Source: a virus | Lineage: Duplodnaviria; Heunggongvirae; Uroviricota; Caudoviricetes | Strand: one strand, 5' to 3' | Virus record (IMG/VR): IMGVR_UViG_2563366853_000009 | Span: 1 to 21,248 of that record | Length of the DNA stretch: 21,248 nt | Part shown: positions 1 through 21,248 of the stretch, piece by piece | How positions within the stretch are numbered: the stretch's first letter is position 1 | Layout of the letters: every line of letters begins with the position of its first letter | The notes under the pieces: model-generated | Told to the model about the DNA's origin: nothing | Databases searched by the model: none | The model's input: only the letters and a program-made list of their open reading frames with translations | Program-made: the position numbers and the translations under genes

Positions 1-552
1 TTAGCCCATTATTTTTCTATACGCCTCTGCAGCCTGCTCCGGCGTTAAGTTGGTAATTTCTGTTCTGACTGGTCCTCCATCAGCGCCAGTCACTTCATTT
101 TTGACGTTGTCTTTAAACGCCTGAACAGAAACATGACGCCCAAGCAACTCAAGGTTTTTAACCTTATCAGGCCATTTGATTTTCTTCAGAAGTGCGGCGC
201 TATCTGCGGATACCATCTCCACGACATCCATTCCTGATAGCGTTGTGCGCCATACCTTAGGCCAGTCTTTAATGGGCTTTAGCTCACCGTTTTGCAGGAG
301 AATGTCGAGCACATCCATCTGGTCGATTTCAATAAGGCGATTAAGTACATATTCTGCATTAATACCAACAAGATCATTGCGTTGCGCTTTCAGTTCGGCG
401 ATTCTTAACTTGATGTCAGGTTTTGACAGGTTTTCGGATGCGGTACGGTTAGCTGTCTTTGCGCTGTACCCCGCCCGAATAGCCGCTTGCGTGGCGTTTA
501 AATCGATGAGGTACTCGCGACAGAACATCTCTTGTTTGTCGGTGAGTGCCAT
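1..552 (-). CDS. Terminase small subunit (Terminase_2/P27-like family)
   Basis: Complete 183-aa ORF; N-terminal MALTDKQEMFCREYLIDLNATQAAIRAGYS motif typical of this terS family; sits downstream of lysis cassette on the late strand. Confidence 0.75.
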   Translation of the reverse strand: MALTDKQEMFCREYLIDLNATQAAIRAGYSAKTANRTASENLSKPDIKLRIAELKAQRNDLVGINAEYVLNRLIEIDQMDVLDILLQNGELKPIKDWPKVWRTTLSGMDVVEMVSADSAALLKKIKWPDKVKNLELLGRHVSVQAFKDNVKNEVTGADGGPVRTEITNLTPEQAAEAYRKIMG

Positions 553-576
553 GACAAAGTCTCAATTGGATTGAAA

Positions 577-849
577 ATGAGTGATTTATTACTAATTAAA
601 AACTGGTTAATTGACCATCATGCACTATCGATTTTCTTTGGGTTTTTATCGGCTGGGTTATGGATCAAATCAGCAACAGCCAAAGTCAAAACAGGTAGAA
701 GCACCGTTGTAGCAATTACATTTGATGATCCCAAAAAAAATGTAGATCTTCACGAATTTTTCTTAACTGCGCGGTTACAGTCTAAATATAACTCATATGC
801 AGCTTTCGCTGCTGCTGTAACTGTGATTTTGCAAATGGCTGGCTATTAG
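577..849 (+). CDS. Hypothetical small hydrophobic protein, oriented opposite to the late operon (bor-like position)
   Basis: ATG at 577 in frame with track ORF 532..849; hydrophobic stretch ALSIFFGFLSAGLWI; AT-rich; weak RBS. Confidence 0.3.
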   Translation: MSDLLLIKNWLIDHHALSIFFGFLSAGLWIKSATAKVKTGRSTVVAITFDDPKKNVDLHEFFLTARLQSKYNSYAAFAAAVTVILQMAGY

Positions 850-937
850 AAAACCTTAACCAGGATATTATTTACCTTTATCAATATCAGTTAACGACTC
901 AAAGTGTAATGGTTCCACATTCTCCTAATGGAGTTAT

Positions 938-1051
938 TTACTCGCCCGTCTCGGTAGCCAGCTGCATAAAGCCATTAACCAGCTCAGGCTGACGTCGTGA
1001 CGTCTTGCCCGTAAAGGTTTCGCCTGTTTGGGTTTGGTAGATGTCGGACAT
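938..1051 (-). CDS. Small ORF (37 aa) MSDIYQTQTGETFTGKTSRRQPELVNGFMQLATETGE
   Basis: ATG at 1051-1049 preceded by AAAGAGG with 6-nt spacer; below the 60-aa track cutoff, found by reading the minus strand. Confidence 0.25.
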   Translation of the reverse strand: MSDIYQTQTGETFTGKTSRRQPELVNGFMQLATETGE

Positions 1052-1165
1052 TGAGAGCCTCTTTATCTGCTTGTGGGGATATATGGTTAATTATCCTCTG
1101 TAGGGGATACTGCCATCACAATGGAGAGAATCATCGTAATGGCAATAAAAACCGCCCATAGGCAG

Positions 1166-1573
1166 TTAATCTGAAAGACCAAATTTCTTTTTTGCGTAGG
1201 ATTTTAGAAGCTCTACACCAACATCTTTCAATACCGATAATGGTTGATCGCTAATTGTTTTTAGCTTCTTAAAAACATCCTTTTGTTGAAGGGTTTCTGC
1301 AAACTCTTGGCCTGATGACGTGAGTCTTACATTGGCTGGCCATTCACGGATTTCATTAAGCCCAATAGTAAGTCCTAATTTCTTAGGATCGCCTATTTCT
1401 AGAAAATGGTTACTGATATAACCTCTCTCAATCAATTGGTAGTAATGAAAGAGTCCTTTATCGCTGCTTATTTCGTATCCAGCTTTTTTAAGGTCATTAG
1501 CTGATATCAATGGTCCGCCAGCCTTAATAAAGACCCCTAACATTCCCTTCAAGTATTCCAGATCGGTCTGCAT
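1166..1573 (-). CDS. Hypothetical protein, AT-rich moron between Rz and terS
   Basis: 135-aa ORF on late strand directly after Rz; AT-rich relative to flanking phage genes; no recognisable family. Confidence 0.5.
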   Translation of the reverse strand: MQTDLEYLKGMLGVFIKAGGPLISANDLKKAGYEISSDKGLFHYYQLIERGYISNHFLEIGDPKKLGLTIGLNEIREWPANVRLTSSGQEFAETLQQKDVFKKLKTISDQPLSVLKDVGVELLKSYAKKKFGLSD

Positions 1574-1631
1574 AAATTACCTCCATCCTGAGAAATAGAG
1601 ATAATATTACCCTTAAAATTCTTCATTAACA

Positions 1632-2093
1632 CTAATTTGAACACTGCTCTTTGATGTAGTCCTGCAAGTAGCCGACCTGCTTCGTCACTGTGACGATTCG
1701 CTCTCTGAGGGTGAAATAATCCCGTTCAGCGGAGTCAGTAAGTCCGGGGCTGGAAGCATCGCCCAAGCTGCCGGTGCCGGTCTTTCCGCTCGCTGGACAT
1801 CGGGCATTGAAGTGCAGCCCACACTTGCCAGTGCGAACACAACGCTGCAGATCATCAAGCTGCTTTTTCGCATCAGCTAGTTCTCCGGTGTATTTAGCAT
1901 CGAGTGCATCAGCATCACGCTGGCGCTGCTGCATGTCAGTAATTGCCGCGTTCGCCAGCTTCAGTTCTCTGGCATTTTTGTCGCGCTGGGCTTTGTAGGT
2001 AATGGCGTTATCACGGTAATGATTAACAGCCCATGACAGGCAGACGATGATGCAGATAACCAAAGCGGAGATAATCGCGGTGACTCTGCTCAT
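1632..2093 (-). CDS. Rz: Rz i-spanin
   Basis: 153 aa, N-terminal TM segment, coiled-coil-like body; start overlaps R stop (ATGA); contains embedded Rz1 frame. Confidence 0.85.
1685..1873 (-). CDS. Rz1: Rz1 o-spanin lipoprotein, embedded in Rz in +1 frame
   Basis: 62 aa with lipobox LASVGC, proline-rich segment and [10 protein letters not shown] motif matching lambda Rz1. Confidence 0.75.
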
Positions 2094-2566
2094 ACCTCAA
2101 TCTCTCTGACCGTTCCGCCAGCTTTTTTAAATCGGGCAATCAGGTCACCGATTTTATGTTCATACTGACCGTAACCTGCACCAGGTAACGACGCCCAGAT
2201 ATTGCTGCAACGGTCGATTGCCTGACGAATACTGCCGCGGTCAATCATCGGTAAAGCACCACGCTCTTTAATCTGCTGCAGAGCTACAGCGTCCTGGCTT
2301 TCTGGAGAAAAATCTTTCAGGCCAAGCTGTTTACGGTAAGCATCCCACCAGCGTGAAAGAAGCTGGTAACGTCCGGCGGCTGTTGATTTGAGTTTGGGGT
2401 TTAGCGTGACAAGTTTGCGGGGGTGATCGGAGTAATCAGTGAACAGTTCGCCACCAACAATAACATCATAACCGTGGTTACGTGTCGGTTGTCGCCCGTT
2501 ATCCGTTCCTTCTGACCATGCCACCATATCCAGGAAAGCTTTACGCTGTGAATTTAGTGCCTGCAT
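2090..2566 (-). CDS. R: Endolysin, lambda R-type lytic transglycosylase
   Basis: 158 aa; near-identical over most of its length to lambda R as recalled ([19 protein letters not shown] ... GGTVREI). Confidence 0.9.
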
Positions 2567-2569
2567 AAA

Positions 2570-2911
2570 TTACTCCTTCGATCTACCAAATTTGTTACCG
2601 ATTACTCGCATTGCAGCCCCACGAATAGCATCGACACCGATCAGCCCCACGCCACCACCAATGGCAACAGAAAGCGATTTAGGCCATCCGACATACTCAA
2701 GAGCGGATGCAAAGGTCAGCGTCAGAGCGCCACATAGCAAAATCTCGAGCGTTTTTCGCTTCCAGCCACCACCACCGCCAAAATAGGCGATGCGCAAACC
2801 AGCCATAACGATCGACATAATCACTGCGCCCAGCGGTGTGTCTCCACGCCACCAACTTTGTAAGAGTTCCAGTAAGTCAGGCCAGGAATGAGGGACATTG
2901 TGCATTTTCAT
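2570..2911 (-). CDS. S: Class I holin, lambda S-like, with dual-start motif (Met-Lys-Met)
   Basis: ATG-AAA-ATG at 2911-2903 preceded by GGAGGTG; in-frame GTG further upstream at 2920; C-terminus similar to lambda S. Confidence 0.8.
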   Translation of the reverse strand: MKMHNVPHSWPDLLELLQSWWRGDTPLGAVIMSIVMAGLRIAYFGGGGGWKRKTLEILLCGALTLTFASALEYVGWPKSLSVAIGGGVGLIGVDAIRGAAMRVIGNKFGRSKE

Positions 2912-3009
2912 AAGCCTCACCTCCGAAAGTTCGGATGGTGCTAAATGTAAGATTCAGGCTCTCTGGCTTGCTCACAAGAAGTCGAGGATGTTTCCGGAGC
3001 CTAACAACG

Positions 3010-3034
3010 AAAAAGCCCCGGGACATGCCAGGGC
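3010..3034 (-). terminator. Rho-independent terminator-like hairpin about 100 nt upstream of holin
   Basis: Minus-strand GCCCUGG-CAUGUCC-CGGGGC (one G-U) followed by UUUUUCGUUGUU. Confidence 0.45.
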
Positions 3035-3128
3035 CAGATGGAGTACCAGATTAAGCTTCTGGCGGTATATCCTCGTGTTTGATATCGTTAAATCGCCAAA
3101 AGTAACCATATCAATTAAAGGAGTATAT

Positions 3129-3407
3129 ATGGCTAGTTTTACTGTCCGCGTTGAGCTTGTGGGTGCATCATCCGATGACTACGCTCGCCTTCATGAGGCG
3201 ATGGAATCCCGAAGATACTTTCGCGAAATTCAAGATGGAGCAGGAAACTGGTTTTATCTTCCAGACGCTGAGTACACAGCCGAAAAAAACGCATCTGCTC
3301 GCGCAGTCCGAGAAGAAGTTGTAGCCATCGCTGGGACAATAAAAAAGAACCCTCGGGTGCTAGTCACTCAAGCGGCAGATCGCTCATGGCATTTAATCAA
3401 GAAGTGA
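3129..3407 (+). CDS. Hypothetical small protein (92 aa), cargo gene opposite to late transcription
   Basis: ATG at 3129 with AAAGGAG RBS; MASFTVRVELVGASSDDYARLHEAMESRRYF...; no confident family assignment. Confidence 0.5.
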   Translation: MASFTVRVELVGASSDDYARLHEAMESRRYFREIQDGAGNWFYLPDAEYTAEKNASARAVREEVVAIAGTIKKNPRVLVTQAADRSWHLIKK

Positions 3408-3623
3408 GTTTTGATCGCCATTAACGGGTATTCCGTTCCCGCTACGCCCCTCACCAACCTCAGGGGCGCTTTCATAGCGCTCCATCGCAATAAACGCGGC
3501 AGCGATGCAATGCCCCAAATTTTCAAAATCATCCACCCCCGGGTTAGCCCGAGCCACAATGAACTGACCCAGTGTGATTTTGGCCTGAGATCGGGAATCA
3601 GAAGATAATTCATAAAATTTCAT
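3393..3623 (-). CDS. Hypothetical small protein (76 aa), convergent and 3'-overlapping with 3129..3407
   Basis: ATG at 3623 with GGAG 7 nt upstream; terminator hairpin immediately upstream. Confidence 0.35.
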   Translation of the reverse strand: MKFYELSSDSRSQAKITLGQFIVARANPGVDDFENLGHCIAAAFIAMERYESAPEVGEGRSGNGIPVNGDQNSLLD

Positions 3624-3635
3624 GGGTGTTCTCCA

Positions 3636-3665
3636 GAAACAACAAAACCCGCTCAATGGCGGGTT
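3636..3665 (-). terminator. Rho-independent terminator downstream of ORF6N gene
   Basis: Minus-strand AACCCGC-CAUUGA-GCGGGUU followed by UUGUUGUUUC. Confidence 0.45.
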
Positions 3666-3760
3666 CTGGTAAAGTTCATGCGCTTGATTCGCCTCGCGAT
3701 ACAGCTTTGCGAAGCGTACTGGAATTGAAGCAGTTTATGGCTAAAATTGCAAGAACTTTT

Positions 3761-4372
3761 TTAAAGCTGCATCAGCCTTTCCACCAGTTTATCTCTGCGA
3801 ACAACAAACCAACCATTGGCTCTCGCCAGTTCCAGCCATGACTCAAGGGAAATAACAATATCATCATCCCGCAACTGAATTGTGGAAACAGTGACACCGC
3901 CTTGCTGATAACAGAGAACTCGCGTGTCGTAACTTTTCTGGCATGAAACTGGCGCTGACGGATCCTTTTGTCTGAAATAGCAGTCTTCCAGTCTTTCGAA
4001 CACATCCCACGCCTGATCGGTTTCGAGCATTTTGGCATGACGGGCTGCTCCGCGTTCTGTCCAGAGTATGAGGGAGCGGGCTTTCGGGGAAATTTGTAAC
4101 CCTCTTAAAGATGGTTGCAAATTTTGTGAGTTACTTAAAGTAACCCGCAAATTTTGTGAGTAGTTTAAAGCTACCCGCAATTCTTTAAGGTCATTACCAA
4201 CAACTTTGAAAAAGTGTTTCCCTTCAACGAAGCGTACTTTGTTCTCATGATGATTCTGGCGAATACGCACCGGCTCAGTGCCGTAAAGCTGCGCCAAAAG
4301 TTCGGTGGTAATAACAGGAATCTGGTTATGGGTGATCGGGGAGAGAGTTTCAACAGAAATTTGAGTTGTCAT
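3761..4372 (-). CDS. ORF6N/KilA-N-like (antirepressor-type) domain protein with internal tandem repeat
   Basis: 203 aa; N-terminal region matches the ORF6N pattern as recalled (RF-EG-HFFK...SPKARSLILWTERGAARHAKML); repeat inserted within the domain. Confidence 0.6.
   Translation of the reverse strand: MTTQISVETLSPITHNQIPVITTELLAQLYGTEPVRIRQNHHENKVRFVEGKHFFKVVGNDLKELRVALNYSQNLRVTLSNSQNLQPSLRGLQISPKARSLILWTERGAARHAKMLETDQAWDVFERLEDCYFRQKDPSAPVSCQKSYDTRVLCYQQGGVTVSTIQLRDDDIVISLESWLELARANGWFVVRRDKLVERLMQL
4093..4180. repeat. Tandem ~30-bp repeat inside the ORF6N gene, each unit with an internal palindrome
   Basis: Two full units AAATTTTGTGAGTNNNTTAAAGNNACCCGCA plus a partial; encodes LRVALNYSQN/LRVTLSNSQN. 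Confidence 0.7.
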
Positions 4373-4530
4373 AATGACGCCCTCTGGTGGTTTCTTAATA
4401 ACTCACCACCGACGACGCCAATCGTCTGGTGGTGAACTGTGCAGGGTTGGCGTAACCGGGAAACCGACCGGCGCGGATCTCTCCGCCCCCACACAGCCCA
4501 CCATAATTCAGATGTGCGCGTGCATACGAC

Positions 4531-4555
4531 AATAAAAAACACGCTCGCGGCGTGT
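4531..4555 (-). terminator. tR'-like terminator about 90 nt downstream of Q
   Basis: Minus-strand ACACGC-CGCGA-GCGUGU followed by UUUUUUAUU. Confidence 0.45.
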
Positions 4556-4616
4556 ATCTGTCGCGGTCTCTATCCAGGACGCCAATCCCGACGCCAGATT
4601 TTGCTGGCGCGTGAGG

Positions 4617-4646
4617 AATATAGCCCCGGATAACAGATTGAGTCAA
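4617..4646 (-). promoter_or_regulatory. Candidate late promoter (pR'-like) overlapping Q stop codon
   Basis: Minus-strand TTGACT, about 18-nt spacer, TATATT; -35 overlaps the Q TGA. Confidence 0.35.
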
Positions 4647-5197
4647 CAGACGGTTTTTAGATCCCCGGAAGAGAATGCATCACGCATCGGCAGATAGAGC
4701 ATAAACTCTGCCATTTTCAACCACGCATCTATGCGATTACGGCACGTGGCGTAACACCACTCAGGGTGTGAATCATTCAGCAATTCAGCCATTTTTCGCT
4801 TAGTCATCCCCCGCCCTTCATATCGTTGCCGGAGGATACAAATCAATCCTGGGTGTTCTGCCAGCACTTCACTAATCACCCGATCAATGCATAACGCCTC
4901 TGCATCAGTACAATGCACCAGCCAGCTTTTTTGCTTGCCGTTGATCATATCCCGCAAAAAAGCCTCAAGTTCAGGTTTGTCCAGACCTGCTTTTTTCATC
5001 CTCCGGAGCGCCTCGTTAATTGCCGTTTTTGTCAGCTTTTTAGAGGTCAGCAACTGGTTGAACATATTTCCCGTCTTACCGCCGCCAATATACGACCAGC
5101 GCCCCCACATGCGCAGTTTTCCCTGAATCCAGACACTTTCCAGCGTGGTGAGACGAAGGTGTTCCCCGCTTTTGCCTGTATTTGTTGGGTAAATCAT
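4643..5197 (-). CDS. Q-like late-gene antiterminator
   Basis: 184 aa from ATG at 5197 overlapping upstream stop (ATGA); LRMWGRWS motif resembles LERWGAWA of QuuD-type Q proteins as recalled; followed by promoter and terminator. Confidence 0.55.
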   Translation of the reverse strand: MIYPTNTGKSGEHLRLTTLESVWIQGKLRMWGRWSYIGGGKTGNMFNQLLTSKKLTKTAINEALRRMKKAGLDKPELEAFLRDMINGKQKSWLVHCTDAEALCIDRVISEVLAEHPGLICILRQRYEGRGMTKRKMAELLNDSHPEWCYATCRNRIDAWLKMAEFMLYLPMRDAFSSGDLKTVC

Positions 5198-5484
5198 AAA
5201 TAACCTTCCTTTCTCCAGATTTCTTGCGTACGAAAAACACCTTCTGCATGCATCAGGCGTAATTCTTCTTTGGTGTAATCGCTGGTTTTTAGCCGCCCGT
5301 CGATTAAATCGTGGCATGAGCTGCAGGCAATCGCTGCCTGCATATCGTGTGGTTTTGTCGCTGTTCCGCACGTCCCCGCCAGCCTGTAATGCGCCAGCAC
5401 AGAAGTTTCGGGATTGTGATTGCAGTAGCCAGGAATTCTGACGGTGCACATCTGCCCCCGCGCCGCTTTACGTAAATCCACCAT
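5194..5484 (-). CDS. YbcO-like DUF1364 protein (Cys-rich putative nuclease)
   Basis: 96 aa; close match to recalled DLP12 YbcO (MADLRKAARG-C-VRIPG-CN-NPETSVLAH ... CSSCHD). Confidence 0.75.
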   Translation of the reverse strand: MVDLRKAARGQMCTVRIPGYCNHNPETSVLAHYRLAGTCGTATKPHDMQAAIACSSCHDLIDGRLKTSDYTKEELRLMHAEGVFRTQEIWRKEGYL

Positions 5485-6083
5485 TACGCAAACTCCAGTA
5501 ACTGCGCGGCCACATTTTCGACTTCCTCCGGAGAGGAAAATTTACGGAACAGGATCCAGTTCCACAGCACATTCAGTACAGATTTATAAACCTGCTGAAA
5601 CACGGTTTCGTCCATGTTCGCAAATGCGATAGATTTTGCCCTGCGCCCACGACTACCATCAGGATAAATATGCTCGGTGTAAAATCCGGCCTGAATGGTT
5701 ACCCACTCGCGGAAAGCGTCAAACGACTTTAGCAATGCCGTATCCCGGGTTCTGCATGTCGCAACTGTATTAAGGTATTGCTCTGCGGCATCACTCAGGG
5801 CTGGAGTGTGTTCCCGACCTACTGATTCGCACAGGTAATCAACGAAGCCTGATACCAGTTTTCGTTCGCGAGGCGTGATCGCCCCACCGACCGGAGTCCA
5901 GTAATCGAATCCCAGTTGCAGGAGTTTGAAAAAACGCTTGTGGAATGCGTAGTTACGCACACGCTTAAAGTCTGCGTGTATCCACTCACCTATTTTGATT
6001 TGATGCAAAAAATCGCAACTCTCCGGCGTCGCCGGGAGAAGTAATCCGGAAGAGGTTTGTTTGACCAGTTGTATATGTGCCAT
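5484..6083 (-). CDS. Nin-region hypothetical protein (possibly DUF1367)
   Basis: 199-aa ORF whose stop overlaps the ybcO-like start by 1 nt; family assignment from memory only. Confidence 0.5.
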   Translation of the reverse strand: MAHIQLVKQTSSGLLLPATPESCDFLHQIKIGEWIHADFKRVRNYAFHKRFFKLLQLGFDYWTPVGGAITPRERKLVSGFVDYLCESVGREHTPALSDAAEQYLNTVATCRTRDTALLKSFDAFREWVTIQAGFYTEHIYPDGSRGRRAKSIAFANMDETVFQQVYKSVLNVLWNWILFRKFSSPEEVENVAAQLLEFA

Positions 6084-6149
6084 CGGCTTTCTCCGGTGGC
6101 ACGGTGTTACTCAGCAGGGGTTCAACCCTGCACTGAATTGTAGATGAAC

Positions 6150-6410
6150 TCACTCACATTCAAAAGCAGAAAAGCCAGCCTTAATTCCAGTCTCTTTCAG
6201 CGCCCGTAATGACGTGACAAACTCATCTCCACGCAAAAGAAAACCGTCCGTCACAAGTCCGTCCGCGAAATAAATTAACGCTGCTCCACTCTTTCTTTGC
6301 TGAAATTGTAAACATTTAATGCAGCGGTGACTGACAATAACGCCATTCTCAACGCGCACAGCATAGAGGCCATTTTCACTAAAAATTTCACGCAATTCTT
6401 CGATTTTCAT
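6150..6410 (-). CDS. Hypothetical protein (86 aa)
   Basis: ATG at 6410 with GGAAGGA RBS; candidate TTGATT-16-TAGAAT promoter upstream. Confidence 0.45.
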   Translation of the reverse strand: MKIEELREIFSENGLYAVRVENGVIVSHRCIKCLQFQQRKSGAALIYFADGLVTDGFLLRGDEFVTSLRALKETGIKAGFSAFECE

Positions 6411-6527
6411 CTTCAGAATCCTTCCAGATAAATAGCTCTTCCCCTTCGGGGTCCATCCCTCTTCTCCCTGCGCGCTACTTAAGTGAGTCGATTCTATCTG
6501 CGAAGGTGCGCGAATCAAATTCACCGG

Positions 6528-6584
6528 AAATAAACAACAAAAAAACCCGCCGAAACGCTGAGAGATCACAGCGATGGGCGGGTT
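6528..6584 (-). terminator. Rho-independent terminator of the hok transcript
   Basis: Minus-strand AACCCGCC...GGCGGGUU with inner CGCUG/CAGCG stem, followed by UUUUUGUUGUUUA. Confidence 0.5.
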
Positions 6585-6654
6585 AAGTGCGGGTGCGTTG
6601 AGGATGCCTGACACATCAGAGGTGGCGAGGGATTTCTCCCTCGCCTGGTCACTC

Positions 6655-6810
6655 TTACTCCTCAGGTTCGTAAGCTGTGAAGACAGAGACCTCCGTCTGG
6701 CCGGTTCGGATTCGTACCTCGCAGAGGTCTTTCCTCGTTACCAGTGCCGTCACTATGACGGTTAAACAGATGACGATCAGGGCGATTAACATCGCCTTTT
6801 GCTGCTTCAT
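6655..6810 (-). CDS. hok: Hok/Gef-family type I toxin
   Basis: 51 aa MKQQKAMLIALIVICLTVIVTALVTRKDLCEVRIRTGQTEV... matches Hok family (single TM, conserved C-E-x-R); in-frame upstream extension to 6867. Confidence 0.85.
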   Translation of the reverse strand: MKQQKAMLIALIVICLTVIVTALVTRKDLCEVRIRTGQTEVSVFTAYEPEE

Positions 6811-7062
6811 AGCCTGCTTCTCCTTGCCTTTCGGCACGTAAGAGGCTAACCTACGTTTGTATAGCATAGATTGGGCCTCAGATTAATGTTAAGCGTCTTG
6901 CCGGACGCGTAATGTTAACTGGGGCTTTTCTCTATCTGCCTTTGGTGTTCATGCCTGAGGCAGATAGCCTCAAGCACCCGCTGTCATTCTACTTAAGTTA
7001 GGTAAGATTTTCTATGGTATTTCTCCACGTTCCATAAATACGAACGTGTATTATCATTTTTA

Positions 7063-7320
7063 TCACAGGTGTGAGGAAAATATATAGTGACCTTCATCAA
7101 GCGTAACGAAATACACCTCCCATTCATCTCCATTCTTCAATTTAATGCGAAGGCTTTCTCCACGAGAATATTTATCAAACAACTGATTCGATGTGCTAGT
7201 AAGAGGTATTTTTACCGTTGTAACAACTATTGCACTACCATCCGATTCTCTCAACTCCACATCCACATCCACAAAAGATGAATGTATGTTATATTCCGGA
7301 TATCCAACAATTATTTGCAC
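7063..7320 (-). CDS. Hypothetical small protein (85 aa), AT-rich moron
   Basis: AT-rich ORF with AAGGAG 5 nt before GTG at 7320; flanked by AT-rich intergenic regions. Confidence 0.4.
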   Translation of the reverse strand: MQIIVGYPEYNIHSSFVDVDVELRESDGSAIVVTTVKIPLTSTSNQLFDKYSRGESLRIKLKNGDEWEVYFVTLDEGHYIFSSHL

Positions 7321-7438
7321 ATTCACTCCTTAAAGACAGTAATTAAAATAAAAAAACCAATATATCATCTTGTTTTATAACATGAGGTGTGTGTCAAAGG
7401 AAGGTTCATAGCACACCTACTTACATGTTTTTACTAAC

Positions 7439-15176: not shown

Positions 15177-17849
15177 ATGAGCACCGATAAACAAGTTTAC
15201 CCACTGTATTACGAAGCAAAAAATGACAAAGTAAGAAAACGTCTCGGTATTAAAGGCGGTTTCTACTGGGCTGAAGCGAAAAAATTATCCATTGCCATAT
15301 CCCGTGGTGCTGTTGCGATTGACGATGCTGGCTACGATGAAGATGACTTTAAAAAACCTGTTCGCGTCAATTTGCCCGTTGTTGATGACCTTCCACCAGA
15401 GGGCGTATTTGATACGGAATTCTGCAACCGTTACGAAAAAGGCGGGGAAGATGGCATCACAATGGTATTTATCGCGCCCTCATCCTCTGCGCAGGACAAA
15501 CCAGCCAGCACTGACAATACCAATGTTAATGGCGAAGACATGACGGAGATTGAGGAGAATATGCTACTCCCGATTTCCGGTCAGGAGCTGCCCATTCGCT
15601 GGCTTGCTCAACACGGCAGCGAAAAACCGGTAACGCACGTTTCACGCGACGAACTCCAGGCATTACACATTGCACGGGCTGAAGAACTACCAGCTGTTAC
15701 TGCCCTAGCTGTTTCCCACAAAACCAGCCTGCTCGACCCGCTGGAAATTCGCGATCTCCACAAACTGGTGCGTGATACTGACAGAGTTTTCCCTAATCCA
15801 GGCAATTCAGACCTGGGACTAATAACTGCTTTTTTCGAAGCATACCTGGACGCTGACTACACTGATCGGGGTCTGCTGACAAAAGAGTGGATGAAAGGAA
15901 ATCGTGTTTCACGCATCACCCGCACGGCTTCCGGTGCTAATGCTGGCGGTGGGAACAAAACCGATCGCAATCCGAATTTAGTACACACCCTCGACACACT
16001 GGATGTGGAGATTGCAGCAGCCACACTTCCGATGGATTTTAATATTTATGAAATTCCGGGCAGCGTTTATCGTCGCGCAAAAGAAGTAGTCCTGAAAAAA
16101 GAAAGTCCGTTCAAAGAATGGTCCGCAGCACTTCGTGCAACCCCGGGTATTCTGGACTATTCCCGCGCCGCTATTTTTGCACTTATCCGAAGCGCACACC
16201 CTGAATTTTATCACTACCCGGGACGCCTTCAGGGGTATATCAACGCCTATTTGACGGAAACTGATCACGAGAACCCCAGCAAGGAAACTCTCACAGCTGC
16301 CCGGCATACGCCGGAAAAAGATATCCTGGAAGAAATTAACCGCGAGGTGGTTACTGAGCGTGAAACAGAAGAAGAAAAACCACAACCATCTGACGCAATG
16401 GCAGGTGAACAGGTAACAACTGAAACAATGGAACCGGATACAACTGAACATTGCCAGAACGCGCAGTCGCTGGATGCTCAGTCGCAGGTGAGTTCCGCTA
16501 ACCAAGTAAAAGTCACCGCTGACGAAGTAAACAAAATTATGCAGGCAGCCAATATCAGCCAGCCTGACGCCGATAAGTTACTTGCTGTATCGCGTGGTGA
16601 ATTTGTTGAGGGGATTAGCGACCCTAATGATCCGAAATGGGTCAAGGGGATCCAGACTCGCGATTCTGTGAACCAGAACCAGCATGAATCGGAACGGAAC
16701 GACCAGAAAGCGGAACAAAACAGCCCAAATACGCAACAAAACGAGCCAGAAACGAAACAACCTGAACCAGTAGTGCAACAGGAACCGGAAAAAGTCTGTG
16801 CCGCCTGCGGTCAGAGCGGTGGCGGCAACTGCCCTGATTGTGGCGCGGTGATGGGCGACACCACGTATCTGGAAACCTTTAATGAAGAAAATCTGGATGA
16901 ATCTCAGGAAAAAGATCCGGAGGAAATGGAAGGCCCTGAACATCCGCACAACGAGAATGCTGGCAGCGATCCGCATCGCGATTGCAATGATGAAACTGGC
17001 GAAGTCGCAGATCCCGTAATCGCAGGAGACATAGAGCCTGGTATTTATTACGGAATTTCGAATGAGAATTACCACGCGGGTCCCGGTGTCAGTAAGTCTC
17101 AGCTCGACGACATTGCTGATACTCCGGCTCTGTATTTGTGGCGTAAAAATGCCCCCGTGGACACTACAAAGACAAAAACGCTCGATTTAGGAACCGCTTT
17201 CCACTGCCGGGTACTTGAACCGGAAGAATTCAGTAACCGCTTTATCGTAGCACCTGAATTTAACCGCCGTACAAACGCCGGAAAAGAAGAAGAGAAAGCG
17301 TTTCTGATGGAATGCGCAAGCACAGGAAAAACGGTTATCACTGCGGAAGAAGGCCGGAAAATTGAACTCATGTATCAAAGCGTTATGGCTTTGCCGCTGG
17401 GGCAATGGCTTGTTGAAAGCGCCGGACACGCTGAATCATCAATTTACTGGGAAGATCCGGAAACAGGAATTTTGTGTCGGTGCCGTCCGGACAAAATTAT
17501 TCCTGAATTTCACTGGATCATGGACGTGAAAACCACAGCGGATATTCAACGATTCAAAACGGCTTATTACGACTACCGCTATCACGTTCAGGATGCATTC
17601 TACAGTGACGGTTATGAAGCACAGTTTGGTGTGCAGCCAACTTTCGTTTTTCTGGTTGCCAGCACAACTGTTGAATGCGGACGTTATCCGGTTGAGATTT
17701 TCATGATGGGCGAAGAAGCAAAACTGGCAGGCCAGCAGGAATATCACCGCAATCTGCGGACCCTGGCTGACTGCCTAAATACCGATGAATGGCCAGCTAT
17801 TAAGACGTTATCACTGCCCCGCTGGGCTAAGGAGTATGCAAATGACTAA
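15177..17849 (+). CDS. recE: Exodeoxyribonuclease VIII (RecE)
   Basis: 890 aa; central and C-terminal nuclease regions closely match recalled K-12 RecE; N-terminus diverges. Confidence 0.9.
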
Positions 17850-18651
17850 GCAACCACCTATCGCAAAAGCCGATCTGCAAAAAACCCAGGGAAACCGTGC
17901 ACCAGCAGCAGTAAAAAATAACGACGTGATCAGCTTTATTAATCAGCCATCAATGAAAGAGCAACTGGCAGCAGCTCTCCCACGCCATATGACGGCTGAA
18001 CGAATGATACGTATCGCCACCACAGAAATTCGTAAGGTTCCGGCGCTAGGAAACTGTGACACCATGAGTTTTGTCAGTGCGATCGTTCAGTGTTCACAGC
18101 TCGGCCTTGAGCCAGGTAGCGCCCTCGGCCACGCATATTTACTGCCTTTTGGTAATAAAAACGAAAAGAGCGGTAAAAAGAACGTTCAGCTAATCATTGG
18201 TTATCGCGGCATGATTGATCTGGCTCGCCGTTCTGGTCAAATCGCCAGCCTGTCAGCCCGTGTTGTCCGTGAAGGTGACGAGTTTAGTTTTGAATTTGGC
18301 CTTGATGAAAAGTTAATACACCGCCCGGGAGAAAACGAAGATGCACCAGTGACCCACGTCTATGCTGTCGCAAGACTGAAAGACGGAGGGACTCAGTTTG
18401 AAGTTATGACACGCAAACAGATTGAACTGGTGCGCAGCCAGAGTAAGGCTGGTAATAACGGGCCATGGGTAACTCACTGGGAAGAAATGGCAAAAAAAAC
18501 GGCTATTCGTCGCCTGTTTAAATACCTGCCTGTCTCAATTGAAATCCAGCGTGCAGTATCAATGGATGAAAAGGAACCACTGACAATCGATCCGGCAGAC
18601 TCCTCTGTATTAACCGGGGAATACAGTGTAATCGATAATTCAGAAGAATAA
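17842..18651 (+). CDS. recT: RecT single-strand annealing protein
   Basis: 269 aa from [13 protein letters not shown]; start overlaps recE stop (ATGACTAA); near-identical to recalled K-12 RecT. Confidence 0.9.
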
Positions 18652-18707
18652 TTCAGCCTGGCGGTGTAATACACCGCCAACGTGAGACAGTTTTTATGAC
18701 AAAAATT

Positions 18708-18902
18708 ATGAGATATGACGATGTTAAACCATGTCCGTTTTGTGGTTGTCCATCAGTAACGGTGAAAGCCATTTCAGGATATTACCGCGCAAAGTGTAAC
18801 GGATGCGAATCCCGAACCGGCTATAGTGGAAGTGAAAAAGAAGCACTCGAAAGATGGAATAAACGAACTACTGGAAATAATAATGGAGGTGTTCATGTAT
18901 AA
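18708..18902 (+). CDS. ralR: RalR (Lar) restriction-alleviation protein / type I toxin
   Basis: 64 aa MRYDDVKPCPFCGCPSVTVKAISGYYRAKCNGCESRTGY...; alternative start at 18696. Confidence 0.8.
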   Translation: MRYDDVKPCPFCGCPSVTVKAISGYYRAKCNGCESRTGYSGSEKEALERWNKRTTGNNNGGVHV

Positions 18903-19044
18903 AATTACTGCCACTATTGAAAAGGAAGGTGGCACTCCTACTAACTGGACAAGATATTCAAAATCTAAATTAACGAAATCAGAATGCGAAAAAAAATGCT
19001 CTCAGGGAAAAAAGAAGCAGGCGTTTCCAGAGAGCAGAAAGTAA
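18895..19044 (+). CDS. ydaC: YdaC-like small protein
   Basis: ATG at 18895 with GGAGGTG RBS; MYKITATIEKEGGTPTNWTRY...; overlaps ralR end. Confidence 0.5.
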   Translation: MYKITATIEKEGGTPTNWTRYSKSKLTKSECEKKCSQGKKKQAFPESRK

Positions 19045-19140
19045 AGCTGATAAATTTTAATTGCGAGAAACTTCTGTCCTCGTGAGTTGCATTATATACA
19101 AATTAGAACTTCATAGCTGATTATTAAAAATCAACCACAT

Positions 19141-19169
19141 CCGCCAGTATTCTGTATATTTACTGGCGG
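19141..19169. promoter_or_regulatory. Perfect 9-bp hairpin upstream of xis
   Basis: CCGCCAGTA-N11-TACTGGCGG, 17-23 nt upstream of xis start; no U-tract. Confidence 0.4.
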
Positions 19170-19191
19170 TCATATCATAAGAGGTATGGCA

Positions 19192-19473
19192 ATGAATCTT
19201 GTGACACTCAAAACGTGGGGAAAACTCAGATATCCGGATAACCCACCATCAATATCAACGCTGAGACGATGGGCAAGGAATGGAAACATTTATCCTGCAC
19301 CTGAACTACACGGGAGGAGTTACAGGGTGGTTCCGGAGGCTTTCTATATCAACCCAAATAAGGTTGATACCGATATAACACACCATCAGCCTAATGGGCG
19401 ACAAGGGAGAGACAGTCCATTACTGGAGAAGTTAAAACATGCAGCGGAAAAAATACGATCCCAATTTGCCTAA
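19192..19473 (+). CDS. xis: Excisionase-like protein
   Basis: Small basic ORF directly upstream of and overlapping int; AAGAGG RBS 7 nt before ATG at 19192. Confidence 0.6.
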   Translation: MNLVTLKTWGKLRYPDNPPSISTLRRWARNGNIYPAPELHGRSYRVVPEAFYINPNKVDTDITHHQPNGRQGRDSPLLEKLKHAAEKIRSQFA

Positions 19474-20515
19474 AAACTTAACATATCGAAGGAGGGACAA
19501 AGCATATTACTGGCGCAACCCTCTGACGAAAGAAGAATTTACACTAGGTAAAATTTCAAGAAGAGATGCAGTAGCGCAGGCAATTGAAGCAAATCATTAT
19601 ATATACAAAAACTACTCTCCTGCTGCCTTAATTGAAAAGCTTAAAGGGTTCGACTCATTTACTATGGCAGACTGGATTGAACGTTACAAAACGATTCTTA
19701 TAAGGAGAAAAGTGTCCAGAAATACTTATAAAATTCGGGTAAATCAACTGGAGACAATAAAAGAAAAATTGGGAGGGATTTTACTGACAGAAATAACAAC
19801 TCGCCATATTGCCGAGTTTCTTGATTTGTGGATTGAAGGAGGGAAAAACACAATGGCAGGATCAATGCGTTCTGTGTTGTCTGATATGTTTCGCGAGGCC
19901 ATTGTTGAAGGACGTATATCTCAAAATCCAGTAACGCCAACAAGAGCACCGAAAATAGTAGTTACAAGAGAACGACTGAAACTAAAGACATACAACTGCA
20001 TCAGGGAGGCAGCAGATCAACTTCCGGCATGGTTCCCATTAGCTATGGATTTAGCCCTTGTAACAGGACAACGTCGCGAAGACATAACGAATATGCGGTT
20101 CAGTGATATTTATGACGATCGTCTCCACATCAGGCAAATTAAGACAGGAATGATGATTGCTATCCCCCTGTCACTCAGCCTTCCTGTCGCTGGTCTACGG
20201 CTTGGTACAGTAGTTGAACAGTGCCGCCTGGTAAGCCGGGGAGATTATCTAATCAGTGCCGGGATTAGAAAAAACAGCCCTGACGGCAGCATTCACCCGG
20301 ATGGCCTGACAAAAAAATTTGTCGCAGCCAGAAAATTAACAGATATCCAGTTCAGTGAAAACCCACCAACTTTTCACGAGATCAGAAGTCTGGCTGGACG
20401 ATTGTACAAAGAAACATGTGGAGAAGAATTTGCTCAGCGTCTACTTGGCCACACATCGGAGAAGACAACAAAAATGTATCTTGATGAGAGAGAAAAAACG
20501 TACTTACTGCTCTGA
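19439..20515 (+). CDS. int: Tyrosine integrase, lambda Int family
   Basis: 358 aa; C-terminal catalytic region [11 protein letters not shown]...LLGH...MYLD parallels lambda Int as recalled. Confidence 0.85.
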
Positions 20516-20562
20516 TTTTAACGTAAATGGATTGTTAAATGTATTTTGGTTGTGATATAACC

Positions 20563-20611
20563 AAAAAAGACCGGAATACAGAAATTCGAGTAAATTTCGG
20601 GGAATTTCGGG
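20563..20611. repeat. att-proximal repeats: partial copy of SdsR terminator 3' half plus tandem AATTTCGGG motifs (candidate core/arm sites)
   Basis: AAAAAAGACCGGAATACA at 20563-20580 resembles 20647-20663; AAATTTCGGGGAATTTCGGG at 20592-20611. Confidence 0.4.
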
Positions 20612-20646
20612 AAAACGTTTGCAACTGATTGATTTTAAATACAATT

Positions 20647-20749
20647 AAAAAAAGACCGAATACGATTCCTGTATTCGGTCCAGGGAAATGGCTCTTGGGA
20701 GAGAGCCGTGCGCTAAAAGTTGGCATTAATGCAGGCTTAGTTGCCTTGC
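20647..20749 (-). ncRNA. sdsR: SdsR (RyeB) small RNA with its intrinsic terminator
   Basis: Minus-strand GCAAGGCAACUAAGCCUGCAUUAAUGCC...GACCGAAUACAGGAAUCGUAUUCGGUC-U7 matches recalled SdsR; CTATTCT sigmaS-type -10 just upstream. Confidence 0.6.
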
Positions 20750-20835
20750 TCTTTAAGAATAGATGACGACGCCAGGTTTTCCAGTTTGCGTGCAAAATGG
20801 TCAATAAAAAGCGTGGTGGTCATCAGCTTAAATGT

Positions 20836-20878
20836 TAAAAACCGCCCGTTCTGGTGAAAGAACTGAGGCGGTTTTTTA
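20836..20878. terminator. Bidirectional rho-independent terminator downstream of yebY
   Basis: A-run, AACCGCC...GGCGGTT interrupted stem, T-run. Confidence 0.6.
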
Positions 20879-20906
20879 TTGGAAATCAAAAGGCTATTTT
20901 AGGTAA

Positions 20907-21248
20907 TTAACAGAGTTTTTCAGCTCGCTCTATAAACGGTGCCAGACTCATTTTTTCGCCGGGATTGTTAGGATCATCAATCTGAATCACCGAAATGGGT
21001 TGGGCTTTAGTCTTCCCACTGGCAACTTCCTTTTGTGCGATATCGTTTAAAGGATACTGCACGAGAGTACTTGGGTTAATGACATACAAAGCATTACCCG
21101 GTCGGCAAGTCAGCATCACCTCTTCGCGATTAAACGCCCATTTGTCTTTACCTACTTCAAAACGGCTGACGGTAATCACCTGCGGTGCCGCCAGCGCAGC
21201 TGCAGAACTGGTGAGTAACAGAAACGCCAGAATACTTTTTTTCATCAT
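20907..21248 (-). CDS. yebY: YebY-like periplasmic DUF2511 protein (host gene)
   Basis: 113 aa with signal peptide [20 protein letters not shown]; matches recalled E. coli YebY; start codon at window edge. Confidence 0.75.

Follow-up and report, generated by a model that had tools for sequence, protein, structure and literature searches.

A predicted winged-helix DUF2513 protein encoded between the lysis and packaging genes of a lambdoid prophage

Among lambdoid phages, lambda bor and lom and HK97 gp15 are known as late-operon morons. Like them, the 135-codon gene described here, which we call X135, is an AT-rich, dispensable and exchanged gene that lies between late genes and is followed by a terminator. 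It differs from them in that no promoter was detected for it, its terminator belongs to the shared backbone and it has no homology to them, and in that its product is predicted to be a cytoplasmic winged-helix (wHTH) protein, not a membrane protein or lipoprotein.

A second point of comparison is the Tai/Ati system of phage phi80. Lambdoid phages have a recognised immunity hotspot ahead of the packaging module, which is the main location of their Tai genes; phi80 has there tai, on the opposite strand, and the counter-defence gene ati, which is co-oriented with the late genes, and the two form a non-contiguous operon (PMC11364771). According to the phi80 annotation, the tai/ati region lies between Rz1 and cos. 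X135 occupies the same slot, between Rz/Rz1 and the packaging genes, where small genes co-oriented with late transcription are interrupted by opposite-strand genes. Unlike in phi80, however, X135, the neighbouring 90-aa gene and the orf69 remnant have no detectable Tai/Ati homology, and BLASTP and tblastn comparisons of phi80 orf62–66 (including TaiEcA, orf63, and AtiEcA, orf64) with the window, by which we mean the whole 21,248-nt stretch of viral DNA analysed, gave no significant match. Nor are X135 and the opposite-strand gene genetically linked; each occurs independently of the other in other prophages. One further phi80 gene, orf66, was considered as a homolog of X135 on account of a common LTSxGQxFA motif, but was rejected at an hhalign probability of 2.7%.

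The third is a protein family, Pfam DUF2513 (PF10711), to which YjcQ (PF09639) is related. Its members, as X135 is predicted to be, are single-domain proteins of ~135 aa composed of a wHTH and C-terminal helices. Our literature search found no paper on DUF2513 or PF10711, and nothing relevant on YjcQ.

An AT-rich cargo gene in a variable late-gene slot

X135 is a genuine gene that is under purifying selection and has a foreign, AT-rich composition. Its GC content is 37.7% (GC3 33%), compared with 46.9% in the small terminase gene (TerS), 49.7% in R, 51.6% in S, 52.8% in Rz and 47.0% in the whole window. The earlier note had singled out an AT-rich 135-aa reading frame co-oriented with late transcription, and both observations hold, X135 sharing the minus strand with the holin, endolysin, Rz/Rz1 and small terminase genes (Table 1). 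A search of 5.8 billion proteins returned 39 clusters of homologs with 45–98% identity to X135, which come from Escherichia, Citrobacter, Klebsiella, Hafnia, Serratia, Pantoea and Pectobacterium and are 134–140 aa long in 37 cases; the GC content of the homologs is 36.5–41%, whatever the host. Calculated against homologs with 79–84% nucleotide identity, dN/dS is 0.04–0.09. A nonsense allele, S86* (TCA to TAA), truncates X135 in two lineages, E. coli 300709 and one IMG/VR contig, which indicates that the gene is dispensable for prophage maintenance.

Table 1 Features of the window from the small terminase gene to the holin gene
Feature	Position	Strand	Remarks
Small terminase subunit (TerS)	1–552	-	Pfam Terminase_2; downstream slot boundary
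Second AT-rich cassette	554–939	+	36.6% GC; homology break
90-aa gene	577–849	+	PHROG 14357 (E 7e-62); hydrophobic segments; immediately upstream of TerS
Remnant gene	938–1051	-	37 aa; 5' half of a conserved 66–69-aa late-operon backbone gene, PHROG 6581
H2, imperfect hairpin	1108–1147	-	Follows T1 and precedes the remnant gene; arms of 16 nt, loop of 8 nt
T1, intrinsic-terminator-like hairpin	1150–1167	-	7-bp stem AACTGCC/GGCGGTT with one U-G pair, loop TATG
X135 CDS	1166–1573	-	ATG start, 135 aa; divergent DUF2513 / PHROG 585 member by profile comparison
Spacer, Rz stop to X135 start	1574–1631	-	58 nt
Rz i-spanin	1632–2093	-	Pfam Phage_lysis; upstream slot boundary
Rz1 o-spanin	1685–1873	-	Embedded in Rz
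Endolysin (R)	2090–2566	-	
Lambda-type holin (S)	2570–2920	-	Pfam Phage_holin_3_1

The lysis genes and TerS are annotated likewise in related E. coli prophages. In the window, the interval between Rz and TerS measures 1079 nt and has a GC content of 38.6%. X135 had been placed between Rz and terminase, and the slot is right, but the gene does not abut the terminase: two small genes intervene. The first of these is a remnant of a PHROG 6581 gene which, at 66–69 aa, accompanies the two downstream hairpins T1 and H2 in many lambdoid prophages. Because homology to related loci halts at position 940 and resumes at 553, the stretch from 554 to 939 constitutes a second, independent cassette, and its insertion truncated the neighbouring 66–69-aa gene at a recombination junction near position 940. 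The cassette contains the second small gene, the opposite-strand 90-aa gene, for which the analogy to tai of phi80 suggests a candidate role in immunity or exclusion, with expression from the prophage. A 31-aa ORF with a TTG start at 1087–1182, which has no family and lies inside the terminator/hairpin sequence, was treated as spurious.

Our slot survey covered 80 IMG/VR loci encoding the same TerS family, 47 of which have a recognisable Rz upstream; in these 47 loci the gap between Rz and TerS ranges from 442 to 3068 nt and holds many different sets of ORFs. X135 is present in 4 of the 47, other genes standing at the same position, and most prophages with a 97–99% identical TerS are without it. 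Of 5426 complete E. coli genomes, 12 have the gene and six others have, on phage-plasmids of ~48 kb, a DUF2513 gene that is 56% identical; among GenBank phage records, a relative is encoded in just 4. Of the moron slot claimed in the earlier note, what stands is thus an AT-rich, dispensable cargo gene in a hypervariable post-spanin slot; a moron in the strict sense is not supported.

The position of the gene recurs in other phages. At 58 loci with members of the X135 subfamily, the gene lies downstream of and co-oriented with lysozyme/Rz and upstream of the packaging module, and the packaging modules that accompany the family are of the Terminase_2, Nu1, DUF1441 and ParB-like types. Distant DUF2513 genes also follow the lysis genes in a Nu1-type lambdoid prophage, in Klebsiella phage ST846-OXA48phi9.2, and in the ~48-kb phage-plasmids and Yersinia phage vB_YpM_39. 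Since some DUF2513 relatives sit in early regions (near xis/int in phage Chlobot, after dnaB in a Serratia prophage), late timing is not universal for the family, and still other DUF2513 genes lie outside phages. No conserved partner gene for X135 was found across the neighbourhoods of the subfamily and of the distant homologs. Proteins of ~305 aa encoded next to distant homologs were considered as partners and rejected, being mutually unrelated and absent from the window.

Rfam searches of the whole window at gathering thresholds, and of positions 500–1700 at E ≤ 5, detected nothing in or adjoining X135. Elsewhere, on the minus strand, they identified a C4 antisense RNA (4425–4508), its a1/b1 target (4571–4623) and isrK (4534–4610), which lie upstream of an ORF6N/antirepressor-like gene (3761–4372); the region 4425–4623 resembles the RNA-controlled antirepressor modules of P1/P7 type, here in a lambdoid prophage. 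Also on the minus strand are a sok antitoxin RNA (6805–6979) and the RalA antitoxin sRNA (RalR/RalA, rac-like; 18901–19081). An overlapping SraC/RyeA-SdsR/RyeB pair at 20643–20787 (+/-) probably marks the host junction of the prophage.

Family membership and predicted fold

No family had been recognised for X135 at the outset, a statement that is now superseded. Residues 1–133 of X135 match the HMM of PHROG 585, a phage protein family without assigned function, over profile positions 1–127 of 128 (E 1.1e-26, 94.7 bits). The Pfam DUF2513 HMM scores 15.9 bits against X135 (E 0.017, residues 36–110), which is under the gathering score of 29.6, as is characteristic of the X135 subfamily, and the closest relatives have no entry in the precomputed Pfam field. 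An X135 subfamily profile retrieves 282 representative clusters, and three results connect these proteins to DUF2513: PF10711 is matched by 71 of 92 aligned wider relatives; nearly all matches in a second database search with the wider profile carry PF10711 and are ~135 aa long; and an hhalign comparison of the X135 subfamily with 25 bona fide DUF2513 proteins aligned 129 columns, covering residues 1–133, at 99.8% (E 1.5e-28). On this profile evidence X135 can therefore be classed as a divergent, full-length member of the DUF2513 superfamily that belongs to an Enterobacterales prophage subfamily. X135 also has the DUF2513 motif positions H43, G67, R83-L-T and G88, but it has Q89 in place of the His in RLTxxGHDF, a motif of the family.

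Other searches with X135 were negative. There was no match in NCBIfam, none to any defence-system component in PADLOC (PADLOC-DB v2) at E ≤ 1, and none to the Pfam MarR/PadR HMMs at E ≤ 0.1; searching the PDB by sequence with both profiles gave only noise (E ≥ 0.27). Homology to a structural or packaging protein, which was looked for by profile and fold searches, was found in none of Pfam, PHROG, PADLOC, NCBIfam, the PDB or the fold searches.

In the AlphaFold2 model, residues 1–96 of X135 form a winged helix resembling those of MarR, PadR and TubR, followed by conserved helices at residues 98–130, which have low model confidence (pLDDT 50–62). No match better than E 1e-3 was obtained in the BFVD viral fold library. 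The predicted domain shares the wHTH fold with the dimeric winged-helix proteins MarR, PadR, Sso10a and TubR, but it differs from them in its low identity (10–20%), its poor global superposition (TM 0.35–0.45) and the lack of any sequence-level match; the X135 domain is moreover acidic, and its DNA binding and dimerisation are putative. The acidity is a property of the family, with a median pI of 5.2–5.4 (5.6 for the X135 wHTH), which is unexpected for a strong non-specific DNA binder and neither proves nor excludes DNA binding. Conservation is uneven along the protein: the wing (residues 55–82) is the most variable part, at 38% mean pairwise identity, and the helix at 113–135 is the most conserved, at 79%. 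Judging from the model, X135 would be a soluble, cytoplasmic wHTH protein of 15 kDa. With its wHTH and variable wing it may bind either nucleic acid or a protein partner, and we conjecture that the conserved C-terminal helices could serve for dimerisation or for docking to a partner.

Transcription of X135 and the downstream hairpins

X135 is probably transcribed with the late genes. Transcription as part of the late operon is preferred because the gene is on the strand of S, R, Rz and TerS, starts after a gap of 58 nt, is preceded by a strong Shine-Dalgarno sequence (GGAGG at 1580–1584, 6 nt before the ATG) and lacks a promoter-like site at four loci. A scan of the sense strand ahead of X135, which is a crude consensus test, detected no sigma-70-like site in the window or in the homologous loci L029, L019 and L030; AT-rich DNA can hide weak or non-sigma-70 promoters, so that some expression in the lysogen may occur. 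The best -35 element found by hand matches at 2–3 of 6 positions, and there is no terminator between Rz and X135. The protein would then be produced from the Q-antiterminated late transcript in the course of lytic growth, along with the proteins for lysis and packaging, and such a transcript would be expected to read through T1 as well.

An imperfect 12-bp palindrome, GGTAATATTATC, is located at 1600–1611, 27 nt upstream of the ATG, and overlaps the -10-like hexamers TAATAT/TATTAT. A relative with 82% identity has it as GGTAAGCTTATC, but a third variant has not kept it. From its sequence, GGTAATATTATC is a candidate operator only.

A weak terminator-like hairpin had been noticed at about 1100–1160, and it proved to be real, with T1 as its counterpart and H2 in addition. 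T1 begins within the X135 stop codon, is followed by TTTATTG and a T-run down to 1147, and is a weakened copy of the canonical CCGCC-N4-GGCGG-T6-7 terminator of the relatives. The T1/H2 region folds better than shuffled sequences (z -3.1), and both hairpins are kept behind X135 alleles that are only 58% identical. Both are also found 3' of unrelated cargo genes (66, 70, 110 and 161 aa) at loci without X135, and they are therefore part of the shared backbone and not of the cassette. Across 14 loci, 81.5% of the H2 cells are paired, and T1 and H2 together are 86% paired with covariation no greater than in shuffled alignments, so that a structured RNA beyond sequence conservation is unsupported. 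H2 may mark a boundary of recombination, or act as an RNA processing site or as an attenuator. Its homologous sites were seen, independently of the preceding cargo gene, at loci L003, L004, L019, L022, L029, L031, L060, L061, L083 and L125.

These results bear directly on whether X135 is a classical moron, that is, an autonomous unit active in the repressed prophage, whose product, a winged-helix transcription factor, would alter host expression or fitness (lysogenic conversion). The low GC content, the variable slot and the placement of T1 directly after the stop codon are as expected of such a unit, as is the predicted wHTH regulator fold, and GGTAATATTATC could be an autoregulated promoter/operator. 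Against this, no sigma-70-like site is seen in the window and three divergent loci, where the best -35 matches so poorly; X135 follows Rz so closely, with no terminator in between; and T1 is common to other cargo genes. The strict form of the moron claim, with its own promoter and terminator, is not supported by these observations, and we consider lysogenic conversion by an autonomous X135 unit unlikely.

A possible role in conflict and the alternatives

Hints of a function come from distant DUF2513 relatives. A metagenomic protein of 278 aa (P0105; locus L167, 355–1191) consists of a complete DUF2513 module fused to a CAP12/Pycsar-type TIR domain, the latter matched by PF10137 and by the PADLOC models PDC-S35 and PycTIR; it is the sole domain fusion identified among the multi-domain matches examined from 150 listed. 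In Aeromonas piscicola, a DUF2513 gene lies between two Mrr_cat nuclease genes (locus L149, 3126–5456), one of whose products resembles the PDC-S02 and PD-T7-1 models, and the three may possibly form a defence cluster. In Serratia, a protein of 305 aa with a weak TIR match is encoded just before the homolog, the Marinobacter homolog comes after a protein with a sub-threshold DUF4145/HEPN match and is next to ccdAB, and Vibrio homologs are found among arrays of small same-strand ORFs. The Rz–TerS slot itself holds TaiEcA homologs (30–33% identity) on the opposite strand at two loci of relatives with this TerS family, L110 (~2290–2745) and L137 (~3464–3898). The TIR, Mrr and HEPN neighbours, an association noted by hand at a small number of loci, with no statistical null, and the presence of Tai/Ati in the slot together make a role in phage–host or phage–phage conflict plausible.

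Two further observations were made at these loci. The Aeromonas piscicola cluster is on an integrated element and adjoins a PAAR/Tae4 type VI effector pair, and TaiEcA and the Marinobacter DUF2513 neighbour both show, by eye, Rx4H (HEPN-like) motifs.

The explanation that we favour, with moderate confidence, is that X135 is a single-gene accessory cassette of a lambdoid prophage, encoding a late-expressed DUF2513 wHTH protein that acts in conflict. X135 would function in phage–host or phage–phage conflict, as a counter-defence factor or in the regulation of counter-defence, and not in lysis, packaging or classical lysogenic conversion.

Phage-encoded orphan antitoxins, such as T4 Dmd and pseudo-ToxI, are known, and a narrower possibility is that X135 is, in their manner, a free-standing phage copy of a DUF2513 module which bacteria pair with toxic effectors. 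Produced late, or by early leakage, it would neutralise a host system, by heterodimerisation through its conserved C-terminal helix or by competing for the ligand of that system. The DUF2513-TIR fusion spans the whole X135-like module, one homolog lies between nucleases of the Mrr type, other homologs have neighbours weakly like TIR or HEPN proteins, and the C-terminal helix is conserved as against the variable wing, all of which would suit direct neutralisation, as would the fact that the co-oriented gene in the phi80 slot is the counter-defence gene ati (PMC11364771). But the loci are few and lack enrichment statistics, late expression is awkward timing for such a function, X135 has no Ati homology and no cognate host system was identified, and we regard this specific mechanism as quite unlikely. 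A bolder version is that X135 is a new type of counter-defence protein, an orphan DUF2513 module mimicking a sensor/regulator domain that in bacteria is joined with effectors of the TIR, Mrr-nuclease or HEPN kind; via the conserved C-terminal helix it would disarm systems of this sort, and the hypervariable wing would track the specificity of the system targeted. We put it forward as a speculative and quite improbable idea.

X135 might instead protect the lysogen from other phages, as a prophage-encoded defence or superinfection-exclusion factor. It is a rare, patchily distributed cargo gene in the immunity hotspot upstream of the packaging module (PMC11364771), and Tai homologs are present in the slot of its relatives. 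However, X135 is late-oriented and without a detectable promoter, Tai-type genes in the slot being on the opposite strand, and it is a lone 15-kDa wHTH protein with no effector domain and no PADLOC match; we consider protection of the lysogen very unlikely. Least credible of all, to the point of being extremely improbable, is an accessory DNA-binding factor that serves packaging or the control of late genes, for instance one that helps terminase at pac/cos or tunes read-through of T1/H2: in at least 4 unrelated phage backbones the gene stands directly ahead of the packaging genes, the predicted fold is a DNA-binding one and conserved hairpins lie immediately downstream, but X135 is absent from most prophages with 97–99% identical TerS, it accompanies varied packaging modules, the hairpins occur without it, nonsense alleles exist and homologs sit in early regions.

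Taken by itself, X135 is one more uncharacterised cargo gene in a known accessory/immunity hotspot of lambdoid phages. It also offers a tangible way into DUF2513, a family that comprises at least 282 clusters at 50% identity and has no published function. The family is approachable, with its winged helix, conserved C-terminal helix and variable wing, its recurrence at the lysis–packaging junction of unrelated phages, and its occasional fusion or adjacency to TIR, Mrr and HEPN-type effectors. If the orphan-module idea were true, the entire DUF2513 family would count among the parts of bacterial immune systems, a role not previously recognised.

Follow-up and report, generated by a model that had tools for sequence, protein, structure and literature searches.

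Two small convergent genes in the window, the 21,248-nucleotide stretch of DNA analysed here, bring the GhoS/Cas2-fold superfamily and the YmfI family into a previously uncharacterised, partner-swapping architecture. The genes encode proteins of 92 and 76 aa, referred to as p92 and p76 herein, and run into each other at their 3′ ends. We read the pair, with a probability of roughly two in five, as a mobile and insulated cassette in which p92 would act as an RNA-targeting protein of the lysogen and p76 would serve in lytic growth, antisense transcription keeping the expression of the two mutually exclusive. The cassette would be an accessory "moron" of temperate enterobacterial phages, carried in this case in the late operon of a lambdoid prophage.

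Locus and coding status of the pair

We identify the window as a lambdoid prophage of E. coli; a stretch of 901 bases that includes the pair is present at 100% identity in the chromosomes of E. coli R1 and of two further strains. The late operon of the prophage occupies the minus strand. On this strand the Q/antirepressor region precedes the pair, which is followed in order by holin S, endolysin, Rz/Rz1, and the small terminase subunit. This Q-S slot is a known cargo site, with a different insert inside the same flanks in related E. coli phages and prophages.

4643-5197, minus strand: Q (DUF1133/antiterminator Q-like protein)
4646..4617, minus strand: sigma-70-like promoter
4425-4623, minus strand: isrK, the a1/b1 targets of C4 RNA, and C4 antisense RNA (Rfam matches)
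3761-4372, minus strand: ORF6N antirepressor-like gene
3668..3643, minus strand: intrinsic terminator T1 (10-bp stem, 6 GC pairs), just past the ORF6N antirepressor gene and 19 nt upstream of the p76 start
3631..3634, minus strand: Shine-Dalgarno GGAG of p76, 7 nt before ATG 3623 (direct sequence reading)
3393..3623, minus strand: p76, 76 aa (ATG 3623, stop 3393)
3393..3407, both strands: 15-nt overlap of the p92 and p76 3′ ends, encoding the variable C-terminal tails of both proteins
3129..3407, plus strand: p92, 92-aa YmfI-family protein (ATG 3129, TGA 3407)
3117..3123, plus strand: Shine-Dalgarno AAAGGAG of p92, ending 5 nt before ATG 3129 (direct sequence reading)
3076..3116, plus strand: conserved non-coding p92 leader, "type A"
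3080-3088, plus strand: candidate extended -10 promoter TG-a-TATCGT (motif match)
within 3036-3128, region before the p92 start: TGATATCGT
p92 leader region: inverted repeat TTGATAT/ATATCAA, candidate repressor site
other leaders: TTCCACAGTCAA direct repeats, candidate repressor site
3035..3014, minus strand: intrinsic terminator T2 (8-bp stem, 6 GC pairs, T-rich tail), past the p92 promoter region and ahead of holin S
2570-2920, minus strand: holin S

The first-pass annotation of this DNA had described a 92-aa plus-strand and a 76-aa minus-strand reading frame sharing 15 nt, terminator hairpins on both sides on the late strand, and a strong ribosome-binding site for a plus gene that runs against late transcription. 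We found all three features at the positions given above. The coordinates agree with the NCBI annotation, and the NCBI pipeline calls exactly the p92 and p76 coding sequences in the 100% identical prophage of E. coli R1.

Reading frames other than these two are abundant at the pair, and we therefore tested coding status directly. Beyond near-identical loci, homologues were found for the p92 and p76 frames only, as against four overlapping alternative ORFs; the exception is two alternative ORFs inside p92 that persist in the 83%-identical loci L028/L029. For pairs with informative divergence, the dN/dS ratio (Nei-Gojobori) was 0.13-0.40 in the core of p76 and ∼0.10 in p92. Both p92 and p76 are real genes under purifying selection. 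The start codons of both are confirmed by their conserved N-termini (MASFTVRVEL in p92 and MKFxEL in p76). At the other end of the gene, the C-terminal tail of p76 in locus L003 departs from the window protein at about codon 71, the point at which the p92 gene ends in the window. Two other candidates for the coding frame of 3408-3623, a plus-strand ORF of 65 aa and a minus-strand ORF of 81 aa, were rejected, each being conserved in near-identical loci only, and P0002 (159 aa) and P0029 were set aside as read-through or frameshift gene calls.

Family and fold of p92

While the first-pass annotation could place neither protein in a family, both can be placed: p92 in PHROG 8894 (E 3e-38, full length), the YmfI family, and the GhoS superfamily, and p76 in PHROG 26625, a family of unknown function. 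When compared with the NCBIfam model NF051477, "YmfI family phage protein," residues 1-89 of p92 scored 59 bits (E 4.8e-16). Because this is below the equivalog cut-off of 140, we assign p92 to the YmfI family in a broad sense and not as an equivalog. A profile search of 1.84 billion representatives returned 2,388 clusters at E ≤0.001 and 1,464 at E ≤1e-10, nearly all of them stand-alone proteins of about 92-100 aa. Matches to this family in genomes came from Enterobacterales, Alphaproteobacteria, Acidobacteriota, Binataceae, Longimicrobium, and Bacteroidota.

GhoS is a type V antitoxin endoribonuclease, to our knowledge the only characterised member of its type, and is usually seen as a rare oddity. 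Structure comparison, put forward as a check in the first-pass annotation, gave p92 a GhoS/Cas2-like ferredoxin fold with GhoS as the best structural match, and gave no structural relative of p76; Foldseek against viral structures (BFVD) returned no match to p92 at E ≤0.001. The Pfam GhoS profile PF11080, with a gathering score of 21 bits, did not match the p92 of the window at E ≤0.1. Across the family, matches to this profile at E ≤0.01 were obtained for 45 of 123 p92 relatives (best 3.3e-7), and a Serratia homologue that is 71% identical to p92 and carries the NCBI name GhoS (P0007) scored 22.1 bits, above threshold. Alignment of the p92 family with GhoS by hhalign reproduced the Pfam register (E 0.001, with a probability of only ∼20%). 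Since a search of PDB sequences with the p92 family profile did not retrieve GhoS, the link rests on the sub-threshold Pfam matches and the fold. On these profile and fold comparisons, the p92 family is a remote, superfamily-level relative of the type V antitoxin. The link ties GhoS, remotely, to a very large uncharacterised family in prophage lysogenic-conversion slots and defence islands, and it offers a testable handle on the role of that family.

Nine residues are conserved among the 123 relatives, and the p92 of the window carries all of them: R7 (123), E9 (108), Y18 (121), H22 (118), M25 (123), P45 (121), E48 (118), Y49 (122), and W87 (111). Of these, R7, E9, Y18, H22, M25, E48, and Y49 make up a nearly invariant set. 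By a uniform offset of +6, found in both the hhalign and the Pfam register, E9, H22, and M25 of p92 correspond to D15, R28, and M31 of GhoS. In GhoS, R28 is the most important residue for RNase activity, D15 and M31 belong to a group of four residues at which substitutions recur in toxic variants, and substitutions of M31, alone or with L25I, render the protein toxic; M31L together with L25I turns it into a toxic RNase of broader specificity (PMC4010927). We consider p92 most likely to be a small RNA-binding or RNA-cleaving protein. RNase activity would be an extrapolation from a remote relative, given the sub-threshold Pfam matches, the PDB search that missed GhoS, and the hhalign probability. 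Neither p92 nor p76 matched PADLOC-DB v2 at E ≤1, and our search of the literature on ymfI/ymfJ and GhoS-like proteins found gene lists only and no functional study.

Properties of p76

An alignment-based search yielded 117 relatives of p76, none of which has a Pfam domain or a meaningful name. Those with a named source are all from Enterobacterales, in the genera Escherichia, Citrobacter, Enterobacter, Klebsiella, Kluyvera, Serratia, Yersinia, Xenorhabdus, Photorhabdus, and Salmonella. Structure and sequence searches found no relative of p76 beyond its own family. The AF2 model consists of a two-helix hairpin (residues 8-24 and 33-52) followed by an acidic disordered tail, and the protein is soluble and acidic (pI 4.6). 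It has no membrane-spanning segment, with a maximum KD19 of 0.85 as compared to 2.60 for GhoT, and no similarity to GhoT. Within 2921-3760 we found no comparable GhoT-like hydrophobic ORF, the highest KD19, 1.66, being that of a 45-aa ORF that lies across the T2 hairpin and the leader and is not conserved. We considered YmfJ as a homologue of p76 and rejected this (hmmsearch E 0.12, hhalign probability 0.1%).

Recurrence and linkage of the pair

A convergent pair of p92-family and p76-family genes with a 3′ overlap of 4-18 nt was present at 22 of 41 p92-anchored loci. A p76-anchored search added three paired loci, L053-L055, in which a p76 that is 65-82% identical to that of the window stands opposite a YmfI-like protein that shares only 34% identity with p92; the overlap in L054, the sole one read among the three, is 4 nt. 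We found the pair in at least four genomic contexts. In the window, L006, L009, L028, L032, L039, and L054 it is placed between Q and the lysis genes; in L005 it lies within the tail operon of a myovirus, flanked by the assembly chaperone and the tape measure; in L043 it is past the lysis genes and ahead of a minor tail gene; and in L036/L037 it follows a CI-like repressor at a distance of a few genes. Among 5,426 complete E. coli genomes, p76 was present in 23, 18 of them with p92 and 5 without, and none of the genomes had p92 alone. These comparisons indicate that the pair moves as a unit, as a mobile linked two-gene module, and such joint movement speaks for a functional unit. A role of p92 as a specific guard against holin mRNA was rejected because the pair also lies in tail operons and near CI-like repressor genes.

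Each family also occurs apart from the other. For instance, p76 is alone in L056 and stands beside a different cassette in L003/L052. Relatives of p92 have no small convergent partner in L031, L034, and L042 and an unrelated small partner in L008, L038, L040, and L041, and in L035 a homologue of the YmfJ N-terminus faces the p92-type protein with a 4-nt overlap. Pairwise identities of p92 and p76 showed an overall Spearman correlation of 0.15: the window and L028 share 83% in p92 and 43% in p76, and L005 and L043 share 54% in p92 and 84% in p76. Such discordance points to recombination between the two genes rather than tight co-evolution. The convergent geometry is itself weak evidence of coupling, since in any dense phage operon a lone gene on the antisense strand must converge with the gene next to it. 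Of the two-component module proposed in the first-pass annotation, the linked pair in at least four contexts stands; the separate occurrence of each gene and their discordant divergence speak against it.

These data could also be explained if p92 and p76 were unconnected accessory genes at a common cargo hot spot, linked by neighbourhood alone, p76 being a small gene of late or early operons and p92 a self-contained antisense moron that inserts repeatedly at the 3′ ends of small genes. We regard this as doubtful, although it would account for the copies of either gene without the other, for p92-type genes that pair with at least two unrelated families (p76 and YmfJ) and with several singleton partners, and for the discordant identities seen between the window and L028. 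It is also consistent with the different cassette at the same site in other phages and with the very diverse surroundings of environmental relatives described below. The difficulty lies in the p76-family/p92-family pair itself, which is found in at least four unrelated genome contexts and across p92 subtypes that are 34-100% identical, a pattern that is hard to obtain without co-mobility or selection for adjacency.

Surroundings of distant p92 relatives

Outside enterobacterial genomes, and in metagenomes, the p92-like gene usually has no convergent small ORF as a partner, and most of about 80 environmental loci lack one. Their neighbours are very diverse. The commonest immediate neighbour of distant relatives is a DndB/DpdB-like protein encoded upstream on the same strand, which we observed in 8 of ∼70 loci with a callable upstream gene and which is replaced by an AAA_16 ATPase in some loci. 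Other adjoining genes encode a CBASS-type cyclase, the PADLOC candidate PDC-M48B (a metallo-beta-lactamase-fold protein), and a trypsin-like peptidase. Judged by their neighbours, distant p92 relatives sit in defence-island neighbourhoods, without defining a system.

Terminators, leader, and proposed expression

Five diverged lambdoid loci have a late-strand terminator equivalent to T1 at a distance of 19-23 nt ahead of the p76 start codon, and the hairpin sequence differs in each. In L039, the match to the isrJ sRNA ends in the equivalent of T1, 20 nt short of the p76 homologue. Similarly, a terminator on the opposite strand 80-130 nt upstream of the p92-like start was present in at least 9 of 20 diverged loci, again with differing hairpin sequences. 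With a background rate of 0.042 terminators per 100 nt per strand, the binomial P for at least 9 of 20 is ∼5e-10, for loci that are not fully independent. Our terminator scan found no plus-strand terminator after p92.

In L006, L009, and L039, the conservation of the type A leader is ∼90% while identity in the p92 protein is only 43-49%; in L002 and L003 this leader stands before another plus-strand gene. All leader types have TTGATAT(N)GT in common, 31-44 nt before the ATG. This motif is plausibly an extended -10 promoter (TG-n-TATNGT); the standard sigma-70 scan did not flag the candidate p92 promoter. Searches of the conserved leaders against Rfam gave nothing at the gathering threshold or at E ≤1, and RNAalifold showed almost no covariation in them. 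The leader of the window, folded alone, has a z of -2.3, a value on which we place no weight.

From this arrangement, we propose that transcription of p92 is driven from its own leader, probably by the extended -10 promoter, and opposes that of the late operon, and with a leader and promoter of its own it could be made in the lysogen. The start codon of p76 lies 19 nt behind an intrinsic terminator, so its expression would need read-through under Q antitermination, and p76 would be made mainly in lytic growth by Q-modified polymerase. Because the 3′ ends overlap, no plus-strand terminator follows p92, and T2 lies beyond the p92 promoter, each transcript would be antisense to the other gene. 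This would produce excludon-like, mutually exclusive expression with a flip from p92 to p76 upon induction. Across the relatives examined, the layout is kept: a terminator, a small gene, an overlapping antisense GhoS-like gene, a conserved leader, and a second terminator. It is a candidate for studying how a prophage insulates a lysogen-expressed gene inside a lytic operon and switches it off at induction.

Toxin-antitoxin and defence explanations

A toxin-antitoxin or defence/anti-defence role, suggested for the pair in the first-pass annotation, is possible. In its favour, p92 is a remote relative of GhoS; against it, the pair has no evident toxin and no PADLOC match. In type II toxin-antitoxin systems, the genes of a toxin and of a labile protein antitoxin are co-transcribed, always co-occur, and co-evolve; p92 and p76 are convergent, each is found alone, and their divergence is weakly correlated.

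One form that such a role might take is p92 as a GhoS-like endoribonuclease with toxic activity, such as an effector of abortive infection or exclusion encoded by the prophage, and p76 as a protein antidote or anti-RNase supplied at lytic entry. We hold this to be unlikely. The growth-inhibiting RNase that results from L25 and M31 substitutions in GhoS (PMC4010927), the enzyme-like set of invariant residues in p92, and the acidic p76 (pI 4.6) with its disordered tail are consistent with it; orphan copies of p76 would fit orphan antitoxins, and the DndB/DpdB-like, CBASS cyclase, and PDC-M48B genes beside distant p92 relatives would fit a defence effector. However, p92 relatives are commonly without p76 or any other small convergent partner, the two genes co-diverge weakly (Spearman 0.15) and are not co-transcribed as in type II systems, and PADLOC gave no matches. 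If p92 were an RNase with a phage-supplied antidote, the pair would represent a new architecture for toxin-antitoxin and defence biology; if not, the analysis still corrects the annotation of two "hypothetical proteins" and of K-12 YmfI.

It is likewise improbable, though it would reach further, that the YmfI/GhoS-like family as a whole, with its at least 2,388 clusters and its invariant R-E-H-E-Y residues, comprises unrecognised small RNA-targeting defence effectors and that the convergent partner in enterobacterial phages is the phage's own antidote, made in lytic growth only. Prophages, and likewise defence islands, would harbour these effectors as antisense morons, in many cases directly behind a DndB-like gene, and the enterobacterial partners would be p76, YmfJ, and others. 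Entry into the lytic cycle would turn the antidote on while antisense transcription silences the effector. Such a self-immunity switch, if true, would be distinct from every described toxin-antitoxin type.

Lastly, a type V-like system, in which p92 as a GhoS-like antitoxin RNase would cleave the mRNA of a toxic p76, is very improbable: remote homology and the best structural match both lead to GhoS, a small gene adjoins p92, and the complementary 3′ ends could target an RNase, but p76 has no hydrophobic segment (KD19 0.85 against 2.60 for GhoT) and no GhoT similarity, viable lysogens carry p76 without p92, the genes are convergent, unlike the ghoS-ghoT operon, and the partner families are interchangeable.

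Comparison with known systems

Among the closest known systems is GhoS/GhoT (E. coli yjdK/yjdO; PF11080; PDB 2LLZ), and the window pair departs from it in several respects. The p92 of the window is below the Pfam threshold and has the nearly invariant His22 where GhoS has Arg28, and the two-helix membrane toxin GhoT has no counterpart at the pair. In addition, ghoS and ghoT form an operon in a chromosomal stress locus, whereas p92 and p76 are convergent and overlapping, and the p92 family is found in phage and defence-island settings. Given the Pfam score, the absence of Arg28, and the missing GhoT partner, the window pair is outside the GhoST family; p92 may still act like a GhoS-type RNase. 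Cas2, the endonuclease of CRISPR adaptation, has a similar ferredoxin fold but no sequence similarity to p92, and neither cas1 nor a CRISPR array lies near the pair.

In its position, the pair resembles the isrK-orf45-anrP-isrJ island of Gifsy-1 and the morons of lambdoid phages in the same Q-S slot. In the window, isrK, C4-type RNA elements, and an ORF6N antirepressor lie directly upstream of the pair, and the cargo is flanked by terminators and exchanged between related phages. Classical morons such as bor, lom, and stx are described as single genes or co-directional operons. The window cassette differs from these in being a convergent overlapping pair with its own conserved leader.

The pair also shares the geometry of excludons, which are convergent units with overlapping 3′ ends and with terminators that let each transcript cover the other gene. 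For the window the likeness is one of geometry and terminator placement; overlapping transcription has been reported for the e14 homologue. In that homologue, the ymfI/ymfJ pair (b1143/b1144) of the K-12 cryptic prophage e14, YmfI shares PHROG 8894 with p92 (E 8.6e-40 for YmfI), and ymfI(+) is likewise antisense to a phage operon and convergent with a small operon-strand gene, ymfJ(-), whose 3′ end it overlaps. The overlap is 63 nt in e14 as compared to 15 nt in the window, YmfJ is unrelated to p76, and the e14 pair lies beside a CI-like repressor whereas that of the window lies between Q and the holin. The e14 genes are a tractable laboratory counterpart of the window pair. They are included in a genome-wide list of convergent excludons derived from RNA-seq (PMC12288877), and in the late SOS response ymfJ is strongly induced with a much smaller rise of ymfI (PMC11002266).

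Leaders of the YmfI-family genes

Across the genes of the YmfI family, to which p92 (the 92-aa plus-strand product, remotely GhoS-like) belongs, the non-coding leader is more conserved than the coding sequence. We compared the leader of the window (3076-3116) with that of L004 (5430-5497) and with the regions upstream of p92-like genes in L031, L036, L037, L040, L041 and L043, and found about three types. One type contains the inverted repeat TTGATAT/ATATCAA, another has two copies of the direct repeat TTCCACAGTCAA flanking TTGATAT, and the type named after e14, the cryptic K-12 prophage that carries ymfI, contains ccacNtcaggcNNggtgg. Since neither an Rfam match nor covariation was found in these leaders, they are probably promoter or operator elements acting at the DNA level. 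A 45-aa ORF overlies both the leader of the window and the late-strand terminator hairpin T2:

2972-3109, minus strand: 45-aa ORF, moderately hydrophobic over a single stretch (KD19 1.66)

Because this stretch coincides with the T2 hairpin sequence, the ORF is probably spurious.

Alternative cargo and aberrant protein records

The same leader as that of p92 precedes other cargo in locus L002, where the site of p92 and its late-strand partner p76 likewise holds a convergent overlapping pair, with an equivalent in L003. The 3' overlap between the two L002 genes is 32 nt:

L002 2733-2891, plus strand: unannotated Pro/Gln-rich ORF of ~52 aa, PHROG 14506, the gene preceded by the shared leader
L002 2860-3429, minus strand: 189-aa protein with a hydrophobic segment, PHROG 11870, which the record of one phage calls a "putative membrane protein"

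Two public protein records of p92 or p76 are aberrant. P0002 (159 aa) is a p92 whose translation continues beyond the stop and into the frame antisense to p76, and P0029 is p76 with a frameshift. In P0154 (499 aa), weak integrase-like matches precede a p92-like domain (residues 407-499), which may reflect either a fusion or a gene-calling artefact.

Distant relatives in defence islands

Outside Enterobacterales, we examined the neighbourhoods of GhoS/YmfI-like genes in L013, L014 and L017 (with a DndB/DpdB-like gene), in L010 and L012 (with an AAA_16 ATPase) and in 8 metagenome loci. A DndB-like gene often precedes it in the same orientation, at a distance of 1-40 nt, and its neighbours include a CBASS cyclase, PDC-M48B or a trypsin-like peptidase. 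The DndB-like and GhoS/YmfI-like genes may form an undescribed defence-island gene pair.

Other small genes and RNAs in the window

Directly downstream of Q lies a promoter followed by small-RNA matches and an antirepressor-like gene:

4646..4617, minus strand: sigma-70-like promoter
4571-4623: a1/b1 targets of C4 RNA (Rfam match)
4534-4610: isrK (Rfam match)
4425-4508: C4 antisense RNA (Rfam match)
3761-4372, minus strand: ORF6N antirepressor-like gene

Together, these features resemble a Gifsy-1 isrK-anrP island joined to a control region of the P1 C4/ant type. In L039, an isrJ match (4493-4564, minus strand) ends 20 nt ahead of the p76 homologue. The counterpart of this end in the window is the terminator at 3643-3668, which was not recognized as part of isrJ and, by analogy, may close a comparable sRNA.

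Two further genes, which may be additional morons, lie near each other:

577-849, plus strand: small antisense-oriented gene (PHROG 14357, hypothetical in the annotation), flanked by the gene for the small terminase subunit and by the lysis cassette
1166-1573, minus strand: 135-aa gene on the late strand, PHROG 585

The window also contains a hok/sok type I toxin-antitoxin locus at 6655-6979:

6655-6867, minus strand: Hok-like ORF, listed as 70 aa from the first ATG
6805-6979: sok (Rfam match)

In the identical prophage of E. coli strain R1, a 51-aa Hok/Gef CDS is annotated inside this ORF. Two regions close to the distant end of the window, 18901-19081 and 20643-20787, match Rfam families: RalA, the sRNA that acts as antitoxin to RalR, and the sRNA pair SdsR/RyeB and SraC/RyeA.

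Follow-up and report, generated by a model that had tools for sequence, protein, structure and literature searches.

Positions 6528–7062 of a viral DNA sequence (IMGVR_UViG_2563366853_000009) hold a short toxin reading frame surrounded by RNA hairpins, and raise the question of whether these elements form one complete toxin–antitoxin locus, a decaying remnant or a set of unrelated parts. We analyzed this region within the whole 21,248-nucleotide stretch of DNA, hereafter the window. The original prediction had called the region a hok-family type I locus and expected, but did not place, a Sok-like antisense RNA and an overlapping mok frame. With a probability of about 90%, we conclude that the locus is a complete hok/mok/sok type I toxin–antitoxin module of the hokD/hokW subgroup, carried in a lambdoid prophage of E. 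coli. The family assignment is upheld by a 118-bit match to Rfam RF01794 and by 93% DNA identity to the hokW/mokW/sokW system of phage 933W. The copy is ordinary, in that its family, its subgroup, the presence of such loci in lambdoid prophages and its regulatory architecture have all been described before.

The exact sequence is already present in public assemblies. Window positions 655–12867 share 100% identity with contig KB732288.1 of assembly GCA_000350765.1, and a minimum of four independent assemblies or sequencing runs retain the identical locus. The right-hand end of the window consists of the E. coli yebY flank (99.4% identity), with the SraC/RyeA and SdsR RNAs just inside it; the host prophage is integrated beside ryeA/sdsR–yebY in E. 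coli, and the module occupies the nin region, with the replication genes on one side and Q on the other. Gene order on the minus strand runs P22-Cro-like, YdaT-like, DnaT-like, lambda-P-like, hok, Rem, DUF1367, YbcO, Q-like antiterminator and lysis genes, a lambdoid early-right and nin-region neighborhood in which hok has the same orientation as the operon. This synteny is common to the window, K-12 Qin (rem–hokD) and phage Rac 442/2. An 87-amino-acid open reading frame upstream of hok has no Pfam match, and a direct Pfam scan also returned no match for the 86-amino-acid rem-like frame, though the domain table of the window gives PF27490 (Rem). In thousands of E. coli genomes PGAP names the homologous locus hokD, and 4,728 of 5,426 complete genomes match the region; at 80% or more coverage of the 651-nt query, only 42 complete E. 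coli genomes match, the best of them ~94% identical.

The coding part of the locus comprises two nested frames and a putative editing site:

6655–6810, minus strand: hok toxin gene, 51 amino acids, MKQQKAMLIALIVICLTVIVTALVTRKDLCEVRIRTGQTEVSVFTAYEPEE, with the SD sequence AAGGAG at 6825–6820.
6655–6867, minus strand: mok reading frame, 70 amino acids, in frame with hok and sharing its stop codon.
6669–6672, minus strand: the Tyr47 codon in its UACG context, where TadA might edit A to I (Tyr to Cys), read from the sequence.

A 51-amino-acid Hok-type toxin had been predicted at this site, and the product of the 6655–6810 frame matches the full profile (1–42) of Pfam PF01848 (HOK_GEF) with 80.1 bits and E = 8.7e-23. 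It is 98% identical to K-12 HokD, 90% to HokW, 80% to HokC and 39% to R1 Hok. The protein has the features of Hok/Gef membrane toxins, with a length of ~50 amino acids, an N-terminal hydrophobic helix and the conserved Cys, Thr-Arg and Glu, and it keeps all 11 columns that are invariant among six Hok proteins as well as Cys30. A42S is the single difference from K-12 HokD, at a position that varies naturally among relatives (A/S/T). Inactivating changes in hok, which the original prediction had named as grounds for doubt, were not found on comparison with the six Hok proteins, and the locus carries no IS element, frameshift or deletion.

The overlapping mok frame that had been expected from family knowledge can likewise be placed. 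The mokW ATG of 933W maps by alignment to position 6867 and hokW to 6810–6655, a GAGG SD sequence sits 8 nt upstream of the predicted mok start, and the same in-frame arrangement is found in the annotated mokC of K-12. By analogy with relatives, hok translation would be coupled to mok translation. The UACGAA motif at the possible editing site is almost invariant in an alignment of 36 sequences, and editing of hokD in K-12 occurs at 6% (PMC12214031).

The hok transcript and its local structures are as follows:

6986–7014, minus strand: predicted hok (mok-hok) promoter, −35 TAGAAA, 17-nt spacer and −10 TAGAAT (6991–6986), scoring 9/12 in a consensus scan.
6538–6979, minus strand: predicted full-length hok mRNA of ~442 nt, with its 5′ end at G6979 by homology and its 3′ end at the terminator.
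6953–6975, minus strand: candidate metastable 5′ hairpin of the nascent transcript, GCUUGAGGC / GCCUCAGGC.
6932–6967, minus strand: leader hairpin, CTATCTGCC (6932–6940) / GGCAGATAG (6959–6967), 9 bp extending to 10 bp.
6624–6645, minus strand: post-stop hairpin, GGCGAGGGA (6624–6632)-TTTC-TCCCTCGCC (6637–6645), a perfect GC-rich 9-bp inverted repeat.
6538–6584, minus strand: intrinsic terminator, AACCCGCC...GGCGGGUUUUUUU, a GC-rich stem of 8 bp whose loop holds a nested 5-bp hairpin, with U7 after it.

Nearly all related loci carry a TAnnnT hexamer that ends 6–7 nt upstream from the GGG conserved at the 5′ end, and the 5′ box GGGUGCUUGAGG is conserved in relatives. The full 450-nt transcript (6979–6530) folds with z = −7.55 and 36 related loci preserve the helices through compensatory changes, so the features of the locus go beyond chance. 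All three hairpins of the original prediction are present. The hairpin said to lie right after the hok stop codon starts 9 nt past it and folds at −18.2 kcal/mol (z = −6.7 against shuffles); it is 95.6% paired across the alignment, with four pairs changed on both sides. We predict it to be the 3′-terminal protective stem of the processed hok mRNA, by analogy with the equivalent R1 stem, which protects the 3′-processed mRNA and whose role was established by mutagenesis (PMC9841398). The 9-bp hairpin of the presumed leader folds at −17.3 kcal/mol (z = −5.7), lies inside the tac stem, is found in both conformers described below and is 91.4% paired in 36 loci, three pairs having changed on both sides. 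The intrinsic terminator, which had been proposed within 6528–6584, was found at 6584–6538 with a fold of −22.4 kcal/mol (z = −5.9); its loop holds a 22-nt insertion relative to K-12 hokD, and this insertion forms the nested hairpin. A simple terminator scan did not pick up 6584–6538 because the nested hairpin makes the loop exceed the 8-nt limit of the scan. Of the regulatory signals, the consensus scan found the hok promoter only, and the Sok promoter and the terminator were set by homology and folding. The first 27 nt alone (6979–6953) fold into GCUUGAGGC/GCCUCAGGC at −15.8 kcal/mol (z = −3.9), a structure that is also an inverted repeat and whose sequence is conserved in the 36-sequence alignment; following the R1 model (PMC9841398), this hairpin would sequester tac in the nascent RNA.

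Four further elements on the same strand form the conformational switch:

6968–6979, minus strand: tac, GGGUGCUUGAGG, at the extreme 5′ end of the mRNA, whose partner is fbi in the full-length RNA and ucb once the 3′ end has been processed.
6591–6603, minus strand: fbi, CCUCAACGCACCC, 12 bp with tac plus one bulged C.
6921–6927, minus strand: ucb or anti-SD box, AAGCCCC, partner of the mok SD in the closed form and of tac in the open form.
6842–6879, minus strand: Sok target hairpin of the open form, in which the mok SD GAGG (6879–6876) pairs with the dcb GCCUC (6846–6842).

The analysis itself shows every sequence element and its position, two alternative folds and the covariation of their helices. 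The closed form is the minimum-energy fold of 6979–6530, in which tac GGGUGCUUGAGG pairs with fbi CCUCAACGCACCC and GCCCCAG pairs with CUGAGGC (ucb with the mok SD). The open form is the minimum-energy fold of an RNA ending at 6612, with GGG(U)GCUU paired to AAGCCCC (tac/ucb) and GAGGC paired to GCCUC (SD/dcb). In the resulting target hairpin the mok AUG lies in the stem, the loop reads CUAUACAAA (6864–6856), and the Rfam consensus structure agrees. Among the end points folded, only 6612 gave the open form, and RNAs ending at 6620 or 6600 had other minimum-energy folds with no open conformer; given this sensitivity to the end point, the open fold rests partly on covariation, beyond energy alone. 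The folds computed here reproduce all three states of the plasmid R1 model, in which full-length RNA is held closed by tac/fbi with ucb over the mok SD, 3′-processed RNA opens with tac/ucb and mok-SD/dcb stems, and the nascent chain carries a metastable 5′ hairpin (PMC9841398).

The fold-back and translational-activator architecture that the original prediction had attributed to its hairpins thus needs a correction of assignment: the hok-mRNA architecture is present, but none of the three hairpins is the tac/fbi pair, which is formed by 6979–6968 with 6603–6591. tac adjoins the 9-bp leader hairpin and lies outside it, and the fbi box, itself unstructured, lies after the post-stop hairpin and before the terminator. 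The post-stop hairpin was considered as fbi and ruled out, as the minimum-energy fold and covariation place fbi at 6603–6591.

A scan of one genome per species recovered 47 loci from Escherichia, Shigella, Kluyvera, Citrobacter, Photorhabdus, Erwinia, Pantoea and others. A tac-like 5′ box is kept in 37 of these loci, and 35 of the 37 have a complementary box 45–56 nt past the stop codon; the exceptions are the K-12-type hokC, with IS186 downstream, and the R1-type locus, for which the automatic duplex call gave no clean single fbi helix. The two boxes change together, as in GGGUGC/GCACCC versus GGGCGC/GCGCCC and GAGG/CCUC versus GAGA/UCUC. In hokB, tac U7 has become C and the fbi A has become G, and the change at position 7 is matched in ucb as well as in fbi. 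With the structure taken from one member of the 36-sequence alignment, whose sequences are related, the closed structure is 85.8% paired versus 40–45% with slid partners; 38 pairs have changed on both sides, and none of 500 shuffles reaches the observed covariation. On the same alignment the open leader is 86.5% paired versus 37–50% in controls. The tac/ucb helix is 99.6% paired in the 36 loci, with one both-sides change, in hokB, and the SD/dcb target hairpin has five pairs changed on both sides. Position 4 of tac is paired to fbi as U-A in 22 loci, C-G in 11 and U-G in 2; in tac/ucb this base is bulged, which explains its freedom to vary. The distal half of tac/fbi (pairs 7–12) is under-counted by column, since a one-base bulge shifts the register between subgroups; the helix is kept in the per-locus duplex calculation.

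The antisense RNA and its promoter lie on the opposite strand:

6859–6929, plus strand: predicted Sok RNA of ~71 nt, possibly extending to 6935, with a 13-nt single-stranded 5′ tail, a long hairpin and then UUUUC.
6824–6852, plus strand: predicted Sok promoter, −35 TTGCCT (6824–6829), 17-nt spacer and −10 TAACCT (6847–6852).

Alignment with sokW and sokC places the predicted Sok inside the 6830–6930 interval in which an antisense RNA had been guessed. The annotated 933W sokW (71 nt, opposite hok) maps exactly to 6859–6929 on the plus strand with 67 of 71 positions identical, the annotated 5′ end of K-12 sokC aligns independently to G6859, and the predicted coordinates coincide with those of annotated sokW, sokC and sokB. 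The predicted RNA spans the start codon of mok and the 5′ flank of that codon as far as the ucb box, with the mok SD (6879–6876) under the 5′ arm of its hairpin; sokW of 933W is annotated as overlapping the first 9 nt of mokW. It folds at −29 to −31 kcal/mol (z = −4.7 to −5.5), and annotated SokC and SokB adopt the same fold. The Sok hairpin has an 18-nt insertion relative to SokC, the same as a 16-nt insertion in the Rfam alignment, and the hairpins of SokB and the R1-type Sok are also shorter than that of the window. A consensus promoter scan did not detect the Sok promoter, a poor sigma-70 match at 7/12. Its hexamers align with those of the R1-type locus (TTGCGC/TATCCT), sokB (TTGCCG/TAAGAT) and 933W, and a set of 36 loci all have a 17-nt spacer and a −35 of TTGCCT or TTGACC, while 30 of them have TAnnnT at the −10, a position where the six hokC-type loci read ACTCT. 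Conservation of the Sok promoter is inseparable from that of the overlapping hok SD and dcb. Among close relatives, 58% of columns are variable in the Sok 5′ tail and target versus 5% in the Sok hairpin.

The nearest characterized relatives are the hokW modules of Stx2 phages 933W and Sp5 (VT2-Sakai), which like the window module reside in lambdoid phages of E. coli. Over window positions 6996–6581, nucleotide identity to the 933W/VT2-Sakai mokW/hokW/sokW system is 93.0%; the 51-amino-acid Hok is 90% identical, the 70-amino-acid mok is in frame, and Sok has 71 nt with the same ends. The four Sok differences from sokW fall in or beside the recognition tail, the Hok C-terminus reads TAYEPEE versus VDYESEK in HokW, and the terminator also differs. 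The modules differ in position, the window copy lying in the nin region beside rem and the 933W copy near the right end after the tail genes. Experimentally, hokW–sokW is a toxin–antitoxin system of type I whose Sok activity depends partly on RNase III and Hfq, and which aids release of Sp5 after mitomycin C (PMC8621323).

Comparison with plasmid R1 hok/sok and chromosomal hok loci, proposed together with the original prediction, yielded the same element order as well as the closed and open folds. In R1 (parB) and the window alike, tac, metastable hairpin, ucb, mok SD, dcb, hok, 3′ stem, fbi and terminator follow one another with the same logic, and the antisense Sok promoter overlaps the hok SD. 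The R1 locus differs in that its Hok is only 39% identical, its Sok hairpin is shorter, its fbi spacing is different, its mok overlaps hok in another frame and it resides on a plasmid, whereas the window locus is chromosomal, in a prophage. In K-12 hokC/mokC/sokC (gef), Hok is 80% identical, mok is in frame and the SokC 5′ end aligns with the predicted Sok 5′ end, but IS186 lies downstream, fbi is lost and SokC is 59 nt long without the 18-nt hairpin insertion. K-12 Qin hokD (relF) has the toxin that differs by A42S, the same rem neighbor, the same post-stop hairpin and the same fbi box. The Qin order is rem–hokD–relE–relB, and the hok SD (AGGAGAAGCAGGCTATG) is the exact point at which homology with the window starts; upstream of this point the promoter, tac, ucb, mok start and sok, all present in the window, are replaced in K-12 by relBE (the end of relE). 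By this alignment K-12 hokD is a truncated locus and the window copy the complete form, in agreement with a published account in which a rearrangement has left K-12 hokD without components of the canonical system (PMC12214031).

Three other explanations of the region can be set against a complete and regulated module. It is very improbable that the hairpins are unrelated to one another, as terminators of neighboring genes or chance inverted repeats outside any single regulated mRNA. In principle, read-through from the upstream 87-amino-acid frame could also end at this terminator, and short inverted repeats are common here (10 pairs in 563 nt), but covariation of tac/fbi and of the local helices extends over genera as far apart as Escherichia, Photorhabdus and Erwinia, pairing collapses in the slid-partner controls, and the unit 6996–6581 moves as one block between the nin region and the right-end context of 933W. 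We give just as little credence to a literal reading of Rfam, in which the antitoxin RNA would be minus strand 6805–6979 and a plus-strand Sok would not exist. RF01794 is indeed named 'sok antitoxin', and it matches the minus strand at 118 bits (gathering score 59), full length over model positions 1–157 of 157 with position 1 at 6979 and one 16-nt insertion, against a sub-threshold 22 bits on the plus strand. Its last positions, however, fall on the hok SD and AUG (6810–6808), and its consensus structure, with the tac/ucb stem and the SD/dcb hairpin, is that of the leader; the model therefore describes the mRNA strand and is the hok mRNA 5′ leader, not an antisense RNA. Curated sokC and sokB of K-12 and sokW of 933W, moreover, all lie opposite the hok strand. 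The minus-strand match, covering the hok leader to the AUG, was rejected as an antitoxin gene. Besides the 22-bit plus-strand match, a permissive Rfam scan returned two meaningless eukaryotic matches.

The remaining alternative, that the locus is complete in sequence yet functionally silent, a decaying remnant like the K-12 chromosomal hok loci with killing or regulation lost, we regard as unlikely. Chromosomal hokA, hokB and hokC showed no post-segregational killing when tested (bioRxiv 10.1101/2025.08.07.668861), and IS elements or rearrangement are believed to have inactivated every one of the five K-12 loci except hokB (bioRxiv 10.1101/2025.08.07.668861; PMC12214031). Within the window, silence could be read from the 22-nt terminator insertion, from A42S relative to K-12 and from a target loop, CUAUACAAA, that has no YUNR (U-turn) motif. 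The YUNR U-turn in the Sok target loop, reportedly described by Franch et al. in 1999, is an accessory and non-defining feature; in the target-loop segment it occurs in 24 of 36 loci including 933W (CUGA) and is missing in 12 including the window, so the motif is not universal in the family. Against silence, there is no IS element, frameshift or deletion at the locus, position 42 is naturally variable among relatives, and both promoters together with tac, ucb, SD, dcb, fbi and the 3′ stem are intact and able to pair. The locus has also been kept identical in the independent assemblies noted above, and the 93%-identical hokW–sokW is active (PMC8621323).

For transcript ends, processing, toxicity and biological role of the complete module, we infer by homology with plasmid R1 hok/sok and phage Sp5 hokW/sokW the following course. 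The promoter with −10 TAGAAT would produce a stable ~442-nt mRNA on the minus strand from 6979 to ~6538, and during transcription the 5′ hairpin (6975–6953) would occupy tac. In the finished RNA, tac (6979–6968) would pair with fbi (6603–6591) and ucb (6927–6921) would cover the mok SD, a closed state that would permit neither translation nor Sok binding. Slow 3′ exonucleolytic trimming would then strip the terminator and fbi and halt at the GC hairpin 6645–6624, and in the trimmed RNA tac/ucb and mok-SD/dcb (6846–6842) pairing would present the Sok target hairpin and allow mok translation and coupled hok translation. The unstable 71-nt Sok (plus strand, 6859–6929) would bind through its 5′ tail and RNase III would destroy the duplex; once Sok was no longer replenished, the 51-amino-acid membrane toxin Hok would be made.

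Prophage maintenance, help with lysis on induction and phage exclusion have all been reported for members of this family. The role of the window copy is likely prophage-linked killing or lysis help on induction, as reported for hokW–sokW, and prophages show an enrichment for hok genes (bioRxiv 10.1101/2025.08.07.668861). Two further readings are put forward tentatively: (a) induction-linked toxin release through operon read-through and (b) diversifying selection on the Sok tail and target. In (a), the module lies in the pR early-right operon in the same direction (cro ... O/P-like ... hok ... rem ... Q), and antiterminated read-through on induction could meet sok transcription head-on and might in addition yield hok transcripts whose tac is not a free 5′ end. 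In (b), the variation of the Sok 5′ tail and target may reflect diversifying selection against cross-reaction of co-resident hok/sok copies, which occupy up to 10 places per genome. The completeness of the locus compared with K-12 hokD, its early-right operon position, the clustered variation in the Sok segment and the target loop without YUNR are small points worth recording.

Automatic annotation at such loci usually stops at 'HokD toxin', and the Rfam 'sok' match falls on the wrong strand for an antitoxin. The practical value of the analysis is a set of explicit coordinates for mok, Sok, tac, ucb, dcb, fbi and the processing stem; otherwise it matters little beyond annotation. For the family, the window copy shows the probable appearance of the rearranged K-12 hokD (relF) locus before relBE and can be used as an intact reference for the hokD/hokW subgroup. 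It is also a candidate for studying how prophage induction activates a type I toxin: if operon read-through does act as in (a), toxin release would be tied directly to prophage induction, which would offer a mechanistic explanation for the reported loss of sokW, dependent on RecA, and the reported rise of HokW in Sp5.

The window runs across a prophage–chromosome junction at 19439–21248, where an integrase-sized open reading frame is followed by the overlapping small RNA pair SraC/RyeA and SdsR/RyeB and then by yebY. The flanking sequence matches E. coli at 99.4% identity and was found in 5426 of 5426 genomes. Inward of this junction, an Rfam match of 215.6 bits identifies a RalA antitoxin RNA overlapping a 72-aa open reading frame that occupies the ralR position, and together these elements (18826–19081) are predicted to form a second type I toxin–antitoxin pair of the rac-prophage type. 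A further RNA cluster (4425–4623, minus strand) lies downstream of the Q-like antiterminator gene and directly upstream of an ORF6N-domain open reading frame, and looks like an antisense control module of the P1-immI-like or IsrK type in the late-gene regulatory region.

RNA elements and open reading frames accompanying the hok locus in the window
3761–4372, ORF6N-domain open reading frame
4425–4508, minus strand, C4 antisense RNA
4534–4610, minus strand, isrK
4571–4623, minus strand, c4 a1b1 target
18826–19044, plus strand, 72-aa open reading frame in the ralR position
18901–19081, minus strand, RalA antitoxin RNA
19439–20515, plus strand, integrase-sized open reading frame
20643–20787, plus strand, SraC/RyeA
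20647–20746, minus strand, SdsR/RyeB

Within the hok/mok/sok module, two insertions are subgroup-specific. Compared to K-12 hokD, the window terminator loop carries 22 additional nucleotides (6553–6574) that create a nested hairpin, and compared to sokC an 18-nt GC-rich insertion (6889–6906) lengthens both the Sok hairpin and its mRNA complement. The hairpins of sokB and R1-type Sok are likewise shorter than that of the window, whereas the 18-nt insertion is common to hokD/hokW-type loci, two Kluyvera loci (K. cryocrescens and Kluyvera genomosp. 3) and an unclassified Enterobacteriaceae locus. The hok Tyr47 codon UAC (6669–6672, minus strand) is embedded in UUACGAA, a motif that hardly varies among the aligned loci, is reminiscent of the tRNA-Arg anticodon loop and is intact in the window; TadA A-to-I editing is reported to convert Tyr to Cys at the equivalent position of hokC, hokD and hokE (PMC12214031).

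As in 933W and K-12 mokC, the mok frame of the window is that of hok. In contrast, mok as annotated in phage Rac 442/2 (MN652886.1, locus L057, 1655–1861) stops 7 nt short of the hok stop codon and therefore occupies a different frame. Either the frames genuinely differ, or the discrepancy lies in how the record was annotated. Copies 96–98% identical to the E. coli-type locus also occur under the labels Acinetobacter idrijaensis and Xanthomonas pisi, on tiny contigs of 275 bp (L020) and 431 bp (L029), as well as in a record titled Actinobacillus phage vB_Apl-pPE4 (H55); all three probably represent contamination or mislabelling.

Variation among closely related loci is concentrated where Sok meets its target.

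6856–6864, minus strand, predicted Sok target loop CUAUACAAA, lacking a YUNR (U-turn) motif

A YUNR motif is present in the target-loop segment of 24 of the 36 compared loci, including 933W, which has CUGA at the place where the window has none. In a set of eight close relatives of the hokD/hokW type, the Sok 5′-tail/target segment (window 6847–6872, mRNA positions 108–133) is variable in 58% of its columns. The corresponding figure is 5% for the Sok hairpin segment, 11% from dcb to the hok SD and 17% for the hok coding sequence. All four Sok differences between the window and 933W fall in or adjoin the 5′ tail. Genomes carry a median of 2 and a maximum of 10 hok-locus megablast places, and the pattern of sequence variability in the Sok tail and target may have arisen through selection to keep the antitoxins of co-resident copies specific.

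Follow-up and report, generated by a model that had tools for sequence, protein, structure and literature searches.

Near the right end of the 21,248-nt DNA stretch analysed here (positions 1 to 21,248 of IMG/VR record IMGVR_UViG_2563366853_000009 from a virus of the Caudoviricetes, termed below the window), a phage integrase gene is followed closely by a bacterial small RNA locus and then by a chromosomal gene, yebY. The question that this arrangement raises is where, precisely, the phage ends and the host begins, and what integration has done both to the phage attachment site and to the small RNAs at the boundary. The reading favored here, with a probability of about 0.9, is that positions 20516-20680 constitute the integrase-proximal junction of a lambdoid, Rac-like prophage integrated into the terminator of sdsR (ryeB). 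This junction would be the equivalent of lambda BOP', located here at the element's right end, and would have arisen by site-specific integration into the Rho-independent terminator of that gene, whose stem arms, GACCGAATAC and GTATTCGGTC, would serve as inverted core-type sites for an exchange of strands within the 7-nt loop GATTCCT. The attP would carry a near-exact copy of the 3' stem arm and of the T-run, so that SdsR would keep a full-strength terminator; RyeA, by comparison, would be split, its promoter and first 55 nt ending up at the far junction beside pphA. The phage arm adjoining the core would supply three phased TTTCG repeats for the integrase N-terminal domain, an IHF-like site and a core-like half-site.

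The identity of the small RNA is established by several kinds of evidence. The Rfam model for SdsR/RyeB (RF00111) matches the minus strand at 20746..20647 over model positions 1-100 of 100 with a score of 118.1 bits (the gathering score is 38), and the model for SraC/RyeA (RF00101) matches the plus strand at 20643-20787 with 180 bits (Rfam). Aligning the K-12 annotation places sdsR at the coordinates given in the table below. A terminator-like hairpin followed by a T-run (an 11-bp stem and a run of seven T's) lies on the minus strand at 20681..20653, and SdsR as a whole folds with a minimum free energy of -34.6 kcal/mol (z = -4.55). The surroundings agree as well: PMC3333887 describes SdsR as lying downstream of yebY with SraC/RyeA antisense to it, and in the window yebY is found on the minus strand with SraC/RyeA on the strand opposite to SdsR. 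The initial annotation, which was made from the sequence alone, had read SdsR with its terminator on the minus strand and had named this assignment as a point at which its interpretation might fail; the full-length Rfam match, the K-12 annotation and the hairpin with its T-run all uphold it. (At window position 20750, which is the SdsR +1 position according to the K-12 annotation, the plus strand has a T, corresponding to an A in the RNA, where K-12 has a C, corresponding to a G; the T is also present in strain C25.)

The position of the junction was located by comparing the segment 20300-21248 with complete E. coli genomes. All 5426 of these match, most of them only from position 20646 rightwards, and 228 of the 5426 match the integrase-side sequence as well; in other words, the sdsR site is occupied in 228 complete E. 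coli genomes, among them O26 and O103 Shiga toxin-producing strains. A K-12 query spanning pphA to sdsR finds an unbroken match in 5189 genomes, so that about 237 have an interrupted site, and the pphA-side junction occurs in exactly 228, the same number as the integrase-side sequence. The window is collinear with K-12 from the SdsR terminator onwards and, within the 3' half of that terminator, has two phage-type bases: an A at 20652 (G in K-12) and a T at 20661 (C in K-12).

The exchange itself was mapped from the K-12 attB, two attP sites, two integrase-side junctions and five pphA-side junctions. The attB reads ...GAGACCGAACAC/GATTCCT/GTATTCGGTCC... and the attP reads ...AAAGACCGAATAC/GATTCCT/GTTTTCGTCAAC..., where the slashes set off the terminator loop. 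Free-phage attP is represented by PP818812.1, the integrase of which is 97.8% identical to that of the window and is followed by an intact attP in the order integrase, arm, AAAAAAAGACCGAATAC/GATTCCT/GTTTTCGTC. The integrase-side junctions, in the window and in strain C25, consist of phage-left, GATTCCT and host-right, and the five pphA-side junctions (C25, CS6L, 300709, O26 RM10386 and O103 RM8385) consist of host-left, GATTCCT and phage-right. Hence, from this reciprocal pattern of host and phage sequence at both junctions, the exchange took place within ACGATTCCTGT (20662-20672), which is the mismatch-free block common to attP, attB and both junctions and which contains the 7-nt terminator loop. 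Because this loop has a length of 7 bp and is flanked on either side by inverted repeats, it is the likely overlap region. Thus the proposal that the att core overlaps the small RNA terminator is borne out, E. coli homology starting at 20646 and the exchange falling within 20662-20672; the comparison with an empty site that had been suggested as a check aligns the K-12 attB up to the terminator and does not move the junction elsewhere; and the second core copy expected at the other prophage end does exist. That copy is absent from the 21,248-nt window, even with three mismatches allowed, and lies beyond it, next to pphA: in C25, which is the closest occupied genome, the far prophage end adjoins pphA about 42 kb away.

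Two relatives deviate from a clean exchange: locus L006 (E. coli ECMA0423) has the host-type sequence GAACCGAACAC to the left of the loop at its integrase-side junction, and in locus L063 a phage-type T occurs three bases past the loop on its right side. Gene conversion between the junction copies or point mutation are possible explanations. The distant phage Tbat2_3 has the altered loop CAATCCT, and a host site for it was sought as an indication of co-variation between loop and overlap; two scans of viral contigs returned none, and a metagenome scan returned three chance matches within unrelated coding DNA lacking SdsR.

Features at and near the integrase-proximal prophage junction (window coordinates)
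Feature	Position	Strand	Basis or remark
Excisionase (xis)	19186..19473	+	Pfam PF07825 (Exc), 52.1 bits
Lambda-type tyrosine integrase, 358 aa	19439..20515	+	Pfam domains, catalytic residues
Two conserved blocks, ATGTTAAAT and GTGATATAAC	20532-20540 and 20552-20561		Outer part of the arm, between int stop and half-site
Phage-borne core-like half-site AAAAAAGACCGGAATAC	20563..20579	+	Copy of core-left
Three tandem repeats AAATTCGAG / AAATTTCGGGG / AATTTCGGGA, candidate arm-type Int sites (P'1-P'3 equivalents)	20582..20612	+	10-11 bp phasing
IHF-consensus-like element CAACTGATTGATT	20622..20634	+	Between repeats and core; read directly
SdsR (RyeB) with hybrid host/phage terminator	20647..20750	-	RF00111, folding
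Phage-derived SdsR 3' end	20647..20663	-	Equals free-phage attP; differs from K-12 attB at 20652 and 20661
GATTCCT, terminator loop, candidate 7-bp overlap	20664..20670		Reciprocal junction pattern
Host-derived 5' stem arm of the SdsR terminator, candidate core-type site B'	20671..20680	-	Identical to K-12; attP has GTTTTCGTC
RyeA (SraC) body	20664..20880	+	RF00101; terminator inverted repeat at 20837-20876
yebY, first chromosomal gene past the junction	20907..21248	-	113-aa ORF; annotated yebY in all matching genomes

What integration does to the two small RNAs differs between them. The last ~17 nt of SdsR are phage-encoded; they consist of the stem's 3' arm (20654-20663, candidate core-type site C) and the U-tract that follows it (20647-20653). 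The folded stability of the terminator is preserved: the hybrid hairpin is predicted at -15.8 kcal/mol, the same value as for the K-12 terminator. It had been left undecided whether the phage supplies or duplicates the SdsR 3' end; because 20647-20663 are of phage type, as the bases at 20652 and 20661 reveal, the phage provides that end rather than merely duplicating it. On the opposite strand, the annotated start of ryeA in K-12 lies 55 nt before the loop, so that the RyeA promoter and the first 55 nt are left at the pphA-side junction, outside of the window, and phage DNA now precedes the RyeA body. A search for a plus-strand promoter reading from this phage DNA into RyeA yielded a sole candidate, TTTGCA-16-TACAAT at 20618-20645, in a segment that is not conserved among relatives, and the number of matches, two versus 1.2 expected in shuffled sequences, does not exceed chance. 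By analogy with the Salmonella prophage PhiW104 discussed below, lysogeny may lower RyeA and raise SdsR here as well. In one relative, from Shigella flexneri SFBU1023 (CP182556.1, locus L005), the SdsR terminator at the junction has several substitutions and a deletion (GACCAACATGATTCCTGTATTGGGTCCAGG-AAATGG), which suggests decay of the small RNA terminator in that genome.

The enzymes presumed to act on this site are encoded immediately upstream. The integrase has a catalytic domain (PF00589, 60.2 bits), a central domain (PF22022, 40.1 bits) and, at residues 3-61, an arm-binding domain (PF09003, Arm-DNA-bind_1, 28.1 bits with a cutoff of 22). The family alignment shows no variation at six residues, R212, K235, H313, R316, H338 and Y347, which by their positions, and by analogy with lambda Int, would form the R-K-H-R-H-Y catalytic set. 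The protein shares 39-41% identity with the integrases of HK022 and HK97 (about 41% for HK022), and a homologue of the adjacent xis gene is annotated as an excisionase in strain C25.

Between the integrase stop codon and the core lie 131 bp that are the phage's own att arm. In lambda, the attachment site POP' has two arms of unequal length: the short one, next to int, contains an IHF site and three adjoining arm-type sites (P'1-P'3), and the longer, distal one contains the Xis and Fis sites. Between the arms, inverted core sites flank a 7-bp overlap. The window resembles this layout in several ways: the integrase has catalytic, central and arm-binding domains, as in lambda and HK022; the short arm next to int contains an IHF-like site and three direct repeats in immediate succession, further repeats being present on the longer distal arm; and the core consists of inverted half-sites around a 7-bp spacer. 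Unlike lambda, the core of which is intergenic between gal and bio, the core here is a small RNA terminator hairpin; the candidate arm-site sequence, (A/T)TTTCG(G/A), is unrelated to that of lambda; and there is an extra, conserved core-like half-site outside of the three repeats.

Two exact copies of AATTTCGGG occur in the arm, at 20593-20601 and 20603-20611, and a third, degenerate copy, AAATTCGAG, can be read directly at 20582-20590. By analogy, these TTTCG repeats are probable arm-type sites for the integrase N-terminal domain, and the integrase would accordingly bind both them and the inverted core sites. The element between repeats and core matches the IHF consensus, YAANNNNTTGATW, and presumably binds IHF; a TAA-N5-6-TTGAT element is kept there in most lineages while the surrounding spacer varies.

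The arm was compared across a family set of 80 IMG/VR loci with integrases 69-100% identical to that of the window, a Salmonella record at 74% and phage Tbat2_3 at 50%, and an alignment was made of 11 lineage representatives. The offsets from the int stop codon are constant (the half-site at about +55, the repeats at +70, +80 and +90, then a spacer and the core at +140), and over 75 of 86 family loci, a set that includes 80 from IMG/VR, conform to this geometry. Invariant across the 11 lineages are AAATTCG, TTTCG, TTTCG, GACCG..ATA and the core, with TTCG/TTTCG retained in all three repeats, while the spacers vary freely. The triplets at the 3' ends of the repeats shift in concert by lineage, being GGG, AGG, GAC or GAA, and they track a beta-strand segment of the integrase N-terminal domain (RRRDKAYYW, RKNDxAFYW, RRSRKTFAW or RxASKSFFW) with one exception, locus L086. 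This fits co-evolution of the arm sites with the arm-binding domain, though shared ancestry could also explain it. The distal attP arm has more TTTCG-type repeats, at about +117 to +150 beside a conserved ATTCAATTAGTTA block, which are without the lineage-specific 3' triplet. Farther out in the integrase-proximal arm, 10 lineage representatives share the blocks ATGTTAAAT and GTGATATAAC almost without change; the 13 nt that separate them vary in sequence but not in length. An interpretation of these two blocks as a -35 and an extended -10 is not supported: by eye, the -10 lacks a conserved final T, and the -35 matches at 3 of 6 positions.

The half-site is the most unusual element of the arm. 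It equals core-left, AAAAAAGACCGAATAC (20648-20663), with one inserted G, all 16 of the 16 core-left bases being matched, and when the 131-bp arm was shuffled 200,000 times, a match as good arose in no more than 19 cases. It lies just beyond the three repeats, about eight helical turns from the core, and its distance from the core, on the upstream side, is 84-85 bp in all relatives, including those whose integrases are as little as 50% identical. One relative, IMGVR_UViG_2728369554_000022 (locus L023), has an 85-bp deletion, ~55-60 bp after the int stop, that runs exactly from half-site to core and takes with it the IHF-like site and all three TTTCG repeats, leaving an integrase-side junction without arm sites. 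Since this deletion lies between the two copies, the half-site and the core can recombine, and the prophage concerned is probably locked in, that is, unable to excise. That the half-site, AAAAAGACCG(G)AATAC, is a functional attP element of this integrase family, one without a lambda counterpart, is put forward tentatively, as a suggestion with the odds somewhat against it. As such an element it may be an auxiliary core-type integrase-binding site that aids intasome assembly or regulation; it may also act as a built-in direct repeat, recombination of which with the core would remove the arm sites and trap the prophage.

These elements admit of other interpretations, each of which has some evidence in its favor. 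The core might be mainly the phage's own terminator, serving a late or tail-fibre operon that converges on int, in which case its likeness to SdsR would simply follow. On the SdsR strand, attP does present a stem-like sequence followed by a T-run between the convergent tail-fibre and int genes, yet when folded it reaches -4.0 kcal/mol (z = +0.71), and the pphA-side version -8.7 kcal/mol (z = -1.01), neither of which is better than shuffled sequence; the -15.8 kcal/mol hairpin exists only in the host/phage hybrid and in attB. This comparison with shuffles leads to the rejection of a phage terminator, which is accordingly given very little credence. A similar question concerns the TTTCG repeats, which could instead bind Xis, Fis or a phage regulator, or could be a neutral tandem duplication kept by homogenisation. 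Their assignment to the integrase draws on anatomy and on the lambda analogy; the distal-arm repeats differ in their 3' triplets; L086 breaks the correlation with the integrase N-terminal domain; and the exact 9-mer is not enriched over the window as a whole (12 matches with at most one mismatch versus 7.4 expected). Against this stand the three repeats with 10-11-bp phasing, ~55-85 bp from the core and with an IHF-like site between, which is the layout of lambda P'1-P'3 and H'; the lambda arm-binding domain of the integrase; the invariance of TTTCG while the spacers drift; and the location of the lambda Xis and Fis sites on the other arm. Some role for the repeats other than as integrase arm sites is therefore judged unlikely.

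As for the half-site, it might be an integration scar--a remnant of an earlier prophage junction or a target-site duplication--and the real junction might then be located there. It is indeed a highly non-random copy of core-left, it is phage-side of the junction in direct orientation, and the deletion in L023 shows that recombination between the copies is possible. As stated, however, this idea is refuted by DNA in attP configuration, namely PP818812.1 and loci L053, L069 and L086, in which both the half-site and the repeats are present, and by distant relatives: the half-site occurs in those of other genera with integrase identities of 50-75%, always 84-85 bp from the core. Moreover, homology to empty-site genomes begins at 20646 rather than at 20563. 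A scar must therefore be considered exceedingly improbable. The same observations bear on how the initial annotation had used the degenerate copy and the tandem repeats. Both are found where it had located them, phage-side of the junction, and both exceed chance expectation; as products of integration, or as evidence for it, they fail, because they already exist in free-phage attP and in relatives. The interpretation of 20516-20680 as an attP-derived arm joined to a host terminator thus accounts for them as parts of the phage.

The rest of the element is Rac-like. Its RecT, whose gene overlaps that of RecE, is identical to that of K-12 Rac at 267 of 269 positions (99%), and its RecE (15177-17849, plus strand) is a mosaic, 72% identical to that of K-12 Rac overall: the N-terminal ~550 residues have diverged, with several indels, and the C-terminal nuclease part is ~99% identical. 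Together with RalA (RF02694, 215.6 bits; Rfam), these constitute the recE-recT-ralR early-left module of Rac; KilR and ydaE-type genes are a further point of likeness, as annotated in the closest related prophage, that of strain C25. The attachment functions are of a different kind. K-12 Rac is annotated in ttcA with IntR, whereas the junction in the window is at sdsR; the Rac pair is IntR/XisR, whereas the int/xis pair here is unrelated, a BLASTP comparison of the integrase with IntR detecting no similarity (E = 1.6). The element is, in other words, a mosaic lambdoid prophage with an int/xis/att module other than that of Rac, in agreement with the earlier description of a Rac-type recET prophage at another site.

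Attachment at this small RNA has a precedent in Salmonella. As summarised in later articles, PhiW104 of Salmonella DT104 (Balbontin et al. 2008, J Bacteriol 190:4075) has its attachment site in the final 23 bp of ryeB, with an effect on ryeA (PMC7380047, PMC3333887, PMC3603311), and in its lysogens the ryeA 5' part is changed, ryeA is less abundant and ryeB more so (PMC7380047, PMC10969437). The initial annotation's statement that prophages integrate at this locus in Salmonella is correct for this phage; its label 'Gifsy-type' has no counterpart in these articles, which give PhiW104 as the sole example and assign it to no group. The case described here is like PhiW104 in that the target is the 3'-terminal terminator of ryeB (sdsR), internal to ryeA, and in that the 5' part of ryeA is replaced; the exchange interval, 16-26 nt from the SdsR 3' end, accords with attachment within the last ~23 bp of ryeB. 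Salmonella-type relatives of the integrase (69-75% identical) sit at SdsR in enterobacteria other than E. coli, and in the Salmonella record OK490361.1 the arm is laid out in the same way, with a core that is identical to SdsR over a longer stretch. The present case is unlike PhiW104 in its E. coli host, probably in its integrase lineage (~74% identity to the Salmonella-type integrase), and in its Rac-like recET/ralR/kilR body; the mismatch-free identity between attP and the K-12 attB is 11 bp here, versus the 23 bp reported for Salmonella.

A broader parallel is offered by phages that insert at the 3' end of a tRNA or tmRNA gene and replace that end with sequence of their own (Williams 2002, as cited in PMC3603311). 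As there, attP holds a copy of the 3'-terminal part of a gene for a structured RNA, strands cross over in a stem-loop, and the RNA gene is rebuilt; unlike there, the gene encodes a regulatory small RNA with an overlapping antisense RNA, of which SdsR is preserved and RyeA is truncated. 'RyeB' has, in addition, already been used to name an island site, as in 'Cfr111.52.RyeB' (PMC10111431). The literature searched yielded no description of the E. coli sdsR site or of its att-arm anatomy. With RyeB attachment known in Salmonella since 2008, the E. coli case and the arm anatomy are ordinary extensions; the conserved core-like half-site in the arm is the one real oddity.

How widely this integrase family uses the site can be judged from its relatives. 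A search of genome contigs with the integrase protein alone returned two loci, one from E. coli and one from Shigella flexneri, and the wider diversity of the family came from IMG/VR. Relatives in the integrated state came from several genera, and without exception they adjoin the SdsR body. In the hosts of the lineages with 69-75% integrase identity, the yebY-side flank is 71-78% identical to K-12 and SdsR is 93-98% identical; because the host flanks have thus diverged while SdsR is conserved, the integrase family targets the SdsR terminator across enterobacterial genera. In both E. coli and Salmonella, then, phages repeatedly use the SdsR/RyeA locus for attachment; one integrase family does so in several enterobacterial genera, with SdsR kept intact and the RyeA promoter and 5' end removed. 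SdsR is an RpoS-dependent porin regulator that has also been reported to regulate mutS and tolC. If these roles hold, then lysogeny could make strains that are otherwise alike differ in stress and mutagenesis phenotypes. Knowing the att anatomy is, moreover, useful for delimiting such prophages and for designing excision assays.

Two further observations concern the sequences used here. The free-phage record PP818812.1 (locus L004) was deposited as 'Actinobacillus phage vB_Apl-pPE4' and names Actinobacillus pleuropneumoniae as its host. Over int and attP it shares 97-98% identity with E. coli prophages, and its attP has a core that corresponds to the SdsR terminator of enterobacteria; the Actinobacillus host label looks doubtful. 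Within the prophage of the window, other Rfam matches on the minus strand, at 4425-4623, 6805-6979 and 18901-19081, belong to the C4 antisense RNA with its a1/b1 targets and isrK, to sok (of hok/sok), and to the RalA antitoxin of RalR; the C4 and isrK set is a P1/Gifsy-type antirepressor control module.
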